A DNA stretch of 64,000 nucleotides from Trichosphaerium sp. ATCC 40318 (Eukaryota > Protista > Tubulinea): contig JALMLS010000484.1 of NCBI GenBank assembly GCA_038496445.1, forward strand, positions 62,001 through 126,000. Direction: 5' to 3'. Below, piece after piece: positions 1 to 64,000 of this stretch. The translations under genes and the position numbers were made by a program. The first letter of the stretch is position 1. The number at the start of each line of letters is the position of its first letter. The notes under the pieces are model-generated. The model did no database searches. It was given only the letters and a program-made list of their open reading frames with translations, and was not told the DNA's origin.

Positions 1-3000
1 ACATTCGCTGGAGGAAGTACTCAGGTGGGTGGTAATGAACCTAGCCCCTATTTTTACAATCTTCAAATAAATTTTGGAACAAATATCAACGCCCTACCAA
101 GTGAGTTTTTTTGAATGAATTACAACGTTACCACAGATTACGGATTCCTACTTAACTGTGCACATTTAGGAAATATCGTTGGTTTCCCTGATCTCGTAGC
201 TAGTAGATTTGATCCATACCTCATTTTGATCATCAACAACCAACCAACGATGCTAGAGTGGAGTGGTGCGGTTTAGCAAGATACAATCTTTCTGTTTGTT
301 CAAACTTGTTACAGGCAATGTTACCGTGGATTTGTTGGGTAAAAATATCTTTACGCGAACGAGCCCTGCACTAGCCTATGCTGGACCAAGATCCCCACGT
401 ACAATAAGGGACCTTGGAATAATAACAGAAGTCATTGGCGATAATACTTTTAAAAGTATGCCGCTTAAGTTAATGGTTTTTGGTGGAAAAAACACTCAAG
501 GAACTGTGACAGTCAGTAATAATATACCAGTCAGTTTACAAACTAATTTCAACAATGCTGCAACAAGTTTATTCTTCTTAAGTACGCTAGATTTTTTCCT
601 CACGTGCTATCATTTCACACTCAACTGATGCCATTTTTAGCCAGGATAGATTCATCCCAACTAATTGGAGCATCGAGCGTCCAAAGCTGGATAGATACTC
701 TAGACAAGGATTCCACACATCGAATAGGACATAGTGCTTTCCACGTGATTAATGAACTTGTCAACCCTCCAGATACATTCTTAGAAGGCCATTTTCTCAT
801 ATGGGGAGGCTTTGACGCGGATGCACCTACTATATACTACAACTCATTCGATCAATTCGATTCGGGTACAAAACCAAACAGAAATCAAAGCTCTTTTTGT
901 TTCTAACTTCATTTTCCCAGTAACTAACAGATGGGTTGCAACACCGCCTACACCGGCAGGACAACTCCCTCCAGCACGCGCATATCATACAGCGGTCTAT
1001 ATACTAGAGTCTGTAGATGCTCCAAATGATATTAAAGTCACACGAAACTCGCACATGATTATATTTGGTGGAACTAATGGGAATACAGCATTCAATGATG
1101 TATGGGATTACAATATTGGTAAGAAAACCAAGAAAATTGTCGGATTTTGTATCCTCTAACGACCCTTTTAGTAACAAATGCGTGGACGGAGATTACACCC
1201 CTAGGAACACCTCCATCGCCTAGATATAGGCACAGTGCTGTTATTATGAGTGGATTCCAAGAGGGTACAACTGAATTTTTGGCAGATTCGTTCAAGAAAA
1301 TACTTGTATTTGGTGGACAAACTCAAGATGGAACTTACTTGAATGACTTGTGGACTCTTGACTTGGTTGGTGGTGATTGGACATGGTCTCAACTTAGAAA
1401 CCTTCAAGGCGCTCCTTCACCACGTGCAGGACATGTTGCTATTGGTATAGGATTAAACTATATGATCATTCATGGTGGCGACGATGGAACTCAAGTTTTT
1501 GGGAAAATGCATTTTTTCGGTACGCCTCTTTGTTGTTTTTTTTTTGAAGCTTCATGGTGACTTTGCAAGTCTCTAATTTTTGTTTGTTTTAAAGACTTTG
1601 AGTGTCCGCACTACTGTGAGGCAACTGGATCGTGTTTGAAGTGTGAGACAGACTGTATACATAGAACAACTTGTGATGCTGCTAGACCATTCAAATGTGG
1701 TTTTGAATGTCGTTCAGAAACACCTTTCTCTGTTGGTGGCTGCCTTGAAGGAAGATCAGCAAGCGAATGCCCTTCAAACCTACCTATCCTCTGCCCAGAG
1801 GTACTTACCATTTTTGTACTTGACTCAAATACTAACTGTATATTCCACATCAGGGACAATGTGTTGACGATGAAAAGTTATGCACAGTGTGGCCAAGATG
1901 TCCTCCAAATTATATCAAGTAAGTTAGGATTTCTTTCTACCAGAGGATAGTTCGGAACTGAGACCTCCTTCACAAAATTTCGGCCTATATTTTCTGACCT
2001 TTATTTTCCTTAGGTGTTTGGATGGATCTTGTCACCCGGTAGAATGTCCCGTTGATGTAGCAACTGATTGTTCGAATATCACGTGTTTTACACCAGGTTC
2101 GAATGTTGCCATGTGCGTGACTGAAGAAGAAGAATGTCCTCAAGTAAGGTTCCATGGATGCCTCCCTGGTCAATTCCAATGCGAACAAGGAGGATGCGTA
2201 TTTGACCTTGCGGAATGTATCAATTGTACAACGTATTTATTCGAAGGAAAACCGCTTAACGATACTTGCTCAGTACGCACAACAAACTTGAGGGTTTTTT
2301 TTTGCTTTGAGTTGATATCAACCACAAACTGCATCTCACTCTCACTTACCATTTACCTTTAGCCTGTAATCTGGGACTCTATCCTAACAACAAGTTGGGA
2401 TAGCTCTGATACTACAACTGGTTTGGTTGCAGCAGTGGTATGTTGACCATGAATTAGAGTCAATCAAACATAAATAATTTCGTTCTAGGTTGAAAACAAC
2501 GACCCTACTCTTCCCCTTGTTATTATTGAAAGCAGTGCAAACACAACGTACAAAGGATACGCACTGGAGGTTCCAGAGAGCTTTGTAAGAACCCATATTA
2601 TGCCACACCCAGTTTGGGCTGATTATGAACCGCCTGTACCTTACTTCTTTGGTATCTGGTCGCCTGTTGTTGACATTGTTTTTGATGGTACAGAGGAATG
2701 TTTATTTTTCTTTCTCGTGACTTTTTGTTTTAGCTCCAGTCAATCTTGCGGACACAGTACGGTTTTTCTTCTATCGCAGATTAGCGCCAGATAGGCGCGT
2801 GGAGCGCGTACCTGTGAACCACTATTGCGTCGCTATTGCGTCGCTTATAGAAGATAGGAATGAGACAATACATGGTAACTATGTAAGTTTAAGTTTTAAT
2901 CTCGATTATGAGCTTTTGTGGTTTCTAACTTCTTTTGTTTACTAGACTCATGAGTGGAATTGTCTTATCGATTTTGAATCTCCTAGATCAGATTTCCCTC

Positions 3001-3350
3001 TTACATCAACAATACAAAGACAAGGGCTTGTACAAAGGAGTCTTGTGGGTGGAGTTGTGAGTAACAACAGAACTGATCTCAATGGTATTTATGCTCTTAT
3101 TTTTACACTCCCACGATCGTTCTCTCCACCATTCTCCCCATTGGTACGCTTTAACGTGATCCCCATCTTTTTCAAAACCGAATCATTTACTTTTTTTTTT
3201 TCACGTGCGTGCTCACGTTTTTTTCTTCTTCTTTAGGTTGAAATTGATAAAGAGCCAACTGCTCATATTGTCATCATGGCTACAGCTGGAGCATTATTCG
3301 TAATACTCACTGTGATTGTTATAATCAAGGCAATCAAGCAGAATGTATAA
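1..3350 (+). CDS. Kelch-repeat / Cys-rich single-pass membrane protein (5' end outside window; multi-exon)
   Basis: Kelch motifs (PPARAYHTAV, MIIFGG..NDVWDY, PSPRYRHSAV, PSPRAGHVA), Cys-rich repeats (CPSNLPILCPEG.CV), final exon with hydrophobic TM (HIVIMATAGALFVILTVIVII) and TAA at 3348-3350; colinear with the paralog at 21524-25597. Confidence 0.85.
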
Positions 3351-3627
3351 CTCATTGTACAAATGAACCATTATTGCCTTACCAAAAAAAAAACTAAACA
3401 ATTGTTGTAAACACACTCTGAAGAAAAACCCCACAGAGAATACCAACAGAAAAATATTAAATAAACTAGAGAAATTTATTATCATTAAACAGTGTTTTTA
3501 CTTTATAATGAGTATTGTACAGAAACCTAAATTAGCCTTGAAATCAACAATTTTTCTGGATAAAATTATCCACACTTTTTTCACGCAAGATCATCGTGTT
3601 GTTCTGGAATATATTACACTTCCTCCT

Positions 3628-4359
3628 TCATCTTACAAACCAAAAGTATGCAACTATTATCAGTACCAAATAGAATAACCACTTGAAGTTTATAGGTTTC
3701 CTCATGTTGTACTCTTTTCGCAGTTTTGCTTCACTAGCATAAGCTGAATACCCAAACTTGCCAAGTGTATTATGAAACTCCACATCACATAATATGTATC
3801 TATTATCAACCATAGCACCCTGACAATCTACAATAACAGGTACATCATCAGAAAGCATTGATTGTTGTAATGCACGAAGAATAGGATGAGCTGAAATCAA
3901 ATGAGCTGTTCTATGAGTAATATCTTGTCTGTTTCCGGATATAAACTTTGTAAATCCCTTGACATAGTTCTCAACCCATAAACGGACACGTTTACCTTTA
4001 TACTCACCAACAAGGATACGAAATTCATTACAAGCAACTGTGTCTCTATGTTTACTTTTCAGCAAGTATTGTGTGAGAAAAGAGTAGTTTTTGAAGATTT
4101 CATTAATGTGCGAATCGTCAAGTATGACTGTCTTTCCTTGGTCCTTTGTATAGCATTTAAGAGCAACTTGTGAGCTATAGCTATGCTTTGCGTTGAGTGC
4201 GCACTTATACACGAGGTGCTCTGAAGAAATATGTTTTACTTTTCTGAAAAACCATCTTTTTATCCTTATAGTGTATCTTACAGCTGGAGATCCTTCCAGA
4301 TGAAATGTTGAGTTTTTAATCCATTCTACAAATTCATTTACAGGTATTCTTATCGCCAT
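3628..4359 (-). CDS. Alpha-kinase-like protein with C-terminal membrane anchor (intronless)
   Basis: 243-aa ORF with alpha-kinase-like motifs VALK, VENYVKGFTKF, VDCQG, ILCDVEFH; hydrophobic tail WLFYLVLIIVAYFWF. Confidence 0.7.
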   Translation of the reverse strand: MAIRIPVNEFVEWIKNSTFHLEGSPAVRYTIRIKRWFFRKVKHISSEHLVYKCALNAKHSYSSQVALKCYTKDQGKTVILDDSHINEIFKNYSFLTQYLLKSKHRDTVACNEFRILVGEYKGKRVRLWVENYVKGFTKFISGNRQDITHRTAHLISAHPILRALQQSMLSDDVPVIVDCQGAMVDNRYILCDVEFHNTLGKFGYSAYASEAKLRKEYNMRKPINFKWLFYLVLIIVAYFWFVR

Positions 4360-4489
4360 TACGTTACAAGGCCTCTTTTACCGCGTACCAGTACAAATAC
4401 AATGACACTTGACCACGCAGGACTGTGTTTGCTGAATTCTCGCTTGATGGCCAATTTTTTTGTTCTGTTGTACTCAGATCAGACCACCA

Positions 4490-5559
4490 ATGGAGCAGAA
4501 GCAACCCTTACGTAAAGTTGCACTTACAACTTCGGCATTGAGCAGGTCTGATGGCTCTTGTCGCTTATCATTTGGTAAAACCACCATATGCGCTGGTATA
4601 CAAGGACCAACAAAGTACGAGATGTTATTTTTCTCAAAAACCGACAAAAACATTTAATGCTCTCAAACCGCTTTTATACGCACCAAATATGGTGTCAGAT
4701 ATCCATAACACTCAATATAATTCTTACACGCTCAGAGTATCACGAAAAAGAGAAAAAATCGACAAAGTACGCTGAAACAACTTCTTTAGCGTTTATCCTT
4801 ACATAATTAGGCACATATTCGTTGTATTGTCAACCATGCCCAAATTGCCCAAAAACGAGCGTCAGCAATTGAAACAGCACCATACGAACGTCTACTACAC
4901 AGCGTAATGTCATCAGTCATGTACGCGTCAAAAAAACAATTCTCGTTTTTACTCTCTTAGCCTCACTGCACTTCACCCACGTACACTCATACAAATTGCG
5001 GTGTCAGTTCTAGAAGACGACGGATCGGTAAGTACAAACAGAGAAAGTCATAAAAACGCGCTGATTACTGTCTCAGGTCATTAGCCACATTATAAACACA
5101 GCAACTATGGCTCTTATAGACGCAGGTTAGACAAGAAAAAGAAATCCATTTTGCACCTTAACCATGCCATTAGGTGTCTCGATGAGTACTACATTAGCAG
5201 CTGTATCAGCCAGTATAGCTGCAGATGGTACGATAAAAATTGATCCGACGAGCGAGGACGAGACAGTACGTCAAAAGGGTGTTGGTGCTTTCAGCCATGT
5301 AGACTTATACCATGTAGGATGCCATAGCAACACTGTGCTTCGTTTTTGATGCGTCATCAACTGTTATCGGGTGCTGGACTAGCGGAGAAGTCACTCCACA
5401 ACAATTTGCTGCAGCACGGTAAGTGTAACCTCGTTTGGAAGTATAGAAAGTGATTGACACTTTTCTTTTTGTAGAGAGTCATGTAAGCAAGCTAGCCAAA
5501 GTATTCGTAACTTGTTTCAGTTGTCTTCCGCTCAGCTTTATGAAACGCCTGTACAATAA
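4490..5559 (+). CDS. RRP46: Exosome complex RNase PH-like subunit Rrp46/EXOSC5 (multi-exon)
   Basis: LSRSDGSCRLSFGKTTICAGIQGP, HPRTLIQIAVSVLEDDGS, INTATMALIDAG, IDPTSEDE; stop at 5557-5559. Confidence 0.8.
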
Positions 5560-5788
5560 ATTTAAAGCCTTTAAAAAACACGTGTCTCTACTCAACGCTC
5601 AAATAAAAACTTGACAGCTTGCTGTAAATTGACATGTCGATATTCAAAATACGCAATGTGACATGTTGTTGAAATTTTTGTTTTCAAAAAAAGAGAGTAG
5701 AAAATGCGTCAAGTAGACGGTTTTTGTGTAAACATTACGTTTGTTTTATTTTTTCTTTTTTTTACAAGATACCCAAATTGCAAGGAGT

Positions 5789-6503
5789 TTAAATGTTGCT
5801 AGGGTACAAGAAAACGCGGACTGTGCTGCCCATAGCTTGTGGAGGGAGGTTGCGTCGGAACTTTGCGCGTACTGTTCCTTTAGTACCGTGGGCTCTAAAG
5901 AAATGGTGTCAATAAAGCATTCAACGCCATCAATAACGTAAAGCAGTTTTATATCAATTTTGTAGCGCATAAACGCAGAAAAACGCAAAAAACTGAGTTG
6001 TAAAAAAAAAAAAAAAAATTACAACGCACCTGACTACTTTACCCCATCGGCATCTCAATTCCTTTTTGCCAAGGTCTTTATCCTTTTTGCTCTTGTACAC
6101 CCAAGCGATGTATTTTCCGAGGTAAAATTGGGTATCTTTTTTCGAATCGCATCCATCAATCGAAACCAAAGCGTATTTCTCGGTTTGTCTGTGCTTCAAG
6201 CGGATATATCCTTTGAAAATGCCTTGGGTATAAAGTCTGGAAAAGAGTGAGAAGAAGTGATATCGTAGCGTTTAGGGATTGAATTTGAGCGTTTTGAGCA
6301 GTTACAGCGTAATTGCGTGATTAAAGTTGGAATGCTGTTTAATTACATTTGAGCCGCAATAGTTACGTCTTGGTGTAACAGCAGGCCCATACGCAACAAA
6401 AAAGAGAGGTACGGCTGATTTACCTTGGTCGCCTTTTGTTTAGGTCCTTTGGCTTGTCTGCTGAATCACCAGCCTTGTCTGTACCTTTACCTTTCGAGGA
6501 CAT
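5789..6503 (-). CDS. RPL35A: 60S ribosomal protein L35a (eL33), 3 exons
   Basis: [47 protein letters not shown]...VFLYPSNI*. Confidence 0.95.
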
Positions 6504-7089
6504 TTGAATTAACCCTACTGATGCACAATGGTGAAAGTGATAAGAAATGCCTTAAGCGGCACTGAATATAAGTCAGCTTGCAAGTTTGTCAAGCGTTGTT
6601 CTACTTCTCGCACATCACCAATCCTTTGTAAGTGTAATAATTGAAGTATTACGTGTAAATACGCTTACTTCGTTGGGTCGTTACGTTTCGTGTCAAGAAA
6701 CATGTATGTACCCCGTTATTAGCTGCTGGCGCTTGTTTATTGTATCTCATGCGTTTTACGTTTTTTTTCTACGCTACCAGCTGTTTCGCTAGCTTCACTG
6801 TTGCAATATCCTTCTTGCGTGCCATTGAGACTATATACTACCCTGTGCAGTACGCACTAACTCAAATTTTGGCGCGGTTAGGATGTAAAACGATAACGCA
6901 GTTAGAGTGGTATTTTGGCTTGTTGTACAAGTTTGTTAACTAAAACGTGCTCATGTTAAACGTAATTTCAGAGGATAGCTCTAAGATGGCGGCAAAAGTT
7001 TAATCCACTTCACCGAAGAGATTGGGTTTCGCACATACAAGGTACTCACTGGAGCATTTTAAATTTAAGGACACAAGTTCTATTCAAGT

Positions 7090-8413
7090 TTAAGCCTGAA
7101 TTAGCGCTTGCTTGTTGCTTTTAATTATTTTATCACTACTTATACAATCTACACGTGATTTTACAATGCGAATACCAGGTACCCAAGTTCCACACCTGTG
7201 TTTAAATAGTTAATAAGAAGAAGAAAGATAGACAAAAAAAATGCAAAAAAAAAAAAAGTGACACGTGCCCACATTGTACAGATGACCATTGAAAGTAACC
7301 AACTTTTACAGAGCATTTTGGGCAATGTAACTTACCCTCAGTATCACCCATCCAAGGTAATGGTTCATCAAAATAAAAAGCATTACATTTTCTCTCAATC
7401 TCAATATTTTCTTGTTTTCGATCATTTGAATTTTGTGATTTAGTTGATGACATTATCAATGACTTATGTTGTTCATGTGAATGAGGCCTTGGATGCCTTG
7501 ATACATAATAACCTGTACCAGAATGTTGGCTTCCACGGCATTTTGCACTCTGTTGAGCAGCTTGCCGACGTTCCTTTTTCCTCTGTCTCTTTGAAGGCAA
7601 GGCCTTCTTCACAAGAGATTTCATTGTCTCTAGTGATGCCAATAATGCCTCATTTGTCTTTTGAACCTCTTTAGCTTGATTCATACATATATCTAACTGA
7701 TCTTCAACATCACAAGATGCAACACGACCAATCTGTTGAATGAGGTCGGATATCGCTTTTTGAGCCTCTTTTTTGGATTTCAAGAAAGTCTCTTTATTCT
7801 TCTCTATTTGTCGTTTTTCTTCTTGTAATGCTTTTGTATTCTTTATACTATCCGCCATTGATATATCAAATTGCCTGTGTCGATGAAAAACAGTGATAGC
7901 GCTGTAAAAATGGTCATTATTGGTATTTTGGGAAACTTTTTCTATTTTCGAGATTCGTTCAAGAAATGCTTTAGCTGTGTATTCTTTGGTCTTTTCTTGT
8001 TGTGGTGCCAAGTCTGGAGCATCATGTTCTACAGCGTCGCTTCGCGTAAATAGTACAGTTCTACATGCTTTGCAGTGAACCTTTGCAGCCAGATCGTATT
8101 GTTTCTGTCGCTCTAGTTGAATATTTAACGCTTCAACCGCTTCTTTTTCTGACATTTTCTTATGGTGTAGCAAATAGAACAATGCAGCCGCGAAACAGCG
8201 CGACATACCATCCAGGTGCTGAAATTGGTGTTTATACGTTGTTGTAAGAAGAAATACAGCATAGTTGTTGAAATACGCGTAAAAGTCCTGTAGACTAAGA
8301 TCAGGTACTGATACATCGAAATCAGCCGCTACTGTATCATTACTAATCTTGTAAACGACTTGAGTATCAAAAGGCGTTACAACTGCAACGTCAGTGTTCT
8401 GTATAAGTTCCAT
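7090..8413 (-). CDS. Yvh1/DUSP12-like protein with Zn-binding C-terminus and degenerate phosphatase loop; 5' end uncertain
   Basis: HCKACRTVLF, CNAFYFDEPLPWM, GKLHCPKCSVKVGYFQWSSVQC, then across a GC-AG intron (7196-7268) GCGTWVPGIRIVKSRVD; upstream DGMSR loop. Confidence 0.8.
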
Positions 8414-8785
8414 TGTAGTACCAAGGTATTTAGCGTACGATTGGTAATTTAACAACGCGGAAAATTACGTGAAACTGCGAAGGTGTAATGTAGAATTGTT
8501 TTCTGATAAAGAGAACGCAATTATCACTTCCGAGGTAAAATCCGCACAGTACATTAACTAACTAGGTAGTCATATGATTTGGATATTAAAGCAATTCAAG
8601 CACATGATATTTCTTCGGAACACTATATCGATGACACGTGACTGCTCATTTAATATTTCTGTTGTGCATTTCATGCTCAAACAAAACCAACAGATATGGA
8701 GTTGTGTCAATAATTTTAATGAGCAATAAAATAAGGGAAGGAAATATTTAGGGTTAAATGATTTTTTTTAATAAGTTTTTTTGGT

Positions 8786-11345
8786 TTACATTTCTCCTTG
8801 TCCTACAACATCATCGATCTTTAGAATCATTTTAACAACTTGTGCAGCGAGGAGCAATTGTTGTTTCTTAGCGATGAATGGTTCACAAACGTTCTGGGCT
8901 TTCATATCTAAGCAACACGTGTAAGTCACCAAAATTTTTGAAACAAAAAGAAAAAAAACACTTCGCCGTTTGCCCAAAATTTGGCTTTAACGACAGGTGT
9001 CTGTCACGAACGCCGAGTAAAAAACTAATTCTCAAAAGGAAAACAAAGAAATCAATAACGTACCATTTGTTCCCTTTGAGAGACAATCAATACCAAGACG
9101 TGGATTACCAGTCTTTGCTTGAGCGGATTTTACAGCTGCCAAAGTTTCGATACCAGGCAAACCACTGTTCTCAGCCAATGCCAATGGGACAGCGTCCAAA
9201 GCATCAGCAAAAGCACGCATAGCGTATTGCTCAATAGAAGAGATCTAAAACAAAAAAACATTAAACACAAGCTTCCGAAACAAGTATTTTTGTCGTCGTT
9301 TTTTTTTTTTTGTTCGTACCTTATCAGCTTCTTCTGATACTTTGAGAGAGCAAGCAATTTCAGCTGCACCACCACCGTATACGACACGGTTATCTATGAT
9401 AAGATTTCTTACAGTGCAAAGAGCATCATGTACACTTCTCTTGGCCTCATCGACCAACATTTGGTTTCCACCTCTTACAAAAATGGTGACGGCTTTTGAG
9501 TTTGGACATCCCTTGATAACAATCATACGATCCTTTGTAGTACCAAAGCTGTGTTCAGTTACGCTAGCAGCAGTACCCAATGCTTTGGCGTTCAATTCTT
9601 CAAAACGTGGAACAATACGTGCGCCAGTAGCGATAGCGATCAACTAAAGATGAAATAAGCAACTACAACAGAATAGGACTTGTTTAATGAAACAAAGAGT
9701 CCAAAAACGGTTCTACGTACTTCAATCTCTACACCACCGATCCACCTTACGGCTGGGATGCCATTGGCGTACAATAAGTGGTTGGCTTCATCATCGAAAC
9801 CCCATTGGCAGAGGGCGAGGTTACAGCCACTGTCTTTAACCTTTTTGACCATCTCTTTGAAGTATTCTTTCTCCATTGATGCCAATTTATTGTAAGCTTC
9901 AACATCCTTGATAATGGTTTCAGTCTTTGTCTTGGTCTTTGGTGGTTCAAATGGGCAAGTTAGGACGCATCTAGTAACAAGTTTTAGTACCACGTAAAAC
10001 AAGTACAACTACGCGTACAATTTTACGTCTTTGAGATCTTTTGGCATTTGTGGGTGACTGAACTCCTTGTTTTGTACGACAATACCATCAACCAAAGCGG
10101 TATCTTCTAATCTGCCACCTATTCAACGCGTTTAGAAAAAACCACAAAACAAATAAAGCAAGAATCATCAAAAACAAAGGATTCGCCAAAAAAAACGTAC
10201 CAACGCGACCAGAAAGCTTTATCATATCCAAGTTTACGTCCTTTCTCTCCAAGTCAGCAACAGAAAGCACAGCCTTTACTGTAATTTCTCCCAACTTACG
10301 ACCGCACTTGTTTACTCTACAATCAAGTTAGTTTACCCAAAAAACACCATCAGGAAACAAATAAAAAATCAATTTCTTGTTTCTGAGACACAGATCAATC
10401 TTTTGGTTATTTTAACAGTGGGACGTAATTGACAGGTTAACGTACACCTTGGAACTGAGGCAAGTGGTAGCAAGATCAACGAGTCCATCAATTTTATCCT
10501 TAGACCACTCGAGCTTATCAGTAATCTCTTCCAAGTAGCTTGCGCAGATCTCAGCAGCTTTTTCAAAACCCTTGGCGATACGGAGAGGGTGAATACCGCG
10601 ATCCAAAAGAGTACCAGCGCGTTCTAGTAGAGCACCAGCTAGAACGACAACAGATGTTGTACCATCACCAATTTCGTTATCCTAGGCGTATCAATAGGTA
10701 TACAAACGCGATAGAAAATACACACATAATTTTTTCTCTTTTTTGGTGTAATTTTTCAGATTTCGCTTAAAAATCTTTCAAAAAGCGCTCACCTGCGACT
10801 TGGATAGGTCAACCATCAATTTAGCAACTTGATCCTTGACAAGCATGTTGTCCATTATTGTAGCGCCGTCATTGGTTACAGTAACGTCTCCGTCTGGGCT
10901 TACCATGATTTTGTCCATACCTACATCGTGTGACGTTAGTACTGAGAATCAACGGCGCGAAATAGGGTTTTAAAAAGTGGTGGGTTTCCAGCGAAATTAC
11001 ACTCAATTTTGTCGGTTCAAGAAGCCGCTCAGGCGCTAAAACGCCATGAAATATTATGTAACGCATTTTTTTACGCTTGCTGGGGCGTTTCGCTTTGCTT
11101 TAAGAGTTTTTAAAAAGTTTACGAACCTCTTGGTCCAAGGGATGTTTTTAGTAAGTTAGCAACGGTTCTGGCAGCGAGGATGTGTTTCTAAAGTAGTGAG
11201 AATACAGCAAAAAATCGATTAACTTCGCCTTCAAGTTTTAACACGTTAAAACACTCACCTTTTGAGCGTCTTTGCCTGTGATACGCTTTTGGTCCTGGGC
11301 TCGTAGTACAATGAAAGGGCGTCCGTAGTCATCGAAGGTTAGCAT
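8786..11345 (-). CDS. CCT5: T-complex protein 1 subunit epsilon (multi-exon)
   Basis: [12 protein letters not shown] start, [47 protein letters not shown]. Confidence 0.97.
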
Positions 11346-12004
11346 TTTGTAATGTGTTAAGAAGACGATTGCTTTGGTTAGAGGTCACAAAAAAAAAGGA
11401 CATGACTTAAAATAGCGCTATAAGTCGCGGAGCTGTACTTTCGGCAAAGAACCAAAACAAAAAACAATATCAATACCGTTGTTGTTGTTTTTCATATAAA
11501 AAAAGGGCCATACTCTTGCTCTTGCAAAGCAATTTAATAAACTCCAAGGAGGGGCGCAAACTATTAAAATACAGTGCTTGTGCTAGCTACTTTGGCCCAG
11601 ATGGCAAACGTGCACGTCACGTACGTTAATTTTGATCAATTGTGGAGTAGGCTTTGTTTGTAGCAAAAAAAAAAAAAAAACAACAAACAGCGTAAATTGC
11701 TGGTTTTTAATCAATGCCCAAGTAAATACCCTTGCATTTGTCACAATACTTGTAGTGTGCCAAGCTCTACGCCGTTACCTGTTGGTAGCAATAAAACGCA
11801 ACACTCACCTAACCACCGGGGGATTGAAGCTCTATCACCTAAAAACGATGCTATTTACAAGGACAGGAAGGAGGTTCGCCAATGCGTTGCTTTTAACCGA
11901 AATCGAGCATCAGATTTTTCAACGGGTTACAAAGTAACAGATTTTAGCTATTCATCAAGAAAACAATATCCCCCATCGGTTCGCCATTGACTGATAACTT
12001 TACA

Positions 12005-13816
12005 ATGGCTGCAGCGCAACATGGAATAGCACGTATTGGATCACTTCCAGTAGAGCAAAGAGCGCCTGTACGCGCGGAAAAACGACGCTCTGGCAGTTCT
12101 TCTACTGAAACCGTACCTCATCACATGATTGGACTTTTCAAGTACTTGACTCAATTCTACACCAACGCCAACTCACGTTATTTTGTGTTTTTCTTTTTTC
12201 TGAATTTTTCGGCTTTGCATTTTTTTAAAAAGGCTCAATTGCTTACCAGGGCGTAGGGGCACATCTTATCAGGCGTCTCAATTTATTAACTGCCTCTCTC
12301 CGAGCAGTTGGCCTCCTCCTTCTTATGATGCGTCCCCACAAGGTACGTCACAAACGTCACAAACGCCACTACCGTTGTACGTAATTTCAAGGGCTAACGC
12401 GGTTTTTTAGGCGAACAACAAGCCTGGAATTCTCGTGCGCCAGGGTACCCAAACCAAAACCAAAACCAGTTCTCTGGCCCTTATAGTCGTGCATTGCAAA
12501 CAGAGAGCAGTGTGCCTCTCGGTTATGGACCTGGTGGTGAAGATGATTGGCTTGGTGTTGTTGGACAGCTTGAGCTTGATTCAAGTAATGCTAACCAACT
12601 GGACGTTGAATCTGCCTCTCGTTTACGTTCTCTGTCTAATCCTCAAGCGCCTCAGCGTCATTCAAGTCCATTACCATCACCTCGAATGAGGAAGCAACGT
12701 AGTCGTTCTATGCTAGAGGAACCTGATTTTGGACCTGCTGCTTTTGCTGCAGGGTCTGGTGGTGCACGTAGAGGCGGATATCGCCGTGCTGCACATTCTG
12801 GGTACGTGAAATTTCACGTTTTTTTAATTTCTCTTTTGACAAAAGTGAACAACTATTTTTCAGTTGTTTTTTTATTGTTTATTTGTATGTTTTGCGTTGT
12901 TTTAACATAAACGAAGATATAAAATTATTTATTTATTTTTTTCTGCAGGACTACATCTCAGCGATTTGGTGCATTGACTGATGTTGATGAACTGGGCGTA
13001 GGCTTTGATAATATGAAAGTATCACAGTCTCAGATGCATATGCGTAATAATAATATGTCAAATGGATCTTATAACCAAGGACATCGTGGAAAATCAAATT
13101 TTAGAGGAAAACGCGATACCTCATCACGCTTTCGTAAGAATTCTCAGCAAAGATCGCGTATGCGTTCTCGTTCCAGGTCTAGAACGTAAGTACCGAGATC
13201 CTCCCATAGTCTGTGTGGTGTTTTTCGTGATTTTATAAATGACTAATGAGATGTGTAGTAGGAAGGAGGACGATCCATCAAAATATGAGCTTGATATTGC
13301 TGCTGTACTCAATAGTGAAGATATTAGAACTACATTGATGGTTAAGAATATTCCTAATAAATACGACCAAGAGATGCTATTAGAGGCAATCAATAAGCAC
13401 CATGAGGGAGCATTTGATTTTTTTTATTTGCCGATTGATTTTCGGGTACGTCATTCCTTTTATTTACCCTTTTGTTGATGTTTATTGTTGGGGTTTTTTT
13501 TTGTTGGTTGTAAGTTGTACTTATTTTTTGTTTGTTTTGTAGAACAAATGCAACGTTGGATATGCCTTTATCAATTTTATCGATCCAAAATCGATTGCTG
13601 CTTTTCACGAGGAGTTCAACAACAAAAAGTGGGAGAAATTCAACAGTGAGAAGGTTTGTAAACTTACCTACGCGAGGTACGTTATCGAATGTTTGATGAA
13701 TTGTTTTTTTTTTTTTTTTTGAAGGGTAATCGCTACGACCTATGGACTCACACTGATTTTCTAGGATTCAAGGGCCACGTCAAGCTGCCAAGAACCTCCC
13801 TAACAATAACAACTGA
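12005..13816 (+). CDS. Mei2-like RNA-binding protein with only the C-terminal Mei2-type RRM recognisable; start uncertain
   Basis: [56 protein letters not shown]; low-complexity Ser/Arg-rich N-terminus. Confidence 0.85.
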
Positions 13817-14066
13817 ATCGGCCAGTTTTTTTTTTCATTTTTTTATCGTCCTGTTTTTAAACTCGGGACTGCCGCACCTGTACGAATAATTTATAGTGTA
13901 CATAAAGTATTGTTTTTTTGTTCTATTAGTATTATTTTTTTGGTACTTTGTTGATGGGAGTTTTTATGAAGAAGCAAGTGAAAGACGTGTGATTGATAAG
14001 TGAACGTTTTTTTTCACGTGTTTTATTTTACTACAAGTACATGATTGTTTTGTTTCATTGGTCGCT

Positions 14067-14610
14067 TTAGAAGCCACCCAACGATGTGCTGACGCCTAGG
14101 GATGCTATATAATGCTTGTACTTTGACCAAGCATCCTTTGGAAGGAGTTTGTATGATGGAAATGGGCCGTTATCCATTATGAGTTTGTATGCGCGAGTTT
14201 GTAATTTAACTAGTTCTGGACATTTACGGTACTGAACGTCTTCGTCAGATTCTAAATCCTGCTCGAGTACATAGTCTACCAATATTAAGCTCATTAGCTT
14301 TGACACGTGAGAAGCTGTGCTTTTGATACTAGGTAAATACAGTTAGAAACAATGAAAGAGTAGAGCAGTTGAGAAAATGTTACTTACAGGTTCCAACTAT
14401 TTGATTGAATATGTGTTGCAAGTCGTTTATGCAATGTTCTTATTGGTTCACAACATTGTGTAATATTTTCAATATGTGTTGCTTGTAGGCGAATATGATG
14501 TCTTCTTGTTGTTGTTTGCATGTTTGGACTGAGTTGTTGTTGTCTGTGTTGTAGATGAGTTCAATTGATTTTTTGAAAGTTTGAAATACAGAAAAGTCGA
14601 TTATTTTCAT
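14067..14610 (-). pseudogene. Two-exon hypothetical gene with one in-frame TAA
   Basis: ATG at 14610; a GTAAGT...TAG intron (about 14330-14387) joins in frame to the 14067-14306 ORF; single internal TAA at 14440-14442. Confidence 0.5.
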
Positions 14611-14914
14611 TCAATCATGGTTATCGATCATATCACTCTATACAATCGCTTTAAACTCTCCCAATTGTATGTACACAAATGCTACTTAAGAGTTTTTGAT
14701 TGAAAGTAGAAGAAAGAGTGATTGATTTCTATGATTGAAAAATAAAGTTGTGTCATTAATCAAATTTCTCATTCTGAGTGAAAAGTAGTGTCTGAGTCAT
14801 ATTATAATATTAATGATTAACAACGTGATGCTCTTTTCATATTAACTGTACAACGAAGTCCTTGTGCCAAAAAAGTCGCTTCAGGTTTTGTTTAATGTGG
14901 GAGTTGCACGTTGA

Positions 14915-15650
14915 CGTGTATACCCATAAAACCTCTAGAAACTATGCTACAGCTACTAAACGATAAAGGCAAGATAGCCTTCACTTGTCATACGATATTA
15001 GATATTTCCAAGGTGCACTTCAACAAGCAACAGCGCACCAAGGACGTCTAATGTGCTGAACAAAACGCTGAAATGCGCAACAGTGCTCAAGTACAACCTT
15101 CAAAGCAAAATTTATGAAAAAAGCATAAAAAGTTGCAAAGATGTCGGTAACGACAGGCAACCCGACCACCCCCTTTTGTCTTGTATGGAGTGTAGTTACG
15201 TTAACATTGTTACCTATTTTTACGATTCTTTCGGTTATTGATTCATTTTAAGGCAAATGCAACTTTGTTCGATTTGCTCGATTGCAACATGAGATCGTCA
15301 AAGAAATGGTCGAGAAACTAAAAATACCCAACGGCGACGACTGTTGGTTTAACTGAAATGTATCAAAAGGGGCAGTACTTTGTCGCGCACAAATCATGCT
15401 CTTTTTTTAACACGTGAAAAACATGGTTTGTGTATGCACCTTTGTTTCAAGTTAATCCAAGACTTTCTTCACCAATGGTCCCAGTGGTTACAGCCTCATA
15501 TTTGCCCCGATGTAAAGAGGCAACTACAGCTTTTTGCTGTGGGACAAACTCCTCTACACCTAATACGAGCTGCAGAAGCACTTGTAGGGCTTCTAAAACC
15601 CTTTTGATCGGAAACTAAAGCGCTTTAGTATACAAAAAGATCTAGAAGAA
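14915..15650 (+). pseudogene. Degraded paralog of the gene at 47931-49085
   Basis: PIKPLETMLQLLNDKGKIAFTCHTILDI matches PLKPIERLLELLDARGKLAFTCHTLLDI; EMVEKLKIPNGDDCWFN*NVS matches EMVAKIMLKIPDGDNCWFNWNVS with TGG>TGA; frameshifts present. Confidence 0.8.
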
Positions 15651-16234
15651 GTAGAGACTAAAGAAATAAATAACTTTTGTCAAAAAGGTGGGTGAGTTAG
15701 GTGGTATTCTAGGATTGTTAATCATATTAACAATCACAGCAAAATATGTATGTAGTACATAGATCCTTTGTAGCGTTTCTCCAGTTACAAGCTGATGGGT
15801 CCACTACGAACAAGAATTCTAGCAGGTGTTGATTTACTCGATTGTGTTTGGATGTTTTTTAAAGTGCATGGCAACTTAAAGTGTTGTTTCACGTGAAGCG
15901 TGATTGTAAATGGAAGAAATAAACAAGAATTCATCCGAATTAGTTTAATAGGAAAAGAAATGCACTTTTTTTTGGTTAGATTGAACTTAATTGCAGGGTA
16001 TCGAAAGCAATGCTTATTGTTGCGCTGTCAAACATTGGAAAAATTTACTACATTATCGTTGCTTTGGATATTGAACTGGCCAAGCGTTTCATACGATAAG
16101 TGGACTTGCGTTTTACATTGAAACTTTATTAACGGTTTACAGCTTATTTAGGTTTCATTGCATGTCTTTGTTCCTTGTTCAACTGTAGAGAGTATTAGAA
16201 TAGGAAAGCGGTTGTGACTTTACATACTATTAGT

Positions 16235-16417
16235 TTAGTAGCATCTGTAACCATAACATCCGTGGTTTGGGCGGCAAATAGTTGGACGAGGAGGATGGCA
16301 AGGGCGTGGAGGTGGGCATGAAGGTCTGCAAATTGTTGGTCTACAACCTCCTCCGCAGCTAATGCTAGGGCGCGGGCAAGGGCTGTAACAAGGGCGATGG
16401 CATCCGTAGTAAGGCAT
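16235..16417 (-). CDS. 60-aa Cys/Pro/Arg-rich protein
   Basis: MPYYGCHRPCYSPCPRP...CRPTICRPSCPPPRPCHPPRPTICRP...; GC-rich island, A-rich start context, internal RPTICRP repeat. Confidence 0.7.
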   Translation of the reverse strand: MPYYGCHRPCYSPCPRPSISCGGGCRPTICRPSCPPPRPCHPPRPTICRPNHGCYGYRCY

Positions 16418-17104
16418 TATTGTTGTCTGTTGATGTTTATGTAGTGTTGTACGTAACAATTTGTTTGTGAGCGAAAACCTGTTGTAATTTTATTAAGTGA
16501 AATAAAACTGCGTTCTAAGGACGCTGAATAACGCAACGGGAATGCCAAGTTCTCACAGACGATATCATTCAAATGTAGCTTTACTTTTCTTCATGTTCCT
16601 TATATATTTGGACACGTGTGTGGCATATTTTTAAACGGTTGGCAGAATAATTGTTATTGTCCCAGAATGTGGCCGTTTATTTTCAGAAGGTAGTAGTTGT
16701 TTGAGTCTGTTAGACGAAATAATAGTAGGTAAACTTCAGAAAAGAATAAGGTCAGAAAAGAACGCGTCATAAGGAAAGAAAATCATGAACTACGTTACGT
16801 TTTCCCGCAATACAACCTCGCTATTAATGGTCAAGTAGGTTAAATGCTATGAACGAACTAACCAAGTAATTGGTGAACGAACTCAGAACTGTAGAACGCC
16901 GTTGTTTTTTTTCCTCCCTTGTAACCTTCACCAGCGATAGATGATTCGTGTTAAAACACTCATAAAAAAAAAGAGACTTTCTAACAAAAAACCACCTGTC
17001 AATAATCTTAAATAGCAGGATATCACAAAGGACAATGACTTAACACCGTTTAACATATCTTCATTTCTCATCATTCACCCAAACAACAAACAACAACTCT
17101 CATA

Positions 17105-17636
17105 ATGACTTCTATCTGTGTTGAAGACGCCTGCGTTAAAGTTGAGTACACTGTACCAGCCAACCTCGATGACAAGACCACATACTGCTGTAAAGTTAAC
17201 TTTACCAACAAGCTCCCTATCCCAATCACCGACTGCTTGGCTTACGTCGATGTTGACGAGGACTCTCCTTTCCACTCTGAGGTCATGACTTGCGGTGGTT
17301 CTGGTGATCTCGACAAAGTCACCCTTGACTTCGGTCACATCGCCGCTGGAGGGTACGCAAACTGTTTTTTTTTACATTTATAAAACGACACTTTCATTCT
17401 TTGAACAAAAAACGGTTATTGATAGCTTCCTTTCTCGTGTTTCCGTTTGCTTCTACAGCGTACTAATTTTACTTTTTAGATGCAAGTCCAAAGGATTCAA
17501 GTTTGCATTCCCAAAGCTCGACAAGGACATGCCAAAACAAAACTTCCACGGTATCTTCCAATTGGCTCCTAAATTTGAAGTCGACTACTCCAAATGGGGT
17601 GGTGTGTCTAAGGAAGCTGATGTCACTGCCAAGTAA
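17105..17636 (+). CDS. ~135-aa hypothetical protein, probable beta-sandwich, 2 exons
   Basis: Intron GTACGC...TTTAG (17353-17479) joins two ORFs in frame; strong bias to C-ending codons; AATAAA downstream. Confidence 0.8.
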
Positions 17637-18047
17637 ACCTTGCAAGAAAGCTTGAGATTATAATTTGTTCGATACTGATCCTGGTGTTGTATCAAAAGTA
17701 AATCAATAAAAAAACCTCAGTTGCCATATTTTTTATGTTGTTTTTATATTTGTCACGTGTTTCTCTTTGTCACGTGTATAAAACGTGTTTGTCACTTTTG
17801 GTTTTCTTTCAGCGTTTTTTAGTAGTTCTTTGTTTGTAGCCCAGACTGAAGAACAAATTAACAGGCTTGCTTCGAAGCCTTGATAAACCGTAGGACTTAT
17901 TCGTGCTGATTCAAACATTACAGGTTTACTGTTTTTGCAATAGTTTTATTTGGATTATCAGTAAGTGGATGTACATTTATCCATGCATCTCTAGTCAACG
18001 ATATTTTAGTCTAACTTTACAATACTTCAAACCATGATCTCGTGGAC

Positions 18048-18500
18048 TCATCCTAGTGCTTGTATACCCTGAGACGTAACAGCGGTATCAGTGATAAAGT
18101 GCGCTCCATCAAGAATTTTACTTCCTTCATCTGTCAGAAGCGTACAGCCACTAATGTTAATAGAATGAACTCCTGCAAGGGCTTTAATGCCTTCATCAGT
18201 GACAGCGGTGTAGTCCAAGTTAATTTTATGAACCCCTCCAAGAGCCTTGACACCCTTGCTGGTTACAGCAGTCAGCAATGTGGTATTGCAAATCGTTCAA
18301 AACAATTGTAGTTCGAATAAATAAATGATTGTAGATCTGCACTTCTCGACAAACACAAATGGGTTGAGTTTTCAAGTATTGATATTACTTTATCGTTCAA
18401 CACGCCTGTCACAGCATCAAATTGGCGCACGATTCACTTTCTTAGCGCCTGGCTCAACTGTGTTCATTTCTATGTGCAAGGCCATAGCGAAGACAAATTC
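18048..18500 (-). pseudogene. F-box/LRR family fragment
   Basis: Repeats ALGGVHKINLDYTAVTDEGIKALAGVHSINISGC of the same type as 29260-30967; truncated, no intact 5' frame. Confidence 0.7.
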
Positions 18501-18583
18501 CTAAATTCCGTAAATGATGGTGAATGCTTAACCATCAATCGGACTTAAACTACGCTTGAGTTCACTCACTTTATTTACAAAAA

Positions 18584-18835
18584 ATGCCACATGACTCTAC
18601 AAGGGTCGTGGTAGGTGTACGACGGCGCCAGGGAAAGATGCGTAGGTATCAAGCTTATGTGAGCAATAACCAACACCAACAGGTATGCTGTACGTTTTTT
18701 CGCATACAGGGTTAACTAAATAACTAGTTTGGTGATGTACATAATCAAATGCTACATTTCAGCGATATACCACCTCTTGTCAACACCTACGCCCATGTGA
18801 CGCCATCTGTAGTCATACAAGGACGCTTAAACTAG
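18584..18835 (+). CDS. Possible small two-exon hypothetical protein (~68 aa)
   Basis: AAAATG start, open frame to CAG|GTATGC, 45-nt intron, in-frame second exon; no recognisable homology. Confidence 0.3.
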
Positions 18836-19337
18836 ATATGTCATTTGTGATTAATCCGACCCTTCAAAACCCTGTGTATATACCGCAAAACCAATGAGCG
18901 AACCACGTCAACAGCCCTTCTGCTATTTTTTATTTTTTTTGAGCCACAACGTCCTAAACTGTACATATCTATAAACAAACGAATGTTTGAGGTGTGATAT
19001 CGCCCATCAACACAAGCGGCGCCATGTATATTAAACAATAAACAATAAAATCCACAAACTCCAAACTGACAACTTTCTGAAAACCAACCAAAAAAAAAAA
19101 TGGAAAACTTTTCTTACAACGAATTCTCAGTTACACCATTTGTTACTCCGATATTCACTTACCAATATTGACTATTGACTCTAATTAAATACTATGAAAT
19201 ATGAAAAAACGTTTCATATCATAGTTACTCTGTGCTTTCTATCAATTTCTTTTTTTTTATTTTTTGATTATTTTTTTTCAAAAGAAGATCAAAAAAAAAA
19301 ATGTCTATCACACATATTAATACATGTCTACATTTTT

Positions 19338-21084
19338 TTAAGCATAGTCGTAGTTCTTTACATAATTAATAGCTTCATAATTCTTAAACTCATCAGGATT
19401 GTAAAATTTTTCAAAAATGAGAGGAAATGGTGTATCGTAACCACAAACACGTTGTATTGGTGCTTCCAAGTGCAAGAAACATCTCTCTTGGATAGCAGCA
19501 GATATTTCTGCTCCAAATCCACTTGTTTTAGGTGCTTCGTGGCTAGTAAAAAAACATAAGATTAACAGCACACGTGACAAAAAAAACACCCAATGAAAAG
19601 GTCTTTGAAGTTTTCAGTTGATGTTGTTATTCAAATCATTGTTTTTATATTGTTACCTGATGATAAGTCTACCAGTCTTCTTTACTGATGCTTCAACAAG
19701 ATCAACATCCCATGGAGCAAGTGTACGCAAGTCGATTAGCTCACATGATACTTGTAACTTCTCCTCAGCAAGCGCGCAAGCACGCTTCAATACTTTCATT
19801 TGTGCACCCCAGCCTAAAGTAGCTTGTGAGTCCACTGAACTTCAGTAACAAAAAAAAAAGAAGACTCCAAAACTGAATAAGCAGCTCAAAAAAAGAAATA
19901 TTATCAAAGTTTGAGAATCAAAGTTCAAAAGCAGCGCTGACTAATTCGAAAATATTCGAAAAAAAAAAACAATAATTTACTTTTTCGAAAAAAATTGTCG
20001 TTGAGCCGCACCAACAATAGTCACATCAGTGCCCTCCTGTTCAATCTTTCCTTTACCCAAAGGAATCATATAGTCGCCTGTAGGAACCTTTTTATCGAAG
20101 TTAGATACTAATAAATCAAACGGCACTCAAAAAACCCCAAAAAAAAAAAAAAAAAAAGGTGTCAAAAAGTTACCATTTCAACTGAAGATCTGTACAACCA
20201 TTTAGGCTCAAAGAACAAAACTGGATCTGGATCACGAATAGCTGATAGTAAGAGTCCCTTTGCTTCTACTGGTGTAGATGGTACAACAACCTTTAAACCA
20301 GGTGTATGTGTAAAGTATGCTTCAACTGACTGACTGTGATAGTGACCTAGAACCACATACAACGTTAAAAAACGCCTGTTTGAGAAACAAAAAGTTTTTT
20401 TTTGTAGAGCGGGTTTTTTCTTTTCCAAAACTACGCACCTCCGTGACCTACAGAACCGTATGGAGAACGGAAGGTTAGTTTCCCGCAGTCAAACTCGCCA
20501 CCAGAGCGGTAGCGATATTTCGCCGCTTCATTCGTAATCTGGCGTTGTGTTAGCGATGTGATAATACCAGTAGCGTTTAGCGAGGCGATCAAATTTCTCG
20601 CTGAACAAACATTCAATACGTACTTGGTCGAACGCTGGAAATATGTAGTCTGCGAATTGTATTTCAGCAATAGCAGTGGCTCCGTTTGCAGCCAAGCCAA
20701 TTGCAAATCCAGCGATGCCTTGTTCAGACAATGGCGTGTTAAATACCCTATCGCCGCCAAACTTCTCGCGTAGGCCAACAGAACAACGAAATACACCACC
20801 AAACGCGACATCTTCACCAAAAGTGCAGGCGCTTTTGTCAGTTTCCATAGCAATACTCATAGCGTTGTTAATGGCAGTAAATAGATTCATCTTCTCTTTT
20901 GGTTGGTCTAAACTGTGAGGGTCTTCGGTTATAACAGTGGCCTGTTGGCAATAACGCCTTGCGACTCGTTGACATTTAGGCTGCTAATGGAGCATTAGCA
21001 GTTGTACGGACTTCAACAGCAACGCACCTTCCGGGAGACGCGTTTAGAACGTGTTAAAAAGGCTTGATTGCGTATAGCTTGCAT
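19338..21084 (-). CDS. BCKDHB: Branched-chain 2-oxoacid dehydrogenase E1 beta subunit (multi-exon; first exon unresolved)
   Basis: [70 protein letters not shown]. Confidence 0.97.
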
Positions 21085-21523
21085 TGTACAGAAAAACAAC
21101 AAGAAAGATTTGTGGGCCTACTTTTTTTAAGCCAGGCTCTCGCCTTATTATGCGCAAAACATGCATTCCTAGCCGCGGTTGTACATCACATACTTGTGAC
21201 ATTGTGTTTAGAGAAACAAACACCTCATGTAGGGCGTACTGTACACTGTAGCGTCAAAATTTTGTAGATGTAATTGCGCAGTACTAAGCTACTGGTATTA
21301 TTAACAATTGAGTTGTTTTTATGTCAAGCTCGCTAATTAAAGCAAGTTGTCCATTAATGGTAGCGCAAGTTTAAATAGCGTTGTCATACTACATACAGCG
21401 GAACATTACATTCGCACGCTACACGATAAAAACGTACTTGAAGCACGCAAGTCAACGCCAATCGCAATTCGAGTTTCCATTACTCCCCCATATTTACCCC
21501 ATCCACTGGACGTTACAACATAA

Positions 21524-24500
21524 ATGACTATGCGCCAGGCGCTGCTTCTTTGCGTATTTTTCGCTTTAAGCATCTGTATTCAGTTCCAAGCTTGCCCTTT
21601 AGAACCTGAACGCAGACCTACGAACGTTAGAAGGTGGTATCCACCTCAAAACACTTCAACCTTACTGCTAATTGCAAACAGTACTTTTACAACAGGTACA
21701 CGTAACGGTAACACTGGTGCATAACGAATAAAATAGTAAGCAATATTTCAATACCTTTGACGAACCACGGTGTGGCTGTAGCATGGGGAGCAGAAAACTG
21801 GTAAGCAACACGCTGTATGCAACAACTAAACAAAAGTAGGTTTCCATCCGAGAATGGTGCAAATTACGCTCCAATTAGCTCAGGACGTTACTTAATCATT
21901 GGTGGAGGAGATACTTCAGTTGGAGGAGCCCAAAGCATCGGCTTTCACGTCATGCAAATGCGCTTTTTGTTTACAATTAGAAAGGATGGACAAGTATTCA
22001 CTGTAGAGAGCAGTGTAAACGATTTACCCTGTGCGTTTTTACACCATCTTTTTTTTTTTTTGGTTTTTGATCAAGTATTTCCGAACTAATCAAAACAAAT
22101 AGCAAACACACCACTACCAAGTATCTCAGCATCAAGAATGGAGTTTAGAGGTTTTAACACAACAGACGCCTTTAGAGAGTGGGGTGGTACGTTTTAGTTA
22201 TTTAAAACCATAGCAAACACACTGAAAAAGCCTACATAAGGGTGACATGCCTTTTAAAAGAAGTGAAAACGTTCTTCGCCCATTTACGAAAAAAGTCAAC
22301 TTCCTTTTTAAGGTATTGACCTAGCCTTACTTATGCTTTCTCTCTCTTTAGAATTCCTCAGTACAGACCCTTTTCAACGTACAAGCCCTGCTTTGGGTTA
22401 TATTGGACCTCGTTTTCCACAGACAATATCTCAACTAGGATTCGACTCAACTGCTCAGAATGATTTACCTGCAAAAGTTTTTGTTACTGGAGGAAAAAGT
22501 GGTAATCCAAGCAACTTTACGAATTCGAATAATATACCTGTTTCTATCATCACATCAAACCGCCAAGATGCTACAGTACCACCACAAAATCTTATACTAC
22601 AAAGTACGTACTGGACAGACAACCTTTTTTGTTTTGTTTTGAGTCGTTTCAAAGAATACCATAAATTCAAGAGCATGTGGAATCTTTTGTTGCAAACCAA
22701 CTAGTGTTATCATGAATTAACTATTTTTTAGCTAGAGTTGATGTAAGTCAGCTTGTTGGACAAGGTGGTGTATTTGAATGGGATGAACAAGCACCAGATC
22801 TTGCTGCATCTCACCGTGTTGGTCACTCAATGTTTGATGTTGTTGTTCCTTCCGTAAACCCTCCTCTTAGTTTTGAGCAAGGATCTTTCCTAATATGGGG
22901 AGGATACAATCCTGATACAGACGTTTACTACAACGACTTCCTACGCTTCAATATCAGTACGCACTTTTTTTGAAAGCATCCTAGAATGCTGAAAAAAAAT
23001 AGAGCGTTATTTTGTTGGGCTTTTATTTACGTTTCTTTTTTAGCTTCAAATCAGTGGGTTGATGATGTAGCAACACCTCCTGGTACACTTCCATCACCTA
23101 GATCTCATCATACTTCTGTATATATACAAAGAGGAGTTGCAGCCGGTACTTCTGGTCTTTCTATTGTTCAAAACACAAACATGATTATTTTTGGTGGTCG
23201 TAACGCGTCTGGTACACTCTTTAATGATGTCTGGGATTACGATATTTGTACGCTCTTTTTTGTGTCGTTGAGTGAATAATATTATTCTATTATTCTCACA
23301 TGGCAATCGCTCGTTTCAAAATTTCTAAAATGTACTGTAGTGGCGAATACTTGGACAAAAGTAAATGTATCTGGTACACCACCATCTCCACGATACAGAC
23401 ATAGTGCTGTAATACTTCATGCATTTGAAGGAGAGACAAATGAGTTCTTGGAAGGATCATTCGAGAGAATCATTGTCTTTGGAGGCCAAGATGAATCAGG
23501 AACATACCTGAATGACCTTTGGAGTCTTATATTAGAAAATGGGCAATGGACATGGGAACAACGTCAAGAGATTGAAAATATACCTTCTCCACGTGCAGGA
23601 CATATCGCTGTTGGATTTGGACTTGACATGATGCTTATCCATGGTGGAGACAATGGCGTTAAGGTCTTTGGCGAAGTACATTTTCTTCGTACGTTTTTTT
23701 TACCTTTTTGTGGTCAAATTCTAACCCTGGTTAAGAAATCAACTGTCCGTTCTTCTGTGAAACTTCACAAAAATGTTTGAAGTGTGAAATGGATTGTATC
23801 CACAGTATAGAATGTAATGATAGCAGTAATCCCTTCAAGTGTTCAACTGGTTGCCTTTCAGAACCACCTATGACCACCGGCGGTTGTATTGATGGTAAAT
23901 CAGATGCCAACTGTCCTTCAAACCTGCCTATCCTTTGTCCTGAGGTACAAATTTACAACCATTGAAACTAGTCATTCACTGAGAATACTAATCTCGTCTC
24001 TCAGGGTCAATGTGTTGATGATGAACGACTTTGCTCTGTGTATCCAAGATGTCCTATTGGCTACATTAAGTACGTTCTAGATCTGCCAATGCAGCAATCA
24101 TAGAATGTATTATTAACTGGTTTTCAATAGGTGTTTAGATGGGTCATGTCATTCTACCGAGTGTCCTGCTGCTGTTGCTACTGATTGTGCAAATATCACG
24201 TGTTTCACACCAGATTCAACTGTTGCAATGTGTGTAGACGATGAGACAGAATGCCCAGATACAAGGTTCGCTGGTTGTCTCCCTGGTCAGTTTCAATGCG
24301 AATTTGGTGACTGTGTATTTGATCTAAATAACTGCACAAACTGTTCCTCGTTTAATACAAGTACATCGCCATTAGATGGCGCATGTGAGGTGAGCTTTTA
24401 AAAAACCAACATTTTGGAACAACTTTTTTTTTTTGATTTCCGATTGCTGATGTGTATTTACTAGCCAATTGTTTGGGACTCTGCTGTTACTAGTAGTTTT

Positions 24501-25597
24501 GACCTTGATTTTGGAGGTTCAAGCAGTATTGTAGTATCTAGAAACAACGTACCTAATAGATATGTTGCTATTGTTCAAATCAGTCGAGAAACAACCAATA
24601 ACTACCAAGGTTATGTCAATGAGGTCTCTGAGAGCTTTATTAGAAATAGAGTTCAACCTCATCCTATATGGGAGGAGTATATGCCTCCTTTACCATACTA
24701 TGCAAGCATATGGTCCCCTGTCATTGAATTATCATTCAACTGTACGCAAACTGATTGTTGACTTGGATTTTCTTTTTCTAACTTTTTTCTTTCCTATAGC
24801 TACAATTGATGAGACTGATTCCGTTTTGTTGCTCTTCACGTTCCGTACAGATCCAGATAGACGTGTAGCAGTAGCTCCTAAGAATCATTACTGTGTTGCT
24901 ATGGCAACACCTATAGAAAATAGAAACGACACACATGGCAACTTTGTATGTTTTGCTCATCTTTGGAATGTTGTTCTTTTTGTCTTTGTATCTCACTTTC
25001 TTTGATTAGACACATGAGTGGACTTGCTTACTTGATAGTAATTCACCTGAAACAGTATTCCCTCAATTCTCTCAGAATCCTCAGATACCTGAATTTGATA
25101 ATGAGTTCATTACTGGAGGTGTTATTAGCGCCAACAGAACTGACTTAAACGGTACGGAAACAATGTTTTTGATGACTTGTTCTTATACTTTATTGAATAG
25201 GTATATACGCCTTGATTTCTATTCAAGAAGCAGTTTTCACACCACCTATATCTCCTTTGGTACCTACCGTCAATTTTTGGAAACAAGCGTCTGATGACGA
25301 GCCCAAACACAACGAAGTTTGGTTTCCATATTTTTTTGAACAAGGAATTTTGCTAATGGTGTTCTCTTCTTCTAGGTTCCTATTGATAAAGAAAAGACAG
25401 CCCATATTGTTATTATGGCAGTCGCTGGAGGTGTGGTGATACTACTGTCTATCATTGTTTGTGTGAAAGCAATCAAGGATGAAGAAAAGGTTCTTAATAT
25501 TATTGGCTTTGTTGTCAATGCATTGGTTCCAATATTATTGGTTGCTGGTGTTTTCGCTGTTGCACTGAGTATTACAGACGTATTGAAAGATGATTAA
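21524..25597 (+). CDS. Secretory-pathway Kelch-repeat / Cys-rich membrane protein, paralog of 1-3350
   Basis: Signal-peptide-like MTMRQALLLCVFFALSICI, Kelch motifs, Cys-rich repeats, two C-terminal hydrophobic segments; intron positions shared with the paralog. Confidence 0.85.
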
Positions 25598-25998
25598 AAT
25601 AAATAGAACATTATAATGAAAAAAAAAGAGAAAACCCACGTGCAGTGACTGCATTACACTGTAGAAAACAAAATGAATAAAATAGTTGTTTTACTACGTC
25701 ATCGTAATGTGATTTAATATTGTTTGTTAACGCCTGCAGGCGTTAAAAATTTGGTACTCAGAAAATCTAGTTTTTCACCTTCTTCAGTGCCATAAGTTTC
25801 ATAAACGTGAGGTATTTGACAAAGAAAAAAATGAGAATAAAGTTCTTGAGTCTAATTTGTATGTATAGCATTTTCCCTTTCGGGTTTTTCTTTTATTTAT
25901 TTAATTTTTTACATCCGCTTAACGCAAAGCTTGTTAGAGGTATATGTTCCTTCTTTTGTTCTTTTTAAAGAACAAAAGGAAAAAAAGTCAAAAAATAT

Positions 25999-26877
25999 TT
26001 ATGCTTCTGCTTCTTCTTCTTGTTCTTCTCCTTCTCCTTCTTCAGCTTGTTCCTTCTCAACTTCAGGTTCTTTTGTCTCAGGAAAGTACATAGTATTGAG
26101 TGTATGCTGCCAATTCTCTTCAAGCTGTTCCTCAGTGGCCTTGTCGAACCAGAACTTATCTGTGTTTTTACTCATGTTTGCAGGTACTTGAGGGTTTGTT
26201 GATGACCAGTGCTTCCAGCTTTAAAACAAACGATATATTAGCGTCACGTGAGTTGAAACTTTCAAAAAAAAAAAATACTGAGTGGTTTTACGCGTAGACA
26301 GCACGATACTACACGCGAGCGGCGCGTAGCGTTGCGTTTGAAAAGTAAATCATTGATTTGAGTTTATGCTCAAAAAAAGGCCGTAGGGTTGTGGTTTTGA
26401 ACTGTTTGTAGCTATTAAGCGTATAATCTAGTGTCGACGTACTTTTCGTTGGATCTGTGGTGTAAGTCGTACATCATTATAAATTTAGCGGTTCTACCTA
26501 CTGGCTTTGCGCCTTGGAAGTATGTTAGGCGCCAATAAGGTCATTCAATAAGTTTTTGACAGCAACGAACTCAGCACTAAAATACGGACTACCTGCAACG
26601 TTCAAATGTATTGTTGCGATAGCTTGTAAAATTATAATAATGTTCTCCCTCCACACGCATTAAAACGCGTACCTTTAGCAATCCAATGGTGTACACGCTC
26701 TAGGTTAAGCCAAGCAGCAGAGTGTTCTTTGTGAGGACAATACCAGCCTACTTTTTCCTCTACCTTACCAGATCGAAGTGGTATACCTGTTTTCTGCACG
26801 AGAACGTCGTATACACGAAATTGCTTTCGCCCTTTACGGCGCATCCGTATGGACAGTCTGTGGCCCACAGAAGGCAT
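25999..26877 (-). CDS. MRPS16: Mitochondrial ribosomal protein S16 (bS16m) with acidic C-terminal extension, 3 exons
   Basis: IRMRRKGRK...YDVLV...RSGKVEEKVGWYCP...LNLERVHHWIAKGAKP; exons join in frame to a Glu-rich tail. Confidence 0.85.
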
Positions 26878-27156
26878 GGTGGCTACTGTTAATTGATTAC
26901 AAAGGGTTTCGCACTTCCAAAAGTCCGCCTAAGTCGTTGACGCTGTTTTTTAGTCAACAGGTAATAAACTCGTACTTATACAATCGCACAAGCTTATACT
27001 AAGGGTAAAGAGTGATTTCCACGTGAAATACAAAAACACTGTCTTAAACAGTACAAAGTCAACGCGTTGAAGTATCATTGGTATCATAATTGCGTGGAAT
27101 TACGCGTGGTTTGTACATCTGATTAAAAAAGAAACAAATTTGTAACGACTTCTCGT

Positions 27157-28919
27157 ATGACTTCGCTATTGCGCGGAAAACGCTTTGTTGTTACTGGTGC
27201 AGGCGGTACGCGTATTTTTACATCATAGGTATTCTTATGTATCCCAAAGGCAACTTTGGCCATAGATTGGTTCAAGAACTGCTTCGTAGAGGCGCAGAGC
27301 ATATCGTTGTACAATTGATTACAATTTAGCGTTCGAAACCGTTACTAAACGGCAAATAGGCCATAGACATCTCCTCACCGTCACACTTCAGTACTGATGC
27401 GACTGTCAAGGAGTTATACGCCAACAGGGTTGATTTTAAGCAAGGTGACATTAGAAATACATCTCTACTAGAGTACGCGCTTGCTTTACGCACACAACCA
27501 CTAAAAAAAAAAGAATCACGTGAGACGAAAGTTCTATTTGTCAAAGTTTTGAATTGAGCAATTTAAAAAATGCATTTTTTGACGCCCATGGTAGGGACGC
27601 CTTGACGGATTGTGATTTTGTATTTCATTCTGCATCATACGGGATGTCTGGGAAGAGTATGTTGGATAAGAAAAATATATGGAGTATTAACGTTGAGGTA
27701 CAAGAGAAATCATGGATTTGTTTTTTTGTTCTTTTTTTTTTTTTTCACAAGGTTTTTGCAATTACTTTCTGTGTTCATATTAACGCTGTGAAAAAGGCAA
27801 CACAAGATATACTACGTATTTCAAAGGATCTAGGCGTAAAATATCTTATATATACAAGCACATACAATGTTGTACGCAACGTTGAGTACAAAACACACTT
27901 TCTGATGTTTTGTTCTTTTTTTTTTGCACAAACTAAAAATTAACTGTGTTCCCGCTTTAGGTGTTTTCTGGCCGACGGCCTCTTCCAAACTGTGATGAAT
28001 CATTACCTTACGAAACCAAACACTTTGAGGAGTATTCTAGATCAAAAACACGTGCAGAACAAATAGTACTTGGAGAAAATGGTAAAAGCGATCTATGCAC
28101 CGCTGCAATAAGGTAAACCTTGAGTTTTATGTTCTTCGTCGTTGTGACAGAATTAATTCGGTTTTATATAAAGGCCAGCAGCTATTTATGGTGAGGAAGA
28201 TACAAGACATTTCCCACGTATTGTTCAATATATACAAGCAGATCTCTTGTTTCTTTTTGGAACACCTGACTCTAAAGTACGTCAAAACTTGTGTATTTTT
28301 TTTGTTTTCATTTTTTTTTTTGGGATCAAAACAAACATGTTTGTTTGCCTTATCGTTTGTATGGCTTCTTATACTTATGATTAAGGTGGATTGGGTTCAT
28401 GTAGATAATCTAGTACATGCACATGTACTAGCAGCAGAGAAATTCTTTACACAAGAAGGAGCCTCAGTGCTTGGTGGAAAAGCGTATTTTATATCAGATC
28501 AGAGGCCTATAAACAACTTTGAGTTCATTAAACCTTTAGTATTTGCTTTAAACAAACCATATCCAAGTTATTGGATACCTTCTTGGATAGTATTCTGGGG
28601 AGCAAGTATAATGGAATGGATACATTTTTTTGTTTCACCTTTTTGGAATTTCACACCTCTTTTGACTCAAGCTGAAGCAAGAAAGTGTGCTGTTACTCAT
28701 TATATGAAAAATACACGTGCTATATTAGATTTTGGATATAGACCTATTATTTCACAAGATGAAGGTAGACGTAGATTAGTATCTTATTTTGTTGAATGGG
28801 CTGCTCTTCATCCTCCAAAGAAAGATCGTCTTGTTGTTCTTGGTGTATTATTTATTTTATTAATTGGTTGTTTCTCTTTCTGTTTGATGCTTATGACTAG
28901 AGAAACAGTTTCAATGTAA
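27157..28919 (+). CDS. 3-beta-HSD-like extended SDR (SDR42E1-like), multi-exon
   Basis: VVTGAGG.L, VFHSASYGMSG, YTSTYNVVF, YSRSK, RPAAIYGE, VDWVHVDNLVHAH; C-terminal TM. Confidence 0.9.
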
Positions 28920-29259
28920 TTTTGGTTCTTGTTTGTAAAAAAGGGAAAGTTTGGGTTTGGTTGTACGTAGAATAAATGAAAATCACGTGTATTTCTCTCT
29001 AATTTTAAGTTGCAAAAAAAAAACCAAAACAAAAACTAGCTTAACCTCAGACATACTACAAAGGGATACTCTTGTCGACTTGTATGCATACTTTATTGTA
29101 GATGAACTTAAATAGTGGGTAAAATCGTGGTCTTGCTTTTCAACACGTGTTTTTTTTTTGGGTTTTTCTCAAAGTCACATTCACTTCCGTCTGGTCCTTT
29201 TCTTTCAACAAGCGTCTTACTTTCCTAACCATCTACATCTCGCTTAAAGAATACCGCCA

Positions 29260-30967
29260 ATGGATAGCCCGAGGTATGGCCACAGTTTAAAGTTAAATAA
29301 CTTGAAATTAAATTAAACTCGGTGTTAGCACATCAAGCAGTGTCTTGAACATTACAGAACTTCCGATAGAGATGCTTGTACTTGTTTTTAGTTTTCTTTC
29401 TTTCGGTCGTTTCCCTGTTGCCCAAACTTGTTTCTTATTCTCCAGGATAATATACAACCACGTTGGTTATGGAATTATCCGTATTAGATCGTTAAATAGC
29501 TTGAATCTGTTAAGAAAGAGAAGGTCGCTTCTATCCAACACAGTAGTCTTATTAAAGCCAAAAAGAGGTGATAAAAGCATTAAAAGTCAACATTTGAGTA
29601 TACTACAAGGCGTACGAGAGATAAGATTATGGGAATTTAAGAATCCTTTATCAGGCCAAGACTTGAAGAGTTTTATTGGTTCAGCTGAAAAAGTTCGGAT
29701 ACATTTATGTACTGGAATCACTTCTGAAGCTATAAAGTCGTTAGCTGGTATAGAAGATATATGCTTGAACTCTACACCAATAAACGATGAATGTCTTAAC
29801 ATTATATCAAGAAAAGCAAAGAGTATATCTATTACAGGGTCCACAAACTTAACATCAACAAGTTTTTCTTGCTTCGCTGGTTTGAAAAAAATAGTATTAC
29901 GTTCTTCTTCTTTCTCAGTTTTAAGTGATGATGTTCTTAAGACATTTGCAGGAGTTCACACAATAGATATCTCGTTTTGTGGTAATATATCAGATGAAGG
30001 AATTAAAGCGCTTGCTGGTGTTCATACAATAGATATCTCGTGTTGTGGTAATATATCAGATGAAGGAATTAAAGCGCTTGCTGGTGTTCATACAATAGAT
30101 ATGAGGAGATGTAATGTAGGTGATGAGGGTATTAAGGCGTTGAAAGGTGTTTATGAGATAGACATTAGCTCAACAAAAGTTACAAATGTTGGCATAAAAG
30201 CTCTATCTGGAGTCAAAAACATTAATATTAGCAGTTGTTATAATGTATCTGATGTATCCCCTCTGGTTGGAGTTGATGTTATAGCAATGGATTTTTGTAA
30301 GAACATTACAAATGACAGTTTAAAAAAACTGTTTTTTGAAAGAACACCTTACAGTGTTAGTCTCATGCATTGTGTGCATGTCTCAAATGATGTCTTAGAA
30401 TTATTAAGTGGGGTAAAGCAGCTATATATTAGAAAGTGCAGAAGTGTGACAGATGACACCTTAGAGCACCTCTCAGGTGTTAATTGTATATCATTAGAAG
30501 GTTGTTTTTTAATTACACCAACAGGTATCTCAGCTCTTGCTGGGGTCAATTACATAATCTTGAATGAATGTTATCTTGTTGATGACGACAGCTTGGAGGC
30601 ATTGGCAGGTGTTGATATTATTCATCTTGATGCTTGTAGAGAGATAACTGATGTTGGTTTGAAACATATTGCAGGAGCAAAAGACATTAGCCTCAATTAT
30701 TGTGATAATGTTACTGATGATGGGATCAAAGCGCTTGTTGGAGTTAGAGTGCTATATATTGATGGTTGCATTAAGGTTACTGATGAGAGTATAAAGTACC
30801 TTAAAGGTATAGAAATGTTATTCATAGAGGACTGTTTCCGTGTTACTCAAAATAGTATTGAGGCTTTGATTGATAGTTTAGATTTTGTGAATGCGATATG
30901 TTCTGGAGTAACATTAGAATGTGCAAAGAGACTTGAAGAAGAGTTTGGAATCATTGTTAATACCTAA
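29260..30967 (+). CDS. F-box/leucine-rich-repeat protein with ~22-aa LRRs
   Basis: Short first exon MDSPS spliced (GTATGG...TTAG) to the long ORF; F-box-like ITELPIEMLVLVFSFL; many LAGVHTIDISxCxNISDEG repeats, including a near-exact 66-nt duplication around 29950-30100. Confidence 0.9.
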
Positions 30968-31207
30968 AATAAACAAACAAATTGACAGTCTTGCCTTTTT
31001 TTTTTCAAGCAAAAAATGTGACAACAAATTTGTCTGAACGTTTTTTGGGTTTGTATCAGCCTACTTTACAAAAAAAAGATGTCAAAACTGTATTCAACAA
31101 CTTTTGCAATGCCATGAATGTTGTGCTGCAATGACGATAGTATTTTTTTAATTTAGTTACAGCCTTACTGCAAAGAAGATAATTCAAAGAAATTTATTGT
31201 TATGTTG

Positions 31208-33093
31208 TTAACATTGTTTCTTGGCTGTAACAGCATGACTCATTGTCTTCCATATATCTGTATTATGTATACAAATAGATCCACCTCCACGGTTTCTTTG
31301 TGTATACTCACGATTTATATCCGCTGTGGAACAAGGTGTTAAAAAAAATCCAATTAAAAAAAAATCCACAAAAAAAAAAAAAAAGGAAGAAAACATTGGC
31401 GTACCTGGACAGAACCATCTTTTGCGTTGTGTTACAGCCCATTTAGAGTGTTCATTAAATACTTGCCAATCCATACCAGCAAGTGTAATATTCATTACGT
31501 TTACCTAAAGGAAAAACAAAATACTTAATAATTTCTCAAAGTGTTAAAATCGGATTTTAAGTGAACGTACAACATCCAAGTTGTAAAAGGTTTCGTTTTG
31601 TTGTGGTGTTGATGGTTCAACAATAGGCTCGTCCTTACAGTCTTGTGGCATACAATGGTACCCGAAATGACCTCCACACCAGCACATAACTGTCAAGTCT
31701 GAATTGAAGAAAAAAATAAGTTTCACTTAAACAACAACGGACTCCATCTGATTTTTTGAGTCATAGAGAAATGTAGTGTTATTAAAATCTACTTACTATC
31801 GTTCAATATAGGGGCTACCATATCTTCAAATAGATCAATACCATTATCACCATTCTTAGCGAAGGCAATAAGCTCAACACCTAAAAAGAAGAACAAAATC
31901 AGAAAAAACAAATAATGTACTTAAGACTGGATGTTTGACCTTGTTGTGACTTCAATTTTAAGTATCCTGAACCACGTTTGAATGCACCATCAGCAAGAGC
32001 AGCGACAGTTGGGAATTTTGTACGTAGAGCATCAGGAACGTATGTATCGTATATCCAGTAGCTAGAGAGGAGTTTTAATGGTCATACAATAGAATCAAAC
32101 AGTGTCAAGGAGATTTTTCGAAAAACCGTACTTGTTGAACTGCATAAGATCAGCAAGGTCTTCAACAGTGGATACATCAACATTGACACAAAAATAATGT
32201 TGGCCATAGACCACTACAGGCAAGTAAATACACAGTCGTCTACGTGCGAAATTGTAAAAAAAAACAAAACGAGAAAAACGCACTTTGGTGATCAAAAAAC
32301 ATCCAATGGTTTGGTGCGATGTCGTGAGCTGTTACAAGGTGTGAGTACAACGATTCTTCAGCAAAAAAAAAAAAACCCTCAAAGACAGTAAAAAACGTAC
32401 CAAGTGGGAATCCAGGAGTGGAATGGGATATAAGGAACGCTGAGTCAGCGCCAACAGCAAACATGCCCTATTAGGTGTAAACGGAAACTTCATAATCCTT
32501 TTTTTCCTCTGTCTAAGCGTACTTTGGCATGAGCAGTCCTGTCACCGTGGTGACTGGAGTGACTGGTCATTTTACCGTCTAGTGCGTTTTGCAAAGTCTT
32601 GTACGTTTGATCATTCCAAACCATGTAAATAGTGTCATTTCGAGGGGCTTCACTCTGAAAAGGAGCGTGTCAAAGGGTGGAAATACAACTTTTTAAAAAA
32701 TACCGTGTATAAGTTCAATTGCATCACTGTTTGCTTCAATGCAGTTTCTTGAGTGACGTTACCAACGCGCGGGGTAGCAGTTTGCGTTGCATCAAAGTAG
32801 AGCGTTTTACTCCTGAACGGTTCTTTTGTGAGCTGCAAATGATCTTTTTCTATCGTACCCACTGTTAGCGCCATCTACCCCATTTCCAAGTTTTGACATA
32901 AACCACCAGTCTGTTACAAAGTTTAGGTTTCTAAGGTTATTGTTCATGCGTACCAACAGGCTCTCCATCTCGGTTCATACATCCAACCTTGTTTACGTTA
33001 ACACAAAAAAAATTACGGTAACAATAATTGAATTACCTTCGCGTGGCATACTACAGTTGCCAATGCGATTAACAGAAGCACTCGCGTGTACAT
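31208..33093 (-). CDS. DNASE2: Deoxyribonuclease II family protein (multi-exon)
   Basis: Signal peptide, GEPVDWWF, HAKG, LISHSTPGFP, YGQHYFC, EHSKWAV, DINREYTQRNRGGG. Confidence 0.92.
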
Positions 33094-33399
33094 TTTAAAG
33101 CTGAAAAGTAAGGTTCAAACTGTTGACTTTTTGTTGAATAAATCAAGGCAATTTTTTTTTTTGTGAAATTTATTGTGTGCTCTAAAAGCACAAATTAGCC
33201 AAAGATTTATAGAACGAAACTACGTTTCATCTTTGACAAATAGTGATACTCTGCATTCTAGAATATGCACACATTCTCTATAATGTACAAAAGCAATGAT
33301 AAAAAAGGTACTACCAGACAGTAGTCTATTAATAATTTGCAATGATGGGGTAGTGAAAAAAGGTGGTTTTGATTTGATCAGCGAGGCTACGCGCGTAGA

Positions 33400-35253
33400 T
33401 CAAATATCTGGTCCGCTGAGGAATATTGCCTCTAACGATTTTTTAAGCAGTGTGTTTTTTACAGCCTACGCAAAGCCATCAACAGAAACACATTACAGGT
33501 AATTCTGACAAAATATTCTTTATCAAAAAAAAACGTACCTTGAACACAAATTTCATGCTGTCCGTGCTGACAGCACATGTAAAGTGTACGTAAATTGTAT
33601 GTGGTGATTTGTTTCGCTCCAAGTACTGTTTCTTTACAAATTCTAGTGCTTGATCATAATCCTGTCCTCGATCATAGTGGTGCTGCGTGGTAGTATTAGT
33701 ACGGAATTAGCAAGTAACACTACGCGCATCTAAAAAATTGCTACGGTGCTAATAAATCTATTTCCACGTACGAATGCTTCTGTTAGAGGTATACCCTTTT
33801 CTATCTTCTGTCTGAATAAATCAGTTTTGTTCAAAAACAAGATTATATCAATTTCTTTAAACGTTGGATTATTAGCTACTTCCTCAAATAAATAAATAGA
33901 TTCGTCCATCCTATCACACAGAAATTGTAAATCAAATTACTCCAAAAGTCAAAAAAGCGCGAAAAACAATTTTATTGTAACGACAGGCGTACCTGTTCTG
34001 GCTGATCTCTTCCCTCAAGGCTTGATCATATTCGCTCAATGAAGCAACGTAAATAACAGCAGTAATGCTGTTTTGGAAGCAATGCATCCATTTCCTATGT
34101 AAGAGGATCAATACACGTAAAGTAAACCAATATTTCATAATTATTTGGTAAAAAGAAGAGCAACCAACCTCCGTTCGCTTCTTTGTCCACCAACATCTAT
34201 CATTTTAAATGCCAAGTCTTCAAACTTGAATTCTGTTTCTTCAATACCAGTTGACCTCACACGCGCTCTAGATTAGGTAAATCAACATGCTAGCAGTAAC
34301 AGTTGTGGTATTTTACCTTAATATATCGTCTAGAGATGGTATGTAGCCGTCTTGTATAATGCGATCAATTTCACTAAAGAAACTACGCGAGTAGAGTAAG
34401 TAAACGACGTCAAAAAAAAGAGAAGGTTGCAACAAATAAAAAAATTAGAATGCTCACGCATTACGTACTACTCTGCGCTGTCGTTCAATTGGAATAACCT
34501 ATCACGAAACTCAAATGTACGCTGTATACCGCTATCATTCCATAAAGCTTTGATAATATGTCCTATTGACGCATCCCATGTTGAGTTTGTTGTTTGTGTG
34601 CTCAGAGTAAGCAATTTACTCGCACAAGTCTATAAAAACGCAAAAAGCGTCAGTACAAAAAAGATTTTGATTTTTTCGCAAATTGAAAGAATTCCTTCGC
34701 CTTTTTTGAAAGGAACGTTGTTAGTAAACGGAGGTTATACTCTATACATGTTTTTTTTCGAGTGCTACTAACGTACAACGTTTTGTTGGGAGTCCAGGGA
34801 TACCTCCATTTCTTGACAAGCGCGTACAAGTATAATCATCTCTGATATTAGGTTGTTATAAACTATGTAGGTCCAAATTTCCATCTCGTTTTGGGTAAAA
34901 GACTGAGTTATGTCCAGGATCTTCATTTGCTTGAATATGGTCGATTTGCCTATTGAAAAGCATAAATAGAGCGTACAATTGCACAATTAGTAAGACGGAA
35001 AGGTATAAATTGTAAACAGTGTCTGAAAACCGCATCAATGTACCTGATTCTCCAGGACCTACAACAAGGTGTTAGTTTGGATTAGATCAGTTAGGTTGAG
35101 GTATAGGCGGTTCTATTTGGTCCTCTTTATGCGTGGTTGCGTACCAAGTAGTAAAACGCGTTTCTCACGGTGGTACTTTTTGTTATTTATTTTGATTTGT
35201 TTATCTATCTCTTTGCTCTCGGGTGTTTGATTGTTACCACAAATATTGCCCAT
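33400..35253 (-). CDS. Heterotrimeric G-protein alpha subunit (multi-exon, 15-nt micro-exon)
   Basis: MGNICG myristoylation-type start, [46 protein letters not shown]. Confidence 0.97.
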
Positions 35254-35425
35254 TTTATACTGGATTTTAGTGAAAAATCGTATATTCCGTCAGTTAAGCT
35301 TTGTAAAACGTATTACTATAGCAGCCACGCTCATGCTTCGCCAGAAGTTACGACTATACGACCTCTGTAGACCTTTTTTATACTTTGGTCAGAAAAAGGT
35401 CTAGTTTTATCCGCTCTGAACAACC

Positions 35426-35791
35426 ATGGCAAGTGACAAGCGTAAACAGACTATGAAACTCGCTGTAGATGCGTACCAAAAGGCAGGCGGTACGCCTTCA
35501 AATTATTACCCTGCATTGAGAGGAATATGGGCTGTTTTCAGAACCACACCCATGCGTTTCGCTACTGGCTTATTTACTGGCATGCTTGTTGCCCATTTGC
35601 TCTCTCCAAGATTGTTTATTGGCAGGCAAGAAGAATATGAAATGATGCGCGCAGAAGTGTACAAAGAGGTTCTGGAAGCTGAATATAATGATGGGGTTAA
35701 ACATGACCCAACACTCGAGTCTAGAGACTCAGAACAAGATGCTTTCTATCAAATTGATATTGGCCGTGCTAACTACACCAACAGCGAGTAA
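35426..35791 (+). CDS. Hypothetical 121-aa protein with one hydrophobic segment
   Basis: Intronless ORF with ACCATGG start and hydrophobic FATGLFTGMLVAHLL. Confidence 0.65.
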   Translation: MASDKRKQTMKLAVDAYQKAGGTPSNYYPALRGIWAVFRTTPMRFATGLFTGMLVAHLLSPRLFIGRQEEYEMMRAEVYKEVLEAEYNDGVKHDPTLESRDSEQDAFYQIDIGRANYTNSE

Positions 35792-36326
35792 GCAAATCAA
35801 AAAACATTGTATTTTCTGTAAAATAACATTAAAAACCTTCACTATGCACCAGTACGCGTACATATTTGCATGCCTTCATCACAAACACATCGAGAATAGC
35901 CTACAAGTGATTCTTGAGGCAGTGCAGTACAAAAAGCCTGCAAGGTACAGTTCCGTTATTCAGTAGCTGCAACAAGCTTGATTGCAGGCGTTAAGAGGAC
36001 TAGCTTTTGCTCAAAAGGGGCTTCTTACAACACGTGATTTCGTCATAACTACTAGCACAAACGGCGCTTTGACTGTTTGGTACCTTGCAATTGCATGAAG
36101 GGGTAAACGATGAGTTGAAATGGTGTGGGATTTATGCCAACTAGATTTTTATTTCAAAACCCGTTGAATTTCTGTCTCGCTATGTTTTCGGAAACGCCAC
36201 TAGATCTCTTTTTGAACGTTGTAAAATACAAGCCGAAGAGGAGGGCTTGCGAGGGGATAGAAAGGGTTTAAGTGACACTGTCGAATTGTTTTACATTTTA
36301 CATCAAAACAGCACAATACCGCTCTG

Positions 36327-37683
36327 ATGGATAGTCCTGGATCGAAACAACCTGATATAGCACGATTACCGATGAATTTTAGTCCTCACGCTACCTTGAA
36401 GAAAGACTTGCCTACACACGATAATAATCAACAGCGGTTAAACACAAGTAATTTTACGCAATTTTCTTCTGAGAACTCGCCGTTTTCACCTGTATTGGCG
36501 ACTACACAAGAACAACAGCCCAAACAACATGAAATTAGCAGCCAGACACTTCAAATGACAATGCCTCCCGCTCTTTCTAAACTTCACCACGAATCATTTA
36601 ATGCACCAGAGCCTACGCTGGCATCAGTTCAAGGGCATTACCAGTCTCAACAACTTTTAGCTTCAGATAACGCTGTGACGTTAAACAACGGTAATACGCG
36701 CTTAAACCCACCAATACTACCTCAACCGGGTTCTATGCAACACCAGAACACCCAACAAACTATGTCTCAGACAATGTCGCAGAGCGGAGTGCCAAATACA
36801 GTACAAGTCCCTCAAGCAGTACGTTAAAATCAACCAAATCTACCATTTCATCAAAAAATCGACTGAAATTTCTCATCTTTTGCAAACATTACGCTTCAAA
36901 ATTCTTGGCTTTATTTTTCCCCCTCACGGCTTGAAAATACTGTTTGTATACGCGAAATATTAACGTAAGGTGTTTCTGCGGATGTTGCATGAATAGAAGT
37001 ACAACACTCGCAAGATTTTTTCGTTTTCATCATTTTTGTGGTATCCTTTGCCCGTCATTCTCTAATGAAATTCTAGATTGTTTTAGCGCCAAATTCAGCA
37101 CAAACACCAGGGAATTATCAGACAATGCCTACAGATGCTAATGTATTCTCACATGCACCGGCTGGTGTATCAGATACTGGAGGCAAGATGGGATACATAG
37201 GTACAAACAAAATCACTCTCGAATTTTACTTTTCATCTCCCAAAAAACTGTCACTTGACACGTGACATTTTCTTCAATGTGGTATTTTTTGCTGACGAAT
37301 TTTGTGACTTCTAGACATAACACCATACTTGAATATGCCTCAAAAACAAGCTGCACAGAAGATTGGTATTCCAACATCAACCCTTTCTAAGCGCTGGAAA
37401 GAAGCCGTTCGTGGTAGAAAATGGCCGTACAGAACGGTTTGTAAACTAGATAAAGAAATTATGGCTGTACTACAGTCCCTTCCAGCCGTACGTGAACAAC
37501 TCCCTTTTCTCTAACACGCAAAAAAAACCCTATAATGACTTAAACAACTTACATGTGACTTAGGAGGTCGCTGCTCGAAATCCACCTTCACTAGCTCCTG
37601 AGACTGATACTTTTCTGTTACATCTATTAAAGAGGAGACAAGAAGAACTTCAAAATGTGCTTATACGTATAAACTATAACTAG
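36327..37683 (+). CDS. RWP-RK domain transcription factor with Gln/Pro-rich N-terminus
   Basis: LNMPQKQAAQKIGIPTSTLSKRWKEAVRGRKWPYR; last exon ends TAG at 37681-37683. Confidence 0.85.
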
Positions 37684-38055
37684 TTTTAAACTGGCAAACC
37701 AAAAAGGACGAAAAAAAAATATTAGTGGACGCCCTTTAAAGACAAATTTTAATAAAAAACATCTGTATAAAGTTATTTCGTGTACGCTACATCTAATTGT
37801 CGACAACAAGGAGCTGTTGTAAAAAATGTAAAAATGTCATTGAAATCACGTTGTCACGTGTTAAGCGTACAACTTGACTTTAAGGTGCAATGCTTGTTTC
37901 TCCAACGCTGTATGCTGCTGGCTACTGGCGCGGGTACTTGTTTTTTCAAGAAGGAAGAGAGTGATTGTATATGAGTGGTTTTATAATTTAACAAGTTTAT
38001 TTAACAAAAAGGTATTGACATCGAAACAAAACAGATATGTAATTGGTATATGCAC

Positions 38056-39363
38056 CTACATGAGCAAATCAATTGCTTTTTTGTTTTCCAGTAGCGGAGA
38101 CATATCAAGACGTGGTAAAACGTGTTTTTTTGGTTGTTGTCCACGTTTTCTTGGGAATGAACCGTAAATTTCTGGATCGCGATCTTGTCTTACTGCACGG
38201 GCACGGTTTGGTTCTTGGTTCAAGTGAAAGTCTTCTTTCCTTCTGGTAGTAATACTCTCTTCACCCCAACCGTGCAAGTGCTTGAAATGTTCGAACATCA
38301 CGCTGTCTTTTACTTGATCCTTTTTCTTCGTTTTTCCTTTTTTGGATCGAGGCGATACACTAGGTGTATCCAATTCTACCTTTGATCTGTCACTCGTAAT
38401 CTTGTTCTTCTTTACGTATTTCTAATTATGAGGTTAGAGTTAGTGATAGGAAGTACTTTCACGTGCATCTTTGGCAAGTTGAAGGCGAGGAGAAATTGTT
38501 CCAACTCGGTTAAAATCTTGATAATTCGCCGCATCAAAATGAACGCCTTTTCCCAATAGGATGGTGTAGACCTTATTGAAATTTGCAAGTTCCTTCGATT
38601 GATTAGTATATATTTGACTGATTTAAAGAATTAAAAAACCAGAAAATACGTACCTTTGCGTGCATTGGACCCCAAGTCAATACCATGCTAAAAAAAAAAA
38701 TGAGATTGAAAAGTACCTTTTTTTTCAAACGTACCGGCGTGCTTCTACATACATAGATGGTGACCTGTATGACTAAATAAAGCAGCAGTTAGTATTAGGA
38801 TTACTTTTAAGCTTTTTGGATCGCGTACTTGTAACGCAAGTCCTCCGATTTTTGAAGCAAGAACCTCATCGTTAAAGCATGCACGCAAATGGAAACCACA
38901 GCTAGTAGCGCACTCATCAAGTAGCTAAAAAATCGTCAAATCAAATGGATACGAGTTAAAAAACACTCACTTGAAGAGCATGAGTTACTGTTCTATCACG
39001 TGAGCTATCAAGCAAAGGTAAAACTCTACTGAGAACAGATTCGGGCAATTTTTTCGGAAACTGATTGATCAACAGAACCAAGTCGTACACTGCTATAATG
39101 TCTATCTTCTACAGTGTAACAGTTTGTATGTGTTAAAGAAATAAATACTGTATACCTTAGATAGAATAGCTCTATCGATTAGGTCATACGCTTCTTGCTT
39201 TACCATTGTAACGCCTAAGAGTATAACAGTTAGTTTTTTATTAGGGAATTCAGAGTTTTGAAAGAAAATGTACAAAAGTTTTAATTAACGTCTTCTTTAA
39301 CGTACTGTTTTCTTTTAGTAGTGTAAATAAGATTGATTTCTTGTATGTTCCGGGTTCTGCCAT
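38056..39363 (-). CDS. VHS-domain-like protein (multi-exon)
   Basis: LIDRAI, ALQLLDECATSCGFHL, LTW, YTILLGKGVHF fit a VHS helix pattern; includes a GC-AG intron at 38422-38466. Confidence 0.6.
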
Positions 39364-39652
39364 GTTGTTGTAATGATTTTAAGATTTTTATTTTATGCAC
39401 AACTTGTAATAACTTAATCCATAAAATAAGACCTTAACAATATCAATCTATGCGTTGTTGGTACTATGTTAATAGTTTAAACTGATTTTTAAATTCTTTG
39501 GTGAATGGTTCGTGTGCAAGGTTAGAATTTCATAATCAAAACATTCCTTTTATGGAGAAAGAAAGTGAACCAATTTCAGTCAAATTCAAACCTTGTCGCC
39601 GAAAAAATTCTGGTCGTTTTTTTGAACTAATATCTAAATCAGTTTGTTCGCC

Positions 39653-41759
39653 ATGGCAGAGCCTGTACTCATCGATGGTAGTTTTCTTGAAGGCGGTGGA
39701 CAAGTTTTACGCAACAGTGTGGCGCTTTCAGCGTTGTTGAATAAACCTATCAAGGTTATCAACATTAGAGCCAAGAGAAACAATCCTGGTACGTAAATTA
39801 CCGTTATGCGGCTGTATAAAACGGTTCTTTCGCCGATATCGATCAATAAATGATAATTGTCAATAGGGCTTCGCGCTCAGCACTTGGCAGGTATCAAGCT
39901 CGTAACACAGATGTTTAACGGGGAGTGCGTAGTTGGTTTACATTTTAGCGAGAATAGCGCCGTTCATACGTACTGGTTTACTCTAATATTGCTTATAGCC
40001 TGGTCGGAGGCGCAGTAAAGAGCTCTGAAATTGTATTCACTCCAAAAACCTTCTCTCCTGGAGTCTACACTGCCGATACACGCACAGCTGGGTACGCTTT
40101 ATATTTACAAACATCAGACAGCAAAAAAGTCTAAAAACGCGTCATTCGCTCGTGTTTGTTCACCATTAGCGTAAAATTACGCTAAAGTACTCCATAAGCA
40201 CAATTTTGTTGTGCTTGAGACGTTTCTGTGAAAATACTGACATTTATTCTCACTGACGCTTCCAATAGGAGTGTATGCCTTTTGGTGCAAGTGTCACTTC
40301 CTTGTCTTATATTTGGTAAAGGTGAAACTACAGTCACTTACAAGGGAGGTACAAATGCCTCTAATGCGCCGCAGACAGACTACTTCATCAATGTACGTTA
40401 TCAGTAGTATTGCTTTGCATGTGACGTACTGGAGTATGCACAAAAAAATGACATTTTTTTGACTTGATTTTTGCTTTGTTGATGTTTTGCCTTTCAGGTC
40501 TTCACTCCGATTGCTGCACGGTTTGGGTTAAAGTATGACTTCAATATTGTTAAAAGGTATGTCTGTCAAACATTTTTTTGTCTTTCCAAGTGTTTTATGC
40601 TTAACTGTTTTGTTAAGAGGATTTTATCCAAAAGGCGGTGGTGTTTGTGTTATTAAAAGCCAGACGTGTCATTCCTTGACTCCAGTTTCTATGACAAAAC
40701 AAGGTGCCTATTCTTTTTATAGTTGGTTTCTTTTTTCATAAAACTGCCTTGCACCTGATAACTTATTCGATAATATCACATGACTACATAATTCATAAGA
40801 AAGCGTTTGTAAACAGTTATTGTTTTTTCTTAAAATTTTCTCAGTTGCTTCTGTATTAATAACTTTTTTTTCTTCTAGGCGAAGTAGATACTATTCATAT
40901 TTACAGTTATGTTGCTGGAAGACTTCCTGAAAGGGTAGGTGACAATGAGTTATCATTAAATTGCTTTTAAATGAAGGAACATCAATTGTTGACGTGTTTT
41001 GTTCTTAGGTCGCTAAACGCATAGCAGAACCTGCTGTAGAAAAATTGAAGGGTGCATTCCCACAAGCAAAGATTGAGTTAACATGTGAAAAACCACAAGC
41101 AGCCTTTGGCAACGGTAGTGGCATCATGTACGTTCAAGAATTATTTTTCTTTTTCGGAATCTGTCACTCCTAATCCTTTTCCTGCAGCATTTGGGCTAAA
41201 ACTACAACTGGTTGTATTCTTGGTGGTTCAGCGCTTGGTGATAAACGTAAGTGGTGATTATAGATTGTATTTTATTTAAAGTGATGAAGGTACCAAGGAC
41301 GAAACTGTTGGTAAAAAAGCTGCACAGGAATTGATAGATAATATTAAAGATGGCGGTTGTGTTGATGAATATCTTCAAGATCAACTTATTATCTTAATGG
41401 CTTTGGCAGGTGGAACATCTCGTATACGTACTGGACCTTTAACTGGACATACGAAGACATCTATCCATTTTACTTCACTACTAACAAAGGTACAAACAAC
41501 GTTGGATCAATCTCCTTTTTTTTCTTTTTTTTTTTTTCTTCTTTTGCCCTTTTCTTATCACTTTTTGTTAGGCCCAATTCACTGTAACTAAAGTGGATGA
41601 CGAAGAAGATAATAAGTGGAAGAGAGGAAATAGCTACATAATTCAATGTGATGGTGAGTAATATGCCATTTTTTATTTTTTTTTTTTTGCAACTTGCAAT
41701 ACCCCCTTTGTTATGTATTTACTTTTGTTACAGGTATTGGTTACAAGAACAGAAAGTGA
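39653..41759 (+). CDS. RTCA: RNA 3'-terminal phosphate cyclase
   Basis: [56 protein letters not shown]. Confidence 0.96.
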
Positions 41760-42256
41760 TATAAGTGTCAATATTACAACAAGATAAGCGCACTTTAAAT
41801 AAGCGTTAAAGCAAATCCTTCTGCCTTTTTGTACAGGAGAATAAACGCGCCTTGTACAAAATGCCCACTGGTTCATCACGTAGCCACCTTGTTATTGTTA
41901 AAGGCACTACTAAGTACAGTCTTGACATACCTTGAATTTCCCTGATATCGTATGTACTACCTTTTCAGGGGAACCTGTAAGTAGTACAGTTTACTATGCA
42001 ATAATCTAAGTAGAGTGTTCATAACTTGTCAAGTGTTCTGTTAGCAAATACTCTTTGTATCTCTCAGTCTTCGCATTGCCAAGTTGTGTACCAGATCTAC
42101 TATAAAAAGTATCATCTAGCAGTTTGAATCACGTGTCAGGAGTGTTAAGGTTCAAAAAGTCAAGATGCTTTTCTCAGTTCCAATTCACTTAACTTACGTC
42201 CAAAATCACGTGCTTTTTTACGTATAAGCAACAAAGTACTCTAAAGAAGTCCACAA

Positions 42257-43775
42257 ATGACAGTGGATACAGAAGAAATGGATTCTACACAGTTTGCGTT
42301 GGCTCTGGCGACAATATTGGTTGGTATTCTTTCTTTGGTTTCGTCAATGTGTATGTTCATTATAGTCATTGTTTGCCGTAATATAAGAGTGTTTTCAACG
42401 AGACTCGTTCTGTATCTCTCTATTGTTGATGGTATACTTTCTACAAGCGAAATAATATCTGGTATTGCGTCTATTCGAGAAAACGGTACGTAGCGTTTTG
42501 ATTAATTAAAACAGACTTTTTTTTTTTGAATTCTGTTTTCTCAAGTTTTCAAGTGGAAGACACGTGCTTTTTTTAGACTATTGTAATAGTTGCTTTCTCG
42601 CATCCTATCAAACGTAAAACGCATATCAATCATGTCACAAGTAGACAAGAATTTCTGATTTTCTTGTTTTAGATTGGCTTTGCTCTTTTGCTGGATATAC
42701 AGTTGTTTATGCTAACCTTACTGTCTGCATTATCATTGTCACTATGTCTCTCAACGTGTATTTTCTAACTCATCATGAGTACGTATTTCCATAGTAAGAA
42801 ATCACGTGATTTGATTAATTCTGGGATATTTAGGAAGGATTTGAGAAGAGTGGAAAAGCTTATTTTATTCGTTTTGATTGTATTTCCAATGGTTTTTTCT
42901 TTGATTCCTTTTCTATTTAAAACTCTTGGACTTGAGCAAGGATCAGGGTGAGACATGATTATAAGCATCTCCCTTTGACTAATATATTCACAATCCAGGT
43001 GCTTCATATTCAACAATTCGTTAGAACACACTTTGTATGAAAAAACTTGAAAAACATAACAGGCTAAGGATCATCTATTTTAGGTGTTTGGTTTTATAGT
43101 GGCTTTGCCATTTACTTTATCAGTTGTTAGTATATTAATACTGAACACTAAATCAATAGTGATGATAAGACGCGAAATCAGGTTCAACGTACACAGATCT
43201 TAATAAAATGTCGCAGTGATGACTTTTTTTTCATTTACTTTTTCTAGGATTCTATGAACTCAAAACGATCGAATGGTGTACTCATGCTCATAATATTTAA
43301 GCTTCTTGGATATTCCATATTATTTCTACTATGTTATGCACCAACAGTTGTACAATATATCATTAATGTAACGCATGTCTTAGACGAAGTAAGCAAATCA
43401 ACGTTTTGACAATGTTCAATTATTGTTCATCAATTGTTAACTATTGACTTGCTAATAATCCCTTTAGCCCTACTACCTACGCAATGTTGAGCAATTAACA
43501 CATCTTATGTTTCCTTTGGTAAGTACATTTATATTCTTTGCTGGATCATGCCAAAACACACAAGGTACATACACGACTTGAACAGTTTTGTTATTTTAAG
43601 TTCTTGGGTTTTTTTCTTTGTTTCAACCTCTTTGGTAGTTGATATGACGCACTCATACAAGTACACAACAAGTTACAATACACTAGAGGACTCAGATCTA
43701 TATCAAACAAAAGCTAGCTATGGTACTGTTTCATTTGAAAGCAGTGAGATGAAAGAAGATATCATTCAAAAATGA
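42257..43775 (+). CDS. Seven-transmembrane receptor, cAMP-receptor-like (CAR/CRL-type)
   Basis: TM1 ..GILSLVSSM.., RLVLYLSIVD, WLCSFAG, YSILFLLCYAP; multiple hydrophobic exons. Confidence 0.7.
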
Positions 43776-44057
43776 ACAAGGCTTCGCAAATCTACAAACA
43801 CGTGATCTCAAGTGGGGATTATAGAACGTTACAATGCGGTAACACAAAATGATGGAAAATAAAACAGTTTTTATACAACATTACCTCCAAGTGTATCTAC
43901 GCCAACAGTACTACAACTAAATGCTTCTATATATTCCAACTACATGTATCACTAACGGACGCCTTTAAAATCAGGTTTTTTTAGCTGGGCATTTTGTGGA
44001 CGAGAACGCAAACGTGTTAATTATGAAAACATACTTACCTAAAGCCCTGGTATCAAA

Positions 44058-44329
44058 TCAGACGCTACAGTTATCTATTTTGCACTGAACCCGACAAAAG
44101 GTTGAAATTGAAGTAAGGTATGTGATAACAAACCCAGAATGGTTTGTCGTTCTAGAAATCGTAGCTGTCTGAGGCTCCAGAACCAACACTAACCCGGTTT
44201 CTTTAGGAGCTGTACTGTAGTAACAACGAGCCAAATTACGACCTATAAAAACAGCATATAATTGTAAGTGCGTGGGAGTACGTGACCCGCAGTGAACCCA
44301 GTGAGTTTACTTGTTAAGCGAACAAGCAT
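44058..44329 (-). CDS. Possible small two-exon ORF with a mitochondrial-presequence-like N-terminus
   Basis: MLVRLTSKLTGFTAG|RNLARCYYSTAPKE; clear TTTTTATAG acceptor, atypical GTCACG donor; ends C-S-V-TGA. Confidence 0.3.
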
Positions 44330-44362
44330 TTAATACCACAATTAGATTGCACCTTTTTCACA

Positions 44363-45118
44363 ATGGCCATCGTTAGAAACCGCGTACTCTTTTGTACTAT
44401 TGTAATAGCTGGCCTTATAAGTACATTATGGGTAATCCTACAACATAATACTAACAGTCTTTAGTTGGCGTTGCTATCTTCAATGTTGGTTTTGGTATAT
44501 CTGCTCCTTCTTCTACTTTAACAATGGCATTTACGACGCCATACTATGGCCTCACTATTGCCTCTTTTTTTGTTTGTTTGTTCTACCTTGGTATGTCTCT
44601 TTTCGACCAAATTTTTGGGTTTTCATTGAACACATGTGGCCTCACTGTAGTATTAGTACTAGCGCTTACAGAAAAGTACTTTTGTATTCCTTTGATTGTA
44701 TTCTTTAGTTTCGTGTCAGCATGCTTTGCGTCATGCGTTGGTAAGTTGTCAGTCACAGAAAACGTGATTAACAGATTGCAGCATATGAGATAGGAGAGCT
44801 TGGTTTCGACAACCCTTACGTTCACTGGCATTATGACGGTAAGATGGTATGTACTGCTTCAACATAAGACACATCATTAGCTGACTCTTTTAAGATGTTC
44901 TCTGGTGCTGTCATAGCTATTGCTTTCAATTTATTCGCTACAATGTCTGTGTTTATTCCATTAGGTACGTCTGTAAAAGGTATGCATTGTTAACTTTATG
45001 CGGCTAGGTGACGGCCATTCTCTCCCAGGAAGGTACAATAAACAAGTAGTAGGTATAAATCTAATTGGACCATAGCGCGCAGTATCAGCCACTCAACTAG
45101 TGGCCCCATAGAGATTAA
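44363..45118 (+). CDS. Hypothetical multi-pass membrane protein (multi-exon; 3' end uncertain)
   Basis: ATG at 44363; GTACAT...TTTAG intron joins to the hydrophobic ORF 44524-44793; further hydrophobic exons follow. Confidence 0.55.
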
Positions 45119-45279
45119 GCAACCACAAATAAATTTACTTACCACACAAACTTCTAAGCTCTTTTGTTAAACTTGAACGTACACAAAGCTCATAGCAAAC
45201 CACAAATTTCTAATGTCATTACCTTGTGGAAAGAAAAAGAATGAACACGTGACAGGAAATCTTAACACACATCAGGTTT

Positions 45280-47527
45280 TCATACTAAATGTACACGCTT
45301 TATTTGAGAATATGCAAAGCTAGTAGTGCAGTATTTACATGTTGTAGGGTTACTCGTGTTACCCAATAGACAAGGTTTACAGTAAACATGTCCACAAGGA
45401 AATTTTAAAATACATTGTGCATCACACGATTCACAGATGCCACACATTGATGGACGACGTAATCGCTTAAAATCTTCAAAAAAAATCAGCAAAAAAAACA
45501 ATTCAAGTGAAATAACCAGAAATTTATAACGGTTTGTGGGTTAATGAGCACCCAAATAAAACAATCTTTTATTGCCAAACTTTGTTGATGTCTTACATCA
45601 ACAATAAGGCACGTGGTAATTGATTTTTTTCAAAGAAAAAAACGAGCAACAAAAATGTACCTTGAGTGATTTCATCAGTATCAGGCTGCCTACCATCATC
45701 AACATCCATATCAGAATCACGCTTCCTCTTTCTCTTATTAGTATTGGTCTTTAATCCTCTGAACATTGGAATACTACGGCCTCCTCGTGAAAGTGCCGTA
45801 GCTTGAGGATGAATACCTCCTTCGTCTCCACCTCTTGCTCGCGCTTTGCGCTTATGAGAAGCTTGATCCCTAAGAGGGAACTTATACGGGCTGCTAGGAC
45901 GCGCCAGGGAGTGTAGAAGTCCGGATCTAGGCGAGATCGACGGATTGTTTGTACCAGACGCCATGTTTGCTCCTAAAACTGTTTAGACTAGCTCTTACGA
46001 TATTAAAAAGGTACACGTACGCCTAGGAGAGTTTGGCATATGAGTGTTGCCACTTGGCATGTTTCTTTCGTTATTAAACCGTCGCTCAGCCAAAAACTTT
46101 TGTATTTCAAGGCGTAGAGACGTGTGCTGCTGAATCTGAGACATATACATAGGTACGCCTGTGAAAGGGTTTGTACCCTTATTCATAAGGTGCCTATTAA
46201 CTAATACAACGTAAGAAAAGCAAAAGCTTCAACAAAGAAAGAAAAAAGGTAAACAACCAAACAAACGTACTTGTACTCTGGTCTACAACGTGTCCTGATG
46301 GTAACAAGACTGGTGCAACCATCAGAGCATGCGTGATTGGATCTACATACGCTTTCGGTATGTTACCATCCGAGGTAATCATATTATTGTTCAGTGGTAT
46401 CATTCCAGCGCTAGACGATGTGCCACGAAGCTGAGGCATCATCTAAGGGGAAAAGTTAAAAAACCTCTGATGCGCGTAGCTGTCGCATATGTACGCACGT
46501 TTTCTAAAACCGAAGTAGCGTTAGGAAGAAAGTTTTGCGAATTAAATCGTTGTTGCTGTTGACGCTGATGCTGCTCATGACGTTGCATGATTTGTTTGCC
46601 TATATCATTATTACAAGACGGAGACACCCATCCCCATATATTAACAGCTTGTAATACACCACAAGTTGATCTGTGAACTAAACAGAGAAGAAGTCAGTTT
46701 GTTAATAAATACCAAGAAAAAAAAGTTCTGGACATACATTTTTTTAAGACTATTTTAACACTTGTGACATTAGCCATGTAGAATACACCTTGCTGGAAAC
46801 GTAGATTCTTGCATCCATTTGATTCAGGTACTTTATAGTTGGAACTCTTAAACATGTGATTGTCCAGCCTGAGACAAGCTCCATGACGCTAAAAACGGTC
46901 AACAAAACATCAACAAAAAAAAAAAAAACCGTACGATTAAATGAAGGTCGCCATACTGCCCTACAAACTTATACTGGCGCTGAGATGTCGTGGCTATCTC
47001 TACCCTTATGACTTGTAAAGAATGTGACGATATCCGAGGGAAGATGTCAATGGCTCTTAAAGAGATAGGGAACCTTGAAATGCAATGATAATCAGACGGT
47101 TTTTTTTAATTATTGAGATTTTAATAAAAGGGTTTGAACGTGTTTCGACTTACTTCCACTTGAACGTAATATGAACTGGCGGTTTGATGAAGGGCTCTAA
47201 AATCAATCCTTGACTTTTGGCACCAGTTGAAGAAGCAATGAGGTTTTTCGGTTCGTATCCGTTTTTATATACAGATTCGGTACTAACGGCGCATTCTATA
47301 GGTAGAAGGTTAGAATTCTAAGTTCGTTGTAGAAAGACTATTTTTTAGACTCGCAGTAGTGCGTTTTCTGACACCGAAATACAAAATTAAGCGCCCTCGT
47401 AAAGTTTTTATGAGATTGTAGCAAATTACAAGCGTAAAGAGCACACTGCCACTCAAATAGCATGTATATAGTTTTAAAACGCTTATTACGTACCGAAACG
47501 CTCGTCAGCAAAGTTTATCAAGGACAT
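45280..47527 (-). CDS. UBOX5: U-box and RING domain E3 ligase (UBOX5/RNF37-like)
   Basis: N-terminal GYEPKNLI...FIKPPVHITF; U-box IPKAYVDPITHALMVAPVLLPSGHVVDQST..NPFTG; C-terminal RING CGIC...PCGHVYCKPC...CKYC. Confidence 0.85.
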
Positions 47528-47930
47528 TATGTGTTTGTTTGTCTATACATACGCTCAATAGATTAGCGTTGCGTAGTGTTACGTTACCAATATATTGTAG
47601 AGTGATTGAATCGACTTAAACTCAATCAGAGAAGAGAAAACGACTTGAAAGCGAAAAGTTTTGTAAAAACTGAAGTTCACTGATAAGAAACGCATTGCGC
47701 ATTCGTTAAGAAGCAAAAGCAATGATGACAGTATGAGTTTATTAATTTTTGACAACGTTCATTGGTCCTACAGTTTTCACTCAAAATGACACAAACCACG
47801 ATTGTAGGGACTTTCTCGCTATTGACGGCGCTATAAACGCCAAACAGGTACCGAGTACACAAATTAAAAGACAAAAAACAATTACAGTTTATTTCTGGGT
47901 TACAAACAAAAGACAGACGCAGTTCTACAA

Positions 47931-49085
47931 TCACCATTTTTGGTAGCTACTTCTTGAACCTTTTTGGCTTCTGCGTTTTGAGTCGAAGCTCCTATATCTT
48001 ACAGTGTAGTTTCTTTGAGGTTCCTTATATTCGGCGTGGCGTGCCATCCACTTTTTTGACTGTTCTTTGTTAGCGCCAAGAAGCTGTAGCATAAAGTCCG
48101 AATCGACTACCATGCCAAGAGTAAACAAGTTGCCTCTTCTGAAGAAGAAGGCAGAACCGTAGCGACCACTGTTCACGTGATTGTTGAGAACCTGTTCGAG
48201 AGCAACTATATTGTTGTACAGTTCGCTCATGTCAACGTTTCGCTGAAACAAAGTAACCCGTCCAATTTTGAGCATCGTATCGAAGTCAGAAACTAAAAAG
48301 CCTTGTTTCTTCTCAACAAGATTTGCCACATTTGCCAATTGACGTCCAGCTTTTAAGTAGCATCCCATTGAATATCTATGCGAAAACTCGGCCAAATCAT
48401 ACTCGCTCACTACACGTGCGATTAGAGAGAACAAATAATTCATCAAAAAAAAAAACAGTACCTCCTCCGTAATGTTCGACAGGCACGAAGCACTTAAGGC
48501 TGAAGCCCTTACTTCTCATAAATGTAGATACGTTCCAATTAAACCAACAGTTGTCACCGTCGGGTATTTTTAGCATAATCTTAGCGACCATTTCTAGTAC
48601 GATCTCGGAAGGCATGTCAGAAATTGAACCGACGTTGCATCTGCTGCCTAAAATTGAATAATAAGAATTAGAAAACGAAAGAATTGTAAAAAATAGGGCG
48701 AGTTTGTTGACATACCGACGTTCCAGATATAGACAGGTCGCTTTTGCCTGTCTTTTAGGATATCTTTGCGAATGTTTACTGTTTTTTCAGAATTTTTTGT
48801 TTCACGCGCTACTTGAGTACTACGCTGCGTTATGACGTTTGGTTCGGCGTCTTCGTTGTTCCTAGCGTGTTGTTCTTTCTCGTGGTGCTCTTTACAAATA
48901 TCTAGAAGTGTGTGACACGTAAAAGCAAGCTTGCCTCTAGCGTCAAGCAGTTCTAGTAGTCTTTCTATCGGTTTTAACGGTAGAGAGGATAATGTGCAAT
49001 TGTCGTTTGACGCTGCTTCCTCCAGTAGCTTTTTTTGAACCGAGGACATTGTTGTTGTAGGTTTAACTTGTTGTGTGCGTTTCAT
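47931..49085 (-). CDS. Hypothetical protein with F-box-like N-terminal motif, 3 exons
   Basis: LSSLPLKPIERLLELL; two canonical introns (GTATGT...TTTAG, GTACTG...TGTAG) join three ORFs in frame; pseudogene paralog at 14.9-15.6 kb. Confidence 0.75.
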
Positions 49086-50292
49086 TGTAACGAGAATTAT
49101 GTCAGTCTTTTCAGTTCTTTCTTTTTATAAAAATTAGCAAGTTATAAAAGCGTAAATTGCATTGACTGCGACATTAAACCAGAAACGGTAGTTTGTAAAA
49201 TAACCGAAATGTCAAAAATTTGCTAAAAATACCAAAGCACGTTTCATGTAGAGTCAAAAAAAAACATGAACTAAAAAATGTCCTAGACGCTTGTAGTTTC
49301 CCTTATGAACAAGTGTAAGTGGGTGTAAAGCCCAATCGAGATTTTAAAAATTACTAAGCGGAAAATTGTGTTGAGCGTTTACGACTTTTTGTTTACCAGA
49401 CTAAAACCCGTTCATATAGGCTGAAAACAACTTACGTATCCGTTGTAAGGTACAACAGATTTTTTTAAGGGCTCTACACTGAAAAGGTGCGAGTAAACGC
49501 GAAACAATTGTTTAGCTGGCTAATTATTGTTTTATCGCGTAGTAAAAGCGCCATGTTCATTTCAATGGTGTGATGCTGTTTTGGACGGCCGATACAATAT
49601 GAAAGTGCCTCTAAATGCCACTGATGCTGTACCACACTCTTGGGTATATTATTTTGCGACAGTTTGGTGATATAACCAAAAGAAGGTAAATAAACTCTTC
49701 GATCACGTTTTTGTCCTGCAATCTTACTAAAACAGTTTAAAGTAAGCGCTGACGCCATGACATTGTACGGTAGGAAAGAAAATAGGTATTTTACACGAGC
49801 TAACGAAAGACAGTCGATCGAAACGTTACGAAGCATTTTAAGTAGCAACAACAAAAGAATCTCCATTTCTACCGCTAGTAGCAGTGCATTTGCGTATGGT
49901 GCAGTAGAGAAGGCGTTGTATCCTTCATCCAGGTTCAAATAGTTGTCGTTTTGCGCTTGCTTTTTAGCTACCAAGCACTGCCGATAGAGTACGAATAATT
50001 ACGTACAAAGCAAAAAAAAAGAACCTTGTTAGTAGCACGGTTCGCGAACCAAAACACCGCCGAACCCCTTGACCCCGTTCTCACGCATAAACATCGCAAG
50101 CGCAAAGGGTTTATGGGCAGTTTGAAATATGCATTATCTGTATTTGGAGTATTAAAACTGATTTTTCTTTGAACTGAATCGAATTTTACACTTTTTGTAC
50201 ATTTATACTTGTAAAACGAACGTATAAAACGTTCATTAGCACCTGCGTAACGCAGTGGTGCAAATAAAAGCTGATGTTACCAAAAAAATACT

Positions 50293-50334
50293 ATCCCACA
50301 ATTTATTTAATGGATATTTGATCGTGTATTTAAA
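50293..50334 (+). promoter_or_regulatory. snRNA-type promoter: USE/DUSE-like ATCCCACAA plus TATA-like TATTTAAA
   Basis: TCCCACAA (50294-50301) fits the Dictyostelium DUSE consensus WCCCAYAA and resembles the plant USE RTCCCACATCG; TATA-like box at 50327-50334; same spacing in the second copy. Confidence 0.6.
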
Positions 50335-50355
50335 GCAACAGAATAATCATAATAA

Positions 50356-50622
50356 TAACTTTAACTGGCCTTTCAACCCTTACAACGTTGTCTGAATGTC
50401 GCCGCTTCTGACTTTCATCACTAATCCTGAGAATTTACTGAAGTAGGGTGTATGTTGACGCTGTTACCTCTTCGTTACGGGTGTTTAATTAATCGGGTAA
50501 ACAACCTTAATTCCTGATACAGCAATATGTCAACAGCACTAACAGGTAAGGAACTCCTATTACACGGAACTCGACGGGCACCTTCATCCTGATACTGCTG
50601 ACCGGGCTGCAGTGAATTTTTT
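50356..50622 (+). ncRNA. Unidentified structured RNA, copy 1 (~267 nt)
   Basis: Upstream USE+TATA, helices shared with copy 2 including compensatory changes, terminal hairpin followed by AATTTTTTGA. Confidence 0.7.
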
Positions 50623-51145
50623 GATTTAGACCGAGATTCTGTTTTGTAGCCAAGACAATATGAACACGCCTCTATAAATGCTGCTGACGCTAGACCATTC
50701 TCTTTGGGTATATTGTTTAGACCAAAAAAGGGTAAATAAACTCTTCGATCACGTTTAGTCTAAACGGTTTCGAAAAGCATTTTTTTAGTAATTGAAACAA
50801 CGAAGAGGCGCAATACTACTACAGTAGCTTTGCACATAGTGGTCGAGAAGGTATTGTCCTTTCATCCGAGTCAAATAGCTGTTGCTTGTTGTGTACATAG
50901 AGCGACGAAATTGAATTACCTCGCATACAAAGCGAAAAAAAAAGAACTAATAGTATAGTAGCACGTTTGAGACATCATTATCTATATTTGGAGTATTAAA
51001 ACTGATTTTTCTTTGAACTGTATCGATATGTATCTATTTACATTTTTTGTATTTGTAGATTTGTAAAACGAACGTACAAACCGTTCATTAGCCCCAATGT
51101 AACGCAATGGAGCAAATAAAAGCTGATATTACCAAAAAAATGCTA

Positions 51146-51186
51146 GCCCACAATTTATTTAATGGATATTTGAGCGTGTTTATAAA
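51146..51186 (+). promoter_or_regulatory. snRNA-type promoter of copy 2: GCCCACAA plus TTTATAAA
   Basis: Same position and spacing as in copy 1. Confidence 0.55.
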
Positions 51187-51207
51187 GCAACGGAATAATC
51201 ATAATAA

Positions 51208-51475
51208 TAACTACAACCTGGCCTTTCATCGTTACCTCCGATGAATGAACGTGCCGCCGCTCCTAGCTATCTTTACTAATCCTGAGATTTTAAAGGAGAA
51301 TGGGCACTGTTGACTGCTGTTACCCTTCGTTACAGGTGTTTAATTAATCGGGTATCCAGCCATAAATCCTGATACAGCAATATGTCAACAGTGCCGACAG
51401 GTAAGGAACTCCTATAACACGGAGCTGAAAGGCACCTTCATCCTGATACTGCTTGTCGGCAGCAGTGAATTTTTT
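51208..51475 (+). ncRNA. Unidentified structured RNA, copy 2 (~268 nt)
   Basis: Perfect 12-bp helix ggcactgttgac/gtcaacagtgcc, tgctgt/acagca, atcggg/cctgat, ttcatcg/cgatgaa, actgct/agcagt, then AATTTTTTGA. Confidence 0.7.
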
Positions 51476-51971
51476 GATTTATTCAGAATTTTTTTTTGTA
51501 ACAGCGAAAACGCATACCGGAAATAGAAACATACTTTTAGTCCAAGGTTTACAGAATGATGATTGTAGTTAAGTATTGAGAACACTTTTTTCTCAACCGG
51601 TTTGCGGCTACAGGTTTTTAGTGTTCGAGTTTGACACAAAGCGCTAACTATGGATCATGTTTCAACCAACGTTTTCGTGATAACACGCACGTGAAAAATA
51701 CGTGGTCAATTTTAGGTATCGCACTACAAGCTATTTTCCTTCTACTTTCGCCACTACTACGCCAAGGGTATGCTAAGGCGTAACAAAAACGGTATTTACC
51801 TTCAGTTTAACTCAATCAGTTACAAATGCTAACGGCAAACTTCTGCGGTCTCCCACCAAAAGAAAAACAATAAATTGGGGCTAACAAAACCCCAATATAA
51901 TCTCCCGACTGCGATAGAAATGACGACACAGTCTTGAAAGGTCTTTTTATTCTCGTTTAGCACTACCAAAC

Positions 51972-53692
<1,721 letters not shown>

Positions 53693-53894
53693 TGTTATTA
53701 TCCAATTGTATGCACAATACCTTTTTTTGCTAAATAAAGTACCTTGTTATCAGAAGCTCACATTATGTACCACAATACCACTTTTGGTCAGTTGATAGCG
53801 TTGTAGTGTTTATTCGGACATTCGGTGGAGAGCAGAAGGTCAGAATAATTAAAAACAATTTTGGCATGTTATTGTGCATCACCTAGGCAACAGC

Positions 53895-56800
53895 ATGTCG
53901 GCGAATCCGCCCAGACACTTCAATCGGGTGGTACCTCCAAACCATACAAATGTTTCAAAAAGGCCGTTGCCACAACCGAAGGTCCCCAAGTGGGCTAAAC
54001 TAGGCAATAGATCACCTAAGAAATGGGGTAAGCGCCCACCAAAGAAAATGTACATGATGAACAAAAACCGTGCTCTACCTACACCCAAACAACGCCCAAA
54101 GCATGCAAAGTCCCCCAGAGTGCCAAAAAAATTCAATGGAAAGAGACACCCAAAATTCGCTTTAAAGCGACCCAAGACGCCCAAACAGTTTCAGAGACAC
54201 TTTGAAAACTATTCCAGACCACTCCCACAGCCAAAACGGGCGACAGCAATGCGTAGAGTGAACTCTTCTGGCAAATTAGCTTACAACCGCAACAAACTCA
54301 TTGTTAAGCGTTCTATTACATCAAAATTCACAAGAGACGATATGTCAGGCGTGACAGTGCCTTTACCTTCTCATAAAAAGGCAAACAGACCAAAACCTCC
54401 GAAAAAGGGACGCCACTTCGCAATAGGTGGTAGGAGGTACGCTTGATACTAGAGTTAGAATAATTCCGCTACCAAATTTCCTATCTATTTTTTTTTAACT
54501 TTAATAGGCGCTCGCTATCATCAGACAAGTACGCACTATTGTTCCACGATTAAATACGTTCCGCTGCATTTAATAAAATTTCGCGATGTTGGTCATCGCC
54601 TTCTCATGTCATCTTACGCGAGTATAATACGCAAAAACGCTAACTGTACCGTTATAGAGAGACAATGTCAGCTGATTGTGTACCAAAACGATTGCCATCT
54701 CTCATGCAAAACGATCGAGCTACACGAAGCAATACCTCTTCTACTCTTCCAGTAAAGAAATTACCAGAAGCCAGGCCATTGAAACTATCGCGATCATACA
54801 ATAACGTGTACGCGTGTAGAGCACGTAGCTCTTTTTATACTATATTGGTTTAGTGCCAAAATAGAAAGTATAAAGCACCCTTTCCACAAACAAAACAATT
54901 TAATGCAATTTTTTTATTATTTATTTATTTTTTTTTCTAATTCTCTTGTTATTAGTGCCGATAGCGAGGTAATACGATCTTCTTCAGCACCTACATCACC
55001 GGTTCCAAAACGACCTGTAATTCCAAAACGCCCTTTGAAAAAACCTGGCCCAATATCTTCTAGAATTGCTATAGGAGGGAGAGCAGGCGGTGGTTCTGCT
55101 CCGTCATCACCATTTGCTACTGCTGTTGCTAAAAGACAACGTATGAAACATCGTCGTAGTAAACGCAATACAGTGGTGCTAGCATTTCCTTTAGATCCTG
55201 AAGCTATTGGTGAAGGTGGAGAAGGAGGAGAGGAGGAACAAAAATGGCAGAAAGGCGCACGTGGTTAACTTAGAGAGAAGCTTTTTGATGCAATGGTTTT
55301 TTTTTTCCTTTTTTTTTGAAATGATGGTTCAAACTACAAAAAAAAAAAAGGAAAAAAATTATCGTTGTCATTTTTTTCTTCTTATACTAGTTAAAAAGCA
55401 AAATAGCGTGTTCCTTTTTAGTTTTGCCATTTTTTTTTTCAGCTCTACAAAAATTAGTGTTTTTCTATATTTGACGTATTGTATATCTACTAGGCTTTAT
55501 ATTATTATGTATCACCGCACTACTTATGGGCGCTATATTCTATTGATTATTTTTTTTTCTCTGCTGTTGGGTAGTTGTTGACGTTTATCTTTTAGGTTAC
55601 ATCTGCTAGTGGCGAAACACAGTATCTAGGAAATTTGGACTTATCGAAGCTCAATTTAGAAGCGTTTTATCCGAGACCTAAGCACTCATCGTCAGAGAAA
55701 CCTTCTCAAGGGAACCAAAGAAAACATTTAGGTTTGGGATCGGGTATACGCGCACGGTTGAAGAAAAAAAAGGATAGGAAAAAGAAGAGTGCTACGCCAG
55801 CAATGCATATGGCGAATGATATTGCAGATGCAATTGCTCATAATGGTAGTAAGTAGTTAGAGGAACCTTTACGCGTTTTCTTTCATATAATTTTCATTGG
55901 CTTCTACGTGAACGTATTGACCTTTCTACTCTATAGCTGGTGCCGCAACTGCATCATCAAACACGTCCATGCACTCATCTCAAGATAAAGAAGATGACAG
56001 TGCCCTCAAGGAAGCAAATTGGCTTTCTGGTCCAGATGACGAGCGTATACCATGGCCAGAGGTAGCATACAAGCAAAGTGCTTTTCATAAAATTAAATTG
56101 GTTTCTAGACATCAAACCAGGTTACAGCTGAAGCAAGGGCAATGCTTGGCACTGAGTGTATTTCTAAAGGCTGGCATTTAGAATTAGGCACTCCTGGAGC
56201 ACCAACAAATCCTGAACTCGATTTCTTATTTCCAAAAGACGATGTTGCTTATTTTAGTGAAAATCTACTTGGCATGCGTATGTGTTTGACACTTTGGGTG
56301 TATTTGTTAATTTACGCGTTTTTTTAAACAGCTCACGTAAACTATCTTGGAGAAGACCCAGATATGGCTAGCAAGCGTGCTTGCTTGACAGTAGAAGTAG
56401 AGCCGTTTATACATAAGGGTAAAGTAAAGAAATATCGTGCAATCATTAAAACAAAGCGAGTAAGCGATTTATACGTTGCTTTTCATCATGCTAACGTGTT
56501 TTTTTCTTAAAGAGCGCCCAACGCATAATCTTTGATTCAAACAAAGACCACATTAAGTTATTAAAGTCGCTTAACCCTAGTTTGGCTAAATACGTTTTTA
56601 AACAAATACGAGATACACAACTAAGCATAGACTTGGCTAGTTTTGAAAAGAAAGAAATTATGATCAAGTATAAGTTTGGTATTCTTTACGCAAAGGAGGT
56701 AAACACGCTTTACGCGCTGTATTATATTGTGCTTATCACCTTTCTTAGGGTCAAACCGAAGATGAGATGTTTTCGAATTGTCAGCAAAGCCCAGACTTTA

Positions 56801-57864
56801 CTGAGTTTTTAGAGTTTATTGGTAAGAAGATAAGCTTGCAAGGCTGGAGCGACTATGCTGGTGGCTTGGATACCAAGAGTAAGGAGGCGTTTTTTTTTGT
56901 TTGAAACTTTTTTTTTTGTTAAAAGTGAAGTACTTACTAATTAAATTGCTTTAGCGGGGTCCACAGGCGAGTCTTCTGTCTATTGGAAGGTTAAAGATTA
57001 TGAAGTGATGTTTCATGTTAGTACTATGCTGCCATATCAAGAAAAAGATTTGCAGAGAGTAGAGCGCAAGCGTCACATTGGCACGTTTTTTTTTTCTTTT
57101 GCTTTTTTCTCATTTTTTTCTCTCTTTGCGTCAAGGTTTTCTCTGATTATATTTTTAGGTAATGACGTTGTTGTAATTATTTTTAAAGAAGGCAAAACAC
57201 CATTTAACCCGTTATGCCTAAGAAATCAATTTAATCGTATCCTTTTTTCTTCATTTTTTTCACTTAACGAAGCTGCGTAGTTGTCAAGTAACTACTTGCG
57301 TGCTTGTTATATTTTTCATCTTGATATTTTTTGTATTTGTCCTTCACAGTACTAGATATAGTTTGTATTGTAGAAAAAGTTCCAAATATGCCATCAACAC
57401 ACTACAGGCACGTATTGTTTACTTTGATTTTTTTTTGCTTTCAAAATCTGCTTCTTCTACCCTTGCTCACATCAGTGTAGGATTGTAATTGCGGATAAAG
57501 CTGGAGTTGCGTCTTATGCACCAGTAATGCCCAATCCACCAATTTTTGAAAAGAATACGGCTTCCAGAGACTTCATACTCACAAAACGTACGATTCAAAA
57601 CGATTGTCTTCTTTATTCGGATAACTTTAACAGAAATTGACGTTTTGTTTTCTATTTATGCTCATACTTATGTAATATTAGTGATAAATGGTGAGAGAAA
57701 GTCACTACGCTCCCCAGAATTTAAGTCAAAGATGGTTCGCACAGGTAAGAAAAAACCAAGAATTCTAGGTTTTTTATTTATTTATTATTTTTCTTCTTAC
57801 CCTTTTGTGTTTAGCAAGCGAATTTTTGTCGGTGATGATTAAAAAGTATTACCCAAGGAAATAG
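53895..57864 (+). CDS. Rap GTPase-activating protein with long Pro/Lys-rich N-terminus (multi-exon)
   Basis: YKFGILYAKEGQ, EDEMFSN, YAGGLDT, VMFHVSTMLPY, RKRHIGNDVVVIIF, INGE; two GC-AG introns. Confidence 0.92.
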
Positions 57865-58186
57865 CAACAGCTCTGATTTTTTAAACAAAAAAAAATTATC
57901 CTACAATATCATGTACATAGAAACCTCCCAAACTATAACCCCCTTGCTTTGTACTTACGTAATACAGTTCCTGGTTACAAAAAAAAACCCCAACTTTTTG
58001 CCTTTCCCTTTTTTATTTCGATCGTTAAGGACGTCCTTAAGTTGCTTCATGTTTAATAATACACCTGCCAAAATATTTACTGACATGGCTGTTCTGGGCC
58101 TACGGCATCATTGATATTGTGTACTTTGGTCTTTAAGTTATTGTTCAACTAAGTTTATTTGAATAACCAGTTTAAGAATCATTATT

Positions 58187-58790
58187 TTGAATAAAAGCTT
58201 TGCTGTTGAACTGCTCTTTACGCATAAAGACTTGCCACCAGAGACGTTAACACATATTTTACGCTATGTAGATGTAGAAGACCTTATAACGAGTTCTGCA
58301 GTATCTCACCTTGTTAATAACATCATTCGGTACAATATTGGCTTTGATAGGCTTTACTTAAACAAGGGATCAGATTGTCATGTTCTAAAAGGAAGTCCGT
58401 TGCTTAAAAACACTGCAATTATGTGTTACAACACTACAAACTTGTCAGCAAGTGACTTGGGTTGCCTTTGTGGTGTTCACAATAGATCTAATGCAGTCAG
58501 GAGTGACAAAAACTGAGCTTGTCTTACAGCTTTCGTGAGGAAATGATACCGAACTCAGGTTTTAAGCACTTGGTCAATCTCAAACAACTCAGTATTTATT
58601 ATGGTGCTAAAATATCAGATGAAAGTGTGAAGCACTTGGTAAATCTTGAAGAGCTTAGGGTTATTTCCGATTATTGCAAGATAACAAAAGATTGTTTGAA
58701 AAACTTACAACACCTTAAAAAAATTCACTTTGCAGCCATATAACAAAAGATGATGCTGCTGAAATGGGTATTGAGTGGGTGGGTAAATAG
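58187..58790 (+). pseudogene. Internally deleted F-box/LRR copy of 62568-63517
   Basis: Near-identical DNA to about 62660-62938 and 63278-63505, with the middle missing and frameshifts. Confidence 0.85.
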
Positions 58791-59304
58791 TAGGTTTGAT
58801 ATATTTTATTGACTCAAGTCAGCAATGTAGCTACTTTCCTACAGTAAGCCTCTTTACTTTATTGTATAATCCAAGTTGCTTTTGAAATAAAAGGGTATAG
58901 CTACTATGTGTATTTTAGTGTACAAGGTTCTGAATATAATAGCGTCCGATATGTAGTTTTACTACCTAGTTAGTACAATATTAAATCAAGAAGTACTTAG
59001 TCAGTGATTGAGGAGAAGGTGTAACAACGAGTTTAGTTGTAAGATGATGCGGAATATCTTAAGATAATTGAGATAGTATAAATCCGGGCATCTTTACACA
59101 AGGCAGGGTGAGTTGACCTTCGCTGGCCAGTATTGTAAATGTATTTAGGATTGAGCTGCAAGCGCTGATTTGTACTTAAGTCAACTATCTTACCCAGGCT
59201 TCTTTTAAACCTATTATCTTCACTTGGTTTTATTGTAGCTGCCTTTGTTAGTGTCCCATGGAAAGCATTTTAGAACTCTTTTGCGTGTATACAAAGTGTG
59301 TAGT

Positions 59305-60678
59305 ATGATTTCGCGATTGTTTGGCTCAAGAGCTCAGAGCGCGCGTGTAACATGCGTAAAAGCGTACACAAAGCCATCAACGAGAAGTTTAAGTGTTGTA
59401 AACAGCAATCGATCCAGACAGCATATTATTCGGCTTTTGGACTCCGCAAAAGCTTCTGGAACGTCTAACCAAGATGAAACTGACACTTTTATCACTGGGC
59501 TACTAGAAAGAGCTTACAACGATGATCCTGTGCTGAATCCTTCTCAGGTAAGACCCTAAGTCATCACAGATGCTAAAAACACAGATCAGGAGTATTTAAC
59601 GCGTATATATGTTACACCAGAGCTAAACAGAATTGAAAGGCACGTAAAAGACATACGTAGTATTTACGATACCCAGATGTACAAAAAAATAGGTAAGAAA
59701 GCGAAATCCATCAACCGTCAAGTCTTTTTTTTACTGTAGTTCTTTTCACATTCACTGAAAATTGACTTTTTAAGGCATTGATCCTGACGTCCGTTCGGAG
59801 ACGATTAGTGGTACATATGGTATTATAGACCCTTCCCTATATCCTATAGGACATTGTTACAGTATAAGAAATGATGTATTTGATGAACTTAGCAAGTGGT
59901 GTTTCATTAAAGAGTTGATATCAAAAGGTATAATATTCAAAAAGATTTTCATCATTCTCAAAAATATGTACTTCCAAAATGCTATACAACTTGGTAATAT
60001 ATATATCGATGTTGCAAATGATACAGTAGATCCAAAAAAGGAATCAGTAGAGATAGAAAATCTGGACAATCTGAGCTTTGATGATTGCAGTGATTTTGAT
60101 ATTTGTCATTCAGTTGCCGAAAAGTATTTAAATGTCAAGTTGTATACAAACACTGTGCTTCCAGATATAGCTCCTATATATCCTGTATTCTCTATATCAG
60201 AAGATGGAGTTATCAATTTATTAAATGCTTGCCATAAAGTGAGTATAAAGAGCATAGTAAAACGATACAAACCTGTTATATCTTTTTTTAAAAACTCATC
60301 AGCAATTCATCACTCACTACCACAAGAGTATATAGACGTTATTGAATATTGGCATACATATACAAGCAATAATACAGCTATATCTCAATTTGATAGAAAG
60401 GCTACAATAGACGATGTGCAGCATTTCATTTCAAAAACATTGCAAATGGAAAATAAGGATCAATCGACAATCGATAATATTATTGATACTCTTGCCAATA
60501 ACACGTGAGTAAATATGTCAATTGACACGTGATTATGTTTTTAGTTGGTTTTATTACTAAATCTTTACTTAGTGCACAAGCAATAAGCAGAGCTAGGCTA
60601 AGGCCAAATAGTGAGATTCTCCTTAAGCTCAGAGGAGAGGGCAAGGTTCCCAATCCGAAAAAAAAGCCACAGTTTTAA
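59305..60678 (+). CDS. Hypothetical protein with mitochondrial-presequence-like N-terminus (multi-exon)
   Basis: MISRLFGSRAQSARVTCVKAY; canonical introns link to the 59915-60508 ORF and a last exon ending KKKPQF*. Confidence 0.7.
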
Positions 60679-61034
60679 ATACGTGCTGGGCTGTATCTCT
60701 AGACTTAAAGTTTATGATTAGGTTGAGCTCAAAAGGGAAACTAATCATGTAGTAATGATAGCTACAAAGTTGCTTTGGTTATCAGCTCTTCTGCAATGCA
60801 ACAATTGTACAATAAAAAAAGAAATGTTGAACAGATTATTTTGTTACAAGGTAGATATATTAACCTGCCGTTGAATAGTTTGATTGTCAGTACACTACTT
60901 TTTTACTTATGACGTGTTAGCGCGAAGACCAATTCCAGAAGCTCATGTCAGGCATCCTATTGATAAAATTGGTAGTCCTATTTATAACTGAACACAAGAT
61001 ATATCTTGTCGGTCCATCATGCACCAAATATTGA

Positions 61035-61365
61035 CGATTTTCAAATGGATGACACCTTGGAGCAAAGGTCGGGTTCTTGTTCCGAACAAATTGACAGGCT
61101 CTCAGAAAATGAACAGTACTCTAAATTTGCTTAGCATCCATTCACTGTACTATACACTAACAACGTTATATTTGCTTCTACCACTGATCATTGAACCCGA
61201 ATACTTCCCCAACATCCTTACCCATAACTCTCCCGATTTTCAAATGGATGACGTTTTGTGAAGGTCGGGTTCATTTACCCGACGAGGACTTCTATAGACA
61301 TGACTGTAGCGAACAGTGGTCTAAATTGGCTTAGCATTCACTGTCCTATACACTGACAATGTCAT
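61035..61365 (+). repeat. Tandem pair of ~130-nt diverged elements (period about 199 nt) with conserved hairpins
   Basis: Blocks cgattttcaaatggatgac, aaggtcgggttc, gaacagt..tctaaatt.gcttagcat, ttcactgt.ctatacact occur at 61035-61169 and 61234-61365. Confidence 0.85.
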
Positions 61366-61732
61366 CGATGTTATTTTGTTATGTATACGATAGTAAGAAA
61401 GACACCTGTTGTATTGAGTTTCAAATACTTGTGTTTGTAGTGCGATGTTGACTACAACGGGTGTGATTTTTCCTTTTGAACCACTTCCCTCCCGAAATCA
61501 AACTTCTCCACTTTTCTACACTTTTGTCCCGTATCGCTAAAGGTTCAGGCCTTAGCAAGTGTGGGTTATTAACCGTGTCATAGTACAGGTGGACAAAAAA
61601 ACAAAGTGAAACAATGCCACTTAAACACAAGGCAGACTTAGCTTTTTATTTGGAGCTATCTACAACCGCATTACCTACGGCTGGCAATAAACTAAGAAAA
61701 AACTAACAATAACATTTTTATCTCAAAGCCAC

Positions 61733-62248
61733 ATGACAACGCTTGCTGCTTTCCCTTTAATAGTGGCACTTGTATGTTTGTCTTTCGCTCAAAATAGCAC
61801 AGATGAGCCAGTACCTACCGTCCCCACTCGTACTCCATGTCCATCAGATTGCTACTGGAACGGCACCTTGTCTAAGTGTCTTTACGCTCCGGATGTGTTT
61901 TGTACGTGTTTTTTTCTCACAAAGTGTTTCGATTTGACACTTTAACAAGGCAATTGTATTTCAAATCACGATGAACAATCATGTCTCAAGCGACCTGGAT
62001 GTAACTATTGTAAAGGGTACGTATAATATTAATATCTTTAAAGCTCTTTAATGACATTGACAAACAGTGGGGTTAATGGGGATACTTGCGAACGTAGAAA
62101 TTGTGGATTATCTTATACAACTTTTTTGACTGGAATCGTTGTTTTTTCTGTCATTGGTGGTATATGTATTTTGGGTATAACAATAGCAACTATTGTAGGA
62201 TTTGTATGTGCTTGTTTTCTTGCTATAAGAAAAGAAGGAGGAATATGA
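61733..62248 (+). CDS. Small Cys-rich type I membrane protein, 3 exons
   Basis: Signal peptide MTTLAAFPLIVALVCLSFA, Cys-rich ectodomain, long hydrophobic C-terminus. Confidence 0.75.
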
Positions 62249-62567
62249 CCTTGAATAAATACACGTAACTGACCACTACCAGCAAATTGATGCTATTATC
62301 ACGTGATTGTACTTTCTTTGTTTTTCACCCTACACCTAGGAAACTGTGAGTAGGTATCACAGTTTCTGTCAATTGACCTTGCCTATTGTACATCAACCTA
62401 CGTACAAGTTTTGGTCACATGATTTCTTCTTTTAGGCATTCTCTGAATAGAAGAAATCAAGTGACCGCATCCTTAATTTCGCCAGGAGCGTAAAGTACCA
62501 GTAAAATTCTAAATCATTATCGAAATACCTCCTAGTAACTAAAAACGCGTAATATTGTATCAACAAG

Positions 62568-63517
62568 ATGGAATCCGAGACAATGAAGCAAGTTACACCG
62601 TTTCGACACTCACCACCAGCAACAACAGTTTTGACGCTTAAAACAGATACATCAGTTCAAGACTTGGCACCAGAGACGTTAACACATATTTTACGCTATG
62701 TAGATGTAGAAGACCTTATAACGAGTTCTACAGTATCTCACCTGTTTAATAACATCATTCGGCACAATATTGGCTTTGATGTCCTAACGTTACAAGGGCA
62801 TCAGATTGTCATGTTCTAAAAGGAAGTCCGTTGCTTAAAAACACTGCAATTATGTGTTACAATATAAGATTGTCAGCAAGTAACTTGGGTTGCCTTTGTG
62901 GTGTTCAAACAATAGAGTTAGTACAGTCAGGAGTGACAGATGAATGTATACTTGCAATGATGCAAGGAGGAAAACAAAAGATTCATGAAATCACGTTTCG
63001 AGGTGCAGAAATAACAGATGTCTCGTTAAAAGCACTTTCATCTGCACACACTATTCGCCTTTACCGCTGTCCCAATATTACTGTTGAAGGAATAAAAGCA
63101 CTCAAAGATGTACATCATATTTCGCTTGATGGTCCACATGATGAATGGCTTAAACACCTTAGTAACGTACACTCAATAGGTATAAGTAAAGGGGAGTTAA
63201 TAACAGATGATGGAATAAAATCACTTACAAACGCCAGACAACTTGCAATTGATTCCTGTATTGATATTACAGATAACGGTTTTAAGCACTTGGTCAATCT
63301 CAAACAACTCAGTATTTATTATGGTGCTAAAATATCAGATGAAAGTGTGAAGCACTTGGTAAATCTTGAGGAGCTTAGGGTTATTTCCGATTATTGCAAG
63401 ATAACAAAAGATTGTTTGAAAAACTTACAACACCTCAAAAAAATTCACTTCGCAGGGACAAAGCATATAACAAAAGATGATGCTGCTGAAATGGGTATTG
63501 AGTGGATGTTATTATAG
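62568..63517 (+). pseudogene. F-box/LRR gene with one frameshift near 62795 (recent pseudogene or assembly error)
   Basis: F-box-like QDLAPETLTHILRYV in one frame and LRRs in another; the paralog at 58.3 kb reads through this spot in frame. Confidence 0.7.
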
Positions 63518-63715
63518 CCAACAATAAAAGAAACTGGTATGTCATTACCCATGGCAAGCAAGTACACATACAGTTTTGGTAACATCATCTCTGCGATGGA
63601 TAACTAGTAAAACATCTATTGATTTCTCACCCACATTGTGTTTTTTTTTTTCAGTCTACAAAACCGGATACCAAGCCAACGGCTACAAGCAAAGATTTGA
63701 AAAAAATATGAATCC

Positions 63716-64000
63716 TTAGGGATTTGAAATTGAAAAAACGCTATTTTGTGATAGCTCTAAGCCTGATTTTCCGGGACGGTTTGTGAACATGAGTAGCCCT
63801 TTTGCAACTCTACAAGCTATACCATGAATATATCATCATGCAGTACTTAACGTGAGCATAAGAACAGAAAGTCACGTGCATGCTACAAATTGGGAGTGAC
63901 ATTGTACAAAATAGGCTTAACCGTTTTGGTTGGACTTGTCTTTGGTAAGGTGCCTGTGGCATCACACCCACCGCTTCCAAAGGAAATTGCACTACCCCCA
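63716..64000 (-). CDS. Possible 3' end of a gene entering from outside the window
   Basis: Open frame WGSAISFGSGGCDATG... and a plausible GTAGCA...TGTAG intron; no recognisable homology. Confidence 0.3.

Follow-up and report, generated by a model that had tools for sequence, protein, structure and literature searches.

The stretch of DNA analysed here, called the window, comprises 64,000 nt from Trichosphaerium sp. ATCC 40318 (Tubulinea): positions 62,001 to 126,000 of the forward strand of contig JALMLS010000484.1 in assembly GCA_038496445.1. All positions given below are counted from its first letter. The window contains two diverged copies of a gene for a structured small RNA, copy A and copy B, each with promoter-like motifs upstream and a T run at its end (Table 1). 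An earlier inspection of the letters (the sequence-only reading) had described two diverged copies of nearly equal length, and both were recovered, with predicted lengths of 267 and 268 nt.

Table 1. Features of the duplicated RNA locus, in window positions
Feature	Positions	Strand	Remarks
Spacer of duplication unit 1	49572-50116		Homologous to 50635-50960 in alignable parts; large indels
Distal conserved upstream block, copy A	50117-50293	+	About -240 to -63; 82-97% identical to 50961-51145; better kept than the 5' third of the RNA
DUSE/USE-like motif, copy A	50294-50301	+	TCCCACAA; -62 from the predicted start
TATA-like box, copy A	50327-50334	+	TATTTAAA; -29 from the predicted start
Predicted RNA, copy A	50356-50622	+	267 nt; start deduced from promoter spacing, end from the T6 run
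Predicted 5' hairpins H1 and H2	50374-50443	+	H1 50374-50390; H2 50405-50443, with constant 7-nt loop CUAAUCC; three two-sided compensatory changes relative to copy B
RNA-seq contig coverage	50383-50593	+	X1 50383-50554, X2 50428-50593; inside copy A
12-bp helix H3 enclosing a three-way junction	50447-50540	+	H3 50447-50459/50529-50540; H3b 50460-64/50519-23; H3c 50465-68/50480-83; H3d 50492-97/50513-18
5' splice-site-like block	50543-50551	+	CAGGUAAGG (CAG/GUAAGG); inside a 19-nt stretch identical in both copies; unspliced in X2
Predicted terminal hairpin H5 and T6 run	50594-50622	+	H5 50594-98/50609-13, then GAA, T6 run 50617-50622; unit identity collapses about 20 nt further on
Upstream block, copy B	50961-51207	+	GCCCACAA at 51146-51153 (-62); TATA-like TTTATAAA at 51179-51186 (-29)
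Predicted RNA, copy B	51208-51475	+	268 nt; internal TTTT 51287-51290; H3 51303-51314/51384-51395; T6 run 51470-51475

The two copies are the product of an old tandem duplication of about 1.07 kb. A BLAST search of the unit against the window, together with a sliding-identity profile, placed the original segment at 49572-50640 and its duplicate at 50635-51500. Over an alignment of about 520 columns, the mean column identity of the two copies is 89%. Identity between the units amounts to 82-97% in the promoter block, 62-75% in the first third of the RNA and 80-88% in the remaining (3') two thirds, and to only 50-72% in the spacer where this can be aligned. Past the T6 run, the sliding profile drops to 55% and then to 28% within 20-60 nt. 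Conservation begins about 240 nt upstream of the RNA and ends about 20 nt past the T6 run, so that its boundaries coincide with the promoter region and the terminator. Measured against the spacer, which is a near-neutral reference within the locus, both copies have been constrained, or homogenised, since the duplication. Gene conversion, rather than selection, could explain part of the high identity of the 240-nt upstream block, and the distal part of this block in copy A is possibly an enhancer-like element, judging from its conservation.

No third copy was found in the 64-kb window, either by BLAST with a word size of 7 or with a covariance model of the core run with filters off, for which the next best match scored 14.5 bits (E 0.11). 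Two pattern scans for relatives in metagenomes gave 0 matches. A neighbouring lineage-specific open reading frame (47931-48446), followed by HMMER and contig look-up, led only to a 1.1-kb contig without flanks. The family is accordingly described from two paralogous copies and one near-identical transcript variant.

The fold common to both copies consists of 59 base pairs, distributed over H1, H2, a closing helix P1', H3 with its inner helices H3b, H3c and H3d, H4 and H5. RNAalifold, a check that the sequence-only reading had named, was run on a MAFFT alignment of the two copies; it kept the core helices and found three two-sided changes. As the outer part of the long helix is not aligned correctly in the MAFFT alignment, the helices were also traced by coordinates in each copy. 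In this layout, 50 of the 59 pairs are unchanged between the copies, five differ on both sides with pairing kept, three differ on one side and remain compatible, and one, in H4 of copy A, is broken. Two of the five two-sided changes fall in H3, and H1, H2a and H2b carry one each.

Helix H3 illustrates the pattern. All of its positions pair in both copies; two pairs are swapped on both sides (U-A to C-G and G-C to A-U), and in two others one side differs. The three-way junction that it encloses (GCUGU/ACAGC, UACC/GGUG and AUCGGG/CCUGAU, with a variable 15-nt loop) is likewise present in both. The sequence-only reading had pointed to these two swaps and to the junction, and the helix layout bears it out; its further observation that other hairpins persist despite changed sequence is matched by the three additional two-sided swaps in the 5' hairpins. 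The G-U pairs, four in copy A and three in copy B, would be A-C mismatches on the other strand, and the + strand is therefore the RNA strand, in agreement with the G-U bias noted earlier.

With 14 changed positions among the 118 paired columns, 0.78 double changes would be expected at random, compared to the five observed (P about 5e-5, an optimistic value). When the 3' partners are slid by 1-3 nt, pairing falls from 58-59 of 59 to 16-29 of 59; this figure and the P value are both inflated, since the two copies had themselves guided the choice of the fold. The number of covariation events is small, as they come from two paralogues and one transcript variant. Thermodynamic stability was considered as a further line of evidence for structure and set aside as unconvincing: copy A, with a z score of +1.0, is predicted to be no more stable than shuffled sequences, and copy B is as stable on the minus strand (z -3.0) as on the plus strand (z -2.7).

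The strongest constraint falls on several unpaired blocks that are invariant between the copies. These are the junction strands UUUAAUUA and AAUAU, the loop CUUCGUUAC, the CUAAUCC loop, a 19-nt block with CAGGUAAGGAAC, and three AUCCUGA-type repeats.

Copy A is an expressed copy. Of the words sampled from the gene body, a third and a fifth were present in two RNA-seq runs of one study, X1 and X2; for the 1.2-kb stretch as a whole, the share was less than a tenth. Among the contigs of these runs placed on 49000-52600, none lay over the 1.3 kb upstream, the spacer or copy B. Run X2 consists of RNA, as four GT..AG introns of 45-56 nt in the neighbouring protein gene, which starts at about 51975, are missing from one of its contigs. 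The contigs on copy A have a low depth (3.5-5) and stop short of both predicted RNA ends, and they say nothing on ends, strand or abundance. The lack of an X1 or X2 contig on copy B is not proof of silence; with its internal T4 and no contig, this copy may be weaker or decaying.

The contigs of both runs also carry two differences from the genomic copy A, 50449 T>C and 50538 A>G. Their source would be another strain or a near-identical paralogue. The two positions form the two sides of one H3 pair (U-A to C-G), and the variant thus provides a sixth compensatory event, in a third sequence.

These data bear on whether the locus is a functional RNA gene at all. A duplicated regulatory segment or a decaying element, with incidental transcripts, would account for the low read depth, for the predicted stability of copy A, which does not exceed that of shuffled sequences, and for an upstream block that is better conserved than the 5' third of the RNA. 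However, six compensatory pair changes, five between the copies and one in the transcript variant, together with a strand-specific G-U pattern, are hard to explain without selection on the RNA fold. Furthermore, the conservation boundaries coincide with the promoter and the terminator, and transcription is confined to the body. A locus without RNA function is therefore very improbable, and the locus is regarded here as a real, expressed and structurally constrained small-RNA gene.

The upstream region of each copy has the layout of an external promoter. The sequence-only reading had reported CCCACAA about 62 nt and a TATA-like box about 29 nt upstream of the RNA, and both were found in both copies. 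It had also compared the upstream motif with the dictyostelid DUSE. In dictyostelids, this element ([AT]CCCA[CT]AA) lies about 60 nt upstream of many non-coding RNA genes, those of Pol II as well as those of Pol III, and a T run downstream of DUSE genes is read as a sign of Pol III; the position of the motif at the present locus agrees with the published one. No indel separates the copies between the motif and the predicted start. A 19-mer starting with CCCACAA occurs exactly twice in the 64 kb, at 50295 and 51147, compared to 0.02 occurrences expected. Of the 15 NCCCAYAA matches in the window, the two at the gene copies are followed by a TATA-like box at +33 to +35, and another, located on the minus strand at 55531, by one at +30. 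Since copies A and B are paralogues, this promoter evidence does not amount to two independent observations. According to Rfam, the window holds no recognisable snRNA gene with which the motif could be compared, and CCCACAA is a putative promoter element in Trichosphaerium sp.

At the other end, both copies close with a hairpin (ACUGC/GCAGU; 5-6 bp) followed by GAAUUUUUU, as the sequence-only reading had described. The promoter layout is identical in both copies. Some of the signals are weaker than that reading had suggested. The 8-mer WCCCAYAA alone occurs at chance frequency, with 10 matches in the window against 7.4 expected. The body of copy A contains no TTTT before the terminal run, which is weak evidence by itself (P 0.27 for its own composition and 0.05 for that of the flanks), and copy B contains one internal TTTT.

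The same signals can be read in terms of Pol II. The element AAUUUUUUGA fits the Sm consensus RAU(4-6)GR, and the DUSE also drives Pol II snRNA genes in Dictyostelium; in plants, the Pol II and Pol III classes reportedly both use a USE and a TATA box (Waibel and Filipowicz 1990). The gene could then encode a Pol II-transcribed snRNA of the Sm class, in which AAUUUUUUGA would be an Sm site rather than a terminator and the transcript would run further downstream. Against this, no conserved 3' hairpin follows the Sm-like site, where the identity of the copies is lost within 20-60 nt, and the body of copy A is free of T4. The spacing of the upstream elements also speaks for Pol III: a gap of about 23 bp separates the 10-bp USE-like element from the TATA box, and in plants a USE-TATA gap of this size is the Pol III spacing, not that of Pol II. 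The Sm-class snRNA is thus a less likely reading than the Pol III gene, and on the whole an unlikely one.

Part of the invariant sequence resembles splicing signals. Within the blocks that are invariant in both copies, 8 nt are perfectly complementary to the canonical 5' end of U1 (CAGGUAAG), and three or four branch-site-like CUGAU/CUAAU motifs occur there as well. Resemblances to U1 (5' end), U2 and U4 (CUAAU loop) can also be seen by eye and are without Rfam backing. In the predicted ensemble, the splice-site-like block is unpaired with a probability of 0.38-0.46, which is unremarkable, so that the support for U1 binding comes from the sequence; the match is to be weighed against the many eight-letter words that could count as interesting. 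It is conceivable, if improbable, that the RNA belongs to a sizeable undescribed cohort of Pol III small RNAs and might regulate splicing, as a decoy or chaperone for U1/U2-type snRNPs.

A different use of the same block would make the locus a spliced-leader RNA, or an RNA gene with an intron of its own that runs from the GU at 50546 to the AG at 50612 (67 nt, with a CUGAU branch-like site). The near-consensus 5' splice site CAG/GUAAGG does lie about 70 nt before the Sm-like site AAUUUUUUGA, and the would-be intron, bounded by GT..AG, is close in size to the 45-56-nt introns in the neighbouring gene. However, the X2 contig is unspliced throughout its length, and the X1 contig extends 9 nt past the site and has no loose end. 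Within the RNA, conservation is among the highest in the would-be intron and lowest in the 5' part of the would-be exon. Moreover, the words of the RNA are all but missing from 18 other runs that carry the same species label, unlike what a leader added to many mRNAs would produce. In view of the unspliced contigs and the pattern of conservation, both readings were rejected, and the chance that either is correct is minute.

Searches for known RNA families returned nothing that could name the gene. The comparison with Rfam, which the sequence-only reading had named as a check on novelty, matched no family, and the novelty of the RNA stands. With Rfam 15 at the gathering score, the whole window gave no match. 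At E ≤ 10, a 1.4-kb segment and two slices of about 290 nt (291 bases), a length at which the filters are most permissive, gave nothing relevant; the matches at chance level were SpR19 (15.9 bits), which falls in the spacer, and sR21 (13.6 bits), which lies on the minus strand and is not conserved in copy B. A script found none of GAUC, ACAGAGA, UGAUGA, GUAGUA, ACUUACC, GCCUUUUAC and AGUCC in either copy, and GGAARUC is absent from both copies as well. The lack of U1, U2, U5, U6 and RNase P/MRP hallmarks, previously judged by eye, was thereby reproduced by script. SRP RNA hallmarks are also absent. Neither copy contains a 7-mer of the CCCUAA repeat, with the telomere repeat taken to be of the TTAGGG type; the only 6-mer of this repeat, AACCCU, occurs in copy A alone, and no template-like periodic word stands in a plausible place common to both copies.

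Individual families were rejected on these grounds. First, the spliceosomal candidates U1, U2, U4, U5, U6, U11, U12, U4atac and U6atac have no Rfam match, the words ACUUACC, GUAGUA, GCCUUUUAC and ACAGAGA are missing, and no conserved hairpin lies past the Sm-like site. Second, an RNase P or MRP RNA, which has a P4 pseudoknot formed by CR-I and CR-V with an AGUCC-type core, would be at odds with the lack of AGUCC, of GGAARUC and of an Rfam match. Third, a telomerase RNA was rejected on the lack of a CCCUAA-repeat 7-mer in either copy, which leaves the RNA without a template of more than one repeat. Fourth, a 7SK RNA is contradicted by the absence of GAUC from both copies and by the Rfam result; furthermore, HEXIM, the partner that defines 7SK function, occurs essentially only in Holozoa, the group of animals and their nearest unicellular relatives.

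A very divergent member of one of the known type-3 Pol III families would be a broader proposal, be it a telomerase RNA of the plant, ciliate or hymenopteran kind, a 7SK-like RNA, or a variant spliceosomal or RNase P/MRP-type RNA. The size, the external promoter, the closing helix, the three-way junction, the terminal hairpin and the U-tail are common to telomerase RNA, 7SK and MRP, and no telomerase RNA is known in Amoebozoa. Short likenesses to U2 can also be picked out by eye (GGCCUUU near the 5' end, and UUUAAU...CUGAUAC). The permissive Rfam search of the 290-nt slices and the missing hallmark words argue against such membership, as does the distribution of HEXIM for the 7SK-like variant, and we consider it doubtful that the RNA is a disguised member of these families.

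The reading that we prefer, with a probability of roughly 70%, takes the locus for a tandem duplicate of a gene whose product is a structured, lineage-specific non-coding RNA of about 265 nt, made from the + strand, most likely by Pol III, with a U6-type external promoter and T6 termination, and presumably acting as an RNP scaffold. The sequence-only reading had cautiously proposed that the RNA is either of a new family or a strongly diverged relative of a known one, and that its gene is laid out like those of type-3 Pol III. This proposal is supported by the lack of an Rfam match and of hallmarks, by the transcription of the body, by the covariation and by a G-U pattern that fits the strand. 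The locus presents a new family on a known gene architecture.

The following scheme would fit this reading. Pol III would transcribe the + strand from the external U6-type promoter, with CCCACAA at -62 and the TATA-like box at -29, and would stop at the T6 run. The RNA would fold into two small 5' hairpins, a long helix that closes the three-way junction, a short hairpin, and a 3'-terminal hairpin with an oligo-U tail. Selection would act on the promoter, on the helices by way of compensatory change, and on the unpaired blocks that are identical in both copies. Helices that are free to change, combined with single strands that are kept, fit an RNP scaffold whose single strands are read by partners. 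The most likely role is thus that of the scaffold of a small nuclear RNP, inferred by analogy with U6, 7SK, MRP and telomerase RNA. A 3' hairpin with an oligo-U tail is what La and LARP proteins usually bind. In such a particle, proteins of these types would hold the terminal hairpin and U-tail, and the invariant unpaired blocks would provide contacts, either to proteins or, by base pairing, to other RNAs.

If confirmed, a well-supported new family would join the few eukaryotic RNAs whose promoters are of the U6 type. Its setting would be the Amoebozoa outside Dictyostelia, whose non-coding RNAs are barely charted. The locus alone does not answer a long-standing question. It also has practical value: a neutral spacer lies next to two copies under constraint, the fold is defined and shows compensatory changes, and the invariant unpaired blocks mark likely partner sites.

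Compared to known systems, the locus shares features with two groups of genes. The dictyostelid DUSE genes, which include snRNAs and the Class I RNAs, have the same motif about 60 nt upstream, many of them are followed by a T run, and the host of the present locus is amoebozoan-like. However, Class I RNAs are short, have a single short terminal stem and a conserved 11-nt motif, and are found in Dictyostelia only, whereas the present RNA is about 265 nt long, has at least six helices and shows no sequence similarity to them; in addition, the motif of copy B starts with G. A dictyostelid Class I RNA was rejected on the differences in length, helices and motif.

The other group comprises the type-3 Pol III genes, namely those for U6, 7SK, RNase MRP RNA and the telomerase RNAs of plants, ciliates and Hymenoptera. 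These genes have the same arrangement of an element near -60, a TATA box near -30 and a T run; they likewise need no internal boxes, and their transcripts of a few hundred nucleotides end in a hairpin and oligo-U. They differ in that each family has motifs and Rfam models of its own, which the present RNA does not match, and the RNA of this locus carries no telomere template, GAUC repeats or P4-type regions. The gene from Trichosphaerium sp. thus resembles the type-3 class in its architecture and differs from each of the described families in the RNA that it encodes.

The two tandem paralogues of the predicted RNA gene, copy A (50356-50622) and copy B (51208-51475), may not be in the same state. 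Copy B carries TTTT at 51287-51290, some 80 nt from the predicted 5′ end of its RNA; the matching bases of copy A read ATTT. This internal T-run, together with the lack of RNA-seq contigs on copy B, hints that copy B is the weaker or decaying member of the pair.

In the 180-240 nt 5′ of the CCCACAA element, the upstream promoter-like motif of each copy, identity between the two copies (50117-50293 vs 50961-51145) exceeds that of the 5′ third of the RNA itself and peaks at up to 97% at 50137-50176. This distal block also contains an inverted repeat, GAACGT-N5-ACGTTC. Such a pattern suggests either a distal enhancer-like element or a gene-conversion tract.

The RNA genes are flanked by two multi-exon genes. 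The upstream one showed no Pfam domain, and the sole match of its largest ORF among 1.8 billion cluster representatives was a 358-aa protein (41% identity, E 5e-21), whose coding sequence lies on a JGI contig of 1.1 kb. A spliced RNA contig confirms four GT..AG introns, each 45-56 nt long, in the downstream protein gene; intron 1 contains a CTGAC branch-like site about 20 nt 5′ of its AG.

Features flanking the two RNA copies
Feature	Position	Strand	Remark
Lineage-specific gene L001, multi-exon	47931-49085	minus	1.3 kb upstream of copy A
T9 run	about 50020-50012	minus	after GGTTCGCGAACC palindrome
GGTTCGCGAACC palindrome	~60 nt beyond DUSE-like motif	minus	
DUSE-like motif GCCCATAA	50118-50111	minus	directed away from copy A
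Protein gene	51962-52591	plus	start ~51975; N-terminus a Rossmann-type NAD-binding start

The motif GCCCATAA also occurs at 55531 (minus); downstream of it stand a TATA-like ATATAAAG, at about 30 nt, and a T5 run, at about 100 nt. Such a layout would imply a transcript of only ~35 nt, and this occurrence may be a chance match. Most of the minus-strand stretch upstream of copy A (50037-50116 of 50012-50118) has no counterpart in the second unit of the old ~1.07-kb tandem duplication. This stretch could be a very small, divergently oriented unit of the Pol III type.
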